Virus record (IMG/VR): IMGVR_UViG_2695420653_000006
Coordinates: 1 to 26,009 of that record
From: a virus
Taxonomy: Duplodnaviria; Heunggongvirae; Uroviricota; Caudoviricetes
Direction: 5' to 3' (one strand)
Length of the DNA stretch: 26,009 bases
The position numbers were made by a program, and so were the translations under genes. Numbering within the stretch: position 1 is the stretch's first letter; every line of letters starts with the position of its first letter. The notes under the pieces are model-generated. The model worked only from the letters and a program-made list of their open reading frames with translations. It made no database searches and had not been told where the DNA came from. Positions 1 to 26,009 of this stretch are shown piece after piece.

Positions 1-402
1 ATGCTTTTAATTCAACCTGGATTTGGACTTAGCATCAAAAAAGGCCACATGTTTGGCGAGAAAGAGTCACAACGAAAAATGGTGTCTATCCGGTTGCCAT
101 TTATCAGTATTTATTGGCTAAACAGGGAGGCAACAAATTATTGGTATACATGCGCCATAGCAGCATTTAACGACCCTGACTGGTTTGTGAAAAACCACCA
201 CGCAGTTCGTCAGGCAAAGAGAAAGGCCAATACGACATACATGAAGGCGTATCGAAAAGCATGGAAAGAACACCGCGATCGATACCAGCAAGACATGGAA
301 AAGCTTGAATCAGAAAACATGGAATTAAGACGAAAGCTCGGTGAAGCAAAACGAGACATTGATGCTTACAAGCGACTTTTTAATGGTGAAAGCCATGCTT
401 AG
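1..402 (+). CDS. Hypothetical nin-region protein; 5' end uncertain (may extend beyond the window or start internally at 49 or 79)
   Basis: ORF in frame 1 reaching the window edge; basic, coiled-coil-like C-terminus (KRKANTTYMKAYRKAWKEHRDRYQQDMEKLESENMELRRKLGEAKR). 'aaaaaagg' precedes the ATG at 49. No family recognised. Confidence 0.4.
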   Translation: MLLIQPGFGLSIKKGHMFGEKESQRKMVSIRLPFISIYWLNREATNYWYTCAIAAFNDPDWFVKNHHAVRQAKRKANTTYMKAYRKAWKEHRDRYQQDMEKLESENMELRRKLGEAKRDIDAYKRLFNGESHA

Positions 403-571
403 CCCATCCCAATCCCTTCAATACCAGAAAGAAAGCGTCGAGCGAGCTTTAACGTGCGCTAACTGCGGTCAGAAGCTGCATGTGCTGGAAGTTCACGTGT
501 GTGAGTACTGCTGCGCAGAACTGATGAGCGATCCGAATAGCTCAATGTACGAGGAAGAAGACGATGAGTGA
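395..571 (+). CDS. ninF: NinF-like protein
   Basis: Translation from the internal Met ([58 protein letters not shown]) matches lambda NinF as I recall it; Cys-rich CxxC...CxxC core; position upstream of ninG. Confidence 0.8.
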   Translation: MLSPSQSLQYQKESVERALTCANCGQKLHVLEVHVCEYCCAELMSDPNSSMYEEEDDE

Positions 572-833
572 TTTCTCTGAGCTTATTTCCTTCAAAAAAG
601 ACAGAGAAGAAATGCGGACTGAATCTGTCTATTACGTTCAACACCGGAATAAACGCTCGGTGCTTGATCAGGAGCTGGTTATTACCGGAGACCTGGCATT
701 CAGAACATATAAGGCCAGCATGGAAATGAAGGATTTCCCTAAATGTGGTTCTGAAAGAGAAGCCGCGTTAAAGCTGGCTGAGTGGATGCAGAGAATGGCT
801 GCTGCAATTGAGAATTACTGGAGCGAACCATAA
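564..833 (+). CDS. Hypothetical protein (89 aa) between ninF and ninG
   Basis: ORF with ATG overlapping the ninF stop (gATGAgTGA) and stop overlapping the ninG start (TAATG); translational coupling typical of nin operons. No recognised family. Confidence 0.55.
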
Positions 834-1444
834 TGGCTAAACAAGCGCGAAGACGATGTAAAAACGAAGAATGTCGGGAATGGTTTCACCCTGCATTCGC
901 TAATCAGTGGTGGTGCTCTCCAGAGTGTGGAACAAAGATAGCACTGGAACGACGAAGTAAAGAACGCGAAAAAGCGGAAAAAGCAGCAGAGAAGAAACGA
1001 CGACGAGAGGAGCAGAAACAGAAAGATAAACTTAAGATTCGAAAACTCGCCTTAAAGCCCCGCAGTTACTGGATTAAACAAGCCCAACAAGCCGTAAACG
1101 CCTTCATCAGAGAAAGAGACCGCGACTTACCATGTATCTCGTGCGGAACGCTCACGTCTGCTCAGTGGGATGCCGGGCATTACCGGACAACTGCTGCGGC
1201 GCCTCAACTCCGATTTGATGAACGCAATATTCACAAGCAATGCGTGGTGTGCAACCAGCATAAAAGCGGAAATCTCGTTCCGTATCGCGTCGAACTGATT
1301 AATCGCATTGGGCAGGAAGCAGTAGACGAAATCGAATCAAACCATAACCGCCATCGCTGGACTGTCGAAGAGTGCAGGGCCATCAAGGCGGAGTATCAGC
1401 AGAAACTCAAAGACCTGCGAAACAGCAGAAGTGAGGCCGCATGA
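833..1444 (+). CDS. ninG: NinG / Rap recombination-associated endonuclease
   Basis: 203-aa translation nearly identical to lambda NinG (Rap) as recalled: [78 protein letters not shown]...; Cys-rich Zn-binding motifs. Confidence 0.9.
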
Positions 1445-1647
1445 CGTTCTCAGTAAAAACCATTCCAGACATGCTCGTTGAAGCATACGGAAACCAGACA
1501 GAAGTAGCACGCAGACTGAAATGTAGTCGCGTTACGGTCAGAAAATACGTTGATGATAAAGACGGGAAAATGCACGCCATCGTCAACGACGTTCTTATGG
1601 TTCATCGCGGATGGAGTGAAAGAGATGCGCTATTACGAAAGAATTGA
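1441..1647 (+). CDS. ninH: NinH
   Basis: 68-aa translation [68 protein letters not shown] matches lambda NinH (HTH-like); start overlaps the ninG stop (ATGA). Confidence 0.85.
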
Positions 1648-2290
1648 TGGCAGCAAATACCGAAATATTTGGGTAGTTGGCGATCTGCACGGATGCTATA
1701 CGAACCTGATGAAAAAACTGGAGACGATAGGATTCGACACCAAAAAAGACCTGCTTATCTCGGTTGGCGATTTGGTCGATCGCGGTACAGAGAACGTTGA
1801 ATGCCTGGAATTAATCACATTCACCTGGTTCAGAGCTGTACGTGGAAACCATGAGCAAATGATGATTGATGGCTTATCAGAGCGTGGAAACGTCAATCAC
1901 TGGCTGTTTAATGGCGGTGGCTGGTTCTTTAATCTCGATTACGACAAAGAAATTCTGGCTAAAGCTCTTGCCCATAAAGCAGATGAACTTCCGTTAATCA
2001 TCGAACTGGTGAGCAAAGGTAAAAAATACGTCATCTGCCACGCCGATTATCCTTGTGACGAATACGAGTTTGGAAAGCCAGTTGATCATCAGCAGGTAAT
2101 CTGGAACCGCGAACGAATCAGCAACTCACAAGACGGGATCGTGAAAGAAATCAAAGGCGCGGACACGTTCATCTTTGGTCATACGCCAGCAGTGAAACCA
2201 CTCAAGTTTGCCAACCAGATGTATATCGATACCGGCGCAGTGTTCTGCGGAAACCTCACATTGATTCAGGTACAGGGAGAAGGCGCATGA
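1625..2290 (+). CDS. ninI: NinI serine/threonine protein phosphatase (lambda PPase-like, calcineurin-type metallophosphatase)
   Basis: Translation from the internal ATG at 1625 ([33 protein letters not shown]...) gives 221 aa; GDLHG, GDLVDRG and GNHE metallophosphatase motifs; matches lambda PPase. The upstream start at 1550 lies inside ninH and is rejected. Confidence 0.85.
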
Positions 2291-2910
2291 GACTCGAAAG
2301 CGTAGCTAAATTTCATTCGCCAAAAAGCCCGATGATGAGTGACTCACCACGGGCCACGGCTTCTGACTCTCTTTCCGGTACTGATGTGATGGCTGCTATG
2401 GGGATGGCGCAATCACAAGCCGGATTCGGCATGGCTGCATTCTGTGGTAAGCACGAACTCAGCCAGAACGACAAACAAAAGGCTATCAACTATCTGATGC
2501 AATTTGCACACAAGGTATCGGGGAAATACCGTGGTGTGGCAAAGCTCGAAGGAAATACTAAGGCAAAGGTACTGCAAGTGCTCGCAACATTCGCTTATGC
2601 GGATTATTGCCGTAGTGCCGCGACGCCGGGCGCAAGATGCAGAGATTGCCACGGTACAGGCCGTGCGGTTGATATAGCAAAAACAGAGCAGTGGGGGAGA
2701 GTTGTCGAGAAAGAGTGCGGAAGATGCAAAGGCGTCGGCTATTCAAGAATGCCAGCAAGCGCCGCATATCGCGCTGTAACGATGCTAATCCCAAACCTTA
2801 CTCAACCCACCTGGTCACGCACTGTTAAGCCTCTGTATGACGCTCTGGTGGTGCAATGCCACAAAGAAGAGTCAATCGCAGACAACATTTTGAATGCGGT
2901 CACACGTTAG
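2287..2910 (+). CDS. Q: Late gene antiterminator Q
   Basis: 207-aa translation ([83 protein letters not shown]...CRDCHGTGR...CGRCKGVGY) matches lambda Q including the zinc-finger cysteines; followed by PR'. Confidence 0.9.
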
Positions 2911-2952
2911 CAGCATGATTGCCACGGATGGCAACATATTAACGGCATGATA

Positions 2953-2981
2953 TTGACTTTTTGAATAAAGTTGGGTAAATT
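2953..2981 (+). promoter_or_regulatory. Late promoter PR' with overlapping qut site
   Basis: -35 TTGACT (2953-2958), 17-bp spacer, -10 TAAATT (2976-2981), immediately downstream of Q; sequence context essentially as in lambda PR'. Confidence 0.75.
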
Positions 2982-2987
2982 TAACCC

Positions 2988-3182
2988 AACGATGGGTTAA
3001 TTCGCTCGTTGTGGTAGTGAGATAAAAAGAGGCGGCGCTTACTACCGATTCCGCCTAGTTGGTCACTTCGACGCATCTTCTGGAACTCCAACCATCGCAG
3101 GCTGAGAGGTCTGCAAAATGCAATCCCGAAACAGTTCGCAGGTAATAGTTAGAGCCTGCACAACGGTTTCGGGATTTTTTAT
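2988..3182 (+). ncRNA. 6S RNA (short constitutive PR' transcript ending at tR')
   Basis: About 194 nt from the predicted PR' start to the tR' U-tract; lambda-like sequence throughout. Transcript ends are inferred, not measured. Confidence 0.6.
3125..3182 (+). terminator. tR' intrinsic terminator
   Basis: Outer inverted repeat CCCGAAAC (3125-3132) / GTTTCGGG (3166-3173) with inner GCAGG/CCTGC stem, followed by ATTTTTTAT. Confidence 0.7.
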
Positions 3183-3550
3183 ATCTGCACAACAGGTAAG
3201 AGCATTAAAGAACTGGCAAAGAGCTTAACGGTCTGCGAAAGCATTTCTTAGTGGCACAACTGGCCGGTACAACTGAGTGCTCTTTCCGGTGTGGTGAATG
3301 CGCAGGCTGATGCGCGCAGGAGAGCTTCGGAAGAACAAGGTGCCTGTATACAAGCCGGAGATCAGCGCCGGCCACCACAGCCAAATCCACCCAGAGCAAA
3401 ACCGTTGTTCATCATTACCATTCCCTCAGTATTTTGGGCTACAACCCTCATCCCATTTTTTAAAGCGTACTTCTACCAAGAACCAGACCTAACCAACTCA
3501 TTGCTGACACTCTGTGGATACGGTTGTCTAGTGCGCTTTAAAAAAGAAAA

Positions 3551-3569
3551 CCCAGCATCAATGGCTGGG
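3551..3569 (-). terminator. Putative minus-strand intrinsic terminator in the late leader
   Basis: CCCAGC (3551-3556) / GCTGGG (3564-3569) stem with 7-nt loop; on the minus strand it is followed by TTTTCTTTTTT (complement of AAAAAAGAAAA, 3540-3550). No annotated minus-strand gene feeds into it. Confidence 0.3.
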
Positions 3570-3713
3570 CTTCGTGATATGAGCGGCATGTATTGTTGGA
3601 GCAATCCACGCCTGATTTGCTCATGAATGCGGTCACGAACAAACCCGTTACAAATCAACCGTAACCCGGATTTGTTCAAGCGACCATATCTATAATTCCT
3701 AATTTGAACAGAT

Positions 3714-3725
3714 CCCCTTCTGGGG
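3714..3725 (+). promoter_or_regulatory. sdi-type stem-loop upstream of the S dual start
   Basis: CCCC-TTCT-GGGG hairpin immediately 5' of ATGAAGATG, as in lambda where this structure sets the S107/S105 start ratio. Confidence 0.5.
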
Positions 3726-3732
3726 GTAAGAC

Positions 3733-4056
3733 ATGAAGATGCCAGAAAAACATGACCTGTTAGCTGCCATTCTCGCGGCAAAGGAACAAGGCATCGGGGC
3801 AATCCTTGCGTTTGCAATGGCGTACCTTCGCGGCAGATATAATGGCGGTGCGTTTACAAAAACAGTAATCGACGCAACGATGTGCGCCATTATCGCCTGG
3901 TTCATTCGTGACCTTCTCGACTTCGCCGGACTAAGTAGCAATCTCGCTTATATAACGAGCGTGTTCATCGGCTACATCGGCACTGACTCGATTGGTTCGC
4001 TTATCAAACGCTTCGCTGCTAAAAAAGCCGGAGTAGAAGATGGTGGAAATCAATAA
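3733..4056 (+). CDS. S: Holin/antiholin S (class I holin, dual-start motif Met1-Lys2-Met3)
   Basis: 107-aa translation [62 protein letters not shown]... matches lambda S; three predicted TM segments; second start at 3739. Confidence 0.92.
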
Positions 4057-4516
4057 TCAACGTAAGGCGTTCCTCGATATGCTGGCGTGGTCAGAGGGAA
4101 CTGATAACGGACGTCAGAAAACCAGAAATCATGGTTATGACGTCATTGTAGGCGGAGAGCTATTCACTGATTACTCCGATCACCCTCGCAAACTTGTCAC
4201 GCTAAACCCAAAACTCAAATCAACAGCAGCCGGTCGCTATCAGCTTCTTTCCCGTTGGTGGGATGCCTATCGTAAGCAGCTTGGCCTGAAAGACTTCTCT
4301 CCCAAAAGCCAGGACGCTGTTGCGCTGCAGCAGATTAAGGAACGTGGCGCTTTGCCGATGATTGATCGCGGTGATATCCGTCAGGCAATCGACCGTTGCA
4401 GCAATATCTGGGCTTCACTGCCAGGTGCTGGTTATGGTCAGTTCGAGCATAAGGCTGACAGCCTGATTGCAAAATTCAAAGAAGCAGGCGGAACGGTCAG
4501 AGAGATTGAGGTATGA
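4040..4516 (+). CDS. R: Endolysin R (lytic transglycosylase)
   Basis: 158-aa translation [51 protein letters not shown]... matches lambda R; start overlaps the end of S as in lambda. Confidence 0.92.
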
Positions 4517-4950
4517 GCAGAGTAACCGCGATTATCTCCGCTCTGGTTATCTGCATCATCGTCTGCCTGTCATGGGCTGTTAATCATTACCGTGATAACG
4601 CCATCTCCTACAAAGAGCAGCGCGATAAAGCCACATCCACAATCGCTGACATGCAGAAGCGTCAACGTGATGTAGCAGAACTTGACGCCAGATACACAAA
4701 GGAGCTTGCTGATGCTAACGCGACTATCGAAAGTCTCCGTGCTGATGTTTCTGCTGGTCGTAAGCGCCTGCAAGTCGCCGCCACCTGTGCAAAGTCAACG
4801 ACCGGAGCCAGCAGCATGGGCAATGGAGAAAGCCCAAGACTTACAGCAGATGCTGAACTCAATTATTACCGTCTCCGAAGTGGAATCGACAGGATAACCG
4901 CGCAGGTTAACTACCTGCAGGAGTACATCAGGACGCAATGCCTTCGATGA
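4513..4950 (+). CDS. Rz: Rz i-spanin (inner-membrane spanin subunit)
   Basis: N-terminal TM segment ([31 protein letters not shown]) identical to lambda Rz, then a diverged coiled-coil periplasmic domain; start overlaps the R stop (ATGA). Confidence 0.85.
4712..4897 (+). CDS. Rz1: Rz1 o-spanin (outer-membrane lipoprotein), embedded in the +1 frame of Rz
   Basis: AAGGAG 8 nt upstream of ATG 4712; signal peptide with lipobox (LLVVSAC), proline-rich mature part ([13 protein letters not shown]); wholly inside Rz in another frame, the classic embedded-spanin architecture. Confidence 0.7.
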
Positions 4951-5125
4951 TAGCGATAATTTTACTCATCATCCTTCACATCTGGCTCTATAGACAGGGT
5001 GATGATCACTTCTGGAGTGAATCCAGATTAAACATCTCATTGCTGATGCTTGATATTGAGCATCTGGCGCGCAGTAAGGGGCTGCGTTGAGATAAGAGCC
5101 AGTTCATTACAAATACCAGGATTTA

Positions 5126-5149
5126 GCCTCGCATTTGCGGGGCTTTTTT
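5126..5149 (+). terminator. Intrinsic terminator downstream of the lysis cassette
   Basis: GCCTCGC-ATTT-GCGGGGC stem-loop followed by TTTTTTAT. Confidence 0.55.
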
Positions 5150-5293
5150 ATATCTGAATTTCACAGCGCATCTCACGCGCATATTAACGAGAGCCTTTCA
5201 GTAAGCGAGCCTGAGAAATGCCGTTATAGGTGGCGACCTCTCTCGGGCGGCTTTTCTGTGAGACAGGCTCACTTTCTAAAAGGTAAAGACGCT

Positions 5294-5818
5294 ATGAATA
5301 GTCATTCAGTTATTCCAGCCTTCGACTTCCGAGAAATGGTGCAAGCCAAAAACGGAGAGGTCGTTACCACATCCAGAAAAATTGCCAAGTACTTCGGCAA
5401 GCGACACGGTGATGTTCTCAGGAAAATCGAGCAGGTTAAGGCTGATTGCTCGCGTGAGTTTAGCCAACGCAATTTTGCGTCGGCTGATTATATCGATGAA
5501 CAGGGCAAGGTTCGCCCGATGTACAGCCTGACGAAAGATGGCTGGATCATGGTTGTAATGGGGTTCACCGGGAAAGCTGCTGCAGCAATCAAGGAGAGCT
5601 ATATCGCAGCATTCAATTGGATGGCAGAGCAACTGAGCCGCCGCATGGCAATTGGCGAAGAAATGCAGCACCGCTACGCCATCAAAGAAACACGCTCAAA
5701 GCTGAAAGGTACGATCGGCAGTCGATTAATGAACGAACGGAAGAAAGAGAAGCGTGTCCTGGCTGTCGAGCATGAATACATCTTGCAGGTGACACAGCCT
5801 GAACTGCTGATTAATTGA
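5294..5818 (+). CDS. rha: Rha-family phage regulatory protein (P22 rha/orf201-like position)
   Basis: Translation from ATG 5294 (MNSHSVIPAFDFREMVQAKNGEVVTTSRKIAKYFGKRHGDVLRKIEQ...YSLTKDGWIMVVMGFTGKAAAAIKESYIAAFNWMAEQL) shows hallmarks of the phage pRha domain; lies between Rz and terminase as in P22. The upstream start at 5135 has no RBS and overlaps the terminator. Confidence 0.7.
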   Translation: MNSHSVIPAFDFREMVQAKNGEVVTTSRKIAKYFGKRHGDVLRKIEQVKADCSREFSQRNFASADYIDEQGKVRPMYSLTKDGWIMVVMGFTGKAAAAIKESYIAAFNWMAEQLSRRMAIGEEMQHRYAIKETRSKLKGTIGSRLMNERKKEKRVLAVEHEYILQVTQPELLIN

Positions 5819-6118
5819 AGATGTCATTACAAAGCCTATCTACGGGTGGGCTTGATAATGAAACCGGAGTTAATTTCTGGTCACTAATTAACGGCAGTAC
5901 AGCGAAACAACCCAAGCCAGTAAGTGGGGAAATAACACTGGCAGCCACTGAAAGATGAACCTCCTGTCTTATGGCAAAAAAGATTCTTTGTGGTGGCGGA
6001 CTGATGGAAAGACATCGGTTATTGCAGAGACCATTCAATGAGTGGTCTCGACAATGGCTTATACCCTACACGGGATAACTTAACTGATATCCCTTTTAAC
6101 GGATAAATGGAGCCAACA

Positions 6119-6361
6119 ATGGCAGAGATTATTCCCATGACTGAAGAACAGAAATTCCAGTTAGAGATTTACAAGCTGGTCATGAACCAGAACGCAGCCG
6201 CAGAAGAAGCATTTCAGTTCATTGGCACTGACGAGCTGAAGCTTGAGCTATTCAAAATTCACTTCCAGTCAGGCGGCGCTAATTCAGATATCACGATCCG
6301 CACATTCGAAGCAGTGCGTAAATCGAAGGAAGCGTTAGACCTGTTCACTACCGGAGCATAA
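6119..6361 (+). CDS. Small hypothetical protein upstream of terminase (P22 orf80-like position)
   Basis: 80-aa ORF; TGGAG about 9 nt upstream of ATG 6119; acidic, helical; position matches the small ORF between rha and gene 3 in P22-like phages. Confidence 0.55.
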   Translation: MAEIIPMTEEQKFQLEIYKLVMNQNAAAEEAFQFIGTDELKLELFKIHFQSGGANSDITIRTFEAVRKSKEALDLFTTGA

Positions 6362-6440
6362 ACATGGCAACTCAAGGTTTCGACAACCCATCCAAATTCC
6401 GCGATGAATGGGATAAGCAAGCAGAAGGGAAATAATCAAT

Positions 6441-6866
6441 ATGGCGACTGAGAAAAAGAAAGGTGGTCGCCCCTCTGATTATATGCCGGAGGTGGCTAAT
6501 GACATTTGCGCATTGCTTTCCTCCGGTGAGAGTCTGCGCAAAGTTTGCGAACGCCCAGGAATGCCGAGCAAAACATCAGTTTTTCGCTGGCTGGCTGAAC
6601 ATCAGGAGTTTCGTGACCAGTACGCGAAGGCAACAGAGACTCGGGCCGACTCTATTTTCGAAGAGATATTCGAAATTGCTGACGACGTAATCCCTGATGC
6701 CGCCGAGGTGGCAAAGGCAAGACTTCGCGTTGATACCCGCAAATGGGCGCTGGCCAGAATGAATCCCCGTAAGTATGGCGACAAGGTAACTAACGAGCTT
6801 GTCGGCAAAGACGGCGGCGCAATCCAGATTGAAACATCACCGATGAGCACTCTATTCGGAAAATGA
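6441..6866 (+). CDS. Terminase small subunit (Sf6 gp1-like)
   Basis: 141-aa translation (MATEKKKGGRPSDYMPEVANDICALLSSGESLRKVCERPGMPSKTSVFRWLAEHQEFRDQYAKATETRADSIFEEIFEIADDVIPDAAEVAKARLRVDTRKWALARMNPRKYGDKVTNELVGKDGGAIQIETSPMSTLFGK) closely resembles Sf6 small terminase as recalled; immediately upstream of TerL with overlapping stop/start. Confidence 0.85.
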   Translation: MATEKKKGGRPSDYMPEVANDICALLSSGESLRKVCERPGMPSKTSVFRWLAEHQEFRDQYAKATETRADSIFEEIFEIADDVIPDAAEVAKARLRVDTRKWALARMNPRKYGDKVTNELVGKDGGAIQIETSPMSTLFGK

Positions 6867-8278
6867 CCTCGATTAATCCTATCTTTGAACCGTTCATTGA
6901 GGCGCATCGCTACAAAGTCGCCAAAGGCGGTCGAGGTAGCGGTAAATCATGGGCAATTGCGAGGCTGCTTGTTGAAGCGGCGCGTCGGCAGCCAGTGCGT
7001 ATTCTCTGCGCTCGTGAACTGCAAAACAGTATCAGCGATTCGGTAATCCGGCTGCTTGAAGACACCATAGAGCGTGAAGGGTATACGGCTGAGTTTGAAA
7101 TTCAGCGTTCCATGATTCGTCATCTCGGAACGAATGCTGAGTTCATGTTCTACGGCATCAAAAACAACCCGACGAAGATTAAATCGCTCGAAGGCATTGA
7201 TATCTGCTGGGTGGAAGAAGCGGAAGCGGTAACGAAGGAATCATGGGATATCCTGATACCAACCATCCGCAAGCCGTTTTCCGAAATATGGGTGAGCTTC
7301 AACCCTAAGAACATCCTCGACGATACCTATCAGCGATTCGTTGTAAATCCTCCCGATGATATTTGTCTGCTGACGGTGAACTACACCGACAATCCGCACT
7401 TTCCTGAAGTTCTCCGTCTGGAGATGGAAGAGTGTAAACGCAGAAATCCGACACTGTATCGTCACATCTGGCTTGGTGAGCCAGTAAGCGCAAGTGATAT
7501 GGCAATCATCAAACGTGAATGGCTTGAAGCCGCAACCGATGCGCACAAGAAACTCGGATGGAAAGCGAAAGGCGCTGTTGTCTCTGCGCATGACCCATCA
7601 GATACAGGGCCAGATGCTAAAGGTTACGCATCGCGTCACGGTTCGGTAGTTAAGCGCATTGCCGAAGGTCTGCTGATGGACATCAACGAGGGCGCTGACT
7701 GGGCAACTTCGCTGGCGATTGAAGACGGCGCTGACCACTACTTGTGGGATGGTGATGGTGTCGGGGCAGGGCTACGCAGACAGACAACGGAAGCATTCTC
7801 CGGTAAGAAAATCACCGCCACGATGTTCAAGGGCAGCGAATCGCCATTTGATGAAGATGCTCCGTATCAGGCCGGAGCATGGGCTGATGAAGTCGTACAG
7901 GGCGACAACGTTCGCACTATTGGCGATGTGTTCCGCAATAAGCGAGCGCAATTCTATTACGCGCTGGCTGACAGGCTGTATCTGACATATCGGGCGGTTG
8001 TCTACGGTGAGTATGCAGACCCTGACGACATGCTGAGTTTCGACAAAGAAGCGATAGGCGAGAAGATGCTGGAGAAGTTGTTTGCAGAACTGACGCAGAT
8101 TCAGCGCAAATTCAATAACAACGGGAAGCTGGAGCTAATGACTAAGGTCGAAATGAAGCAGAAGCTCGGTATTCCATCTCCTAACCTGGCTGATGCGCTG
8201 ATGATGTGTATGCATTGCCCGGAGTCGGCTGCGCAACCCGACTATTCCAGTTACTCAATTCCTTGTGGTGTAGGTTGA
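6863..8278 (+). CDS. Terminase large subunit (ATPase + nuclease)
   Basis: 471 aa; Walker A KGGRGSGKS near the N-terminus, Walker B-like ICWVEE, C-terminal nuclease-type acidic residues; Sf6 gp2-like length; overlaps TerS stop (ATGA). Confidence 0.9.
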   Translation: MTSINPIFEPFIEAHRYKVAKGGRGSGKSWAIARLLVEAARRQPVRILCARELQNSISDSVIRLLEDTIEREGYTAEFEIQRSMIRHLGTNAEFMFYGIKNNPTKIKSLEGIDICWVEEAEAVTKESWDILIPTIRKPFSEIWVSFNPKNILDDTYQRFVVNPPDDICLLTVNYTDNPHFPEVLRLEMEECKRRNPTLYRHIWLGEPVSASDMAIIKREWLEAATDAHKKLGWKAKGAVVSAHDPSDTGPDAKGYASRHGSVVKRIAEGLLMDINEGADWATSLAIEDGADHYLWDGDGVGAGLRRQTTEAFSGKKITATMFKGSESPFDEDAPYQAGAWADEVVQGDNVRTIGDVFRNKRAQFYYALADRLYLTYRAVVYGEYADPDDMLSFDKEAIGEKMLEKLFAELTQIQRKFNNNGKLELMTKVEMKQKLGIPSPNLADALMMCMHCPESAAQPDYSSYSIPCGVG

Positions 8279-8279
8279 T

Positions 8280-10478
8280 ATGGCAGAAAAAAAGATGGCT
8301 GACTGGCATCGCAAGGTGCTGTGCAACTTTGATAATGCCTGGTCAGCAACGCAGGATATGCGTGAGCAGATTATTGAGGCTCAACGTTTCGTCCGGGTGT
8401 CCGGCGCACAGTGGGAAGGCAGCACAAACGCTGGTTACTCATTTGATGAAGGAAGGTTTGAGCATTACCCGCGTTTTGAACTGAATAAGATTGCCCGTGA
8501 ATGTGATCGCATCATTGGCGAGTATCGACAGAATCGCATCAGCGTTAAATTCAGGCCGAAGGACGATAAGGCATCGGAAGCGTTAGCCGAAAAAATGAAC
8601 GGCAAATTCCGCGCTGACTATCAGGAAACATCCGGTGGCGAAGCGTGTGATAACGCATTTGATGATGCCGTAACGGGCGGATTCGGTTGTTTCCGCATGT
8701 GTGCCGATTACGAAGATGAAATGGATCCGAGTAACGAGCAACGCCGTATAAGCCTTCTCCCTGTTTACGACCCAGCGACATGCGTCTTCTTTGATCAGGA
8801 CAGCAAGCAATATGACCGCTCTGATGCTATGTGGGCTATGGAAATGTTCTCCATGACGCCCAAAGCGTTCGAGGCTGAATACCCTGATTCCACCGCGGCA
8901 AGCCTTTCTCGTGATGACACTGGCACTCAATATGACTGGTCAACGCCCGATGCCATCTATGTTGGGCGCTACTACGAAGTTCGCATAGAGAAGGTGAAGC
9001 TCACGGCGTGGCGCAACCCTGTTAGCGGAGAAACGGCAATCTATGATGAAGAGCAAATCAAAGATATTGTCGACGAGCTAACCGATGGCTCATTCGAACT
9101 GATTGGCGAGCGAACGGTGAAGAAACGCCGAGTTTATTGCGGTCTTCTGTCTGGCGCTGAATGGCTGGAAGAACCGAAGCGTATACCGGGTGAACATATT
9201 CCTCTCATCCCGGTATATGGGCGTCGCTCATTTGTTGATAATCAGGAGCGAATCGAAGGCCACGCAGCAAAAGCGATGGATGCACAGCGTCTTGAGAACC
9301 TGATGGTTTCCATGATTGCAGATAACGCTACTCAGGCTGGCGGTGATGGCATTCCTGTAGTTGATGTTGACATGATTCCTGGTCCTCTTGCCACTCATTG
9401 GGCGGAGCGCAACAAAAAGCGCCCGGCGTTCCTGCCGATGGTCAGTCTGAAAAACAAAAACGGAGATATTACTGCGCAGGCTCAGGTCAGCAGTTATACA
9501 CCTCCGACACAAATGCCTCCTGCTCTTGCCGGGCTATTGCAGTACACCGGAACGGCTATTCAGCAAATTACAGGTGCGTCGCAGCTTGAGAACATGCCGA
9601 GCAACGTCGCTACCGATACCGTTGATAGCATCTTTAACCGGATGGACACGCAGTCCTATATCTACATGGACAACATGGCTAAATCCATGCGCCGCGCTGG
9701 CGTCGTGTGGCTTTCTATGGCTCGTGAAGTCTATGGCAGCGATACGCCAATGCGCATCGTTAATGAGGATGGCAGCGATGACGTGGCGCTGATGACTGGT
9801 GAAGTGGTTGACCGTCAGACAGGGCAGGTTATCGCGCTTAACGACCTTTCGCAGGGTAACTATGAAGTGACTGTCGATGTCGGTCAGTCGTTCGCTACTC
9901 GCCGTGATGCAACGGTTAAGTCGTTACTTTCCATGCTGGCACTTATCCCACCAGGAACGCCGAAGCACGACCTTGTATCGTCGATGATTCTCGACAATAT
10001 GGACGGCGAAGGGATGGACGACCTTAAAGAATACAACCGCAATCAGTTGCTTCTGTCTGGCGTTATCAAGCCGAGAACACCTGAAGAACAGCAGATGGTT
10101 GAACAGGCGAAACAACAACAGGCTAGTCAGCCAGATCCGGCTATGGTTGCAGCGCAAGGTCAGCTTCTTGCTGGTCAGGCTGAATTGCAGAAAGCGCAGA
10201 ACGAACAGGCAGCCATTCAGGTTAAAGCATTCCAGGCACAGACTGATGCTCAGGTTGCAGCGGCAAACGTTGTGAAAATCCTCGCATCTGCTGATAGCCA
10301 GCAGAAATCTGATATCCGCGAGGCTCTGAAACTGCTCGGACAGTTCCAGCAACAGCAAGGAGACAATGCCCGTGCTGATGCAGAGCTTGTCCTGAAAAGT
10401 CAGGCACAGGGCCATGCGCAGCGCATGGACATCAGCAGCATCCTGCAAAAATCAACTCAGCAACAACCACAGCAGTAA
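8280..10478 (+). CDS. Portal protein (P22 gp1-like)
   Basis: 732 aa; C-terminal Q/A-rich helical barrel segment (TPEEQQMVEQAKQQQASQPDPAMVAAQGQLLAGQAELQKAQNEQ...) and conserved core blocks (RRVY, GEHIPLIPVYG) as in the P22 portal; directly follows TerL. Confidence 0.9.
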   Translation: MAEKKMADWHRKVLCNFDNAWSATQDMREQIIEAQRFVRVSGAQWEGSTNAGYSFDEGRFEHYPRFELNKIARECDRIIGEYRQNRISVKFRPKDDKASEALAEKMNGKFRADYQETSGGEACDNAFDDAVTGGFGCFRMCADYEDEMDPSNEQRRISLLPVYDPATCVFFDQDSKQYDRSDAMWAMEMFSMTPKAFEAEYPDSTAASLSRDDTGTQYDWSTPDAIYVGRYYEVRIEKVKLTAWRNPVSGETAIYDEEQIKDIVDELTDGSFELIGERTVKKRRVYCGLLSGAEWLEEPKRIPGEHIPLIPVYGRRSFVDNQERIEGHAAKAMDAQRLENLMVSMIADNATQAGGDGIPVVDVDMIPGPLATHWAERNKKRPAFLPMVSLKNKNGDITAQAQVSSYTPPTQMPPALAGLLQYTGTAIQQITGASQLENMPSNVATDTVDSIFNRMDTQSYIYMDNMAKSMRRAGVVWLSMAREVYGSDTPMRIVNEDGSDDVALMTGEVVDRQTGQVIALNDLSQGNYEVTVDVGQSFATRRDATVKSLLSMLALIPPGTPKHDLVSSMILDNMDGEGMDDLKEYNRNQLLLSGVIKPRTPEEQQMVEQAKQQQASQPDPAMVAAQGQLLAGQAELQKAQNEQAAIQVKAFQAQTDAQVAAANVVKILASADSQQKSDIREALKLLGQFQQQQGDNARADAELVLKSQAQGHAQRMDISSILQKSTQQQPQQ

Positions 10479-10568
10479 TTAACCCATAACGTGCAATGGC
10501 TGTCTTTATGAGGCCTGGCACCCTATTGCCTTCCGATGGGCTGAACATCGAGTAAACAGGGGTAACAA

Positions 10569-11462
10569 ATGGACCAGATGGCAGAAAACACACCAGAAGT
10601 TGAAATCGAAACCGACGCGTCAGAGCAGATTCCTGATGATGTCGAACTGGCTGAAGAAGTCGAAACAGAAGATGGCAGTGAGTCATCCGGCAATGATGTA
10701 GAGGAAGCTACTGAAACTGATGACGACGAATCAGAACAGGAATTCTACTTTGGTGACGAAAAGCTGGATTCGCCAACCAGCGAAGATGGCGCAGAGCATG
10801 GACTGGTAAAACACCTGCGCAAGACGATTAAAGAGAAAGACCGTGAGCTGAAAGAGCTGATGCGTCAGTCTCAGAAACCCGTCGAGCAGCAGCCGGTAAT
10901 CACTCAACCACCGCGAATGCCAAAACTGGACGATGAGGACATCGGTTTCGATGAAGAAATCTACCAGCAACGCATGGCTAAGTGGGCAGAGGATAACGGC
11001 AAGTACCAGCAACAGGAGATGGCTCGCAAGCAGAAGGAGCAGGAGCTTCAGGCTGCCTATCAAGAGCGATTATCCAAATATCAGCAACGTGTTAAGGCTC
11101 TCAAAGTTCCTGGCTATCAGGAAGCTGAGCAGGCTGTACTCGAGGAAATCCCCATCGAGACACAAAACGCGATCCTGTTTGAGTCAGAGAAGCCGGAAAT
11201 CGTTGTTCTGGCACTCGGTCGCAACGCTGAACTGCGCAAGCAACTGGCAGAAGCTACCAACCCCGTAGCAATTGGTCGTCTGCTGGAACGTATCGAATCG
11301 AAGGCCAGAATCATGCCAAAAGCAAAAACCACGGCAGCCACAACCCCGACAGTTAAGGGGAGCAACGGCGCAGTAATCAACAACCTCGACAAATTGAAAG
11401 CCAAGGCGCTGGAAACTGGTGACTGGACGCCGTATTTCGCCGCTAAAAAGGCAAAAAAATAA
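10569..11462 (+). CDS. Scaffolding protein (P22 gp8-like)
   Basis: 297 aa, highly acidic N-terminus, coiled-coil middle, basic helix-turn-helix-like C-terminus (DKLKAKALETGDWTPYFAAKKAKK); position between portal and coat; SD CAGGGG upstream. Confidence 0.8.
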   Translation: MDQMAENTPEVEIETDASEQIPDDVELAEEVETEDGSESSGNDVEEATETDDDESEQEFYFGDEKLDSPTSEDGAEHGLVKHLRKTIKEKDRELKELMRQSQKPVEQQPVITQPPRMPKLDDEDIGFDEEIYQQRMAKWAEDNGKYQQQEMARKQKEQELQAAYQERLSKYQQRVKALKVPGYQEAEQAVLEEIPIETQNAILFESEKPEIVVLALGRNAELRKQLAEATNPVAIGRLLERIESKARIMPKAKTTAATTPTVKGSNGAVINNLDKLKAKALETGDWTPYFAAKKAKK

Positions 11463-11480
11463 CCTATCGGAGCATTAAGC

Positions 11481-12734
11481 ATGGCTAACCAATTAGCAAA
11501 AGACCTTGAAATCATGTTCGAAAACTACGTTGAAGGCTTTGAGGCCGCCTGCGTAGTTTCCCGTAACGCTAAAAAATTCCGTCCCGGTGATACAGCAATG
11601 CAGCGAGCAGGTGATGTTCTGTATCGTCCGCAGCATTACCACATGAACATTGAGGAAGGCCTCGACCTCAGCAGCAAAACGCCAACAGCACTGGTTCAGC
11701 GCCTTGTTCCTTCTGTGTTCAAGGAGCCGAAAAACATTCTGTACACTCTGGATGCGCGTGAAATGCGTGACCCGGAACATAAAACTGAAGCTGGTCGCGC
11801 CGCAGGTATGCGCCTTGCTGCACAGATTGACTCTGACCTGATTTCCATGGTCACGCAGCGTGCTACTAACGTGATCACAATGGCTGATTCAACCACTGGT
11901 TCACAGGGCCGTGATTTGTGGAACTGTGCGGCAGGTATTGATGCCACCATGACGGCGATTGGTGTACCGCAGGGTATCAATCGTCGCTCTTTCTGGAACC
12001 CCTTCAACTACAAAGACCTTGCTGGCGAGCTTGGTCACCGTGCCTATGCTCAGGGCGCAACCCTGACAGCATACGAAAAAGCGCAGATCCCTCCGGTTGC
12101 GTCCTTCGATAGCTACAAGACCGATATTTCTGGTCGTGTTCCGAAGGGTACAGCAACTTCCCTGACGCTGGCGGCTGAACCTGCGCACAAGGTTGAAGCG
12201 AAAGATGCCAACGATATGCCAGTGGATAACCGACAGGGGACTATTACGGTATCTGCATCTGGGTTGCAGGTTGGCGATGCGTTCACCATTGCTGGCGTGA
12301 ATTCTGTACACCAGATCACCAAAGACACCACCGGGCAGCCGCAGGTATTCCGCGTTCTGGCAGTAAGCGGAACGACAGTAACTATCTCCCCGAAAATTCT
12401 GCCGCCTGACAACGCAGATGTCGCCAGCCGTCCATATGCAAACGTTGATGCTAACGCGGCAAATGGTGCAGCAATTACCATTCTCAACAAAAATGCCGCA
12501 CCGGCTAACCTGTTCTGGGCTGATGGTTCTGTTGAACTGATGTACGGCAAACTGGCGTTCCCGACTGGTCAGGGTCCACAGGTAATGACAGCAACCACCG
12601 AGCAGGGCGCTACGCTGATCATGTCTTACGCCTTCGACCACATCAAAGGTGTAACCACAGCTCGTTTCACCACTCTGTACGGTTGCTCGGTACTGGTTCC
12701 TGAATATACGGGCATCGTTATTGCCGGGCAGTAA
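11481..12734 (+). CDS. Major capsid (coat) protein (P22 gp5-like, HK97 fold)
   Basis: 417 aa; position after scaffold; conserved blocks shared with P22 coat (…AMQRAG…, …NLFWADGS…); strong SD GGAG upstream; followed by a strong terminator. Confidence 0.88.
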   Translation: MANQLAKDLEIMFENYVEGFEAACVVSRNAKKFRPGDTAMQRAGDVLYRPQHYHMNIEEGLDLSSKTPTALVQRLVPSVFKEPKNILYTLDAREMRDPEHKTEAGRAAGMRLAAQIDSDLISMVTQRATNVITMADSTTGSQGRDLWNCAAGIDATMTAIGVPQGINRRSFWNPFNYKDLAGELGHRAYAQGATLTAYEKAQIPPVASFDSYKTDISGRVPKGTATSLTLAAEPAHKVEAKDANDMPVDNRQGTITVSASGLQVGDAFTIAGVNSVHQITKDTTGQPQVFRVLAVSGTTVTISPKILPPDNADVASRPYANVDANAANGAAITILNKNAAPANLFWADGSVELMYGKLAFPTGQGPQVMTATTEQGATLIMSYAFDHIKGVTTARFTTLYGCSVLVPEYTGIVIAGQ

Positions 12735-12741
12735 TTTTGGT

Positions 12742-12764
12742 GGGGCTTCGGCCCCATTTTTATT
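12742..12764 (+). terminator. Intrinsic terminator/attenuator immediately after the coat gene
   Basis: GGGGC-TTCG-GCCCC (perfect 5-bp GC stem, TTCG tetraloop) followed by ATTTTTATT. Confidence 0.65.
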
Positions 12765-12775
12765 GGGAGAAGGCA

Positions 12776-12964
12776 ATGGCACGAACAATGCTCTATAAGC
12801 CTGGCAACATGATCACCTGTGGTCAGTTTGCTGTCGATTACATCATTGTTGATGACGAAGAAGTTAAATCTCACCTGAAAAAAGGTTGGGTAAAAACTCC
12901 TGAAGAAACCGCAACGAAGCAAAAAGTGGCTAAGGCGGAAGAAGATGGCGAAAACGAAGGGTGA
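12776..12964 (+). CDS. Small hypothetical protein (62 aa) between coat and gp4-like gene
   Basis: ATG at 12776 preceded by GGGAGAAGG; the upstream ATG at 12737 would lie inside the terminator hairpin; 3' end overlaps the start of the next gene. Confidence 0.5.
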   Translation: MARTMLYKPGNMITCGQFAVDYIIVDDEEVKSHLKKGWVKTPEETATKQKVAKAEEDGENEG

Positions 12965-13406
12965 TCTCGTTCTAAAGGCTTTACGAAAAGCCGGGCTGTA
13001 TTCCAATGCCACGTTGACAGAGGCTGACCCTCAGGCAATTGAAGATGCCATTAATGACCTCGAAGACATGATGGCAGCATGGCAGGCGAAAGGTATCGAG
13101 CTTGGGTATCAGTTTGCTGATACAGAAAACGGCATCATGCCGTTACCTGACGATGATTCAGGTATCCCCGCATGGGCAAATGATGGCGTCGCTTTGAAAC
13201 TCGCTGTGCAAGTGTGCATGGATAACGTCATTCAGCCGTCGGATGCTCTCCTTACCGCTGCTGACTGTGCATATCAGACAATCTGTATCGCTTTAACCAA
13301 AATACCACCACTTGAGCGGCGAAATGACATGCCTCGCGGTAGTGGTAACAAAAGCGCGTTTACGTGGAATCGGTTTTACATCGAGAAAGATGATCCGAGT
13401 ACGTGA
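12945..13406 (+). CDS. Head completion / tail adaptor protein (P22 gp4-like)
   Basis: 153 aa; N-terminus MAKTKGDLVLKALRKAG...ATLTEADPQAIEDAINDLEDMMAAWQAKG resembles P22 gp4; conserved gene order. Confidence 0.8.
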   Translation: MAKTKGDLVLKALRKAGLYSNATLTEADPQAIEDAINDLEDMMAAWQAKGIELGYQFADTENGIMPLPDDDSGIPAWANDGVALKLAVQVCMDNVIQPSDALLTAADCAYQTICIALTKIPPLERRNDMPRGSGNKSAFTWNRFYIEKDDPST

Positions 13407-13415
13407 GGTGAATAA

Positions 13416-14834
13416 ATGCCGATTCAGCAACTTCCGCTTATGAAAGGTGTCGGCAAAGACTTTCGAAACGCCGACTATATCGACTATCTGCCAGTGAATA
13501 TGCTGGCTACACCCAAAGAAATCCTGAACAGCAGCGGATATCTTCGCTCATTCCCGGGCATTGCCAAACGTTCTGATGTGAATGGTGTATCGCGCGGTGT
13601 CGAGTACAACATGGCGCAGAATGCTGTTTATCGCGTTTGCGGTGGCAAGTTGTATAAGGGCGAAAGCGAGGTCGGTGATGTTGCCGGAAGTGGTCGCGTA
13701 TCAATGGCGCATGGTCGAACATCTCAGGCGGTAGGCGTTAATGGTCAACTGGTCGAGTATCGCTATGATGGCACGGTTAAAACAGTCTCAAACTGGCCTA
13801 CAGACAGCGGATTCACTCAGTATGAGTTAGGTTCGGTTCGCGACATTACGCGTTTACGTGGGCGTTATGCGTGGTCAAAAGACGGAACTGATTCATGGTT
13901 TATCACTGACCTTGAAGACGAATCGCACCCTGACAGATACAGCGCACAATATCGCGCAGAATCGCAGCCTGACGGCATCATCGGCATCGGAACATGGCGA
14001 GACTTCATCGTCTGCTTTGGTTCATCGACGATTGAATATTTTTCCTTGACTGGTGCAACCACTGTTGGTGCCGCTTTGTATGTCGCACAGCCATCACTGA
14101 TGGTGCAGAAAGGCATTGCCGGAACTTACTGCAAAACGCCGTTTGCTGATTCCTATGCGTTTATCAGCAATCCGGCAACAGGTGCACCGTCTGTGTATAT
14201 CATCGGCTCAGGTCAGGTATCACCAATCGCCAGCGCGAGCATTGAGAAAATCCTCCGCTCCTACACTGCTGATGAACTGGCTGATGGTGTGATGGAATCG
14301 CTGCGATTTGATGCGCATGAACTGCTGATTATCCACCTTCCTCGCCATGTTCTCGTGTACGACGCATCTTCAAGCGCCAATGGTCCGCAATGGTGCGTAC
14401 TGAAAACAGGACTGTATGACGATGTGTACCGCGCTATTGACTTCATTTACGAAGGAAATCAGATAACGTGCGGCGATAAGCTGGAATCGGTGACCGGGAA
14501 ATTGCAGTTCGATATCAGCAGTCAGTATGGTCTTCAACAGGAACACCTGCTGTTTACTCCACTGTTCAAAGCGGATAACGCCAGATGCTTCGATCTGGAG
14601 GTGGAATCATCCACTGGCGTAGCTCAGTACGCCGACCGCCTGTTCCTCTCTGCAACCACTGACGGCATCAATTACGGGCGTGAGCAGATGATTGAGCAGA
14701 ATGAACCGTTCGTTTACGACAAACGCGTTTTGTGGAAGCGTGTCGGGCGAATCAGGAAAAATGTTGGCTTCAAATTGCGCGTTATCACTAAGTCACCTGT
14801 CACTCTGTCTGGCTGCCAGATAAGGATTGAGTAA
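13416..14834 (+). CDS. Tail accessory factor (P22 gp10-like)
   Basis: 472 aa; near-identical over long stretches to P22 gp10 as recalled ([49 protein letters not shown]...SGCQIRIE); SD GAGGTG upstream. Confidence 0.9.
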
Positions 14835-15535
14835 TGGCTGATTCGAATCTCAACACCCCTGTTATTGTGCAGGCGACGCGGCTCGATACATCAATCCTTC
14901 CACGCAATATATTCAGCCAGTCTTACCTGCTGTATGTCATTAATCAGGGGGCTGATGTCGGCGCAATTGCCGGGAAGGCAAATCAGGCTGGTCAGGGCGC
15001 TTACGATGCTCAGGTAAAAAACGATGAACAGGACGTCGAACTGGCAGATCACGATGCAAGAATCACCGCAAACACAAAAGCGATAAATCTACTTGAGGTC
15101 AGGTTAACAACTGCCGAAGGGAAGATAGTCGTACTGCGTAGCGATGTTGATTACTTGCTGGATGAGGTTATCGATATTCAGGCGCATCTGGTCACTGTTG
15201 ACCAAAGACTGGATAACGTAGAAAACGATGTCTCTGGCATTAAGAGTGATTACGTATCGAAAACCGTAACCGAATCGCAGTCTCTTGAGTCACCGCTGGA
15301 TGTAAAAACATCATATTCAGTTGATGGAATTCAGGTTGTTGGAGCAAGAAATACCGGATGGACTGCAGCCACAGGTACGCCACTTCTTGGCTCATTCAAC
15401 GCTAACCAGTCATACACTGTCGGCACTACGTACACGCAATCCGAAGTCGCAGCACTCGCTACAGGTTTGCAGCAGGCGAGGCAGCGTATTCTGGCGCTTG
15501 AAACGGCACTTAGATTACATGGGCTGATTGACTGA
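14834..15535 (+). CDS. Tail needle / plug protein (P22 gp26-like)
   Basis: 233 aa; N-terminus [73 protein letters not shown] and trimeric coiled-coil heptads match gp26; start overlaps gp10 stop (TAATG). Confidence 0.9.
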
Positions 15536-15990
15536 TGATTACATTCAAACCAACGCGAAATATCGACCTGATCGAAGCAGTCGGAAATCACCCTGACATT
15601 ATTGCCGGAAGCAACAACGGTGATGGATACGACTACAAGCCTGAATGCCGTTACTTTGAGGTTAACGTGTACGGTCAGTTTGGCGGCATTGTTTACTATC
15701 AGGAGATTCAGCCGCTGACATTCGATTGCCACGCCATGTACCTGCCAGAGGTTCGTGGCTTCAGCAAGGAAATCGGGATGGCGTTCTGGCGATACATTCT
15801 GACTAACACCACCGTTCAGTGCGTCACATCGTTCGCCGCACGCAAATTCCGCCACGGGCAGATTTACTGCGCAATGATTGGCCTTAAGCGTGTCGGAACC
15901 ATCAAGAAATACTTCAAAGGCGTGGATGACGTGACTTTTTACAGCGCCACACGCGAAGAACTAATCGACTTCCTGAATCACAGGAGATAG
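15535..15990 (+). CDS. Head assembly protein (P22 gp14-like)
   Basis: 151 aa; position after the needle gene as in P22; start overlaps previous stop (TGATG). Confidence 0.7.
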   Translation: MITFKPTRNIDLIEAVGNHPDIIAGSNNGDGYDYKPECRYFEVNVYGQFGGIVYYQEIQPLTFDCHAMYLPEVRGFSKEIGMAFWRYILTNTTVQCVTSFAARKFRHGQIYCAMIGLKRVGTIKKYFKGVDDVTFYSATREELIDFLNHRR

Positions 15991-15992
15991 CC

Positions 15993-16688
15993 ATGTTATA
16001 TGCATTTAAGCTGGGCAGAAAACTGCGCGGCGAGGAACCTTATTGCCCTGAAAAAGGCGGGAAAGGTGGCAGCTCTGATAAAAGCGCAAAGTATGCCGCA
16101 GAAGCTCAGAAGTATGCCGCAGACCTGCAGAATAAGCAGTGGCAGACGATCATGAAAAACCTTGCTCCGTTCACGCCACTCGCTCAGCAGTACGTATCAC
16201 AATTGCAGAATCTTTCCTCTCTTCAGGGGCAAGGTCAGGCACTTAACCAGTATTACAACTCTCAGCAGTACAAAGATCTTGCTGGTCAGGCTCGCTATCA
16301 GAGTCTGGCTGCAGCGGAAGCAACAGGTGGATTGGGTTCCACTGCAACCGGTAATCAGTTAGCAACAATCGCACCAACGCTTGGTCAGCAGTGGCTGTCT
16401 GGTCAGATGAACAACTACCAGAATCTGGCAAATATTGGTCTTGGCGCACTGCAAGGTCAGGCAAACGCCGGGCAGACATATGCCAACAACATGAGTCAGA
16501 TTTCGCAGCAAAGTGCGGCTCTTGCCGCTGCTAATGCCAATAAACCATCAGGTCTTCAGACAGCAATTAGCGGCGGAGCTTCAGGGGCTATGACTGGCGC
16601 TGCTCTTGGCTCTATTGTTCCCGGACTTGGCACTGGATTAGGTGCGGCAATTGGCGGCGGACTTGGCCTGCTTGGATCGTTGTTTTAA
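15993..16688 (+). CDS. Ejection (injection) protein, P22 gp7-like
   Basis: 231 aa; Q/N/A/G-rich low-complexity protein with Gly-rich C-terminus (GSIVPGLGTGLGAAIGGGLGLLGSLF); position and composition match P22 gp7; SD GGAG upstream. Confidence 0.8.
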   Translation: MLYAFKLGRKLRGEEPYCPEKGGKGGSSDKSAKYAAEAQKYAADLQNKQWQTIMKNLAPFTPLAQQYVSQLQNLSSLQGQGQALNQYYNSQQYKDLAGQARYQSLAAAEATGGLGSTATGNQLATIAPTLGQQWLSGQMNNYQNLANIGLGALQGQANAGQTYANNMSQISQQSAALAAANANKPSGLQTAISGGASGAMTGAALGSIVPGLGTGLGAAIGGGLGLLGSLF

Positions 16689-16697
16689 GGGGTAATC

Positions 16698-18086
16698 ATG
16701 GCTACTTGGCAAGGAACAAATGGCGGATTGTTGGCTGGTATCGGTGGCGTCAACTCAAACGCTCCGAGCGTAAATGACATCGGCAATACGCTTCAGCTTA
16801 TCAGGCAGAACAATGATATTGAGCGTTCAGGCGCTAACAATGTTGGGCTGACTGCTTTGCAAGGCCTTTCAGGTATTGCGGGGGTGTTTCAGCAGACAAA
16901 GCAGGCTCAGCGGCAGAAAGAATTTCAGCAGGCATACGCTAATGCTTATGCGTCTGGTGATCGCGGTGCTTTGCGTCAGTTGGCTACTCAATATCCAGAC
17001 CAGATTGAATCCGTTCGTAAAGGCATGGGATTCATTGATGAAGACCAGCGTAATTCTATCGGCACCTTAGCGGCTGGCGCACGCCTTGCGTCATCGTCTC
17101 CAGAAGCAATGCAATCATGGCTGCAAAACAACGCCAAGGAACTGACTCGCGTCGGTGTTGACCCTAACAGCGTTGCTCAGATGTATCAGCAGAATCCTTC
17201 AGGATTTGGTGAGTTTGTTGATCACCTTGGAATGGCTGCTCTTGGTCCGATTGATTACTTCAATGTTCAGGACAAGATGGCTGGTCGTGAGATTGATCGC
17301 GGAAAACTTGCAGAGACAATCCGCAGCAATCAGGCTGGCGAGGCGCTAACAGCACGAGGACAGAACATCACGATGCGCGGTCAGGACTTATCTGCTTCTA
17401 CTGCGCGACGCGGGCAGGATTTGGCAATGCAGCGAGCGTCAACAAGAGGAACTGCTGGTAATGATGAGCGTACAGTTCAGTTATCAGATGGCAGAACTGT
17501 AACGGTAGGCGGGAAACTTCACGGCGCTGGGGCAAATGCGTTCTACGAAGGCATCGACAACGAGGGGAATATGGTTCGCGTTCCTGCCAGTTCAATCGCA
17601 TCGCCTGCAACATCGTCTGCATCAGCACAAAACTATGCCATGAAGAAGGATATCGACGCGATCGCAAATGCAGATGCTTCTGCTCTCGATTTCATGACAG
17701 GAATGACCGGCGGCGCAGGTAACCCGGCAATTGGTGCTGATGTTCGCAGCCGATTAACAGGAAAAGAGCAGCGCCAGTTATATAACTCAGCACAACGTAT
17801 TCAGGGAAGAATGCAGAATCAGGGCGTGGCGGCAGCAAGGGACATGGGTGCCAGTGGTATTAACACCGTTGCAGAAGCGAAGATGTATTTTCAGGGGATG
17901 CCGCAGGTTGACTATTCAAGCCCGGAGGCTATGCAGCAGTCGATTCGTGAGATTCAGGAATACACCAACAATTATAACCAACAATATAACGTTAATGTTG
18001 GTAAATCTCAGCGGCAGCAATCTCAACCTGCACAGGTATCACAGCCAGCAGCCAGCAGTAACTTTTCTTCACTATGGGGTGATTAA
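16698..18086 (+). CDS. Ejection (injection) protein, P22 gp20-like
   Basis: 462 aa; order gp7-gp20-gp16 conserved; SD AAGGGG upstream. Confidence 0.8.
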
Positions 18087-20083
18087 TGGCTAAAGCATGG
18101 AAAGATGTTATCTCCTCTCCACAGTATCAGGCGTTAGCACCAGAACAAAAAGCGCAGGCTCAGGAGCAATACTTCAATGAAGTCGTTGCCCCGCAAGCCG
18201 GAGAAAATGCAGAGCAGGCTAAGCAAGCTTTCTATGCTGCCTATCCATTGCCATCTGTGCAGCCAGTGGAGACACAACAACCAGTAGCACAGCAACAACC
18301 ACAGCAAAGTGGATTTATGTCTGATCTTGGTGAAGCAGTAAAAGAGACTGGTCGCGGACTGGTGCAGGCTGGCGTGAACGTGGCAAACATACCTGCATCA
18401 GTTGCCGATGCTGTAACAAGCGCGGCGGCTTGGGCTGGCGGTAAACTTGGCATTGGCGATGGGACATATCAACCAGCGCCACGAGTAACAACGCAGGGAT
18501 TAGAGCAGGACTTTGGCCTTCAGCAAGGTGCGCTGACTCCACAAACGACAGAGGGAAGGGTGTTTGCTGAAGCATTGCCTTACCTCACTCCTGCTGGCGT
18601 TGAGAGAGCGGCGGTACAGGCGCCAACACTTGCTGGTCGAATTGCTCAGGGGGCAACTCGCCTTCTAGCAGAAAACGCAGTTGGATCACTTGCTGCAAAT
18701 AGTGCGAAAGATGATGCGGAAGCACTCGCCACCGATTTAGGCGTTGGTGTACTTGCTGGCGGTGCTATTAACGCTTCCGGACGTGGATTAGGTGCTGCTT
18801 ATCGTGGCGTTCGTGGTGCTATCGCGCCAGAAGCGCAGCAGGCTATCAGATTTGCAGAGCGTGAAGGAGTTCCTCTGCACACCACAGACCTGTTACAACC
18901 AACTTCCCGCGTCGGAAAAATGGCGCAGACTACAGCAGAAAATATCCCTCTGGCTGGCACAAGCGGAATGAGATCAACGCAACAGGAAGCGAGAAGCCAG
19001 TTGGTGCAGAGATTTGCTGATAAATTCGGTGAGTATGATCCAGCTGTTGTTATTGACAGCCTTAAAGCGAAAACATCAGGAATTCGTCGTGCCGCCGGTA
19101 ATCGACTGGAGCAGGTACAGAATGCAATGGCAGGAATCAACATTCAACCTGCCAGAGCAATTCAGCAGATAGATACTGAGATATCTAACCTGCAGAAGCT
19201 TGGTAAGGTTGCTGATAACGAGACTATTTCAAAACTTCAGTCCTATCGTGATGAGCTTGTTCGCAATGCTAGTCCTGATGGTCCGGTAAATCTGGATTTG
19301 AAGCAATTAAGCGATCTGCGCAGCCAGTTCAGAATGGACGTGAAGGGGGAACGACCAGTGTTACCAAACCGTTCCGATGCTGCCATTCAGCGCGTTTACA
19401 AGGCGATGACAGACGATATCAATGGTGCCATTGGTCAGAATCTTGGCAACGATACTCTCCGTAAATATCAGCAGGCCAATGCCGTCTACGCTGACGAAGC
19501 GGCGAAACTAAAGAATACCAGGCTGAAGAATGTTCTCATGAAAGGCGACCTGACGCCGGAAGTTGTCAACAACATGCTATTCAGCAAGAACAAATCGGAA
19601 ATTAAGACGCTGTATAACTCAGTTGGTCGTGTTGGCAGGGCGCAAATGCGCAATGGCATCATTGGAAAGGCGATGGAGAAATCAGGTGGTTCCCCTGATC
19701 AGTTCCTTCGACAGCTTAACATCCTGCAAAACCAGACTGGCATCACATTTAAGGGGCAGGACGCTGCTTATCTGAAAGGATTGAAAAACTACCTGCAATC
19801 CACGCAGCAGGCTGCAAAAGCGGCAGTAACAACACCAACAGGGCAGCAAACCATCCCGTTCATTATCGGGTATGGGACAGCAATGAACCCGGCGACAACT
19901 GGCGCAGCGGTAAGCTACGGACTTCTTACTCGCGCCTATGAGAGCGAGCCATTCAGAAATGCAATGCTCCGAATGGCAAACACCCAACGCGGATCAACAG
20001 CGTTTGAGAAAGCCATGCAGCAGGCGCAAAAGGCCATTAACGCCCTGACTCAAGGTGCCAAGTCTGATGCGTTGTCAGAATAG
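18086..20083 (+). CDS. Ejection (injection) protein, P22 gp16-like
   Basis: 665 aa; last gene of the + strand ejection-protein trio; start overlaps previous stop (TAATG). Confidence 0.8.
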   Translation: MAKAWKDVISSPQYQALAPEQKAQAQEQYFNEVVAPQAGENAEQAKQAFYAAYPLPSVQPVETQQPVAQQQPQQSGFMSDLGEAVKETGRGLVQAGVNVANIPASVADAVTSAAAWAGGKLGIGDGTYQPAPRVTTQGLEQDFGLQQGALTPQTTEGRVFAEALPYLTPAGVERAAVQAPTLAGRIAQGATRLLAENAVGSLAANSAKDDAEALATDLGVGVLAGGAINASGRGLGAAYRGVRGAIAPEAQQAIRFAEREGVPLHTTDLLQPTSRVGKMAQTTAENIPLAGTSGMRSTQQEARSQLVQRFADKFGEYDPAVVIDSLKAKTSGIRRAAGNRLEQVQNAMAGINIQPARAIQQIDTEISNLQKLGKVADNETISKLQSYRDELVRNASPDGPVNLDLKQLSDLRSQFRMDVKGERPVLPNRSDAAIQRVYKAMTDDINGAIGQNLGNDTLRKYQQANAVYADEAAKLKNTRLKNVLMKGDLTPEVVNNMLFSKNKSEIKTLYNSVGRVGRAQMRNGIIGKAMEKSGGSPDQFLRQLNILQNQTGITFKGQDAAYLKGLKNYLQSTQQAAKAAVTTPTGQQTIPFIIGYGTAMNPATTGAAVSYGLLTRAYESEPFRNAMLRMANTQRGSTAFEKAMQQAQKAINALTQGAKSDALSE

Positions 20084-20173
20084 CCTTTCAAACACCAGGA
20101 ACGTGCAAAAACCAAATATGTAGAACGCGAGGTTTATCGTATTCCTCTGCATAGGCGATACCTTTGCTGATTG

Positions 20174-20659
20174 TTATCTGATGTTACTGCTACTGTTGCA
20201 TGTGACTGTATTTCCAAACCCTGAATTGCAGTTTGTGTAAGTGTCAACTCGTGTTGGATAGGGTTGAGTTATAACAGGCTGTCTCGCTTTTTGCTCGATC
20301 GCTTGCATTGTGTTTACAGCCTGATAATTCAATAAAGCCTGCTGGAATGCTTGGCTTTGTGCTATTTGTTGTGCTTGTTCTTGGCTTTGTAATTGAACAT
20401 AAAGATTCTGAAGCTCAAGTCTTGCCTGTGCGTCACTTATCTTGCCTTCATCGACACCTTGCCCGAGCATCTTTGCAGCAAGGACATACAGTTTAGGTGT
20501 TGGTGCTGATGCCATGCGTGAGTCGTTCTTCACACTGGCATCAAGGCAATTAGCCATATCGCTAAGCTTTTGATAGCGTTGTTCGCAACTTGCTTGATAG
20601 TCACTTACTTTTGCGCATCCAACCAGCAGAAGCGGGATAATTAACAGTGATTTTTTCAT
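20174..20659 (-). CDS. Predicted lipoprotein (161 aa), candidate superinfection-exclusion/moron gene in the sieA position
   Basis: ATG at 20659 preceded by AAGGAGAG; signal peptide with lipobox MKKSLLIIPLLLVGC; Q-rich helical middle; C-terminal Cys pair (TNCNSGFGNTVTC). The upstream in-frame start at 20695 has no RBS. No family recognised. Confidence 0.65.
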   Translation of the reverse strand: MKKSLLIIPLLLVGCAKVSDYQASCEQRYQKLSDMANCLDASVKNDSRMASAPTPKLYVLAAKMLGQGVDEGKISDAQARLELQNLYVQLQSQEQAQQIAQSQAFQQALLNYQAVNTMQAIEQKARQPVITQPYPTRVDTYTNCNSGFGNTVTCNSSSNIR

Positions 20660-20729
20660 ATGGTTAACTCTCCTTAGTTTTTCACAGGATATCATGAAGG
20701 CAATGCCATTTTAGCCGGAAGCTAGATTT

Positions 20730-20999
20730 CTATGTTTCCTTTTTATTATTGCTATACATGGTCTTAAGCGTTTCAAAAACCATTTTCTTAACCATATCAG
20801 ATTGTTGTTCTGCCATACGCTCTGCATCGTCAATGTAAACTGATACAGAGCTTTGTTTAGCCAATGATTCTTCAATCGCTGCAATTATCTCTGAGTTCAG
20901 CGACCTGTTATTCATCTTCGCACGCTGTTTAATTTTCGCGTGAAGTTCATGCGGAAGTCTCAAGTGAAACTGCGCCTCGTCGTATTTGCTGTACATCAT
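20730..20999 (-). CDS. mnt: Mnt-like ribbon-helix-helix repressor (Arc/MetJ superfamily)
   Basis: Translation from Met at 20999 (MMYSKYDEAQFHLRLPHELHAKIKQRAKMNNRSLNSEIIAAIEESLAKQSSVSVYIDDAERMAEQQSDMVKKMVFETLKTMY...) aligns with P22 Mnt (…NGRSMNSELLQIVQDAL…DAERLADEQSELVKKMVFDTLK…) from memory; GAGG SD upstream. Confidence 0.8.
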   Translation of the reverse strand: MMYSKYDEAQFHLRLPHELHAKIKQRAKMNNRSLNSEIIAAIEESLAKQSSVSVYIDDAERMAEQQSDMVKKMVFETLKTMYSNNKKET

Positions 21000-21127
21000 T
21001 GATGCCTCACCAGTTGGGTGGAATGGCATCGTAACCTACTGGATAAATACTCAATAGTACCATTTCGGTATGCAATCACATCATGGTTGCATCATATCAT
21101 TCGTCTGGAGCAATGAAATGTCAGATA

Positions 21128-21628
21128 TCACCTACTCAACAGATGGTCAGCAACCATGTTTGCTGCCTTATAAGCTATAGCAGCTTCATCAATGGTGTTG
21201 AATCTCCCAAGGGTTATGTTTTTACCTGAGACATTTATCTGAGCTTGCCATTGATTTCTGGCTTGACAGAAAGTTACCCCCTTGATTCCAGCATTGCTAT
21301 TTCGAGGTCCGACATTTAATGCATTTACGACTCTGCTGACATCCCTAAGGTTTGAGATTGCGTTATTTCTTCTGTTTCTATCAATGTGGTCAATCTCTTG
21401 TTTTGGCCATTCGCCATATACATACAGCCAGGCAAGTCTATGTGCAAAATATCTTACGCCATCAATATTAATTGCGTTATATCCATAAGAAATTGTGCCA
21501 GCAACTTTCCCAACAGCACCTCTGGCGCTTAATTTCTTTTTCCAAGTGAAAATTCCTGTTTCTTTATTGTAATCGAGAACCTCCATAAGGCGCTCCCGAG
21601 TTACTACCTCGTGACGTCTCTTACTCAT
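21128..21628 (-). CDS. HNH endonuclease with AP2-type DNA-binding domain (free-standing homing-endonuclease-like)
   Basis: Translation from ATG 21628 (SD GGAG): HNH motif region [18 protein letters not shown] followed by an AP2-like domain ([40 protein letters not shown]); AT-rich codon usage. Confidence 0.75.
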
Positions 21629-21641
21629 TATTTTCTCCGGA

Positions 21642-23486
21642 ATGTTTATTATGCCAGAACAATTATACAACGTTGTTGTTTCACAACCAAGTCAGTTATT
21701 TACTTTAGCTCGCTCGTTTAAAGCAAATGCCAATGGCAAAATTTATATCGGTAAAATTGACACTGACCCTGTAAATCCTGAAAACCAGATTCAGGTTTAT
21801 GTGGAAAACGAAGACGGCTCTCATGTTCCTGTATCGCAACCAATCATCATTAATGCTGCTGGTTACCCTGTATATAACGGACAGATTGCCAAGTTCGTAA
21901 CTGTGCAAGGCCATTCTATGGCTGTTTATGATGCATATGGTGCGCAGCAGTTCTATTTTCCGAATGTGTTAAAATATGACCCAGATCAGGCATATTATCG
22001 TGCTGAAAAAGACATTAAAAGATCTGGCGCTATCGAAACAAAAATACAAGACGCTATTAATTCATCCGTCTCAGGTCAGACGGTGTTAACAATTAATGAA
22101 GATGAGGTTGTTGATTCTATTAACAATGATTATGGTGTGGAAATCGATGCTAGAAGGGGAAGAGTTTTTAATAGAGATGGTGTCCAGTTATCAACATACA
22201 CAAATCCGAGGAATAGATTTGTTATAGGTCAAGAGTATTTAAATTATGTTACAAATAAACTTATTAACGGTGACGGAGTAACTTCAGATAAAAAAACATA
22301 TATTTTATGGTCTGGAGACTCCACTATAGTTGGTGTAAACTCTGAGTCATGGCCTCCAGCCACTATCGCTGATTTTTATGCAAAAAGGTATGGAATTATT
22401 GATGTAAAAAATACATCGTTAGGTCATTCAGGTAAAACTCTATACGAATGGGGTAATTGGTATATTGATCAGGAATGGTCTGTTTTTTCTGCTGCTGATT
22501 TGATTGTTTTACGATGGGGAATTAACGATCCATATTATGGTTATACATTGGATCAAGTAAAAGACGCATTAGATAGAGGTCTTTCCAAGTTACGAAATAA
22601 CAAATCAGTTTCCCAGCAATCAATTATTATCATGTCCCCAAACTCAACATCAGACACACCAAACGGACGTGATGAAAAATGGTATGAACAGTTAACAGCC
22701 GTGCTTAGAGCTAAAGCTAAAAAATATAAGTGCATGTTTTTTGACACTTACGGTATGTGGCAGGATTCCAGAGGCGCAGCAGGTAACTGGCTTGATAATC
22801 CATATGGGGATGGTCGCGGAATTCATCCAAATTATGTTTTTAGCGCCCAAATTCACCATGAGTTACTTGATTACATATATGGCCCATGCAAAGTAGTAAA
22901 TGGAAGTTCTAATTTATTTTCTAACAATGGTTCATCTTTGCAATTTGTTGGTAGTTCATATCCACCAAATACGTTTCATATGGGGACTTCATGGTGGAGA
23001 ACAAATCCTGATGATTCTTCTTGGCCTCTTGATGGTGTTATTCAGGTCGATAGATTTGTTGATGGAGTAGTGTTGCAAAAATTATATGGATATATATCTG
23101 AAAGTAGCAGAGTGTGTTTTACTCGCATAGGAAGGATAAGTGAGAACACATGGTCACAGTGGCGTGGTAAGCAATATGAAATATCTGGCCTGTTACAAAA
23201 TGGATGGGTTATAGGAGAATCAAGGAAAGGGACATACCAAAAATCTCTGGATGGTATTATAAATATAAATTGCGTTTTAACTGGAGGGGCAACTTCTGTT
23301 GGAACGGTTATAATGAATCTTCCTTCAGGGTTCAGGCCAGAAAAAGATATATCTTATATACCTTGTGGAACAAACAATGCTATAGCACTGATCAATATTT
23401 CGGCTAACGGAAATGTTACAATTCAATCATTTCCGTCAGGTTCTGTTCTTACTATAGCAACATCATTCCCATCAATGGTTGATTGA
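21642..23486 (+). CDS. Tailspike protein: P22-type head-binding N-domain fused to an SGNH/GDSL-hydrolase (esterase) receptor-binding domain
   Basis: Residues about 20-115 match the conserved P22 gp9 head-binding domain ([38 protein letters not shown]...[15 protein letters not shown]...NVLKYDPDQ). Downstream, SGNH blocks in canonical order: GDS ([11 protein letters not shown], Ser227 codon near 22320), G block (LGHSG), GxND (LRWGINDP), DxxH (DGRGIHPN). Strongly AT-rich after the N-domain. Confidence 0.85.
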
Positions 23487-23549
23487 TAATATTTATTATT
23501 TTGGTTCTTGTATTACAAATAAATACACCATAACAATAAACATAAGAAG

Positions 23550-23583
23550 CACAAAGCTTTGCACTGGATTGCAAGGCTTTGTG
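23550..23583. terminator. Long hairpin between convergent tailspike and integrase genes (putative bidirectional terminator)
   Basis: 14-bp stem (one G-U) CACAAAGCTTTGCA / TGCAAGGCTTTGTG with 6-nt loop; T-rich flank on the minus-strand side. Confidence 0.5.
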
Positions 23584-23607
23584 TCATTCGATAGTTGTTA
23601 ATGTCGC

Positions 23608-24765
23608 TCACTCCACCTTTTCATCAAGCCAGTCCGCCCACCACTGCATCATTTCTCTGCGCTTATCGAGATACTGAGCATGGTTGTAAATACCGCGCAC
23701 AGATCCACCGTTGGCATGTGCAAGTTGCACTTCAATAGCGTCAGCAGGCCATTCGTGCTCGTTCATAATCGTGCTGAATTCATGCCTGAATCCGTGACCG
23801 CTTTCCAGACCCTCATAGCCGATTTGTTTGATCACAAGCAATACCGCGTTCTCGCAGATTGGCTTCTTCTTATCGTTACGCCCGGCAAAAACAAACTCTG
23901 ATACTGGTTTGGTGATGGAGCTTAACGTAGTGAGAAGTTCAACCACCTGGTCTGACATCGGGACCACATGAATTTTGCGTCCCTTCATCACACTGGCGTC
24001 GATGGTGATAATCCTGTTTTCAAAATCGACGTTCTTCCATTGCATGGAACGAAGCTCTTTTGTTCTGAGGGCTGTGTAGCGTAAAACTTTGGTCGCAATG
24101 AGCGATACGATACTTCCTGAAAATGTTGCCAGTGCTTTGTTGAATGCAGGGATCTGGTCTGCAGGCAGAAACGGGAAGTTTTTCTTGCGGTATCCCTTCA
24201 TTGCGTCAGCAAGGTCAGGTGCCGGGTTATATTTAGCTCTGCCGGTGACAATAGCGTAACGGAAAACCTCGCCGCATCTTCTGCGTGCTTTGTTGGCTCG
24301 CTCCATTGCACCGCGATCTTCGAATCTGCGGATTACTTCCAGCAGTTGCATCGGCTCAATATCCTGAATCTCAAGACCGCCGATGATGGGTAAAATGTCG
24401 TCATCAAACATTTTGGCAAGTTCAGTCGCATATCCTACTGACCAGACTTGCTTCTTGTGCTCGTACCATTCCTTGTAAATGGCGCTAAAGGAATTGTTGT
24501 TAGACGAAGCCTTTTTCGCTTTTACCGGATCGATGCCAACCGAGATGTCTTTCCTCGCGGTCCATGCTTTATCTCTTGCCTCCTGCAAAGTCATTAGCGG
24601 ATATTTTCCTACGGTCAGGATTTTCTCCTTACCGTCAATCTTGTAGCGAAGCTGCCATACCTTTTTCCCGGATACAGGGACATAAAGGTACAGGCCATTA
24701 CCATCGAGAAGGCGGTATGGTTTTTCTTTCGGCTTTGCTGCTTCAATCTGCTTAACGGTGAGCAT
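23608..24765 (-). CDS. intS: Tyrosine integrase, P4-family, argW-targeting type (IntS-like)
   Basis: 385 aa from ATG 24765 (MLTVKQIEAAKPKEKPYRLLDGNGLYLYV... arm-binding N-domain); catalytic R…HxxR…Y signature (…RTKELRS…HGFRHEF…RGIYNHAQY); adjacent to the 3' end of argW. ORF track starts at an upstream GTG (24801) that I consider less likely. Confidence 0.88.
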   Translation of the reverse strand: MLTVKQIEAAKPKEKPYRLLDGNGLYLYVPVSGKKVWQLRYKIDGKEKILTVGKYPLMTLQEARDKAWTARKDISVGIDPVKAKKASSNNNSFSAIYKEWYEHKKQVWSVGYATELAKMFDDDILPIIGGLEIQDIEPMQLLEVIRRFEDRGAMERANKARRRCGEVFRYAIVTGRAKYNPAPDLADAMKGYRKKNFPFLPADQIPAFNKALATFSGSIVSLIATKVLRYTALRTKELRSMQWKNVDFENRIITIDASVMKGRKIHVVPMSDQVVELLTTLSSITKPVSEFVFAGRNDKKKPICENAVLLVIKQIGYEGLESGHGFRHEFSTIMNEHEWPADAIEVQLAHANGGSVRGIYNHAQYLDKRREMMQWWADWLDEKVE

Positions 24766-24926
24766 GGGTAAAAATCCGGTGGGTAAAATTATTTTATCCA
24801 CTTTTTACCCGTCATGGAGTGCGGCTGTCAACGATCTGAAGCGAACCATGACGAACTGTGAATCTACGGAAGGCTTGATATTCAGGGGATTTTGCGGACT
24901 AGCACGGATGGTAGCGAACTGATAAA

Positions 24927-25001
24927 TGGTGTCCCCTGCAGGAATCGAACCTGCAATTAGCCCTTAGGAGGGGCTCGTTATATCCATTTAACTAAGAGGA
25001 C
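24927..25001 (-). tRNA. argW: tRNA-Arg (anticodon CCU)
   Basis: Minus-strand sequence GTCCTCTTAGTTAAATGGATATAACGAGCCCCTCCTAAGGGCTAATTGCAGGTTCGATTCCTGCAGGGGACACCA folds as a cloverleaf: 7-bp acceptor stem, T-loop GGTTCGATTCC, anticodon loop CCUCCUAAG with CCU at 34-36, encoded CCA. Confidence 0.92.
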
Positions 25002-25011
25002 AATGCGGCAT

Positions 25012-25040
25012 GAGTATACCCGCTAATGGACTGCGGGGTA
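25012..25040 (-). promoter_or_regulatory. Putative argW promoter
   Basis: On the minus strand: TTACCC (-35), 17-bp spacer, TATACT (-10), GC-rich discriminator (CATGCCGC) about 12 nt upstream of the tRNA 5' end. Confidence 0.35.
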
Positions 25041-25076
25041 AGTACGCTGCCGCTCGATTGCTTAAACCCTCGCCAT

Positions 25077-26009
25077 TTATGCTGGGTTTTTATCATTTTT
25101 CTTAATGTTTTCCGCACGTTCTGCTTTTTGGCGTGCTTCTGCTTTACGCTTGTTGCTCATGTCGTTACGAATCTGTGCATGACTCATTAACGCGAAGATA
25201 AAGGTGCCGCCGCAGATGTTCCCCGCTAAAGTAGGTAGTGCGAAGGGCCAGATGAAATCGCTCCAGTGCAGCGTGCCGTTAAACACCAGATAGAGGATTT
25301 CAACAGAACCGACAACGATGTGGGTGGTGTCACCCAGTGCAATAAGCCAGGTCATCAAAATAATCACCACAATCTTTGCCGCACCCGCTGCAGGAAACAT
25401 CCAAACCATAGTGGCGATCAGCCAGCCGGAAATGATCGCGTTGGCAAACATCTCGCTGGGGGTGTTCTTCATCACATCCATGCCGATTTTGACAAATGCA
25501 TCGCGAGTTTCTTCATTGAAGATAGGCATATATTCAAATGCCCATGCAGCAATACCTGTCCCGAGAATATTACCCAGCAGCACGACGCCCCATAATCGCA
25601 TAAGTAAGCCGACGTTGCTCATTGTCGGTTTTTGCATGACGGGTAGTACCGCAGTCACGGTGTTTTCGGTAAATAATTGCTGGCGGGCCATAATGACGAT
25701 AATAAAACCAAAGGTATAACCGAGATTCTCCAGTAAGAAGCTGCCTGGCACTCCTTCCAGTTCGACATGAAATATCCCTTTTGCCAGTAGCGAAGCGCCC
25801 ATCGACAGACCCGCCGCAATGGCTGACCACAGTAGCGCCATTGCGTCGCGTTCCAGCTCTTTTTCACCATCCTGGCGGATATGCTCATGAATTGCCATCG
25901 CCCGGGAGGGGAGTCGATCTTCATCTATTTCTATTTTTTTGCCGCGCTCTTTTTCTTCGCTCTCAACTTCAATTTCGTCGCTGTGTTGATCAATTTTGTC
26001 GTTGTCCAT
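25077..26009 (-). CDS. yfdC: Host inner-membrane protein YfdC (formate/nitrite transporter family)
   Basis: 310-aa polytopic membrane protein with multiple hydrophobic segments; I recognise it as E. coli YfdC, the known chromosomal neighbour of argW. Complete ORF ending at the window edge. Confidence 0.8.
   Translation of the reverse strand: MDNDKIDQHSDEIEVESEEKERGKKIEIDEDRLPSRAMAIHEHIRQDGEKELERDAMALLWSAIAAGLSMGASLLAKGIFHVELEGVPGSFLLENLGYTFGFIIVIMARQQLFTENTVTAVLPVMQKPTMSNVGLLMRLWGVVLLGNILGTGIAAWAFEYMPIFNEETRDAFVKIGMDVMKNTPSEMFANAIISGWLIATMVWMFPAAGAAKIVVIILMTWLIALGDTTHIVVGSVEILYLVFNGTLHWSDFIWPFALPTLAGNICGGTFIFALMSHAQIRNDMSNKRKAEARQKAERAENIKKNDKNPA

Follow-up and report, generated by a model that had tools for sequence, protein, structure and literature searches.

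A P22-like prophage locus read as a mosaic of separately inherited modules, with an HNH cassette predicted to displace the tailspike start

Gene content and context of the locus

In an argW P22-like prophage, three genes coding for a lipoprotein, an orphan Mnt-like repressor and an HNH endonuclease lie on the minus strand between the gene 16 homologue and the tailspike gene (Table 1), which raises the question of whether they act together as one island or belong to separate elements. In the window, meaning the whole 26,009-nucleotide stretch of DNA that was analysed, homologues of Inj_translocase and gene 16 stand upstream of the trio and a Head_binding tailspike stands downstream, followed by intS, tRNA-Arg(CCT) and yfdC. 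[quoted passage not shown] Its three gene identities were likewise upheld, with the open reading frames found where they had been placed, Pfam and PDB matches for Mnt, an HNH_3 match for the endonuclease and a lipobox for the lipoprotein, as was its statement that the genes oppose late transcription, all three being encoded on the minus strand. No homologue of arc or ant was found by tblastn in the whole window, in agreement with the absence claimed earlier; of mnt, arc and ant only mnt is present, and the locus is therefore not a complete immI (mnt-arc-ant-sar) region. Compared with its VSe13 orthologue, the lipoprotein gene gave a dN of 0.020 and a dS of 0.48 (dN/dS about 0.04), while the HNH gene gave a pN of 0.12 and a pS of 0.78 against an 80%-identical relative (pN/pS about 0.16) and mnt a pN/pS of about 0.3. 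Judged from sequence, the three are real genes on which purifying selection acts.

A region of this kind was described in 2008 as the "ant moron", a segment in rapid flux of which sixteen genomes yielded ten types (Villafane et al. 2008, PMC2629481). The present locus resembles it in lying between the homologues of genes 16 and 9, in being variable and dispensable for assembly, and in running partly against the late operon. Some of the published versions are reduced to mnt plus one unknown gene (ST64T, ST104 and Para1; PMC2629481), and the E. coli B7A prophage, one of the sequence sources given for Figure 3 of that paper, carries the lipoprotein and mnt pair. The locus differs from the published types in that arc, ant, sar and sieA are all missing, the unknown gene is the lipoprotein gene, and an HNH cassette undescribed in that paper has been added at the tailspike edge. 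The reading preferred here, with a probability of about 0.65, is that three modules, each inherited separately, form a mosaic within the ant moron of a P22-like prophage and that the segment is not a functional island, with the roles of the lipoprotein, Mnt and HNH protein as proposed below. For annotation, the locus would accordingly be treated as a known hypervariable moron plus a selfish element and not as a new defence island. On sequence comparison, the main new point is the HNH cassette, which interrupts the tailspike gene after codon 5 and is predicted to supply it with a new start.

Table 1. Features of the locus, with positions counted from the first letter of the window
Feature	Position	Strand	Details or basis
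Lipoprotein gene	20174..20659	-	161 aa; directly downstream of and antisense to the gene 16 homologue
Orphan mnt gene	20730..20999	-	88-89 aa; N-terminal ribbon-helix-helix and C-terminal Mnt tetramerisation helix
TTGAGT, candidate counterpart of the P-mnt -35	21049..21054	-	P22-type -35 (TTGAGA) inferred from alignment
Putative Mnt operator AGTACCATTTCGGTATG	21056..21072		Arms TACC / GGTA, 5-bp centre; adjoins the CTCAATAG motif
Orphaned original tailspike start	21107..21180	+	SD GGAG (21107-21110), ATG 21118, codons S-D-I-T
HNH endonuclease gene	21128..21628	-	MSKRRHEV..., 166 aa, SD GGAG
HNH cassette, 536 bp	21133..21668	-	Insert relative to HNH-less tailspike alleles (BLAST and alignment)
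Tailspike gene with replacement N-terminus	21651..23486	+	Translations of HNH-positive and HNH-negative alleles
Candidate HNH promoter	21662..21690	-	-35 TTGGTT (21690-21685), 17-nt spacer, -10 TATAAT (21667-21662); read by eye
"Type B" block, 61 bp of tailspike coding sequence	21669..21729	+	Adjoins the cassette; multi-locus alignment

The lipoprotein gene and its possible roles

The mechanical reading frame of the lipoprotein gene spans 20174-20695, and its likely start is the ATG at 20659 (MKKSLL...), which has TAAGGAG ahead of it. The signal peptide ends in the lipobox MKKSLLIIPLLLVG/C (LLVG/C) with Ala at +2, and is followed by a helical domain, a Gln-rich helix and a C-terminal Cys-x9-Cys hairpin; C15, C25, C38 and C154 are invariant in 30 homologues, and Gly14 is conserved in at least 90% of them. 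As the residue at +2 determines the membrane sorting of lipoproteins (the Lol rule), Ala at this position would send the protein to the outer membrane, and the product is probably anchored there, facing the periplasm. Past the signal peptide the highest 19-residue Kyte-Doolittle mean was 0.47, with no later hydrophobic segment. The sole strong PHROG match was phrog_6067, listed as "unknown function" (E = 1.6e-110), and no family was matched in Pfam, NCBIfam or PADLOC. An AlphaFold2 model built from 30 homologues reached a mediocre pLDDT of 62, and Foldseek found no match to it below E = 0.2 in PDB or BFVD, a weak result given that model. A profile search of 1.8 billion representatives placed the distant relatives in 243 clusters at 50% identity; the N-terminal domain belongs to this broad unnamed superfamily, some distant members of which differ in length and C-terminal architecture. 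None of ten distant relatives scanned contained a Pfam family, and the three that were traced all lay on contigs of about 1 kb.

The close family was found directly after the ejection-protein genes of P22-like elements in every phage or prophage locus examined. Gally, VSe13, Proteus phage Brookers and a Yersinia ruckeri prophage all have it there, and the slot after gene 16 is held by this lipoprotein across Escherichia, Proteus and Yersinia. In P22 the gene in this slot is sieA. SieA blocks DNA delivery through the gp16/gp20 conduit (Leavitt et al. 2024, PMC10883804) and was found in only 22 of 66 P22-like phages (PMC10883804), and other genes must therefore fill the slot elsewhere. Unlike SieA, which is an inner-membrane protein with predicted transmembrane helices (types A-C), the lipoprotein has a signal peptide only, and hydropathy and the PHROG match set the two apart.

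Small phage lipoproteins made in lysogens or early in infection, such as Ltp of TP-J34, Llp of T5 and Cor of phi80 and N15, block phage DNA entry or the receptor. The lipoprotein was likened to these as a working analogy, the resemblance being one of kind only; neither the family searches nor Foldseek of the pLDDT 62 model detected similarity to Cor, Llp, Ltp or lambda Bor. Superinfection exclusion by the lipoprotein is plausible, and the best guess is that it takes the functional place of SieA and acts in the periplasm to hinder P22-like phages entering the cell. Given the pLDDT of the model and the empty fold searches, this idea draws on position and analogy. As a gene without an assigned function in the place expected of an exclusion gene, it is a cheap and well-defined candidate for plating tests.

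The preliminary description had also named the three genes as candidates for lysogen-expressed functions, and published transcript data support such expression for the lipoprotein gene of a related prophage. In the LF82 RNA-seq data, GALLYPH_13 of prophage Gally, its 97.5%-identical orthologue, stood at 70 in LB against a prophage median of 15.6, and in other conditions at log2 7.9-10.3 against 2.5-4.1 for the adjacent injection genes (PMC9928086, S1). The Gally orphan mnt was at background in LB and rose about 40-fold in macrophages (PMC9928086, S1 and S4 tables). The lipoprotein gene may be described as a moron gene with a strong ribosome-binding site, whose transcription in the prophage probably does not depend on the late operon. 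The family is widespread in P22-like prophages of the Enterobacterales and is transcribed in a lysogen, although the Gally study classed that prophage as moron-less, with GALLYPH_13 falling just under its 5-fold cut-off (PMC9928086).

The same data allow another role, in which the lipoprotein is not directed against phages but acts as a moron for host fitness, namely as an envelope or stress factor like lambda Bor that serves growth in the host or in macrophages. The Gally orthologue was upregulated in macrophages (log2FC 2.55, q = 4.7e-27) and, relative to LB, in the "B1" and "B6" bacterial culture samples, and membership of so broad a superfamily with varied architectures would suit such a role. 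However, deletion of the whole Gally prophage left the survival of LF82 in macrophages unchanged (PMC9928086), and the constant place of the close family in the sieA slot (PMC10883804), in all loci examined, also speaks against it; a host-fitness role is possible, if on balance unlikely. A more far-reaching proposal, tentative and rather doubtful, holds that the lipoprotein founds a new class of prophage exclusion and that, independently, the HNH cassette drives the exchange of tailspike genes. An outer-membrane-anchored, disulfide-stabilised helical lipoprotein would reach into the periplasm and stop the ejection proteins of P22-like phages entering the cell from building their DNA conduit, replacing the unrelated inner-membrane protein SieA, and its two alternative C-terminal modules would set the specificity for the target. 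The cassette, for its part, would break DNA at the one conserved end of the tailspike genes; if true, a selfish HNH element would promote host-range shuffling in temperate phages.

The HNH cassette and the tailspike start

The HNH gene had been described as simply lying between its neighbours; this view has to be corrected, as base-for-base comparison with HNH-less alleles places the cassette inside the tailspike frame, after codon 5. The boundaries are exact, the insert being 0 bp in locus L004, in Gally and in many others, and the L004 allele reads ...GGAGCAATAAAATGTCAGATATCACC followed directly by GCAAATGTT... at the junction. The cassette contains the HNH gene, its SD, the -10 of a candidate promoter and new tailspike start codons. 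The stop codon of the HNH gene (TCA on the plus strand, 21128-21130) falls within the retained tailspike codons 4-5. Past the junction at 21132/21133, the original start continues as a reading frame of 20 codons, while the tailspike begins as MPEQLY (or MFIMPEQLY from the ATG at 21642) instead of the MSDITA of the HNH-negative allele. Its protein consists of Head_binding (Pfam E = 1.9e-64) followed by a GDSL/SGNH esterase domain (Lipase_GDSL_2, E = 2.6e-14). In the proposed course of events, a 536-bp homing endonuclease cassette entered the tailspike gene after codon 5, stranding the old SD, ATG and five codons, and brought with it a new start codon and six N-terminal residues. It would thereby be a compact example of how an element can enter an essential gene without killing its host, by bringing a replacement start. 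Tailspike genes of HNH-bearing prophages risk being mis-annotated, as the true start is displaced while a short orphan reading frame keeps the old ribosome-binding site.

The same cassette, with the same junctions and tailspike start, is present in Escherichia phage vB_EcoP_Kapi1 (MT813197), whose Kapi1_066 is 100% identical to the HNH protein. Kapi1 differs at its left neighbour, which is a complete mnt-arc-ant module without a lipoprotein of the phrog_6067 family. Kapi1 was isolated as a temperate phage (PMC8787464), which implies that the rearranged tailspike works. No discussion of the HNH gene was found in the published Kapi1 papers, no paper linking Kapi1 with HNH emerged from a literature search, and a search for HNH genes at the tailspike start of P22-like phages found no description.

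In its sequence, the HNH protein matches Pfam HNH_3 (PF13392) with 59.7 bits (cut-off 24.8) over residues 60-103, with the motif DH...N...NN...N, and matches phrog_99 (E = 7e-63) and the PADLOC "homing endonuclease" (E = 2e-7). It belongs to a large family of phage HNH homing endonucleases with 656 phage records, often annotated as such. The label HNH-AP2 given earlier stands as to HNH, while the AP2-like C-terminal domain (PF00847, E = 3.6e-6) is likely but not secure, since its 27.6 bits lie below the gathering score of 33.3. A promoter for the HNH gene is probably included in the cassette, on the strand opposite the new tailspike codons. The candidate lies opposite codons Q-L-Y and the linked 61-bp block, and both hexamers are kept in the diverged version of Escherichia sp. 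ESNIH1, which has an 80%-identical HNH in the same architecture; its -35 matches the consensus at only 3 of 6 positions, and it is absent from the list of a consensus scan that required at least 4 of 6 per hexamer.

The cassette was 98.9-100% identical in 12 other loci in which the right flank was 90-98% identical and the receptor-binding domains were unrelated, and it was found with at least six tailspike lengths. Its left junction, ACC/TAC, is identical on two unrelated left flanks (mnt-type and ant-type), and an unrelated HNH (42% identity over 92 aa) occupies the same tailspike junction. Presence or absence at one exact site, near-identity on unrelated flanks and the second HNH at the junction together argue for the mobility of the cassette. 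Of the 61 positions of the adjoining type B block, 27 depart from the common allele, mostly synonymously, against 7 of 179 in the next stretch, and the block is essentially invariant in all HNH1-bearing loci, HNH1 being the present gene. Among 739 matching E. coli genomes, the full type B segment was found in exactly the 15 with HNH1, plus the HNH-less GF43, and the HNH-less locus L059 has amino-acid variants similar to those of the block. It may therefore be a mere flank of the donor lineage. The first reading, in which the recoding immunises the target site, was set aside on finding the block without HNH in GF43, and immunity is now only presumed.

These features fit a free-standing homing endonuclease, with cleavage being predicted. 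The enzyme would nick or cut the HNH-less tailspike 5' ends of co-resident P22-like genomes, and the cassette would then be copied in repair along with the 61-bp variant block beside it, taken as an uncleavable form of the target. Within this host-range gene, no stretch other than that of the insertion site is conserved. As with mob and seg genes, the free-standing HNH/GIY-YIG homing endonucleases of T4-like phages (Edgell et al. 2010, PMC2988022), and mobE of Aeh1 (PMC3045599), a small endonuclease gene occurs here without an intron or intein. The fixed-site presence or absence, the linked flank polymorphism and the swapping of different endonucleases at one site recall the T4-like free-standing endonucleases, and a host gene that is broken yet functional recalls phage homing-endonuclease insertions (PMC2988022, PMC3045599), mobE splitting nrdA in Aeh1 (PMC3045599). 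In T4, however, free-standing endonucleases are mostly intergenic and several borrow upstream promoters (PMC2988022), whereas here a temperate P22-like phage harbours the element, a structural gene is interrupted within its first codons, the cassette supplies a replacement start and N-terminus, and the HNH gene is antisense to the operon of its target.

It is improbable that the HNH protein is instead a domesticated or defensive nuclease that works for the phage, such as by destroying the DNA of competitors, or else a relic without activity. Cutting rival P22-like genomes at the conserved tailspike site would itself be interference, the gene opposes the late operon as prophage-expressed genes do, it was not among the undetected genes in Kapi1 lysogen RNA-seq, and the copy in strain EC06 is a pseudogene. 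A protein that is not mobile would, however, not explain the presence or absence of the cassette at an exact site, its near-identity across unrelated flanks or the use of the junction by another HNH. T4 endonuclease marker exclusion provides a precedent in which mobile and interference roles are not mutually exclusive (PMC2988022).

Orphan mnt, minus-strand transcription and assortment of the genes

The mechanical reading frame of mnt spans 20730-21029, with a likely start at 20999 or 20996 (MMYSKY...) after GGTGAGG, and the RefSeq annotation in relatives is the 88-aa form. The product matches Pfam Arc (PF03869, 56 bits, cut-off 20.4) and, over residues 68-92, Repressor_Mnt (PF11423, 45.8 bits, cut-off 20.9), as well as residues 3-75 of P22 Mnt (PDB 1mnt, E = 2.4e-19) and its C-terminal tetramerisation coiled coil (PDB 1qey, E = 1.5e-6). 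It resembles P22 Mnt in its ribbon-helix-helix and tetramerisation helix, its leftward gene and a palindrome at the equivalent place beside CTCAATAG. It differs in an N-terminal arm longer by four or five residues, in having no ant to control, in a recognition strand that reads Q-F-H-L-R where that of P22 reads H-F-N-F-R, and in a putative operator of the form TACC-N5-GGTA as against GGTCCAC-C-GTGGACC in P22. In aligned intergenic regions, the TACC-N5-GGTA palindrome (21058-21070) falls at the place of O-mnt in P22-type immI, and palindrome and recognition strand change together across five allele types. The putative operator occurs as a single copy in the window, where 0.04 would be expected by chance with up to three mismatches, and it is kept in VSe13-type loci despite different flanks. 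Mnt is therefore predicted to retain an allele-specific operator at 21056-21072. An inverted repeat at 21070-21092 was not conserved in related operator regions.

The gene would be a remnant of an immI region that lost arc and ant, its product still pairing with an allele-specific operator of its own in the interval between the gene and the old tailspike start. Mnt tetramers bound there would set the expression of mnt itself and block rightward transcription from the position of P-ant, the hexamers of which have decayed, towards the tailspike. Trans-immunity, by which the orphan Mnt would repress ant of incoming phages, was considered and rejected, as no locus was found that pairs this Mnt and operator type with an intact ant: six loci that appeared to combine the operator type with ant carry a different mnt, only 33% identical, and locus L124 has an ant fragment only. 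Deletion of mnt from Gally gave no macrophage-survival phenotype (PMC9928086), and the Kapi1 mnt, a different allele, was undetectable in lysogens by RNA-seq.

Neither the consensus scan nor the alignment revealed a convincing promoter for mnt or the lipoprotein gene. Across the region, the scan gave 2 promoter-like sites against 4.4 in shuffled sequence. No convincing -10 for mnt lies 16-18 nt from TTGAGT, with TACGAT found at 15 nt, and near mnt the scan instead gives CTGACA-17-AATGAT at 21124-21096. A scan for minus-strand terminators was negative through to gene 16, and RNA folding downstream of the lipoprotein gene gave z = -0.7.

The lack of a terminator, together with the candidate promoter in the first tailspike codons, would also allow the minus strand to act partly or wholly through a long RNA antisense to the tailspike 5' and ejection-gene 3' ends, which would confer immunity to closely related phages in the manner of STnc6030 from Salmonella prophage BTP1. 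In lysogens of BTP1, an RNA of more than 700 nt antisense to the tailspike and DNA-injection genes confers immunity to BTP1 (Owen et al. 2020, PMC7067206), and the present locus lies at the same junction in a P22-like prophage, the lysogen transcription and immunity being those of BTP1. There, however, no reading frame exceeds 60 aa, whereas the strand here encodes three conserved proteins under purifying selection; the RNA would overlap the tailspike mRNA by no more than about 25 nt, and the promoter is only a candidate, all of which makes an antisense RNA very improbable.

The distributions of the genes point to three independent modules. Each of the three genes is already present in deposited phage genomes. 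Among 5,426 complete E. coli genomes, about 450 matched the lipoprotein and mnt stretch, a pair also present in phages Gally, 720R6, VSe13 and Brookers, while HNH1 was found in 15, and in phage Kapi1. In 80 loci, the lipoprotein gene had at least eight different right-hand contexts. Of 55 IMG/VR loci, picked by the presence of the putative Mnt operator, 32 had mnt only, 15 the lipoprotein and mnt, four mnt and HNH1, two mnt and HNH2, one the lipoprotein, mnt and HNH2, and one ant.

These counts bear on the earlier description of the trio as an island and an unfamiliar gene combination; a single unit or a jointly acting set found no support, as the parts assort independently and the locus had already been described as the ant moron. 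A prophage island selected and transcribed as one, such as a defence or exclusion unit, is highly improbable: the three genes share a strand on which no intrinsic terminator was detected between them, so that a transcript from the HNH promoter could run through mnt and the lipoprotein gene, and the latter two are 17 bp apart and therefore probably an operon in Brookers, but each of the three is found apart from the other two in many genomes and varied combinations, so that the distributions already largely refute such an island. The full triple with HNH1 was seen in only one of the 5,426 genomes, strain EC06, where the HNH is broken, and in none of the 55 IMG/VR loci, near the one or so expected under independence. 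HNH1, furthermore, stays at the tailspike 5' end whatever its left neighbour, including loci in which ant takes the place of mnt.

The prophage setting and three minus-strand genes

A P22-like (Lederbergvirus-type) prophage is inserted at argW, and the window covers its late half, in which the ejection genes are followed in order by the tailspike gene (Head_binding domain), intS, tRNA-Arg(CCT) and yfdC. As set out in the preliminary description, three minus-strand ORFs were found between the stop codon of the gene-16 homologue (20083) and the tailspike gene, and a search for arc or ant homologues across the window recovered neither, in agreement with their reported absence. The second ORF encodes a product of 88-89 aa that matched Pfam Arc and Repressor_Mnt, each above cut-off, and aligned with P22 Mnt (PDB 1mnt) at E = 2.4e-19. 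The product of the third is a 166-aa HNH_3 endonuclease matching phrog_99 and the PADLOC 'homing endonuclease' model, with an AP2-like C-terminal domain that scored below the Pfam gathering threshold. Purifying selection was seen on all three genes when compared with diverged relatives and, together with the ORFs and domain matches, this confirmed the observation of three real genes.

In the tailspike, a head-binding domain of P22 type is joined to a GDSL/SGNH esterase domain at residues about 222-394, which suggests an enzyme that destroys its receptor by deacetylation and not a glycosidase. The gap between the tailspike gene and intS is just 121 bp; relatives EC06 and VE-T9 carry an acyltransferase gene there, and the window prophage has no O-antigen-modification gene at this spot.

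Positions of features in the window
Feature	Position	Strand	Remark
Inj_translocase gene	16698-18086		Ejection-protein homologue
Gene-16 homologue	18086-20083		Ejection-protein group
Lipoprotein gene	20174-20659	minus	
Segment encoding lipoprotein residues about 125-161	20174-20290	minus	C-terminal 30 residues lie within
mnt	20730-20999	minus	
Putative Mnt operator	21056-21072		
Inverted repeat	21070-21092		Beside the operator
Stranded tailspike SD	from 21107		
20-codon ORF	21118-21180		Opened by the stranded tailspike SD and ATG; antisense to HNH 3' end
HNH gene	21128-21628	minus	
HNH cassette	21133-21668		536 bp
Tailspike gene	21651-23486		
Candidate HNH promoter -10	21667-21662	minus	Perfect TATAAT; opposite new codons Q-L-Y
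Type B block	21669-21729		61 bp
Candidate HNH promoter -35	21690-21685	minus	TTGGTT; 17 nt upstream of TATAAT
Tailspike-intS gap	23487-23607		
tRNA-Arg(CCT)	24927-25001		

Assortment of the three genes

The stretch 20085-21132, comprising the lipoprotein gene, mnt and the mnt-tailspike spacer, was matched in about 450 of 5,426 complete E. coli genomes, and the tailspike gene comes immediately after it in the majority of the top matches listed. The HNH gene was present in 15 complete E. coli genomes (identity of at least 98.8%), and all three genes occurred together in EC06 alone, where HNH is annotated as a pseudogene. To the left of HNH lies either a window-type mnt (VE-T9, EC06) or a complete mnt-arc-ant (Kapi1, Combat2C1, GB089, AR_0118); to its right there is always a tailspike gene. 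What remains of HNH in EC06 (compared locus L003, 6954-7412) is a pseudogene plus a fragment of 45 aa, and terminase and DNA-transfer genes of that prophage are also truncated.

Two independent IMG/VR samples were drawn, one of 55 complete loci chosen via the Mnt operator and one of 80 loci chosen via the lipoprotein. The former contained mnt alone (32 loci), lipoprotein and mnt (15), mnt and HNH (4), mnt and a different HNH (2), lipoprotein, mnt and a different HNH (1) and an ant-like gene (1). In the latter, at least eight distinct arrangements were seen on the right side of the lipoprotein gene, among them mnt genes of three types, full immI modules, a lack of any mnt and either HNH. The exact triple of the window was absent from both samples (55 + 80 loci); about 1 in 55 loci would be expected to hold it under free assortment.

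A 2008 study distinguished ten types of the 'ant moron', the variable region between the P22 gene 16 and gene 9 homologues, among sixteen genomes and called it 'in a state of rapid flux'; in ST64T, ST104 and Para1 all that is left is mnt plus a single gene of unknown function (PMC2629481). The lipoprotein-mnt pair of the window is present in the E. coli B7A prophage (genome match H46), one of the sequence sources for Figure 3 of that study. Each gene is also found in deposited phages: the lipoprotein in Gally, vB_EcoP-720R6, VSe13 and Proteus phage Brookers, the window-type mnt in Sf101, IME10 and others, and HNH in Kapi1. The region is a known hypervariable moron, and its content in the window is three modules, not one island. 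The earlier interpretation is partly right, on where the genes lie, on how they are oriented and on likely expression from the prophage (of the lipoprotein at least), but wrong in treating the genes as one unit and as a significant undescribed combination. The main points of value are a testable lipoprotein and an endonuclease cassette that replaces the start of a host-range gene at its conserved end.

The lipoprotein and the orphan mnt

The lipoprotein gene is preceded by TAAGGAG and encodes 161 aa beginning with MKKSLLIIPLLLVG directly before C. The product matched phrog_6067 ('unknown function', E = 1.6e-110) and no family in Pfam, NCBIfam or PADLOC. Its homologues form 94 clusters at 90% identity, with no informative name and no Pfam domain, and belong to Enterobacterales wherever a source organism is named, ranging from Escherichia to Yersinia, Serratia, Pectobacterium, Morganella and Providencia. 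Conservation extends to the Cys of the lipobox, to Cys25 and Cys38 as a pair, and to a further Cys pair at the C-terminus. A profile search added 243 more distant clusters sharing this pattern, and no Pfam family was matched in the ten of these that were scanned. Two versions of the C-terminal 30 residues exist (...QPYPTRVDTYTNCNSGFGNTVTCNSSSNIR or ...PPVQLQNNNVTTNCTTYGNQTRCQSY), both of which occur on otherwise similar N-terminal domains; they resemble a specificity module that has been swapped.

The lipoprotein gene lies directly after and antisense to the gene-16 homologue in all phage and prophage loci examined, among them Proteus phage Brookers and a prophage of Yersinia ruckeri where no other gene stands between gene 16 and the tailspike gene. 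It pairs with two very different gene-16 types. In 22 of 66 P22-like phages this slot is occupied by SieA, which acts on the gp16/gp20 conduit (PMC10883804). The lipoprotein differs in having no transmembrane segment beyond its signal peptide, and is therefore not SieA-like. Its predicted structure, of moderate confidence only, is helical with a terminal hairpin, and no structural relatives of this model were detected.

The Gally orthologue, GALLYPH_13, is 97.5% identical to the lipoprotein of the window. Among Gally transcripts in LB it ranks second, behind the repressor (scoring 70 versus a median of 15.6, slightly below the authors' moron cut-off), and it exceeds the neighbouring injection genes 16- to 100-fold in other conditions (PMC9928086 S1). 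These levels show the orthologue to be a prophage-expressed gene and make such expression, as had been proposed for the region, likely for the lipoprotein gene of the window. The Gally orphan mnt (a different allele) was at background in LB. It rose about 40-fold in macrophages together with the tailspike, but not with the other late genes, and survival was unaffected when it was deleted (PMC9928086). No mnt expression was detectable in Kapi1 lysogens (PMC12922286). Gally (L001, 3395-3814) also has a plus-strand gene absent from the window, GALLYPH_14, between lipoprotein and mnt, whose transcription in LF82 under non-LB conditions was above that of the lipoprotein (log2 9.4-11).

The lipoprotein is best described as an uncharacterised but common moron. 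Given its position and the exclusion lipoproteins of other phages, our preferred guess is that it would block phage entry, to which we assign a probability of roughly one in three; an envelope or host-fitness function is about equally likely. A minor alternative is that the minus strand yields a long antisense RNA giving immunity, as in the P22-like prophage BTP1, whose lysogens make a long immunity-conferring RNA that runs antisense to the 5' end of the tailspike and the 3' end of the injection gene (PMC7067206). The search for terminators found none on the minus strand of the region, so similar read-through transcripts are possible, but the minus strand of the window is protein-coding.

Mnt specificity resides in the N-terminal recognition strand. 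When the mnt upstream regions of nine loci were aligned, P22-type modules showed TTGACA...TATATT CTCAATAGGTCCACCGTGGACCTAT (P-ant and O-mnt), and other mnt alleles had a different palindrome at the equivalent place after CTCAATA. The palindrome varies together with the recognition strand: H-F-N-F-R with GGTCCAC-C-GTGGACC, Q-F-N-L-R (Gally) with AGACCACAGTGGTCT, and Q-F-H-L-R (window, VSe13) with GTACCATTT(C/A)GGTAT. This putative operator is present as a single copy in the window and is kept where flanks have diverged. The P-ant hexamers have decayed, and no convincing candidate for a P-mnt -10 was found in the mnt upstream region of the window. The inverted repeat ATGCAATCA / TGGTTGCAT occurs in the E. 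coli-type spacer and is missing from VSe13-type spacers.

Some prophages possess both a complete unrelated mnt-arc-ant and a window-type mnt with its operator beside the tailspike gene. Two mnt genes per moron were seen in IMG/VR locus L126 (3500-6300) and also in L029, L084 and L119, the distant mnt accompanying arc and antirepressor-like genes and the Q-F-H-L-R-type mnt and operator adjoining the tailspike gene, which suggests a separate role for the tailspike-proximal pair. In locus L124 (about 700-860), an ant 3' fragment 94% identical to Combat2C1 ant lies within about 40 bp after the operator and is a visible deletion scar en route to an orphan mnt. The two-mnt prophages and this fragment argue that the orphan mnt arose by deletion while the repressor-operator pair was maintained. 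As no intact ant paired with this operator type was found among the IMG/VR loci examined, a local role, namely autoregulation and the blocking of rightward transcription into the tailspike gene, is most economical. Both the Mnt repressor and the reduced context in which it is found here were known before.

The HNH cassette at the tailspike start

Base-level comparison with an HNH-less relative, E. coli ZF8-1, showed the two sequences to be collinear to 21132 and again from 21699. The HNH-less tailspike gene starts ...GGAGCAATAAA ATG TCA GAT ATC ACC GCA AAT GTT GTG GTA AGC ATG CCT... (product MSDITANVVVSMPSQLFTM). In the window, the left junction reads ...GGAGCAATGAA ATG TCA GAT ATC ACC / TAC TCA ACA..., followed by the opposite-strand HNH gene, and the right junction ...GGAATGTTTATT ATG CCA GAA CAA TTA TAC / AAC GTT GTT GTT TCA CAA CCA.... 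These junctions show that the ribosome-binding site which first served the tailspike gene is stranded together with the old ATG and five opening codons, the present start lying 533 bp downstream; the cassette supplies a new start and six new residues, and the N-terminus now begins M(FI).... Unusually, the element interrupts an essential structural gene within its first codons and then repairs the damage itself. The arrangement of HNH, cassette and tailspike is identical in Kapi1, reported as isolated as a temperate phage (PMC8787464), which implies that the altered tailspike functions.

The HNH stop codon falls within retained tailspike codons 4-5, and the palindrome TCCGGA is common to the HNH SD and the probable tailspike SD. 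The stranded 20-codon ORF would probably be translated from late transcripts. TTGGTT-17-TATAAT is a plausible HNH promoter, and was not listed by a consensus scan requiring at least 4/6 matches per hexamer.

Twelve other loci carry the cassette at 98.9-100% identity, each with ACC/TAC as its left junction. The 30 bp to its left are of two native types (mnt-type or ant-type flank). To the right, identity over 232 bp is 90-98%, and the tailspikes have unrelated receptor-binding parts, that of the window being shared by none of the twelve. The protein family has 656 phage records at E <= 1e-20, from T5-like and other phages, many annotated as homing endonucleases. Taken together, and by the criteria reviewed in PMC2988022, HNH bears the marks of a free-standing homing endonuclease gene, for which we infer cleavage, a target site and homing from sequence. 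It is a further member of a known selfish-element class in an insertion architecture that is apparently unreported.

The type B block is essentially invariant in all HNH-bearing loci. Of its 61 positions, 27 differ from the common allele, mostly synonymously, against 7 of 179 in the next stretch. A tailspike 5' end was matched in 739 E. coli genomes, of which exactly the 15 with HNH have the full segment. GF43 (L010, 2481-2600) carries the block without HNH, behind a normal MTDSINA start, and could be either ancestral to the HNH-bearing allele or derived by loss of the endonuclease. Because this allele exists, the block may be mere donor-lineage flank and not a resistance determinant. MLI104K1 and MLI104K2 (genome matches H86/H87) show only a partial match to the block; the tailspike gene of MLI104K1 is immediately preceded by an IS1.

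A second HNH (169 aa; 42% identical over 92 aa, the core) has the identical left junction in M160133 (L005, 4043-4660) and three IMG/VR loci (L053, L078, L109). It brings its own replacement tailspike start, MTDSINA, and the type B block is absent, which suggests that different endonucleases have invaded one site repeatedly. Escherichia sp. ESNIH1 (L135, about 2430-3460) has an HNH 80% identical to that of the window, directly after gene 16 with neither mnt nor lipoprotein present, and shows the same orphan ATG, reverse HNH and MFIMPEQLY tailspike, with both candidate-promoter hexamers retained. The association of this HNH lineage with the tailspike start is therefore old.

What the first reader, a model, noticed from the sequence alone, without database searches (positions are those of the whole stretch)
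20174..20659. Prophage lipoprotein with Q-rich helical domain and C-terminal Cys pair, candidate injection-blocking exclusion factor
The N-terminus is a textbook lipoprotein signal (MKKSLLIIPLLLVGC) with a strong SD. The mature protein has a glutamine-rich predicted coiled-coil (…QARLELQNLYVQLQSQEQAQQIAQSQAFQQALLNYQAV…) and ends with CNSGFGNTVTC, which could form a disulfide-bonded loop. Small phage lipoproteins (Cor, Llp) are known to block receptors or DNA entry of superinfecting phages. The gene's position directly after the ejection-protein genes fits that role, but the sequence does not resemble any of those known factors that I can recall.
Basis: partly seen in the sequence, partly recalled or inferred. 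Interest (0 to 1): 0.55.

Follow-up and report, generated by a model that had tools for sequence, protein, structure and literature searches.

The report
Prophage lipoprotein replacing the sieA gene
A P22-like prophage carries a well-conserved lipoprotein gene, probably outer-membrane-anchored, in exactly the place (and in one relative behind exactly the promoter) where phage P22 keeps its injection-blocking gene sieA, so it is a good but untested candidate for a new factor that keeps other phages out.

Summary
Window 20174-20659 (minus strand) encodes a 161-aa protein with a rule-conforming lipoprotein signal, a Gln-rich long helix and a C-terminal Cys pair.

It is a real gene under strong purifying selection (pN/pS 0.07). 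It matches phrog_6067 (function unknown) over its full length and occurs in 186 of 5426 complete E. coli genomes.

The new point is positional. The gene occupies the slot of P22 sieA, the first gene after ejection gene 16 on the opposite strand. In one relative (L122) about 230 nt upstream, including P22's annotated sieA promoter and Shine-Dalgarno, are nearly identical to P22. Similarity breaks right after AAGGAG, so the ORF is a precise allelic replacement of sieA. The window keeps the proximal part of that leader.

Published RNA-seq for the 97.5%-identical Gally gene in E. coli LF82 shows transcription in the lysogen, 4.5-fold above prophage background, while ejection genes stay silent.

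There is no sequence or fold similarity to SieA, Cor, Bor, TraT or Lpp, nor to any solved structure. Distant relatives are short chromosomal lipoproteins outside prophages.

Superinfection exclusion is the best-supported reading (about 0.45) but rests on position and expression only. A host-fitness role is the main rival. Interest is moderate.

The parts
20174..20659 (-). Lipoprotein CDS (161 codons plus stop), member of phrog_6067
   Evidence: Translation; full-length PHROG match at E=1.6e-110; 94 homologues; pN/pS 0.07.
20615..20659 (-). Signal peptide with lipobox LVGC; Cys15 (codon 20617-20615) is the predicted lipidated first residue of the mature protein; +2 is Ala
   Evidence: The PS51257-type rule is met here and in 78 of 78 close homologues, and +2 is never Asp. 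C15 is nearly invariant in 64 relatives.
20447..20608 (-). N-terminal helical domain (residues 18-71; helices 18-28, 32-45, 47-51, 53-70) containing the invariant pair C25/C38
   Evidence: AF2 pLDDT 93-98. C25 and C38 are invariant and always 12 residues apart. This is the part shared with the distant chromosomal relatives.
20285..20434 (-). Long Gln-rich helix (residues 76-125, about 7.5 nm if straight); its distal half is a spacer of variable length
   Evidence: AF2 predicts a helix at pLDDT about 90. It has 15 Gln in 50 residues. The A79-to-C144 distance is 29-75 residues across the family, about 65 in phage forms and about 36 in chromosomal forms.
20183..20245 (-). C-terminal beta-hairpin (residues 139-159) with the invariant pair C144/C154 and the motif T-x-C-x3-G-N-x3-C-x-S
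   Evidence: AF2 predicts strands 139-146 and 152-159 at pLDDT about 73. The Cys pair is invariant in 64 sequences and the loop is mostly 8 residues. It is the most constrained segment: pN 0.0025 against pS 0.27.
20670..20698 (-). Leader shared with the P22 sieA upstream region: TTCATGaTATCCTG...AAAACTAAGGAG (SD AAGGAG at 20675-20670)
   Evidence: Alignments A4, A5 and A7. In L122 the identity to P22 extends about 230 nt upstream, through the annotated PsieA promoter, and ends right after AAGGAG.
20730..21029 (-). Context: Mnt/Arc-family repressor gene, immediately upstream on the same strand
   Evidence: Pfam Arc (3.7e-15) and Repressor_Mnt (5e-12). The Mnt-lipoprotein order recurs in almost all of the 80 loci.
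18086..20083 (+). Context: gene 16-type ejection (DNA transfer) protein, converging on the lipoprotein gene with a 90-nt gap
   Evidence: phrog_770 'DNA transfer protein' at E=3e-237. In 76 of 80 related loci a converging ORF of at least 500 codons ends within -7 to +91 nt of the lipoprotein stop.

Best explanation
The gene encodes a prophage-expressed envelope lipoprotein that is an alternative cargo of the sieA slot of P22-like phages.

Predicted mature protein: a small helical domain next to the membrane, locked by a C25-C38 disulfide. A roughly 7-nm Gln-rich helical stalk follows. It ends in a highly constrained C144-C154 disulfide-locked beta-hairpin that would reach into the periplasm.

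Most likely role: superinfection exclusion. From the outer-membrane side it would bind either an envelope component that incoming phages need, or the ejection-protein conduit itself (the gp7/gp20 outer-membrane pore and periplasmic tube). It would thereby stop DNA delivery after adsorption. This would complement the inner-membrane protein SieA, which acts on gp16/gp20.

Shown: real conserved gene; lipoprotein signal; sieA-slot allelism; transcription in a lysogen.
Inferred: outer-membrane location, disulfides, exclusion function, target.
For: (1) Same slot, strand and size as P22 sieA: P22 gene 16, then sieA on the opposite strand, 164 aa. Here it is gene 16, then the lipoprotein on the opposite strand, 161 aa.

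(2) Precise cassette swap. In L122 about 230 nt upstream of the lipoprotein ATG are nearly identical to the P22 sieA upstream region, including the annotated promoter and AAAACTAAGGAG. Similarity ends immediately after the SD. The window keeps the proximal 29 nt of this leader. Leavitt et al. 2024 (PMC10883804) showed that sieA plus 85 bp of upstream sequence is sufficient for exclusion, so that region drives expression without other phage genes.

(3) Across 120 P22-like loci, 23 carry the lipoprotein, 11 carry a true SieA and none carries both. Where present, the lipoprotein is always the first gene after gene 16.

(4) Expression. In the PMC9928086 S1 Table, the 97.5%-identical GALLYPH_13/LF82_138 gives 70 normalised reads in LB against a prophage median of 15.6. 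That is second only to the c2 repressor. It rises to log2 10.3 in macrophages while the ejection genes stay at 2.3-4.1.

(5) Envelope targeting: lipobox in 78 of 78 homologues, and +2 never Asp.

(6) Strong constraint: pN/pS 0.07, with the C-terminal hairpin most constrained. Four Cys are invariant over 64 diverse relatives.

(7) Nearly identical alleles sit next to gp16 proteins that are 63-99% identical to the reference types. The cassette therefore moves between phages as an independent module.

(8) Other occupants of the slot are also exported proteins: SieA, a 129-aa signal-peptide protein and a second lipoprotein.

[quoted passage not shown] An outer-membrane lipoprotein would therefore be in the right compartment.
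Against: - No phenotype is known for any member. All members are annotated hypothetical or lipoprotein.
- The absence of co-occurrence with SieA is weak statistically. About 2 co-occurrences would be expected by chance, and the loci are related to each other.
- Distant relatives sit in ordinary chromosomal neighbourhoods without prophage genes. The fold therefore has some cellular envelope role that need not concern phages.
- The LF82 authors' 5-fold cutoff was just missed, and they called Gally devoid of morons.
- The consensus scan found no promoter or terminator for the gene in the window.
Confidence: 0.45

Rival explanations
1. It is a lysogenic-conversion factor for host fitness rather than for phage exclusion. 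An outer-membrane lipoprotein would change envelope properties such as serum or complement resistance, survival in macrophages or stress tolerance, in the manner of lambda Bor or Iss.
For: The Gally orthologue rises about 16-fold in LF82 inside macrophages, and about 4-fold in the B1/B6 samples (bacteria without macrophages), relative to LB. Gally is common in Crohn-associated E. coli according to PMC9928086. The distant chromosomal relatives imply a cellular envelope function.
Against: There is no similarity to Bor, Iss, TraT or Lpp. Induction in macrophages is shared by the whole right end of the prophage, including the tailspike gene, so it looks regional. LF82 lacking Gally survived in macrophages as well as wild type (PMC9928086). 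The gene sits behind the sieA promoter in place of a proven exclusion gene.
Confidence: 0.25
2. It protects against other envelope-crossing threats, not phages. Examples are colicins or other bacteriocins, contact-dependent or type VI effectors, or conjugative DNA entry (TraT-like surface exclusion). It would do so by masking or altering an outer-membrane or periplasmic component.
Against: No toxin or effector gene lies next to it in the prophage or in the chromosomal loci examined. There is no Pfam or PADLOC match. The slot is otherwise used for phage exclusion.
Confidence: 0.1
3. It serves the phage's own lytic cycle. It might protect released progeny from wasteful ejection on cell debris (the second role proposed for T5 Llp), or assist envelope disruption at lysis.
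For: T5 Llp is an outer-membrane lipoprotein with such a dual role (own knowledge). The gene lies at the end of the virion gene block.
Against: It is transcribed against the late operon, and is transcribed in the lysogen when late genes are off. The lysis cassette with its own Rz gene lies elsewhere in the window, around 3733-4950 by ORF layout (not checked further). Many closely related prophages with 96-99%-identical gene 16 lack the gene entirely, so it is dispensable for growth.
Confidence: 0.08
4. It is a decaying or functionless passenger ORF.
For: Some alleles are frameshifted, truncated or fused (P0081, P0079, P0076, P0019, P0093).
Against: pN/pS is 0.07 over 43 alleles. Four Cys are invariant over relatives down to 24% identity. 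The gene is present in 186 complete E. coli genomes and is transcribed.
Confidence: 0.03

Closest known systems
P22 SieA (superinfection exclusion A; types A, B and C of Leavitt et al. 2024, PMC10883804)
   Same: Same genomic slot, strand and size. It shares the upstream leader: the full PsieA region in L122 and the proximal part in the window. Both are prophage-expressed and both are envelope proteins.
   Different: No sequence similarity (BLASTP finds nothing at E<=100). SieA is a polytopic inner-membrane protein with the cytoplasmic motif FxRYPxEAxxFNK. This protein has a cleavable lipoprotein signal, no transmembrane helices and no such motif, and is predicted to be anchored to the outer membrane.
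T5 Llp and phi80/N15/T1 Cor (outer-membrane lipoproteins that inactivate the FhuA receptor)
   Same: All are small phage-encoded lipoproteins. The mode of action proposed here is analogous: acting from the periplasmic face of the outer membrane on something the incoming phage needs. Llp is also disulfide-stabilised (own knowledge).
   Different: No homology: the only PHROG Cor match is the signal peptide at E=0.035. P22-like phages use O-antigen, not FhuA. This protein is about twice the size and mostly helical with a long stalk. No target is known.
Lambda Bor / Iss (prophage-expressed outer-membrane lipoprotein giving serum resistance)
   Same: A prophage-expressed lipoprotein cargo gene transcribed in the lysogen.
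   Different: No Pfam Lambda_Bor match, and a different size and fold. No virulence phenotype is known.
TP-J34 Ltp (Streptococcus phage exclusion lipoprotein that blocks DNA injection via the tape measure protein)
   Same: A lipoprotein of a temperate phage that blocks DNA entry by binding a protein ejected from the virion. This is the closest analogue for the proposed mechanism against the gp7/gp20 conduit.
   Different: Ltp acts in a Gram-positive host and is surface-exposed on the cytoplasmic membrane, with an unrelated fold of helix-turn-helix repeats (own knowledge; cited in PMC10883804). No similarity was detected in any search.
phrog_6067 (PHROGs v4 family, function unknown)
   Same: Full-length match, residues 1-161 on profile positions 1-161, E=1.6e-110. 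This is the family the protein belongs to.
   Different: The family carries no functional annotation.

Membership tests
Bacterial lipoproteins (Lgt/LspA/Lnt substrates; PROSITE PS51257 rule) | Positively charged n-region, uncharged h-region, lipobox [LVI][ASTVI][GAS]-C with the Cys within the first ~35 residues | tested here: met
   MKKSLLIIPLLLVG-C15. A regular-expression form of the rule is met by 78 of 78 full-length close homologues and by 58 of 64 in the wide alignment.
Bacterial lipoproteins (Lgt/LspA/Lnt substrates; PROSITE PS51257 rule) | Actual lipidation and cleavage by signal peptidase II (globomycin-sensitive) | not testable with these tools
   Needs labelling or globomycin experiments.
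Outer-membrane (Lol-sorted) lipoproteins of Enterobacteria | No inner-membrane retention signal (no Asp at +2) | tested here: met
   +2 is Ala here. Among 78 close homologues +2 is A (72), V (4) or T (2), never D. Real localisation is untested.
P22 SieA family | Sequence similarity to SieA types A, B or C, including the motif FxRYPxEAxxFNK and 3-4 transmembrane helices | tested here: not met
   BLASTP finds no alignment. The SieA HMM and the motif search hit 11 and 10 ORFs in 120 loci, none of them the lipoprotein. There is no hydrophobic helix after the signal peptide.
P22 SieA family | Location between gene 16 and gene 9, transcribed against the late operon from PsieA | tested here: met
   This is positional allelism only, not homology.
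Cor (phrog_1119) / Llp receptor-blocking lipoproteins | Sequence similarity of the mature protein | tested here: not met
   The PHROG scan gives Cor at E=0.035 over residues 1-31 only, which is the signal peptide. No Llp family appears among the matches. The Llp sequence was not compared directly.
Lambda Bor/Iss, TraT, Lpp | Match to the Pfam families of these lipoproteins | tested here: not met
   Pfam scan: 0 families at E<=0.1.
phrog_6067 | Full-length profile match | tested here: met
   E=1.6e-110, residues 1-161 on profile 1-161 of 161.
Moron / lysogenic-conversion cargo gene | Transcribed in the lysogen independently of lytic genes | tested here: met
   Published RNA-seq for the 97.5%-identical Gally orthologue: 4.5-fold above prophage median in LB while the ejection genes stay at background (PMC9928086 S1 Table). 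This was not measured for the window's own prophage.
Moron / lysogenic-conversion cargo gene | Own promoter and terminator; presence or absence between otherwise near-identical phages | tested here: inconclusive
   Presence or absence next to 96-99%-identical gene 16: yes. The PsieA leader is shared. The consensus scan found no sigma-70 site or terminator for the gene in the window, and in the window the -35 part of PsieA is replaced by the end of mnt.
Superinfection exclusion proteins (functional class) | Expression reduces infection by a superinfecting phage after adsorption | not testable with these tools
   No experiment on any member was found in the literature searches.

The most novel reading that the evidence does not exclude
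The lipoprotein is the first exclusion factor known to act at the outer-membrane end of a podovirus DNA-delivery conduit. [quoted passage not shown] It would have been recruited by P22-like phages from a widespread, uncharacterised family of proteobacterial envelope lipoproteins and lengthened by about 30 residues of stalk. In E. coli it, and not SieA, would be the main exclusion system of P22-like prophages (186 genomes against 21 for SieA type B).
Probability: 0.2. Interest if true: 0.65.

Novelty: new variant of a known kind. Interest (0 to 1): 0.45.

Why it matters
P22 is the model for how short-tailed phages build a channel across the Gram-negative envelope. SieA is so far the only genetic handle on that step, and it works from the inner membrane.

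An unrelated lipoprotein that evolution has swapped into the same expression slot, probably anchored to the outer membrane, would give a second and independent probe. Escape mutants could point to the parts of gp7, gp20 or the needle that act at the outer membrane.

The gene is also common: 3.4% of complete E. coli genomes carry it, more than the two other slot cargoes counted (147 for the 129-aa protein, 21 for SieA type B). It is transcribed in a Crohn-associated strain and annotated everywhere as hypothetical.

More broadly, the result marks the gene 16 to gene 9 interval as a hotspot. At least four unrelated exported proteins alternate there behind a shared leader. That makes it a small, well-defined place to look for new envelope-level phage defences.

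Tried and rejected
- Family scans of the protein. Pfam, NCBIfam and PADLOC gave nothing. The only NCBIfam line, GspK at E=8.6e-4 and 18.9 bits against a cutoff of 130, is a low-complexity match. It probably also explains one source's 'GspK' name for P0023.
- PDB sequence search with the family profile: best E=0.4, to coiled-coil proteins. Rejected.
- The search for related loci with wide alignments failed, because no stretch was conserved enough.
- The second homologous-protein search, with the wide profile, returned mostly the same close family.
- A BLAST cluster suggested that L122 carried both SieA and the lipoprotein. Inspection showed the 'SieA' member was only the translated sieA leader. 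This turned into the key observation.
- Neighbourhoods of distant relatives (L004-L007, L206) share no conserved partner gene, so they give no functional lead.
- tblastn of two distant members against 50,697 phage genomes found only the same five P22-like phages.
- Literature searches found no paper on this protein.
- o-spanin was considered and rejected: wrong location, wrong strand, too large and not proline-rich.

Full report
**The observation**

The window is the right arm of a P22-like (Lederbergvirus-type) prophage. The gene order is as follows.
- A gene 16-type ejection protein at 18086-20083 (+).
- The ORF in question at 20174-20659 (-).
- An Mnt/Arc-family repressor at 20730-21029 (-).
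- An HNH endonuclease at 21128-21670 (-).
- A tailspike with the P22 head-binding domain at 21642-23486 (+).
- A P4-type integrase at 23608-24801 (-).
- tRNA-Arg(CCU) at 24927-25001 (-).
- A host membrane-protein gene running to the end of the window.

The ORF translates to 161 aa: MKKSLLIIPLLLVGC...CNSGFGNTVTCNSSSNIR. AAGGAG lies 10 nt before the ATG at 20659. The longer mechanical ORF that starts at 20695 is only the translated leader.

The lipobox satisfies the PROSITE-type rule here and in 78 of 78 full-length close homologues. The residue after the lipidated Cys is Ala, Val or Thr and never Asp, which in Enterobacteria predicts Lol sorting to the outer membrane.

The protein has five Cys: C15, C25, C38, C144 and C154.

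**It is a real, constrained gene**

- There are 94 homologues, all from Enterobacterales and all named hypothetical or lipoprotein.
- The protein matches phrog_6067 (function unknown) over its full length.
- It occurs in five sequenced phages, all P22-like: Gally, vB_EcoP-720R6, VSe13, Proteus phage Brookers and Salmonella phage MS2 LVA.
- The gene is in 186 of 5426 complete E. coli genomes, always chromosomal.
- Among 43 distinct alleles pN/pS is 0.07. The C-terminal 24 residues are the most constrained, with pN 0.0025 at pS 0.27.
- Some alleles are frameshifted or fused.

**Anatomy**

A first AlphaFold2 run with 31 close homologues was poor (pLDDT 63). A run with 64 diverse relatives gave pLDDT 84.8, with three parts.
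- A compact helical domain, residues 18-71, at pLDDT 93-98.
- One long helix, residues 76-125, at about 90.
- A beta-hairpin, residues 139-159, at about 73.

In the 64-sequence alignment C25, C38, A79, C144 and C154 are invariant. C25 and C38 are always 12 residues apart. The C-terminal Cys loop is mostly 8 residues. Two periplasmic disulfides are therefore likely, but this is an inference.

The Gln-rich part is a spacer of variable length. The distance from A79 to C144 ranges from 29 to 75 residues, about 65 in the phage forms and about 36 in the others. I therefore do not accept 'coiled coil' as shown.

**Relatives**

An exhaustive profile search found 248 clusters at E<=0.001. Most are lipoproteins of 125-140 aa with the same N-terminal domain and the same C-terminal T-x-C-x3-G-x4-C hairpin, but with a short linker.

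Where context could be read, these relatives lie in ordinary chromosomal neighbourhoods.
- One lies next to uvrC, pgsA and biotin genes (L007).
- One lies next to glycan genes (L004).
- One lies next to a TIR/STAND gene (L005, L006).
- In Pectobacterium peruviense one lies between holE and a CxxCxxCC gene, near dsbB and minCDE (L206).

No partner gene is conserved among them. Seeding tblastn with two distant members still finds only the five P22-like phages among 50,697 phage genomes. The phage gene therefore looks like one captured and lengthened branch of a chromosomal envelope-lipoprotein family of unknown function.

**Comparison with known families**

- No Pfam, NCBIfam or PADLOC family matches.
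- No solved structure matches by sequence.
- The PHROG 'Cor' match covers only the signal peptide.
- BLASTP against P22 SieA finds nothing.

**The main finding: allelism with sieA**

In P22, sieA (164 aa) is the first gene after gene 16, on the opposite strand, with its promoter annotated just upstream.

I fetched 118 P22-like loci through the conserved tailspike head-binding domain and classified the ORFs upstream of the tailspike.
- By profile search, 23 loci carry the lipoprotein, 11 carry a true SieA (types A and B), none carries both and 86 carry neither.
- Among the 75 loci with a complete gene 16 end, the lipoprotein, when present, is always the first gene after gene 16 on the opposite strand. 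Mnt usually follows on the same strand.
- In a further 80 IMG/VR loci with 97-100%-identical lipoprotein the order is almost always Mnt, lipoprotein, then converging gene 16.
- In 76 of those 80 loci a converging ORF of at least 500 codons ends within -7 to +91 nt of the lipoprotein stop.
- The partner gp16 proteins are 63-99% identical to the reference types. The cassette therefore moves independently of the ejection proteins.

A BLAST cluster that seemed to join SieA, a 129-aa signal-peptide protein and one ORF in L122 turned out to be held together by the translated upstream leader.

Aligning the DNA shows the following for L122 (IMGVR_UViG_2675903658_000008). About 230 nt upstream of the lipoprotein ATG are nearly identical to the P22 sieA upstream region. 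The identity runs through the annotated PsieA promoter and AAAACTAAGGAG. The two sequences part immediately after the Shine-Dalgarno.

The window shares TTCATGaTATCCTG...AAAACTAAGGAG (20698-20670) with P22. Further upstream the end of mnt replaces the -35 part. Gally and Brookers have other upstream contexts.

Leavitt et al. showed that sieA with 85 bp of upstream DNA is enough for exclusion (PMC10883804). They do not discuss alternative genes at this place.

**Expression**

Phage Gally is a prophage of E. coli LF82, and its GALLYPH_13 is 97.5% identical to the window protein. The S1 Table of PMC9928086 gives these values.
- In overnight LB, GALLYPH_13 (LF82_138) has 78 and 62 normalised reads, against a prophage median of 15.6.
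- That is the second highest value in the prophage, after c2 at 727.
- It falls just under the authors' 5-fold moron cutoff of 78.1, which is why they wrote that Gally has no morons.
- In macrophages at 1 h the log2 value is 10.3, against 6.1 in LB. The three ejection genes stay at 2.3-4.1.

The gene is thus transcribed from the prophage independently of the late operon. [quoted passage not shown]

**Interpretation**

Shown:
- a conserved gene with a lipoprotein signal;
- positional replacement of sieA behind the same leader;
- lysogen transcription of a near-identical orthologue.

Inferred:
- outer-membrane anchoring;
- two disulfides;
- a stalk that presents the constrained hairpin in the periplasm.

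The most likely function is superinfection exclusion at the DNA-delivery step, which I put at about 0.45. [quoted passage not shown] Another is an outer-membrane component used at that step, by analogy with Llp/Cor and Ltp. No target is identified.

The main rival is a host-fitness conversion factor (0.25). It is favoured by the chromosomal relatives and by the macrophage data. It is weakened by the regional character of that induction and by the reported lack of any effect of Gally on macrophage survival. Protection against other envelope-crossing agents, a role in the phage's own lytic cycle, and a junk ORF are less likely.

**Novelty and interest**

If it excludes phages, it is a new and unrelated family within a known functional class, phage-encoded exclusion lipoproteins, with an unusual architecture and a likely new point of attack. 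If not, it is still the commonest of the three sieA-slot cargoes I counted in E. coli: 186 genomes, against 147 for the 129-aa secreted protein and 21 for SieA type B.

The claim is directly testable with existing P22, HK620, CUS-3 and Sf6 tools. I score interest at 0.45.

Noticed in passing
L105:1783-2172 (-), also L065, L108, L116, L124, L114, L055, L089: A 129-aa protein with a cleavable signal peptide (MKQFLTAMFLFISFGATA/ECWVVGDMRG...KVKRKC; phrog_2651, function unknown, no Pfam) is a third alternative occupant of the sieA slot. It sits behind the same TATCCTG...AAAACTAAGGAG leader and occurs in 147 of 5426 complete E. coli genomes.
   Followed up: partly
L001:3447-3866 (Gally GALLYPH_14); also L074, L108, L124, L052, L117: A second small lipoprotein (MKRIIGVVAGAILLSGC...; phrog_6823, weak PEGA-domain match at E=0.004) lies in the same interval on the other strand, next to either the lipoprotein or SieA. 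In LF82 it is transcribed as strongly as GALLYPH_13 and reaches log2 11 in macrophages.
   Followed up: partly
L109:2869-3450 (-), also L048, L064, L114, L069, L090, L092: A 193-aa cytoplasmic-looking protein (phrog_23516, unknown function, no Pfam) is another recurrent cargo between sieA and mnt.
   Followed up: no
window 21642-23486 (+): The tailspike combines the P22 head-binding domain (residues 4-116) with a GDSL/SGNH hydrolase domain (residues 225-397) instead of a glycosidase-type receptor domain. This suggests an esterase (deacetylase-type) receptor-modifying spike. GC falls to 34-39% here.
   Followed up: no
window 21128-21670 (-): An HNH endonuclease with an AP2-type domain sits between mnt and the tailspike gene, and its 5' end overlaps the tailspike start by 29 nt. 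It is present in some loci and absent in others that are otherwise near-identical, as expected of a mobile homing endonuclease.
   Followed up: partly
window 20730-21670: The immI region is reduced. An Mnt-like repressor is present, but there is no arc or ant gene, which leaves Mnt without its usual target. Most lipoprotein-bearing loci share this layout (52 of 80 have only tailspike, Mnt, lipoprotein, gene 16).
   Followed up: no
window 20183-20245 (-), C-terminal hairpin codons: Synonymous divergence among alleles is about three times higher in the last 24 codons (pS 0.27) than in the rest of the gene (0.08-0.10), while nonsynonymous change is almost nil. This suggests recombination with diverged alleles under very strong protein constraint.
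   Followed up: no
proteins P0081, P0079, P0076, P0019, P0093 (relatives elsewhere): Frameshifted, truncated or fused alleles of the lipoprotein exist. One is a fusion of the first ~30 mature residues to a recombinase fragment (P0093, Pfam PF04404), and one 128-aa form occurs on 6 contigs.
   Followed up: partly
window 23608-25001: A P4-type integrase lies next to tRNA-Arg(CCU) (24927-25001, minus strand), followed by a host inner-membrane protein gene. I take this to be the right prophage-host junction at an argW-type attachment site; the site was not mapped.
   Followed up: no
L206:7438-7635 and L002:1513-1806: A DNA polymerase III theta (holE-like) gene lies next to the chromosomal lipoprotein homologue in Pectobacterium peruviense. 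A theta-like gene is also annotated near the tailspike of Proteus phage Brookers. This may be coincidence.
   Followed up: no

Follow-up and report, generated by a model that had tools for sequence, protein, structure and literature searches.

To our knowledge, the only job of Mnt, a textbook repressor, is to silence an antirepressor, and an mnt gene found apart from arc and ant raises the question of what its product represses. We analysed such a gene in a stretch of 26,009 nucleotides (hereafter the window), which makes up the right half of a P22-like (Lederbergvirus-type) prophage. In order, the window carries ninG, a phosphatase gene, a Q-type antiterminator gene, lysis genes and a Rha-family gene, and then encodes a Sf6-type small terminase, a large terminase, P22-type portal and coat proteins and homologues of gp7, gp20 and gp16. 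After the gp16 homologue, a lipoprotein-like gene, mnt and an HNH gene lie on the minus strand, followed by the tailspike gene on the plus strand. The open reading frame map and the Pfam matches of the neighbours thus place mnt in the ‘ant moron’ slot, flanked by the gene-16 homologue and the tailspike gene and oriented against the late operon; P22 immI has the same slot and orientation. The prophage ends with the tailspike gene, an integrase gene (23608–24801, minus strand), tRNA-Arg(CCU) (24927–25001) and the host gene yfdC. No O-antigen-modifying gene lies between the tailspike gene and int in the window; Sf101 and E. coli EC06 have an acyltransferase gene there. The features around mnt are as follows (classes II and III are defined below).

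20174–20659, minus strand: lipoprotein-like gene (MKKSLLIIPLLLVGC...), an open reading frame in PHROG 6067, function unknown.
20730–20996, minus strand: mnt coding sequence, 88 amino acids, stop codon at 20730–20732, placed by Pfam and PDB matches, relatives and the RefSeq length.
21005–21011, minus strand: Shine-Dalgarno sequence GGTGAGG of mnt, read from the sequence, with GAGG kept in class II and III relatives.
21001–21030, no strand assigned: inverted repeat GATGCC-N18-GGCATC, with the 5′ arm in the mnt sense at 21030–21025 and the 3′ arm at 21006–21001.
21028–21033, minus strand: putative Pmnt −10 TACGAT, aligned with the annotated P22 Pmnt −10 TATCAT.
21049–21054, minus strand: putative Pmnt −35 TTGAGT, aligned with P22 TTGAGA, with ATTG invariant.
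21056–21072, no strand assigned: candidate Mnt operator CATACCGAAATGGTACT (CATACC-GAAAT-GGTACT, core TACC-N5-GGTA), chosen by the alignment columns of P22 O_mnt, uniqueness and conservation.
21119–21133, plus strand: relic of the original tailspike start, ATGTCAGATATCACC (MSDIT), identical to the start in uninterrupted relatives.
21128–21628, minus strand: free-standing homing-endonuclease-like gene with HNH_3 and AP2 domains (Pfam; PHROG 99), its reading frame open to 21670.
21642–23486, plus strand: tailspike gene with an N-terminal Head_binding domain and a GDSL esterase domain (Pfam), its start perhaps at 21651 by homology with Kapi1.

The product of 20730–20996 (minus strand) is predicted to be a tetramer-forming ribbon-helix-helix protein of the Mnt family. 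When translation is begun at 20999, its N-terminal, Arc-like ribbon-helix-helix domain matches the Pfam Arc family (PF03869, E = 2.8e-15), and it has the C-terminal Mnt tetramerisation helix (Repressor_Mnt, PF11423, E = 4.1e-12, residues 58–82). It also matches the PDB entries 1mnt (E = 1.5e-19, residues 7–79 against 3–75) and 1qey, the Mnt tetramerisation domain (E = 1.2e-6). Because of these matches, the initial annotation was correct in describing a likeness to Mnt over the whole length, the C-terminal helix included. P22 Mnt has the same domain order, with a ribbon-helix-helix domain at the N-terminus and a tetramerisation helix at the C-terminus. P22 Arc shares the fold, and the window protein matches the Arc family in Pfam, but Arc is a dimer of 53 residues without the Mnt C-terminal helix that the window protein has. 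The window protein is 49% identical to P22 Mnt, and its β-strand residues aligned to Arg2, His6, Asn8 and Arg10, which we take to be the DNA-contact residues of P22 Mnt, are Tyr, Gln, His and Arg, so that three of the four differ (R2Y, H6Q, N8H). The roles of residues 2, 6, 8 and 10 were reportedly worked out by Knight and Sauer. As the recognition residues differ from those of P22, the window encodes a Mnt homologue with a different predicted specificity.

The mnt reading frame is open over 20730–21029 (minus strand), and translation most likely begins with the ATG at 20996, giving 88 residues, because nearly all relatives have a single ATG at this position (...CATCAAGGATG; in a wider reading CAAGGATG), one relative (L091) has a stop codon within the upstream extension of the frame, and the RefSeq annotation gives a product of 88 residues. 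The extra in-frame ATG at 20997–20999 arises from a G-to-T change (CAAGGATG to CAATGATG) that creates a tandem ATGATG and is found in the window and in only two or a few other loci. Many RefSeq phage records (e.g. that of Sf101 gp14, L001/L010) and PHROG 795 wrongly label Mnt homologues ‘partition protein ATPase’, and the IME10 record leaves the mnt gene unannotated; genes so annotated are properly named Mnt-like repressors.

The promoter and operator of the window were assigned by alignment with P22, where one base separates the Pmnt −35 from the annotated 17-bp O_mnt (AGGTCCACCGTGGACCT) on its upstream side. The candidate operator shares the alignment columns of P22 O_mnt, is followed by ATTGAGT and lies ∼60 bp upstream of mnt. 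The window and P22 have the same −10/−35 layout, with a 17-bp dyad one base upstream of the −35, and in the sequence of the window a dyad-symmetric element adjoins the Pmnt −35, as the Mnt family predicts. In an alignment of 13 diverse upstream regions, TA..AT of the −10 is invariant, and at loci with an unrelated left flank the homology begins exactly at the distal edge of the operator. The initial annotation had proposed a search for operator copies elsewhere. Run within the window, this search found the TACC-N5-GGTA core once (0.12 copies expected by chance; 0.05 as a second pattern figure), with no second copy near the lipoprotein, HNH or Rha genes, and in the complete Sf101 genome the core is likewise present once, in the same place. 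The likely target of Mnt is the candidate operator at 21056–21072 rather than the inverted repeat at 21001–21030.

The −35 and −10 of Pmnt are separated by 15 bp in the E. coli/Sf101 subtype, which is the most abundant and carries a 2-bp deletion, and by 17 bp in relatives from Salmonella (VSe13), Serratia, Buttiauxella and Citrobacter; Pmnt of the E. coli subtype should therefore be weak. A leftward promoter match further upstream (CTGACA-17-AATGAT, 21124–21096) was considered as another mnt promoter and set aside as a chance match, because its conservation does not extend to VSe13 or phage L; if real, it would place the GATGCC/GGCATC repeat inside the RNA. Next to the distal operator arm lies an imperfect inverted repeat, ATGCAATCA/TGGTTGCAT (21070–21092), at a site that corresponds to a GC-rich hairpin in phage L and VSe13, and it may represent the remains of the ant terminator ahead of the tailspike gene.

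Comparison of the Mnt β-strand with the operator across relatives separated three specificity classes.

Class I: strand PHFNFRMP, operator GGTCCAC-N-GTGGACC, always with arc-ant (P22, epsilon34 and a Pluralibacter prophage).
Class II: strand PQFNLRLP, operator AGACCAC-N-GTGGTCT, orphan (L/ST64T, Gally, and Symbiopectobacterium and Providencia prophages).
Class III: strand AQFHLRLP, operator RTACC-N5-GGTAC, orphan (the window, Sf101, IME10, VSe13 and further prophages of Escherichia, Buttiauxella, Serratia and Citrobacter).

The operator co-varies with the β-strand motif (PHFNFRMP with GGTCCAC, PQFNLRLP with AGACCAC, AQFHLRLP with RTACC). The arginine at the position of P22 Arg10 and the CC...GG core of the operator are invariant across all classes, and the other contact positions change together with the half-site bases. 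The half-site of the window is RTACC(NW), against GGTCCAC in P22, and the class II strand has Q, N and R in common with Arc. CUS-3 has the class I strand and ant, with the P22-type operator absent, and the class II prophages of Symbiopectobacterium and Providencia have imperfect operator arms. Among 17 operator variants of class III, the arms TACC and GGTAC are nearly invariant, and the variable sites are positions 7 and 11 in the spacer and, on the outside, positions 1, 2 and 17; in operators of the phage L type the arms GACCAC/GTGGTC are fixed and the centre base takes all four values. The dyad symmetry of class III is short, with 4–5 bp in each arm where P22 and phage L have 8. The three matched protein and operator classes form a natural specificity series for DNA recognition by a β-sheet.

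Within class III, Sf101 and IME10 (Mnt 89% identical to that of the window) and VSe13 (65%) share the operator and promoter of the window; unlike the window, none of the three has the HNH insertion, and Sf101 retains the ancestral junction of mnt and tailspike gene. In their records the protein is called ‘partition protein ATPase’ or is unannotated. Phages ST64T, ST104 and L (and Gally) resemble the window in having mnt without arc/ant, divergent from the tailspike gene (as described in PMC2629481 and PMC8022706), with the same GATGCC/GGCATC repeat and Pmnt layout. They differ from it in the PQFNLRLP strand and in an operator that is a perfect AGACCAC-N-GTGGTCT palindrome, and their Mnt is ∼50–58% identical to that of the window. 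We also scanned IMG/VR for CATACCNAAANGGTAC: among the 120 matches listed, 80 lie outside mnt loci, as chance predicts for 14 specified bases, and arc/ant lies beside none of the 120. Four unrelated contigs (L338, L345, L383 and L399) each have two CATACCNAAANGGTAC copies exactly 515 bp apart, with no Mnt, Arc or Ant homologue near these pairs, which are probably a repeated gene segment.

Searches with tblastn, using Arc and Ant of P22, Kapi1 and CUS-3 as queries, found no homologue of either in the 26-kb window, which bears out the description of a Mnt-type repressor without local Arc or Ant. As the early region of the prophage lies outside the window, complete relatives were also searched. 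In the complete Sf101 genome (38.7 kb), neither annotation nor tblastn revealed Arc or Ant anywhere, so that in this close relative, whose Mnt is 89% identical, the arc/ant pair that the initial annotation had allowed for elsewhere in the prophage is absent. In contrast with P22 immI, the 26-kb window holds no arc, ant, sar or functional-looking Pant, and the strong rightward Pant of the immI type, overlapped by the Mnt operator, is absent from it. The hexamers aligned to P22 Pant read GAATGG and TAAATA, with the same decay in class II, and a consensus scan gave no match to a rightward (plus-strand) promoter; the Mnt of the window therefore represses no Pant-like promoter. A Pant-like rightward promoter was also rejected on the class II and III alignments, in which every aligned −10 is missing either the A of position 2 or the T of position 6. 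The Rha-family protein (5135–5818, plus strand; Phage_pRha, E = 3e-28), encoded between the lysis and terminase genes, has weaker matches to PHROG families labelled anti-repressor, and no site like a Mnt operator lies near its gene.

The orphan state is the norm for the Mnt lineage of the window. Arc/ant was found in 0 of ∼165 locus entries of class III, 0 of 84 of class II and 4 of 4 of class I, counts that contain duplicate contigs between searches and that sample class I thinly (4 loci). None of the 80 IMG/VR contigs with an 88–99% identical Mnt carries arc/ant, and ∼74 of these 80 have a tailspike head-binding domain ∼120 bp upstream in divergent orientation. The segment that spans the lipoprotein gene, mnt and its control region (20100–21132) is 95–99% identical in 356 of 5426 complete E. 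coli genomes, where it runs directly into the tailspike gene. The rarity of orphan mnt that the initial annotation had implied does not hold up: PMC2629481 and PMC8022706 document orphan mnt for ST64T, ST104, Para1 and phage L, and the arrangement is already described by Villafane et al. and Zaworski et al. The window thus carries an ordinary orphan Mnt of P22-like phages, in a distinct specificity class and a common arrangement, and shows nothing unusual apart from the adjacent homing-endonuclease insertion.

The orphan Mnt is under purifying selection. Of 257 mnt reading frames, 254 are intact, with a median pairwise dN/dS of 0.12 and synonymous sites saturated between genera. At 74 loci no other gene accompanies mnt in the interval from the gp16 homologue (18–90 bp to the gp16 end) to the tailspike gene, and there every reading frame is intact at 86 codons, with a median dN/dS of 0.09 (473 pairs); selection is thus evident (dN/dS ∼0.1) even where mnt is the sole gene in the slot. 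Large and old P22-like lineages keep an intact Mnt and a matching operator in the absence of the antirepressor, and this conservation implies a second, so far undescribed role of Mnt. The phage L genome paper leaves the role of orphan Mnt open.

The initial annotation named the lipoprotein gene, the HNH gene and read-through into the tailspike gene as candidate targets. Homology between the window and uninterrupted relatives stops at 21132–21133, just after ATGTCAGATATCACC (tailspike codons 1–5), and resumes ∼49 nt into the tailspike gene; these boundaries mark the HNH gene as a later insertion into tailspike codon 6, after codon 5. The relic start now opens a relic frame of 20 codons (21119–21181), and the tailspike protein begins MFIMPEQLY... 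where the relatives have MSDITA.... At exactly this point, other contigs (L041, L050, L066 and L093) carry a second HNH gene that shares only 42% identity, and the HNH cassette of the window is 98.7% identical to that of Kapi1, which there follows a complete mnt-arc-ant region. As an insertion at the tailspike start that is also found behind the mnt-arc-ant region of Kapi1, and present in 11 locus entries only, the HNH gene is not a conserved target of Mnt. Among E. coli genomes, only EC06 has the same HNH arrangement, in a degraded prophage remnant. The lipoprotein gene is absent from at least 74 loci, and from Sf101; it pairs with mnt in about half of the closest relatives. Neither a promoter nor a terminator was matched between mnt and the lipoprotein gene, and the two are probably co-transcribed. 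Of the three proposed targets, the lipoprotein and HNH genes fall away, since they are missing in many loci and have no operator copy, and only tailspike read-through agrees with the comparison of relatives.

Just two neighbours of the Mnt-operator pair are invariant, Pmnt itself and the 5′ end of the tailspike gene. Since the lipoprotein and HNH genes are each missing from many loci, we favour autoregulation together with a gate on tailspike transcription, and give a probability of roughly 0.5 to the reading that the window encodes a functional orphan Mnt, with a single operator at 21056–21072, that would regulate itself and act as a gate or insulator on transcription into the tailspike gene. 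The protein would belong to an old P22-like lineage that carries mnt without arc, ant or Pant. Leftward transcription of mnt would start from the Pmnt homologue (TTGAGT-15-TACGAT, 21054–21028), and Mnt would bind the one dyad-symmetric operator that abuts the −35, as P22 O_mnt does. The change of half-site from GGTCCAC to RTACCNW would match that of the recognition residues from Arg2/His6/Asn8/Arg10 to Tyr/Gln/His/Arg. With Pant decayed (its −10 equivalent TAAATA, no −35), bound Mnt would be left with its own promoter, regulated from a site centred ∼43–45 bp upstream of the inferred transcription start, and with RNA polymerase that crosses the junction of the ejection genes and the tailspike gene. 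The read-through affected would run rightward from the late operon and, in the window, also leftward from the inserted HNH gene; as its conserved output, Mnt would gate transcription that enters the tailspike gene, or insulate the gene from it. PMC2629481 and PMC8022706 describe tailspike expression by late-operon read-through across the mnt junction, and in the former a role of the ant moron, and of Mnt and Arc, in late read-through into the tailspike gene is already suspected. Against this reading stand the short arms of the class III operator, the 15-bp spacer of the E. coli subtype, which should weaken Pmnt, and the ability that antiterminated late RNA polymerase may have to pass a bound repressor. 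It is conceivable, if doubtful, that the orphan Mnt-operator pair was itself selected as a self-contained roadblock at the last junction of the late operon, acting through a promoter-less operator to set the dosage of tailspike in cis or on superinfecting relatives, and that classes II and III kept it after the loss of arc/ant.

Other explanations place the benefit of Mnt elsewhere. Mnt could be kept only as the autoregulated driver of an operon expressed in the lysogen, with a downstream moron as payload, here the lipoprotein gene. The missing terminator and promoter matches between the two genes, the recurrence of the pair in about half of the closest relatives, and the order in P22, where orf59a follows mnt before the terminator, are all consistent with such an operon, but the 74 solo-mnt loci, of which Sf101 is one, have kept mnt intact at a dN/dS of 0.09, and this makes the explanation improbable. 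Antirepressors act across prophages. An orphan Mnt could serve immunity in trans, silencing in superinfecting relatives a Pant/ant with a matching operator, or the tailspike junction, and shielding the lysogen from antirepressor-mediated induction; purifying selection without a payload in cis would fit, as would the cross-prophage action of antirepressors (Lemire et al. 2011, cited in PMC12922286). We consider this improbable too, and a little more so, since a class II or III Mnt or operator stands beside arc/ant in none of ∼250 locus entries, a sample weighted toward close relatives, and in none of the 120 operator-pattern matches listed. That mnt is a decaying, functionless remnant of the immI region, a possibility raised for phage L (PMC8022706), would agree with the loss of Pant and with one Citrobacter copy that has a premature stop and a mutated operator arm; 254 intact reading frames of 257, a dN/dS of ∼0.1 with synonymous saturation between genera, and operator arms and promoter hexamers kept while the flanks were replaced make it very unlikely. 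The Citrobacter sp. locus (L095, ∼2900–3240) has the mnt stop at codon 5, the proximal operator arm changed from GGTA to AGTA and a remote Ant-like fragment downstream of mnt, and may be an example of joint decay of mnt and operator.

Two further explanations turn on the GATGCC/GGCATC repeat, which the initial annotation had read as an autoregulatory site or a hairpin that sequesters the Shine-Dalgarno sequence. The repeat is real, with exact 6-nt arms (21001–21006 and 21025–21030) 18 nt apart that flank the Shine-Dalgarno sequence, yet it is not by itself beyond chance: it is one of 13 inverted pairs of six to twelve nt in a 231-bp stretch, and the region folded with z-scores of −2.3 and −0.7 in two different frames, 46 of 200 shuffles folding equally well in the latter. 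Class II and III relatives keep the arms around an interior that differs, 88.5% of cells are paired, and a few wobble or double changes occur. The covariation score was reached by 8 of 500 shuffles, within the stated false-positive range of the tool, and disruptive arm variants (e.g. GATGCA, GATACC and GACATC) occur alongside wobble-preserving ones. The 5′ arm in the mnt sense consists of the last 3 nt of the conserved TAnnAT Pmnt −10 and the following GCC, and because it overlaps the −10 and discriminator it should lie outside the Pmnt transcript. Control of mnt translation by a leader hairpin that hides the Shine-Dalgarno sequence draws on the position and conservation of the arms, on a minimum free energy structure that pairs both, and on read-through transcripts from the upstream HNH gene, which has the same orientation and in the window could give RNA with both arms. 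We judge it unlikely, given a Pmnt transcript that should start downstream of the 5′ arm, most relatives without anything transcribed toward mnt from upstream, an ordinary folding energy, the covariation result and the disruptive variants. That the repeat is itself the Mnt operator is highly improbable: it has conserved dyad symmetry near the gene start, but its arm centres are 24 bp apart, against the compact 17-bp dyad of P22, the arms, which do not resemble Mnt half-sites, are identical in classes II and III though the recognition residues differ, and a far better candidate occupies the place that corresponds to P22 O_mnt. Constraints on the promoter and ribosome-binding site, or shared ancestry, probably produced the repeat as a by-product; it may still have a role in read-through transcripts, such as those from the HNH gene in the window.

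Kapi1 encodes a different, divergent type of Mnt-like protein (strand PQINIRIS), with arc-ant present; the Kapi1 transcriptome paper deals with this other type and gives no HNH data. Upstream of its gene (L004, ∼2278–2340) lies a long imperfect palindrome, GATGCGCAAAG...CTTTGGTGCATC, which is probably the operator of the Kapi1 protein and whose outer GATGC/GCATC echoes the repeat arms of the window.

Follow-up and report, generated by a model that had tools for sequence, protein, structure and literature searches.

What is a gene for an HNH nuclease doing head-to-head with the tailspike gene of a P22-like phage, on the antisense strand and a few base pairs from the tailspike start codon? The arrangement was noticed in a 26,009-nt stretch of viral DNA (Caudoviricetes; IMG/VR record IMGVR_UViG_2695420653_000006, positions 1 to 26,009), referred to here as the window. 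Our literature search found no paper on this HNH gene or on an HNH gene at the start of a P22-like tailspike gene. We analysed the reading frames, compared occupied and HNH-free alleles, and modelled the protein; the features concerned are listed in Table 1. The segment carrying the gene is in our judgement likely to be a cassette of the free-standing homing-endonuclease type that is specific to the very 5′ end of the P22-like tailspike gene. Mobile elements of this kind are commonplace; the position of this one is unusually well resolved and testable.

Table 1. Features around the HNH and tailspike start codons, in window coordinates.
Feature	Position	Strand	Basis
Mnt-type repressor gene, 3′ neighbour of the HNH gene	20730..21029	minus	Pfam Arc 3.7e-15, Repressor_Mnt 5e-12
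Promoter-like site directed toward mnt, -35 (CTGACA) within the tailspike-start remnant	21096..21124	minus	consensus scan only, 9/12
Orphaned ancestral tailspike start, ATGTCAGATATCACC (MSDIT)	21104..21132	plus	identical to the intact start in HNH-free L001
HNH(HNN)-AP2 endonuclease gene, 166 aa	21128..21628	minus	Pfam, PHROG 99, I-HmuI alignment, AlphaFold
Mobile cassette, ~600 bp: antisense HNH gene, 22-bp spacer, new tailspike start and ~26 diverged codons	21133..~21730		allele comparison
Spacer between the two start codons, 22 bp	21629..21650		direct sequence reading
Tailspike gene, 611 aa	21651..23486	plus	Pfam Head_binding 1.9e-64, Lipase_GDSL_2 2.6e-14
5′ tract of the tailspike gene, hyper-divergent with mostly synonymous changes, constant companion of this HNH gene	21651..21730	plus	comparison with HNH-free alleles
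Candidate HNH promoter within tailspike codons	21662..21690	minus	predicted by custom scan

The HNH-AP2 protein and the two start codons

The minus-strand frame of the HNH gene is open from 21128 to 21670, and within it the ATG at 21628 is preceded by GGAG, the reverse complement of the CTCC at 21635-21638. This start has homology support: residues 9-14 (LTxERL) are conserved across 50 aligned sequences, and the RefSeq call for the protein, 152 aa from M15, is 14 residues short and cuts this motif. The protein matched Pfam HNH_3 over residues 60-103 (E=2.1e-16; 59.7 bits against a cut-off of 24.8) and PHROG 99, ‘HNH endonuclease’, at 7e-63, while its match to Pfam AP2 (E=3.6e-6; 27.6 bits) falls below the gathering score of 33.3. 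An AlphaFold model (pLDDT 86.7) was built from an alignment in which one row from another locus had been left out. It contains a beta-beta-alpha metal finger, with strands at 78-81 and 94-97 followed by a helix at 99-105, where pLDDT exceeds 90. The AP2 part, with strands at 118-121, 126-133 and 136-143 and a helix at 146-165, matches the plant AP2 domains of TEM1 and AtERF1 at 1.4-1.5 Å and 31-40% identity. On the model, the AP2 fold is confirmed despite the sub-gathering Pfam score.

The top Foldseek match was 1u3e (probability 1.00), the structure of I-HmuI, an HNH nicking endonuclease of Bacillus phage SPO1, on which the model superposes over 96 columns with an rmsd of 3.5 Å. Sequence identity to this best structural match is only about 25%, and the sequence match is weak alone (E=0.07). 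Both proteins have the same HNN His-Me finger with its Asp-His…Asn…Asn…Asn set: D80, H81, N89, N93 and N102 align with D74, H75, N83, N87 and N96 of I-HmuI. Among 49-50 homologues D80, N89 and N93 are invariant, and H81 and N102 are at least 90% conserved. An earlier note on this DNA had assigned the protein to the HNH-AP2 type of free-standing homing endonucleases, to be withdrawn should the catalytic residues prove absent; they are intact, and both domain matches and the model fold agree with the assignment. The gene is best read, from these comparisons, as a free-standing homing endonuclease. We also considered a terminase-associated HNH protein of the HK97 gp74 kind and rejected it. That class lies next to the terminase and portal genes of cos-type phages, and P22-like phages package by headful; it is conserved in all relatives, whereas the gene here is absent from about 98% of related prophages and lies between mnt and the tailspike gene, at the far end of the late operon.

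The tailspike gene encodes a head-binding domain followed by a GDSL/SGNH esterase-type receptor module, and, beginning at about residue 4-7, its N-terminal domain resembles the tailspike structures of Sf6 and P22. An in-frame ATG is also present at 21642. The start at 21651 appears better supported, because the Pfam Head_binding profile begins at residue 4 of the 21651 ORF, because all annotated homologues start at its equivalent, and because a stop codon lies just upstream of the equivalent ATG in two diverged variants (L046/L048). With this start the spacer is therefore 22 bp and not 13 bp as previously proposed; the head-to-head arrangement itself is real. It recurs in 15 of the 15 E. coli carriers, in 29 IMG/VR contigs and in Serratia, Mixta and Salmonella, and is therefore not due to chance. 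Within the spacer, CTCC gives the HNH gene its ribosome-binding site on the minus strand, and the palindrome TCCGGA (21636-21641), which overlaps it, provides a GGA for the tailspike ATG; the motif CTCCGG(A/G)A is retained in most diverged variants. As had been suspected, 22 bp leave no space for two promoters.

Cassette boundaries and the orphaned tailspike start

The earlier note had proposed that the HNH gene was an insertion whose limits could be found by comparison with relatives lacking it. Such relatives exist and define the boundaries. One HNH-free allele (L001, from E. coli EC01307) is 98% identical to the window up to 21132 and then resumes in the tailspike gene, so that the left break against HNH-free alleles falls at 21132/21133. 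The right end, placed by the rise in polymorphism among loci that carry this HNH gene, lies at about 21730. Immediately left of the break, a GGAG (21107-21110), an ATG at 21118 and five codons (ATGTCAGATATCACC) remain from the ancestral tailspike start and now open a 20-codon ORF only; the TGA stop of the HNH gene (21128-21130) lies inside this remnant. The allele comparison thus shows the cassette to sit after codon 5 of the ancestral tailspike gene, with its boundary 15 nt inside the tailspike ORF and not in the intergenic moron. The cassette has displaced the opening part of the tailspike coding sequence and makes up for it with a ribosome-binding site and an ATG of its own; the six codons that it brings (MPEQLY) run in frame into the conserved NVVV motif. 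Since the cassette brings a substitute start, the essential tailspike stays intact and the old start is orphaned. A lineage-specific remnant of the tailspike start was seen at the 3′ end of each HNH variant examined, and the orphaned ribosome-binding site and ATG upstream could be mistaken for the true tailspike start.

On the far side of the remnant, mnt is also present in HNH-free L001 and belongs to the ‘ant moron’, outside the cassette. The idea that the HNH gene had replaced arc and ant did not survive the comparison: L001 has the same lipoprotein-mnt arrangement without arc and ant, and mnt, arc, ant and this HNH gene occur together in Kapi1 and at least eight other genomes. AT-richness had been offered as a further sign of insertion. 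GC content is 0.411 in the HNH gene, 0.407 in mnt, 0.423 in the lipoprotein gene, 0.397 in the head-binding part of the tailspike gene and 0.498 over bases 1-20083. The HNH gene is therefore AT-rich in comparison with the structural genes only. As it cannot be told apart in this respect from mnt, the lipoprotein gene or the head-binding segment, we discarded base composition as evidence of insertion.

Distribution and spread of the cassette

A search of 5,426 complete E. coli genomes found the cassette in 15; it is also present in phage Kapi1, whose HNH protein (gp66) has 100% amino-acid identity to that of the window. The surrounding P22-like region is present in 1,154 of the same 5,426 genomes, and about 1.3% of the related E. 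coli prophages carry the HNH gene. Close relatives therefore hold occupied and empty alleles of one site, as is characteristic of homing endonucleases. Mean divergence from the window copy is 0.55% for the cassette versus 7.3% for the adjoining tailspike sequence, a difference of about 13-fold (Fisher p 1e-6 to 1e-15 per locus). In 31 further loci with this HNH gene, polymorphic sites number 1-3 per 50 nt up to 21732 and 9-19 beyond it, and the cassette is followed downstream by tailspikes of eleven different lengths. The divergence contrast and the varied tailspikes point to horizontal spread independent of the flanks.

A different history would make the HNH-AP2 gene an inactive or non-mobile passenger, long linked to the head-binding end of the tailspike gene, around which the ant moron and the receptor module recombine. 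The moron does turn over rapidly, sixteen genomes having ten types of it (PMC2629481), and the receptor module has a common breakpoint at 21966-21974 whether the HNH gene is present or absent; that breakpoint lies about 240 bp beyond the end of the cassette-linked tract near 21730. The association with the tailspike gene also extends over several genera: HNH orthologues of 67-84% identity sit at this position in Salmonella, Serratia, Mixta and uncultured phages. The insertion is accordingly not simply recent, as had been supposed, and long-standing vertical linkage to the head-binding domain could account in part for its presence at one site in several genera. We nevertheless regard the passenger history as unlikely. 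The cassette is 13-fold less diverged than sequence only 100-300 bp away, its catalytic residues are intact and conserved, few related E. coli prophages carry it, and its left junction is base-exact across contexts without upstream homology. The same junction (…ACC directly followed by TAC…) is found in at least four left contexts, namely ant with a terminator, mnt, an Arc-family gene, and gene 16 directly. The remnant reads MSDIT beside mnt and MTDIT elsewhere, and beside mnt it matches the local HNH-free allele. From the last remnant difference to the insert there is only ~3 nt of shared sequence, which excludes ordinary homologous crossover as the cause of the junction pattern. Furthermore, a second HNH-AP2 gene, 42% identical, lies at the identical junction in another 15 genomes, with both remnant types.

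Decayed copies of the HNH gene were also found, one with a nonsense codon (EC06) and one truncated (30COLEC). These pseudogenes, in otherwise similar loci, bear on the proposal that the protein is a domesticated regulator, with an AP2 domain that adjusts the expression of tailspike or mnt by binding close to the tailspike start and a nuclease that is irrelevant or lost. The HNH gene does abut the tailspike start near a promoter-like site for mnt, and AP2 domains have repeatedly been co-opted as transcription factors, according to the passage on Magnani 2004 in PMC10448857. However, all nuclease residues are conserved and more than 98% of related prophages are without the gene, and together with the decayed copies this makes a regulatory role highly improbable.

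Recoded tract, expression and related systems

The 5′ tract of the tailspike gene that accompanies this HNH gene differs from HNH-free alleles at 14 of 30 nt in codons 1-10, at 16 of 30 nt in codons 11-20 with 2 amino-acid changes only, and at 6 of 30 nt in codons 21-30; later blocks mostly differ at 0-3 of 30 nt from the nearest allele, L001. The HNH-free E. coli and Shigella alleles differ among themselves at 0-3 of 30 nt in codons 11-30. An origin of the tract from a Salmonella P22-type allele was rejected, since VSe13 is as distant (13/30 nt in codons 11-20) as the E. coli alleles. We regard the tract as a candidate ‘immune’ version of the endonuclease target, which probably protects its carrier from self-cleavage. 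It could instead be a foreign tailspike allele hitch-hiking with the HNH gene and not an immunity determinant; the second HNH type has no recoded tract beyond codon 7. In the homing model, the protein would act as a nuclease, of the HNN His-Me finger kind seen in I-HmuI, that binds DNA through a C-terminal AP2 domain. When HNH-carrying and HNH-free P22-like genomes share a cell, it would nick or cut the empty allele near the codon 5/6 junction, and repair from the occupied allele would copy in the HNH gene together with the adjacent ~80 nt of tailspike sequence. Recoding at synonymous sites would probably shield the carrier.

How the two genes are expressed was approached by promoter scanning. 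The candidate HNH promoter consists of a -35 element TTGGTT (21690-21685), a 17-nt spacer and a -10 element TATAAT (21667-21662), and its end lies 33 nt before the ATG. In 9 of 10 clade variants TATAAT, exact or at 5/6, is found 31-35 nt before the HNH start codon, and the Serratia copy (L055) has a TATAAT-type match at 40 nt. The tailspike frame that reads through the motif is not always the same, giving QLY in the window and II in L041. HNH-free Sf6 also has the hexamer here (ATTATA), from its Ile-Ile codons. This weakens the conserved TATAAT as clean promoter evidence, and its conservation may owe something to the native Asp-Ile-Ile codons. A promoter within the opening codons of the tailspike gene probably drives the HNH gene. 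On the plus strand, no acceptable sigma-70 site was found inside the HNH gene, the best scoring 8/12 with a 19-nt spacer and overlapping the start codon. This argues against a tailspike promoter within the HNH coding sequence, one of two routes put forward earlier, and favours the other, late read-through. In the published model for P22, late transcription reads through the ant moron into gene 9, the tailspike gene (PMC2629481). Antiterminated late-operon polymerase would likewise pass through the moron here and, with the cassette in place, over the antisense HNH gene as well. The scanned region shows no excess of promoter-like sites (7 found versus 12.6 expected).

A promoter candidate of sigma-70 type, independent of late functions, would also suit a nuclease made in the lysogen that cuts the tailspike gene of superinfecting HNH-free P22-like phages, with homing as a by-product. 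The HNH gene has lysogen-expressed moron genes around it and points the same way as mnt, and its presumed target belongs to an essential gene that is nearly invariant among competitors. In most carriers, however, the gene is convergent with ant and not in an mnt operon, its rarity speaks against a strong protective benefit, and PADLOC returned no defence-system match for the protein, its sole match being a generic ‘homing endonuclease’ model (E=2.2e-7). We consider exclusion as the main function to be quite improbable. A broader and admittedly speculative picture, to which we give a modest chance, combines the two roles. The tailspike 5′ end would be a landing pad for which at least two HNH-AP2 lineages compete at a single junction. 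The nuclease, made in the prophage from a promoter concealed among the tailspike codons, would be both homing element and superinfection weapon against the tailspike gene of incoming HNH-free relatives, and its breaks would reshuffle the ant moron and the tailspike. If so, break-seeded recombination would affect host-range evolution.

Among known enzymes, I-HmuI is intron-encoded, whereas the HNH gene here stands alone and runs antisense to the gene that it occupies. I-HmuI reportedly binds DNA through helical and helix-turn-helix modules and not through AP2. The N-terminal HNN and C-terminal AP2 architecture is that of a class of free-standing phage endonucleases (Magnani et al. 2004) with members in Xanthomonas phages Xp10, OP1 and Xop411, the hegs of T5, T1 and RB16, and IPA-HNH of ICP1; the conserved boxes HRLAW, WP, DH, NN, NLR and N are common to this class and the protein here. 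By tblastn, relatives turned up in 3,209 phage records, and one genome frequently had several. T5-, RB16- and T1-like phages have multiple copies of the family, there annotated as homing endonucleases (PMC2248197, PMC10448857), and the Xanthomonas genes were reported to be dispersed without conserved flanks (PMC2248197). In contrast to the latter, the clade described here is single-copy, at one exact site and with defined empty alleles.

In the intronless homing of T4 (SegF, SegG, MobE) and in Aeh1, where mobE splits nrdA, a free-standing endonuclease gene likewise lies beside or inside a conserved essential gene. The T4 cases and the cassette have in common an empty allele in relatives, polymorphism beside the insertion and linked markers that are carried along (for a general account of intronless homing by free-standing endonucleases, see PMC10448857). 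Those enzymes are GIY-YIG or other HNH proteins of lytic T4-like phages, whereas the host here is temperate and P22-like. The T4 class splits a protein or is intergenic; the cassette, known here from sequence, lies inside the 5′ coding end and brings a substitute start codon. P22, Sf6 and HK620 are model phages with excellent genetics, and Kapi1, which carries exactly this HNH protein, is cultivable; the HNH gene and Kapi1 offer a natural system for homing in temperate phages. The cassette bears on how a selfish gene can settle in the coding start of an essential gene by way of a spare start codon, and on whether such nucleases mark or create the recombination boundaries at which tailspike host-range modules are swapped. 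Its genomic neighbourhood is that of the ant moron (gene 16 to gene 9), whose AT-rich genes are optional and in many cases oriented against the late operon (PMC2629481), and the cassette moves independently of moron type, be it ant, mnt-only or none.

Tailspike start and gene neighbourhood

The final part of the window belongs to a P22-like prophage (Lederbergvirus-type), of which it is the right arm; here the interval between genes 16 and 9 corresponds to the 'ant moron' of Casjens and colleagues (PMC2629481). The cassette found here is that of a free-standing HNN-AP2 homing endonuclease, whose biochemical activity we infer; it is lodged just inside the tailspike gene, at the 5' end of the coding sequence, and brings a spare tailspike start codon. 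It is well delimited and new, though homing endonucleases of the HNN-AP2 kind are already known.

Features of the prophage right arm
Feature	Position	Strand
gp16-like ejection protein	18086-20083	+
Lipoprotein gene, function not assigned	20174-20695	-
Mnt-type repressor gene	20730-21029	-
Inverted repeat ATGCAATCA/TGGTTGCAT	21070-21092	
Promoter-like site pointing toward mnt	21096-21124	
Tailspike-start remnant ATGTCAGATATCACC	21118-21132	
20-codon ORF at the orphaned ATG	21118-21180	+
HNH-AP2 ORF	21128-21628	-
Tailspike gene (preferred start)	21651-23486	+
IntS-type integrase	23608-24801	-
tRNA-Arg(CCT) (argW)	24927-25001	-
yfdC	25077-26009	-

A megablast search of 5,426 complete E. coli genomes with 19900-22100 located the surrounding P22-like region in 1,154 of them, the majority of matches aligning as two pieces with ~530 bp skipped. 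In the HNH-free E. coli EC01307 (L001) the tailspike gene directly follows mnt; the window is 98% identical to this locus over 19900-21132, breaks, and aligns again from 21699. Comparison with an HNH-free relative, as the earlier note had proposed, resolves the insertion boundary. The 15 nt before the break are codons 1-5 of the intact EC01307 tailspike gene and are preceded by the same GGAG in both, so the window retains an orphaned ancestral tailspike start, within which the HNH stop codon TGA (21128-21130) falls. On the tailspike side of the HNH gene, the cassette brings its own ATG and six replacement codons (MPEQLY), which continue in frame into a conserved NVVV. The substitution is tolerated because the replaced residues precede the head-binding portion alignable to the solved Sf6 and P22 structures. 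The orphaned ribosome-binding site and ATG open a 20-codon ORF running antisense into the HNH 3' end; ribosomes on late transcripts would presumably initiate at this ATG.

The HNH start at 21628 is upheld by a GGAG ribosome-binding site and by the motif LTxERL (residues 9-14), conserved among homologues. RefSeq WP_158003932.1 (L004, L006-L011), the product of NCBI's annotation pipeline, has the endonuclease begin at Met15 (152 aa; window 21586-21628) and so lacks this motif; the 166-aa form is used by phage Kapi1 and two genomes (WP_021538724.1). The tailspike start, earlier put at 21642, is better placed at 21651: in the longer ORF the Pfam Head_binding profile begins at residue 4, the equivalent of 21651 is the start in every annotation examined, and diverged variants carry a stop codon immediately upstream of the equivalent ATG. 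The spacer is then 22 bp rather than 13, and still much too small for two promoters.

The earlier note required either late read-through or a promoter inside the HNH gene for tailspike expression. This dilemma largely dissolves, because in P22 the polymerase from the late promoter continues across the ant moron and on into gene 9 (PMC2629481). Other genes of the moron, mnt among them, already run antisense to the late transcript, and in the empty EC01307 allele the annotated mnt gene, which is divergent, lies just 121 bp from the tailspike start. Inside the HNH gene, a scan for plus-strand sigma-70 sites gave none that was credible. The sole reasonable candidate for an HNH promoter (TTGGTT, 17 nt, TATAAT) lies within tailspike codons; its -10 occupies 21667-21662 and ends 33 nt before the HNH ATG. 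In 9 of 10 variants TATAAT, or a 5/6 match to it, precedes the ATG by 31-35 nt, the distance in the Serratia copy being 40 nt. Read as tailspike sequence, the hexamer falls in two different frames; one variant (L046) reads TTGGCA-17-TATAAT. As HNH-free Sf6 also has ATTATA at this position, the pattern is suggestive only.

The 173-aa predicted product of the lipoprotein gene has a signal peptide (LLVGC), gave zero matches in a Pfam search and matches PHROG 6067 (function not known; 2e-110). Its gene, a moron gene adjoining mnt, occurs in many E. coli prophages but is missing from VE-T9. The mnt start is ambiguous between the first ATG (99 aa) and that of RefSeq homologues (88 aa, 267 bp). The inverted repeat between mnt and the remnant may be an Mnt operator. 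The promoter-like site directed toward mnt has its -35 inside the remnant start codon region, so that mnt expression here may depend in part on the remnant being kept.

Architecture of the HNH-AP2 protein

In Pfam the 166-aa product matches HNH_3 (E=2.1e-16); its match to AP2 (E=3.6e-6) scores 27.6 bits, short of the gathering score of 33.3 bits. An AlphaFold model built from 49 sequences (mean pLDDT 86.7) has a beta domain at its N-terminus, then a beta-beta-alpha finger (78-105), and finally a helix alongside a three-stranded sheet (118-165). Its top PDB matches are I-HmuI, the SPO1 intron-encoded nicking endonuclease (96 columns), and plant AP2 domains (1.4-1.5 Å), and this predicted fold secures the AP2 assignment, bearing out the proposed HNH-AP2 architecture. 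D80, H81, N89, N93 and N102 align with the I-HmuI active-site residues D74, H75, N83, N87 and N96; in the family alignment each of them is either invariant or conserved at 90% or more. The catalytic residues are present, and their constellation is intact. The HNN-AP2 class is described by Magnani 2004, as cited in PMC10448857.

Evidence for mobility, and relatives in other genera

The cassette DNA is present once in each of 15 of the 5,426 E. coli genomes (identity at least 98.8%), and the protein it encodes has the same sequence as the HNH endonuclease annotated in Kapi1. Its left neighbour is ant with a terminator (Kapi1/MP1, Combat2C1, A39, FDAARGOS_1256, LI60C3, GB089, AR_0118, 23CRST044, GN04171), a Mnt/Arc-family gene (the window, VE-T9, EC06, AR_0058) or gene 16 itself (GF66.2, PSS-11). 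Together with EC01307, the Kapi1-type loci rule out the suggestion that the HNH gene replaced arc/ant. Nor does composition mark an insertion, its GC of 0.411 equalling that of neighbouring genes. The downstream tailspikes have eleven lengths (596 to 981 aa), and the prophages use more than one attachment site; that of the window is argW, as in Kapi1 (IntS-type integrase, tRNA-Arg(CCT), yfdC; 23608-25001). Decayed copies carry a Tyr-to-stop change (EC06, L002 3454-3954) or a 3' truncation by deletion (30COLEC, L017).

All carriers examined share the junction …ACC|TACTCAACAG…. Beside mnt the remnant is ATGTCAGATATCACC, equal to the local empty allele's start; in other contexts it is ATGACAGACATTACC, resembling a P22/Gally/Sf6-type start. 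Only ~3 common bases lie between the last remnant difference and the insert, so ordinary homologous exchange cannot have moved the gene between backgrounds, and break-induced, site-specific insertion fits better. Across 31 further loci, mean difference from the window is 0.55% in the cassette (21133-21730) and 7.3% in the next 205 nt of tailspike, polymorphic sites per 50 nt rising from 1-3 to 9-19 at ~21730. Homology is lost at 21966-21974 in all loci (in one at 21936), the joint between head-binding and receptor modules. The HNH gene may promote exchange of the receptor module, as the earlier note suggested; the tract linked to the gene ends ~240 bp before this joint.

In E. coli M160133 (L003 2729-3238) another HNH-AP2 gene, of 169 aa and with 42% identity in the core, is likewise inserted after tailspike codon 5, its left junction coinciding exactly; a tailspike start of HK620 type (MTDSINA) comes next. 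This second element, seen also at L061-L064, is carried by 15 of the 5,426 genomes; it lies behind ant in some loci and mnt in others, and either type of remnant can accompany it. Relatives of the window protein in 10 IMG/VR contigs (76-81% identity) and in Salmonella, Serratia marcescens and Mixta calida (67-84%) all have a tailspike gene of the Head_binding type back to back with them, and those checked have a lineage-specific GGAG-ATG remnant at the HNH 3' end; the next relatives (at most 53%) are located elsewhere. Given a position kept across genera, the gene is more than the recent insertion that the earlier note suggested. In other phages, one endonuclease gene taking over the site of another has been described, and so have nuclease genes lying where recombination boundaries fall (PMC10448857).

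Recoded tract and receptor module

Compared in ten-codon blocks with five HNH-free E. coli/Shigella-type alleles (L001, L019, L018, L020, L003), the window tailspike shows 11-17 differences per 30 nt in codons 1-10, 16-17 in codons 11-20 with only 2-3 amino-acid changes, and 5-9 in codons 21-30. Later blocks show mostly 0-3 against EC01307, and as many as 8 when the comparison is with Sf6 and Gally, whose alleles are more distant. Among themselves the HNH-free alleles vary by just 0-3 nt per 30 over codons 11-30. A putative target conserved in empty alleles, set beside its heavy and mostly silent recoding in carriers, is the pattern that target-site immunity should give. The tract could also be a foreign tailspike allele hitch-hiking with the HNH gene.

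Solved structures match the window tailspike by sequence in its head-binding domain only. The receptor-binding part (21996-23486) contains a GDSL/SGNH esterase domain (Lipase_GDSL_2, Pfam, 2.6e-14; residues ~225-397 of the 614-aa ORF), where the Salmonella relative has a glycosidase domain, the P22 tailspike family (PF09251). This suggests that the window tailspike is O-antigen-deacetylating.

Follow-up and report, generated by a model that had tools for sequence, protein, structure and literature searches.

The receptor-binding parts of the tailspikes of phages P22, Sf6 and HK620 are right-handed beta-helices. The receptor-binding parts of the classical P22-family tailspikes are enzymes that cleave glycans: in P22 an endorhamnosidase (according to its molecule name) and in CUS-3 an endosialidase (according to its annotation), whereas in the tailspike described here it is made up of an SGNH esterase-type domain and a knob. 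P22 gp9, Sf6 gp14, HK620 gp9 and the CUS-3 endosialidase share with this tailspike the same head-binding domain, an integrase-adjacent position and the hub partners, and module exchange at the same KYDPDQ junction is found in the P22-family tailspikes, as in Kapi1 and CUS-3.

The general idea of an esterase spike is not new, with established examples in N4-like and T7-like phages and in temperate phages of Klebsiella. In the case of G7C, gp63.1 deacetylates the O-antigen and is essential (PMC10743462). As in gp63.1 (PDB 4QNL), an SGNH esterase domain is the enzymatic part of the spike, a role that it would presumably also play on the virion considered here. However, G7C is an N4-like lytic phage, in which gp63.1 is attached through PF18668 and not through a P22 head-binding domain; its block V is canonical (D470-T-T-H473), instead of R-G-I-H, and its distal domains, G7C_GBD (PF21988) and G7C_C (PF22245), are both missing from the protein of the window, which has the knob in their place. 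Moreover, no sequence relationship between the two proteins is detectable (hhalign probability 1%), and membership of the tailspike in the gp63.1 family was ruled out by this result, by block V and by the distal Pfam domains.

SGNH is reported to be among the most frequent enzymatic domains of prophage receptor-binding proteins and is common in temperate Klebsiella phages; two such Klebsiella prophage proteins, 164_08-KL2 and 174_38-KL55, are active on p-nitrophenyl acetate and have been proposed as capsule deacetylases (PMC13123978). Like the tailspike, both are temperate-phage receptor-binding proteins with SGNH domains, but their N-termini are different, and they form long tail fibres (of 839 and 717 aa, respectively) on another type of virion. 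The Klebsiella fibres represent a different SGNH subfamily, 164_08-KL2 has a GQS-type block I, and the validated esterase fibres were excluded from the family described below, given that GRGIHP and RWGIND are missing from their supplementary sequences. Phage esterases with demonstrated activity are, judging from sequence comparison, related to the tailspike at the superfamily level only.

The window, that is, the whole stretch of 26,009 nucleotides analysed here (IMG/VR record IMGVR_UViG_2695420653_000006, Caudoviricetes), contains a tailspike gene (Table 1) which probably encodes the tailspike of a P22-like temperate podophage, with an exchangeable esterase cassette that would deacetylate an O-acetylated surface polysaccharide, carried by a prophage at the tRNA-Arg(CCU)/yfdC locus.

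Table 1. Features of the tailspike locus (positions in the window).
Feature	Position	Strand	Basis
HNH_3 + AP2 endonuclease gene	21128..21670	-	PF13392 (E=2.5e-16) and PF00847
Tailspike gene	21642..23486	+	614-aa ORF; probable true start ATG 21651, giving 611 aa
P22-type head-binding domain (aa 4-116), ending in conserved KYDPDQ	21651..21989	+	PF09008
Cassette replaced relative to Kapi1	21990..23621	+	blastn of window vs Kapi1
Neck/linker (aa 117-218), start of transferable cassette	21990..22295	+	Model pLDDT 74-95, few secondary-structure elements
SGNH/GDSL hydrolase domain (aa ~219-416)	22296..22889	+	
Ser227 codon, block I nucleophile (GDS 225-227)	22320..22322	+	Kept in 118/119; aligns with TesA Ser10
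Block II G261-H-S-G264, oxyanion-hole Gly	22422..22433	+	G261 116/119, G264 104/119
Block III G293-I-N295-D296, oxyanion-hole Asn	22518..22529	+	N295 and D296 each 118/119
Family-specific segment P333-NSTSD338[11 protein letters not shown]349	22638..22688	+	Column conservation
Non-canonical block V, D385-N-P-Y-G-D390-G-R392-G-I-H395-P	22794..22829	+	hhalign to TesA; conservation
C-terminal all-beta domain (aa ~425-610), trimeric phage receptor-binding head/knob-like fold	22914..23471	+	
Prophage integrase	23608..24801	-	ORF; integrase Pfam domains in identical contexts elsewhere
tRNA-Arg(CCU), prophage attachment locus, adjoining yfdC	24927..25001	-	ARAGORN; MDR_56 annotated alike

Genomic context and domain architecture

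The window codes for a full P22-type tail, including a gp4-like adaptor, a gp10-like hub, a gp26-like needle and ejection proteins (PHROG). The tailspike gene is located after the ejection-protein genes and an immI-like region with a Mnt/Arc gene, adjoining the integrase, in a layout which matches those of Kapi1 and CUS-3. The integrase, annotated as intS in MDR_56, lies 121 bp past the tailspike stop, and no O-antigen conversion genes lie between the two. On the other side, the HNH_3 + AP2 endonuclease gene is head-to-head with the tailspike start; it is probably shorter than its ORF, with 152-166 aa in the gene calls of other assemblies, and it accompanies the same head-binding allele in Kapi1, where the HNH endonuclease Kapi1_066 occupies the same position.

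As regards the tailspike gene itself, the second ATG is probably the true start: gene callers choose it for RefSeq homologues and in five further assemblies, the annotated start of the Kapi1 tailspike is its counterpart, and the P22/Sf6 N-terminus aligns with the protein that begins there. Promoter and terminator scans around the gene gave nothing above shuffled expectation.

The initial annotation, made from the sequence alone, had recognized a P22-like head-binding domain in the first ~115 aa, and this was confirmed by the PF09008 match to aa 4-116 (Pfam, E=1.9e-64) and by that of Sf6 gp14 to aa 7-129 (E=3e-61), P22 tailspike structures being matched as well. Residues 1-116 share 100% amino acid identity with the Kapi1 tailspike. 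P22-like tailspikes are homotrimers attached six-fold to the tail; here, the head-binding domain and the trimeric structural relatives both suggest the trimeric state.

The neck that follows resembles, at the family-profile level, the N-terminal cap ahead of the beta-helix in classical tailspikes, with profile matches to the GAxGDG cap region of Sf6 TSP, phi92 gp150, CBA120 TSP1 and a beta-1,3-glucanase; the motif is degenerate here, and the neck segment of the window protein, searched alone, had no Pfam, NCBIfam or PDB match. The next part is assigned to GDSL_2 (PF13472) by Pfam, and structure modelling against the SGNH fold, proposed as a check in the initial annotation, gave an AlphaFold2 (AF2) monomer with a pLDDT of 91.7 in which this domain has the three-layer alpha/beta/alpha arrangement. 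No right-handed beta-helix was found in the model or in the fold matches, so the earlier view that the remainder of the protein is not a gp9-type beta-helix holds, the receptor-binding part being an alpha/beta SGNH domain followed by a beta-sandwich knob.

The C-terminal ~190 aa had been described as Ser/Gly/Asn-rich. Serine and glycine are indeed mildly enriched (13.2% vs 9.3% and 10.5% vs 8.6% in the whole protein, respectively), but asparagine is not (7.4% vs 7.5%). This domain is not of low complexity: it is confidently folded as beta structure (pLDDT mostly 93-98, AF2). Searched alone, it received no Pfam, NCBIfam or PDB sequence assignment, and its fold matches are trimeric phage receptor-binding heads, namely Listeria phage PSA RBP Gp15 (6R5W) and the tail-needle knob of Pseudomonas phage Pa223 (9NXP), at 9-19% identity. 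In those systems the domain tips siphophage receptor-binding proteins or a tail needle and is not placed behind an esterase. The fold matches are consistent with the proposal of a carbohydrate-binding or trimerisation module, and the distal knob probably both binds polysaccharide and holds the trimer together. It is, moreover, the most divergent segment of the cassette, as expected for a specificity determinant.

Module exchange at codon 116

The boundaries of the cassette are clear from the comparison of the window with Kapi1 by blastn: identity is 97.0% over 21104-21989 and 96.4% over 23622-24900, with no match between them. Thus, identity breaks at the last base of codon 116 and returns inside the integrase gene, and the replaced cassette takes in the intergenic spacer and the final 14 nt of that gene as well as the receptor-binding part. 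Similarly, the CUS-3 tailspike is near-identical up to aa 116 and unrelated beyond; an apparent similarity to CUS-3 reaching aa 230 was discarded as noise past aa 116 by pairwise alignment. Furthermore, relatives with unrelated N-termini begin aligning at aa 116-126, and three E. coli copies have cassettes which are 99.1-99.5% identical behind N-domains of only 82-90% identity. The Kapi1 and CUS-3 breakpoints and the three E. coli copies strongly support the horizontal swap of the receptor-binding module at the domain boundary, as the initial annotation had suggested.

That suggestion had been based on a markedly AT-rich composition after the N-domain. The direction of the shift is correct, but it is not marked: GC falls by 2.5 points, from 39.1% in the head-binding domain to 36.6% after it (GC3 from 33.6% to 24.4%), and the main fall, from about 51%, sits near 20.1 kb, upstream of the domain junction. 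With a step of this size and an AT-rich zone beginning at ~20.1 kb, base composition was dropped as the primary sign of module transfer; the sequence comparison is what decides in favour of the swap.

The cassette family and its carriers

The cassette belongs to a large family. A set of 119 homologues, down to about 25% identity, is co-linear with it over aa ~121-614, and representative clusters number 941, 555 and 263 at E<=1e-3, 1e-10 and 1e-30, respectively, most of them spanning both domains. The block V signature of the family, [WLY][ML]D[DN]P[YF]xDGR[GA]IHP, is found in the window protein. Besides the P22-type domain, the cassette is placed behind at least six other adaptors (PF18668, PF12708, PF12571, PF03903, PF18454 and PF03906). 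Members at 29-34% identity include the tail fibre of Vibrio phage martha 12B12, the tail spikes of Pectobacterium phages PPWS4 and PPWS2, and proteins of Pseudomonas phage 15b, Stenotrophomonas phage CUB19 and Pseudoalteromonas phage PY6, which differ from the tailspike in their virion adaptors and hosts. Most of these matches cover the SGNH and C-terminal domains, those of PPWS2/PPWS4 being mainly to the SGNH part, and the best BFVD matches among them have E=6e-44 and 1e-35. No biochemical characterisation of these relatives was found. Among the BFVD viral-model matches are, in addition, the tail spikes of Pectobacterium phages PP99 and Possum, cited in a review as polysaccharide-deacetylating (PMC10743462).

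The distribution of the gene bears on the question of whether it is an evolutionary relic, a chimera of prophage recombination that never worked on an infectious particle. The prophages that carry the three complete-genome E. coli copies are decayed, as seen from a partial integrase, an IS insertion or a truncated gene for an ejection protein, and the head-binding/SGNH fusion is absent from isolated phages in a collection of 50,697 records. Against this, the ORF of the window is intact, as is the integrase, and the P22-type late region around it looks complete; the exact protein occurs in the same context in five other assemblies, and its 90% cluster holds 270 member sequences; the combination of head-binding and SGNH domains is preserved in at least three divergent lineages, of 97%, 79% and 38% identity; and the cassette copies differ by <1%, with no frameshifts. 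All this points to purifying selection and repeated successful use, which makes a relic very unlikely and favours a working spike.

The carriers were also considered as a guide to the substrate. Two strains whose O-antigen clusters were located, UTAK-1 (annotated as O45) and OkiPb01711 (annotated as O84), share one decayed prophage in which the protein is identical; the O45 repeat unit contains 2-O-acetyl-6-deoxytalose, and the tailspike gene is present in 1 of 30 complete O45 genomes. Since one and the same protein occurs in both serogroups and so few O45 genomes carry it, a serogroup link cannot be drawn, and the assignment of the substrate from the host serogroup was dropped.

A variant SGNH active site

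The initial annotation had listed four SGNH blocks in canonical order, and the order stands, with GDS at 225-227, LGHSG at 260-264, GIND at 293-296 and the histidine in DGRGIHPN at 390-397; the literal DxxH does not, His-3 being Arg392. In the profile alignment to E. coli TesA, S227 aligns with S10, G264 with Gly44, N295 with N73 and H395 with H157, while the catalytic Asp154 of TesA, at His-3, aligns with Arg392 (hhalign). In the 118 homologues whose alignment covers block V, this position is never acidic. The reading of D390 as the triad acid is likewise not supported: it lies five residues from H395, inside a family-specific 5-residue insertion, PYGDG. Judging from the fold match and the TesA profile alignment, S227, H395 and N295 would be juxtaposed in three dimensions.

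Conservation in the family is nonetheless very high: among the 119 homologues, S227, N295 and H395 are each kept in 118 and G261 in 116, and within block V R392 is kept in 114, D385 in 117 and D390 in 107. In addition, D338 and E349 are invariant (119/119), in the part of the protein that aligns with the loop following strand 4 of TesA, and the segment P333-E349 is a candidate source of active-site or substrate-binding residues. In the absence of the canonical block V acid, the active site may rely on a Ser-His dyad, or one of the other conserved acids (D385, D390, D338 or E349) may take part. Active SGNH enzymes deviating in block V are documented, CE2, SsEst and AlgX among them (PMC9487903); thus, the missing DxxH is compatible with membership in the superfamily and defines a variant.

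The replacement of the block V Asp by a conserved Arg could also mean that the SGNH domain, with little or no catalytic activity, serves chiefly as a scaffold for carbohydrate binding, in a non-enzymatic adhesin whose knob and groove hold the receptor. A CE2 esterase active site with a second, non-catalytic binding role is the topic of PMC2661963. However, CE2 and SsEst are themselves active without a block V acid, and 116-118 of the 119 homologues, down to ~25% identity, retain the Ser, both oxyanion-hole residues and the His, as would be expected if catalysis is under selection. A scaffold is consequently regarded as unlikely. The assignment of an esterase-type receptor-binding part, already made in the initial annotation, is supported by GDSL_2, by the near-invariant catalytic residues and by the absence of a beta-helix, and the domain is presumably active.

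Proposed mechanism

The domain architecture and fold of the tailspike, its conserved residues, the limits of the cassette and the P22-type virion setting are results of the analysis; its trimeric state, esterase activity, polysaccharide substrate and role in infection are inferred here, and the mechanism is modelled on G7C gp63.1 and on other spikes that carry esterases. Presumably trimeric, the spike would be docked by its head-binding domain on the gp4/gp10-type hub of the tail that the same prophage encodes, while the knob and the esterase groove would grip an O-acetylated surface polysaccharide (O-antigen or capsule). Ser227 would act as nucleophile and His395 as base, with an oxyanion hole made up of G261/G264 and N295, and the esterase would strip acetyl groups and leave the polysaccharide backbone uncut. 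Cycles of binding, deacetylation and release would bring the virion to the outer membrane, and DNA ejection would be set off there by the gp26-type needle. The most likely predicted function is, by this analogy, O-antigen or capsule deacetylation, as in G7C gp63.1. The same chemistry might instead be directed at a lipid (for example, the acyl chains of lipid A or phospholipids of the outer membrane) or at some other ester that is not part of a polysaccharide; such a target, whose hydrolysis would aid membrane breach, is considered quite unlikely.

Significance

P22-family tailspikes are the reference model of podophages passing the O-antigen by cutting it. An esterase-bearing P22-type spike would be a genetically tractable test of whether a virion can reach the membrane and undergo needle-dependent ejection through deacetylation alone; phages of the P22, Sf6 and Kapi1 type are easily engineered, and the KYDPDQ junction is a ready splice site.

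On a more tentative level, the cassette of neck, SGNH domain and knob could possibly represent a large class of receptor-binding enzymes with a re-wired SGNH active site, and P22-type infection, the textbook example of a spike that cuts through the O-antigen until the needle meets the membrane, could proceed via receptor modification alone. The features of such a site are the Arg at the position of the triad acid, the adjoining 5-residue insertion and the two invariant acids D338 and E349. The conserved Arg might point to an unusual substrate (e.g. an O-acetylated acidic sugar) or to a novel SGNH catalytic arrangement, and a His-3 position without an acid is a small question for SGNH enzymology. 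Finally, this large family is exchanged among adaptors of podo-, myo- and sipho-type, so that its specificity rules bear on sequence-based host-range prediction for prophages and on the design of chimeric spikes.

Gene context and domain organisation

A P22-like prophage is represented in the window by its late half, in which PHROG matches to large terminase, portal, coat, a gp4-like adaptor, a gp10-like hub, a gp26-like tail needle and three ejection proteins lie upstream of the spike. The ejection genes are followed by an AT-rich minus-strand block, encoding a lipoprotein-like protein, a Mnt/Arc repressor and an HNH_3 and AP2-domain endonuclease, and then by the tailspike ORF. The true tailspike start is probably the second ATG, at 21651, giving 611 aa: it is the form annotated for RefSeq homologues and in five further assemblies, it agrees with the annotated start in phage Kapi1, and its first residue lines up with residue 1 of the Sf6 and P22 spikes. 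Many P22-like phages carry gtr or oac O-antigen conversion genes near the spike-integrase interval; none was found between spike and integrase in the window. The lipoprotein-like ORF sits in the moron-like block between an ejection-protein gene and the Mnt/Arc gene; its sole match is phrog_6067, to which no function is assigned, Pfam gives no hit, and its product may act in superinfection exclusion or surface modification.

Table. Features of the tailspike and its neighbourhood, with two further carriers
Feature	Position	Strand	Basis or remark
173-aa ORF, lipoprotein-type signal (MKKSLLIIPLLLVGC)	20174-20695	-	phrog_6067
Mnt/Arc repressor gene	20730-21029	-	
HNH_3 + AP2-domain endonuclease gene	21128-21670	-	head-to-head with tailspike start
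Tailspike ORF	21642-23486	+	614 aa, ORF listing
Head-binding domain	aa 4-116		PF09008, E=1.9e-64
Neck	aa 117-218		pLDDT 74-95, sparsely structured
Beta-alpha-beta core	aa ~219-416		AlphaFold2 model
SGNH domain	aa 225-397		PF13472 Lipase_GDSL_2, E=2.6e-14, 54.6 bits vs cutoff 32.9
All-beta domain (knob)	aa ~425-610		pLDDT mostly 93-98
Integrase gene	121 bp past tailspike stop (spacer 23487-23607)	-	ORF listing
tRNA-Arg(CCU), then yfdC	beyond integrase		tRNA detection; same context annotated elsewhere
Tailspike WP_136816299.1, UTAK-1 segment (L001), same protein as in OkiPb01711	5954-7789		
Tailspike WP_136816299.1, OkiPb01711 segment (L007), same protein as in UTAK-1	7954-9789		

The P22-type head-binding domain proposed in the initial annotation is clearly present, and PDB sequence matches (Sf6 gp14, P22 gp9) are confined to it. 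The same annotation held that the remainder is not a gp9-type beta-helix and asked for modelling. An AlphaFold2 model, built from an alignment of 119 homologues of aa 117-614 (mean pLDDT 91.7, pTM 0.81), shows a beta-alpha-beta core; no beta-helix, the fold that had been named as counting against an SGNH reading, occurs among its top structural matches, which favours that reading. The neck alone gives no match in sequence searches. The family profile, over this region, matches the 'GAxGDG' N-terminal cap found ahead of the beta-helix in Sf6 TSP, phi92 gp150, CBA120 TSP1 and a beta-1,3-glucanase, and PF12708 is still scored there in several members of the family, so that the neck may, by a weak inference, be the remnant of a beta-helix spike.

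Predicted catalytic residues

The motif positions first proposed were borne out in the protein. Across 119 sequences, reaching down to about 25% identity, S227, N295, D296 and H395 are each conserved in 118, G261 in 116 and G264 in 104. Profile-profile alignment pairs S227, G264, N295 and H395 with S10, G44, N73 and H157 of E. coli TesA (sequence from MG1655), whose established catalytic residues are S10, G44, N73, D154 and H157.

Block V is a different matter. The 'DxxH' originally read there does not hold: Arg392 (114/119) pairs with TesA D154, the canonical His-3 position, at which no acid occurs in any of the 118 members aligned over this block, and D390 falls within 'PYGDG' (aa 387-391), a five-residue insertion. 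The family signature is [WLY][ML]D[DN]P[YF]xDGR[GA]IHP. D390 is the least secure candidate acid: roughly 10% of members are without it, and these all retain D338 and E349, and D385 too with one exception. D338 and E349, both within a family-specific segment, are invariant (119/119). The missing DxxH is no argument against catalysis, because SGNH enzymes can be active with a Ser-His dyad, as in CE2 esterases and Streptomyces SsEst, and AlgX/AlgJ use DxH (PMC9487903). G7C gp63.1 differs from this family in having a canonical block V, D470-T-T-H473. A domain that only binds, for which the absent His-3 acid speaks, is considered unlikely, its serine and histidine being so conserved.

Exchange of the receptor-binding cassette

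A marked AT shift after the N-domain had been offered as a sign of module swapping. The shift is small (GC 39.1% to 36.6%; GC3 33.6% to 24.4%), and the large drop, from about 51%, falls upstream of the gene near 20.1 kb. The swap at the domain boundary is nevertheless borne out by sequence comparison, which we regard as decisive where composition is weak. The CUS-3 endosialidase spike is near-identical to the window protein through aa 116 and unrelated thereafter. Kapi1, with a different spike of 792 aa, shares 97.0% DNA identity over 21104-21989 (HNH gene and head-binding domain), ending exactly with the final base of codon 116; identity returns, at 96.4%, from 23622 within the 3' end of the integrase gene. 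The E. coli carriers UTAK-1 and MDR_56 show the reverse: before nt 339 the window is 84.4% and 82.0% identical to them, respectively (90.3% between the two), and after it 99.4% and 99.5% (99.1%), the last clustered mismatch being at nt 323. By megablast, the gene is matched in 1,105 of 5,426 complete E. coli genomes, nearly always over the first ~350 nt only, and the rest in just 3.

In cassette relatives with other N-termini, including PF18668, PF12708, PF12571, PF03903, PF18454 and PF03906, the alignment starts at aa 116-126. The head-binding plus SGNH architecture occurs in at least three divergent lineages (97.5%, 78.6% and 37.9% identity), and in a fourth with a weak PF09008 hit. Conservation in the cassette is highest for the SGNH domain and lowest for the C-domain, which fits a knob acting as specificity element. 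In the homologue P0002, identity is 94% for the SGNH domain, 57% for the neck and 74% for the knob, which indicates that sub-modules are exchanged too. The endonuclease ORF as listed runs over the tailspike start, its real length probably being 152-166 aa; the same gene adjoins the identical head-binding allele in Kapi1, and a homing-type nuclease adjoining a hotspot of recombination could favour the exchange of spikes.

Distribution and related esterases

A HMMER scan of 1.84 billion cluster representatives gave 941 clusters at E<=1e-3, 555 at E<=1e-10 and 263 at E<=1e-30, the majority covering both SGNH and C-terminal domains. The full protein, at >=80% coverage, was found in none of 50,697 deposited phage genomes. 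The cassette by itself is present in Vibrio martha 12B12, Pseudomonas 15b/15G, Pseudoalteromonas PY6, Stenotrophomonas CUB19, Pectobacterium PPWS2/PPWS4 and two Caulobacter phages. Moreover, the SGNH part (roughly aa 208-416) is matched at 26-28% identity by 53 'neck passage structure' genes of Lactococcus lactis phages, which suggests esterase domains on collar or whisker structures of dairy phages. For none of these was a characterisation found.

Esterase spikes as such are well established. G7C gp63.1 deacetylates O-antigen and is essential for infection, and polysaccharide is also deacetylated by the spikes of Pectobacterium phages PP99 and Possum (PMC10743462); the spikes of Moo19 and B2 are active on 4-nitrophenyl acetate (PMC11654681); SGNH is among the commonest enzymatic domains of Klebsiella prophage receptor-binding proteins, two being active on pNPA (PMC13123978). 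The validated proteins named there fall outside the sequence family of this cassette. A lipid-directed esterase seems unlikely, slightly more so than a binding-only domain. RefSeq names the E. coli protein 'phage tailspike protein', and the full-text literature searched, which included few subscription papers, gave no description of a P22-like head-binding or tailspike fusion to an SGNH, GDSL or esterase domain.

Carriers and substrate

UTAK-1 and OkiPb01711 are bovine strains annotated O45 and O84, with identical spikes in the same decayed prophage beside yedK; either the O-antigen was switched after prophage acquisition or the remnant was inherited vertically. The O45 O-unit contains 2-O-acetyl-6-deoxytalose, and the O-antigen clusters of both strains include an acetyl- or acyltransferase gene. 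Host serogroup gave no pointer to the substrate, one and the same protein occurring in O45 and O84 and the gene in only 1 of 30 complete O45 genomes. Decayed prophages might speak for a non-functional relic, the least probable of the alternatives. In MDR_56 (L008, 3014-4746) the prophage occupies the same argU-yfdC site as in the window; an IS1203 insertion cuts it and truncates the DNA-transfer (ejection) gene, yet the tailspike ORF there is intact.

Proposed role and significance

The SGNH esterase-type spike first proposed is supported, its architecture, fold, residue conservation and gene context having been demonstrated, and the observation is confirmed with two corrections, to block V and to composition. 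A docked spike deacetylating surface polysaccharide is the account we consider likely. The spike, presumably trimeric, would attach to the tail via its head-binding domain; knob and esterase groove would engage an O-acetylated surface polysaccharide, whose acetyl ester would be hydrolysed by Ser227 and His395, with G261/G264 and N295 as oxyanion hole. Repeated cycles of binding, deacetylation and release, presumably needed in infection, would carry the particle to the outer membrane, and there ejection would be triggered by the needle.

Since receptor-binding proteins are modular and many esterase spikes are already known, such a fusion is unsurprising. What appears new is that a P22-type adaptor is joined to a neck-SGNH-knob cassette that is uncharacterised and has a non-canonical block V; the fusion offers a tractable system to test whether modifying the receptor is enough for the P22 entry pathway.
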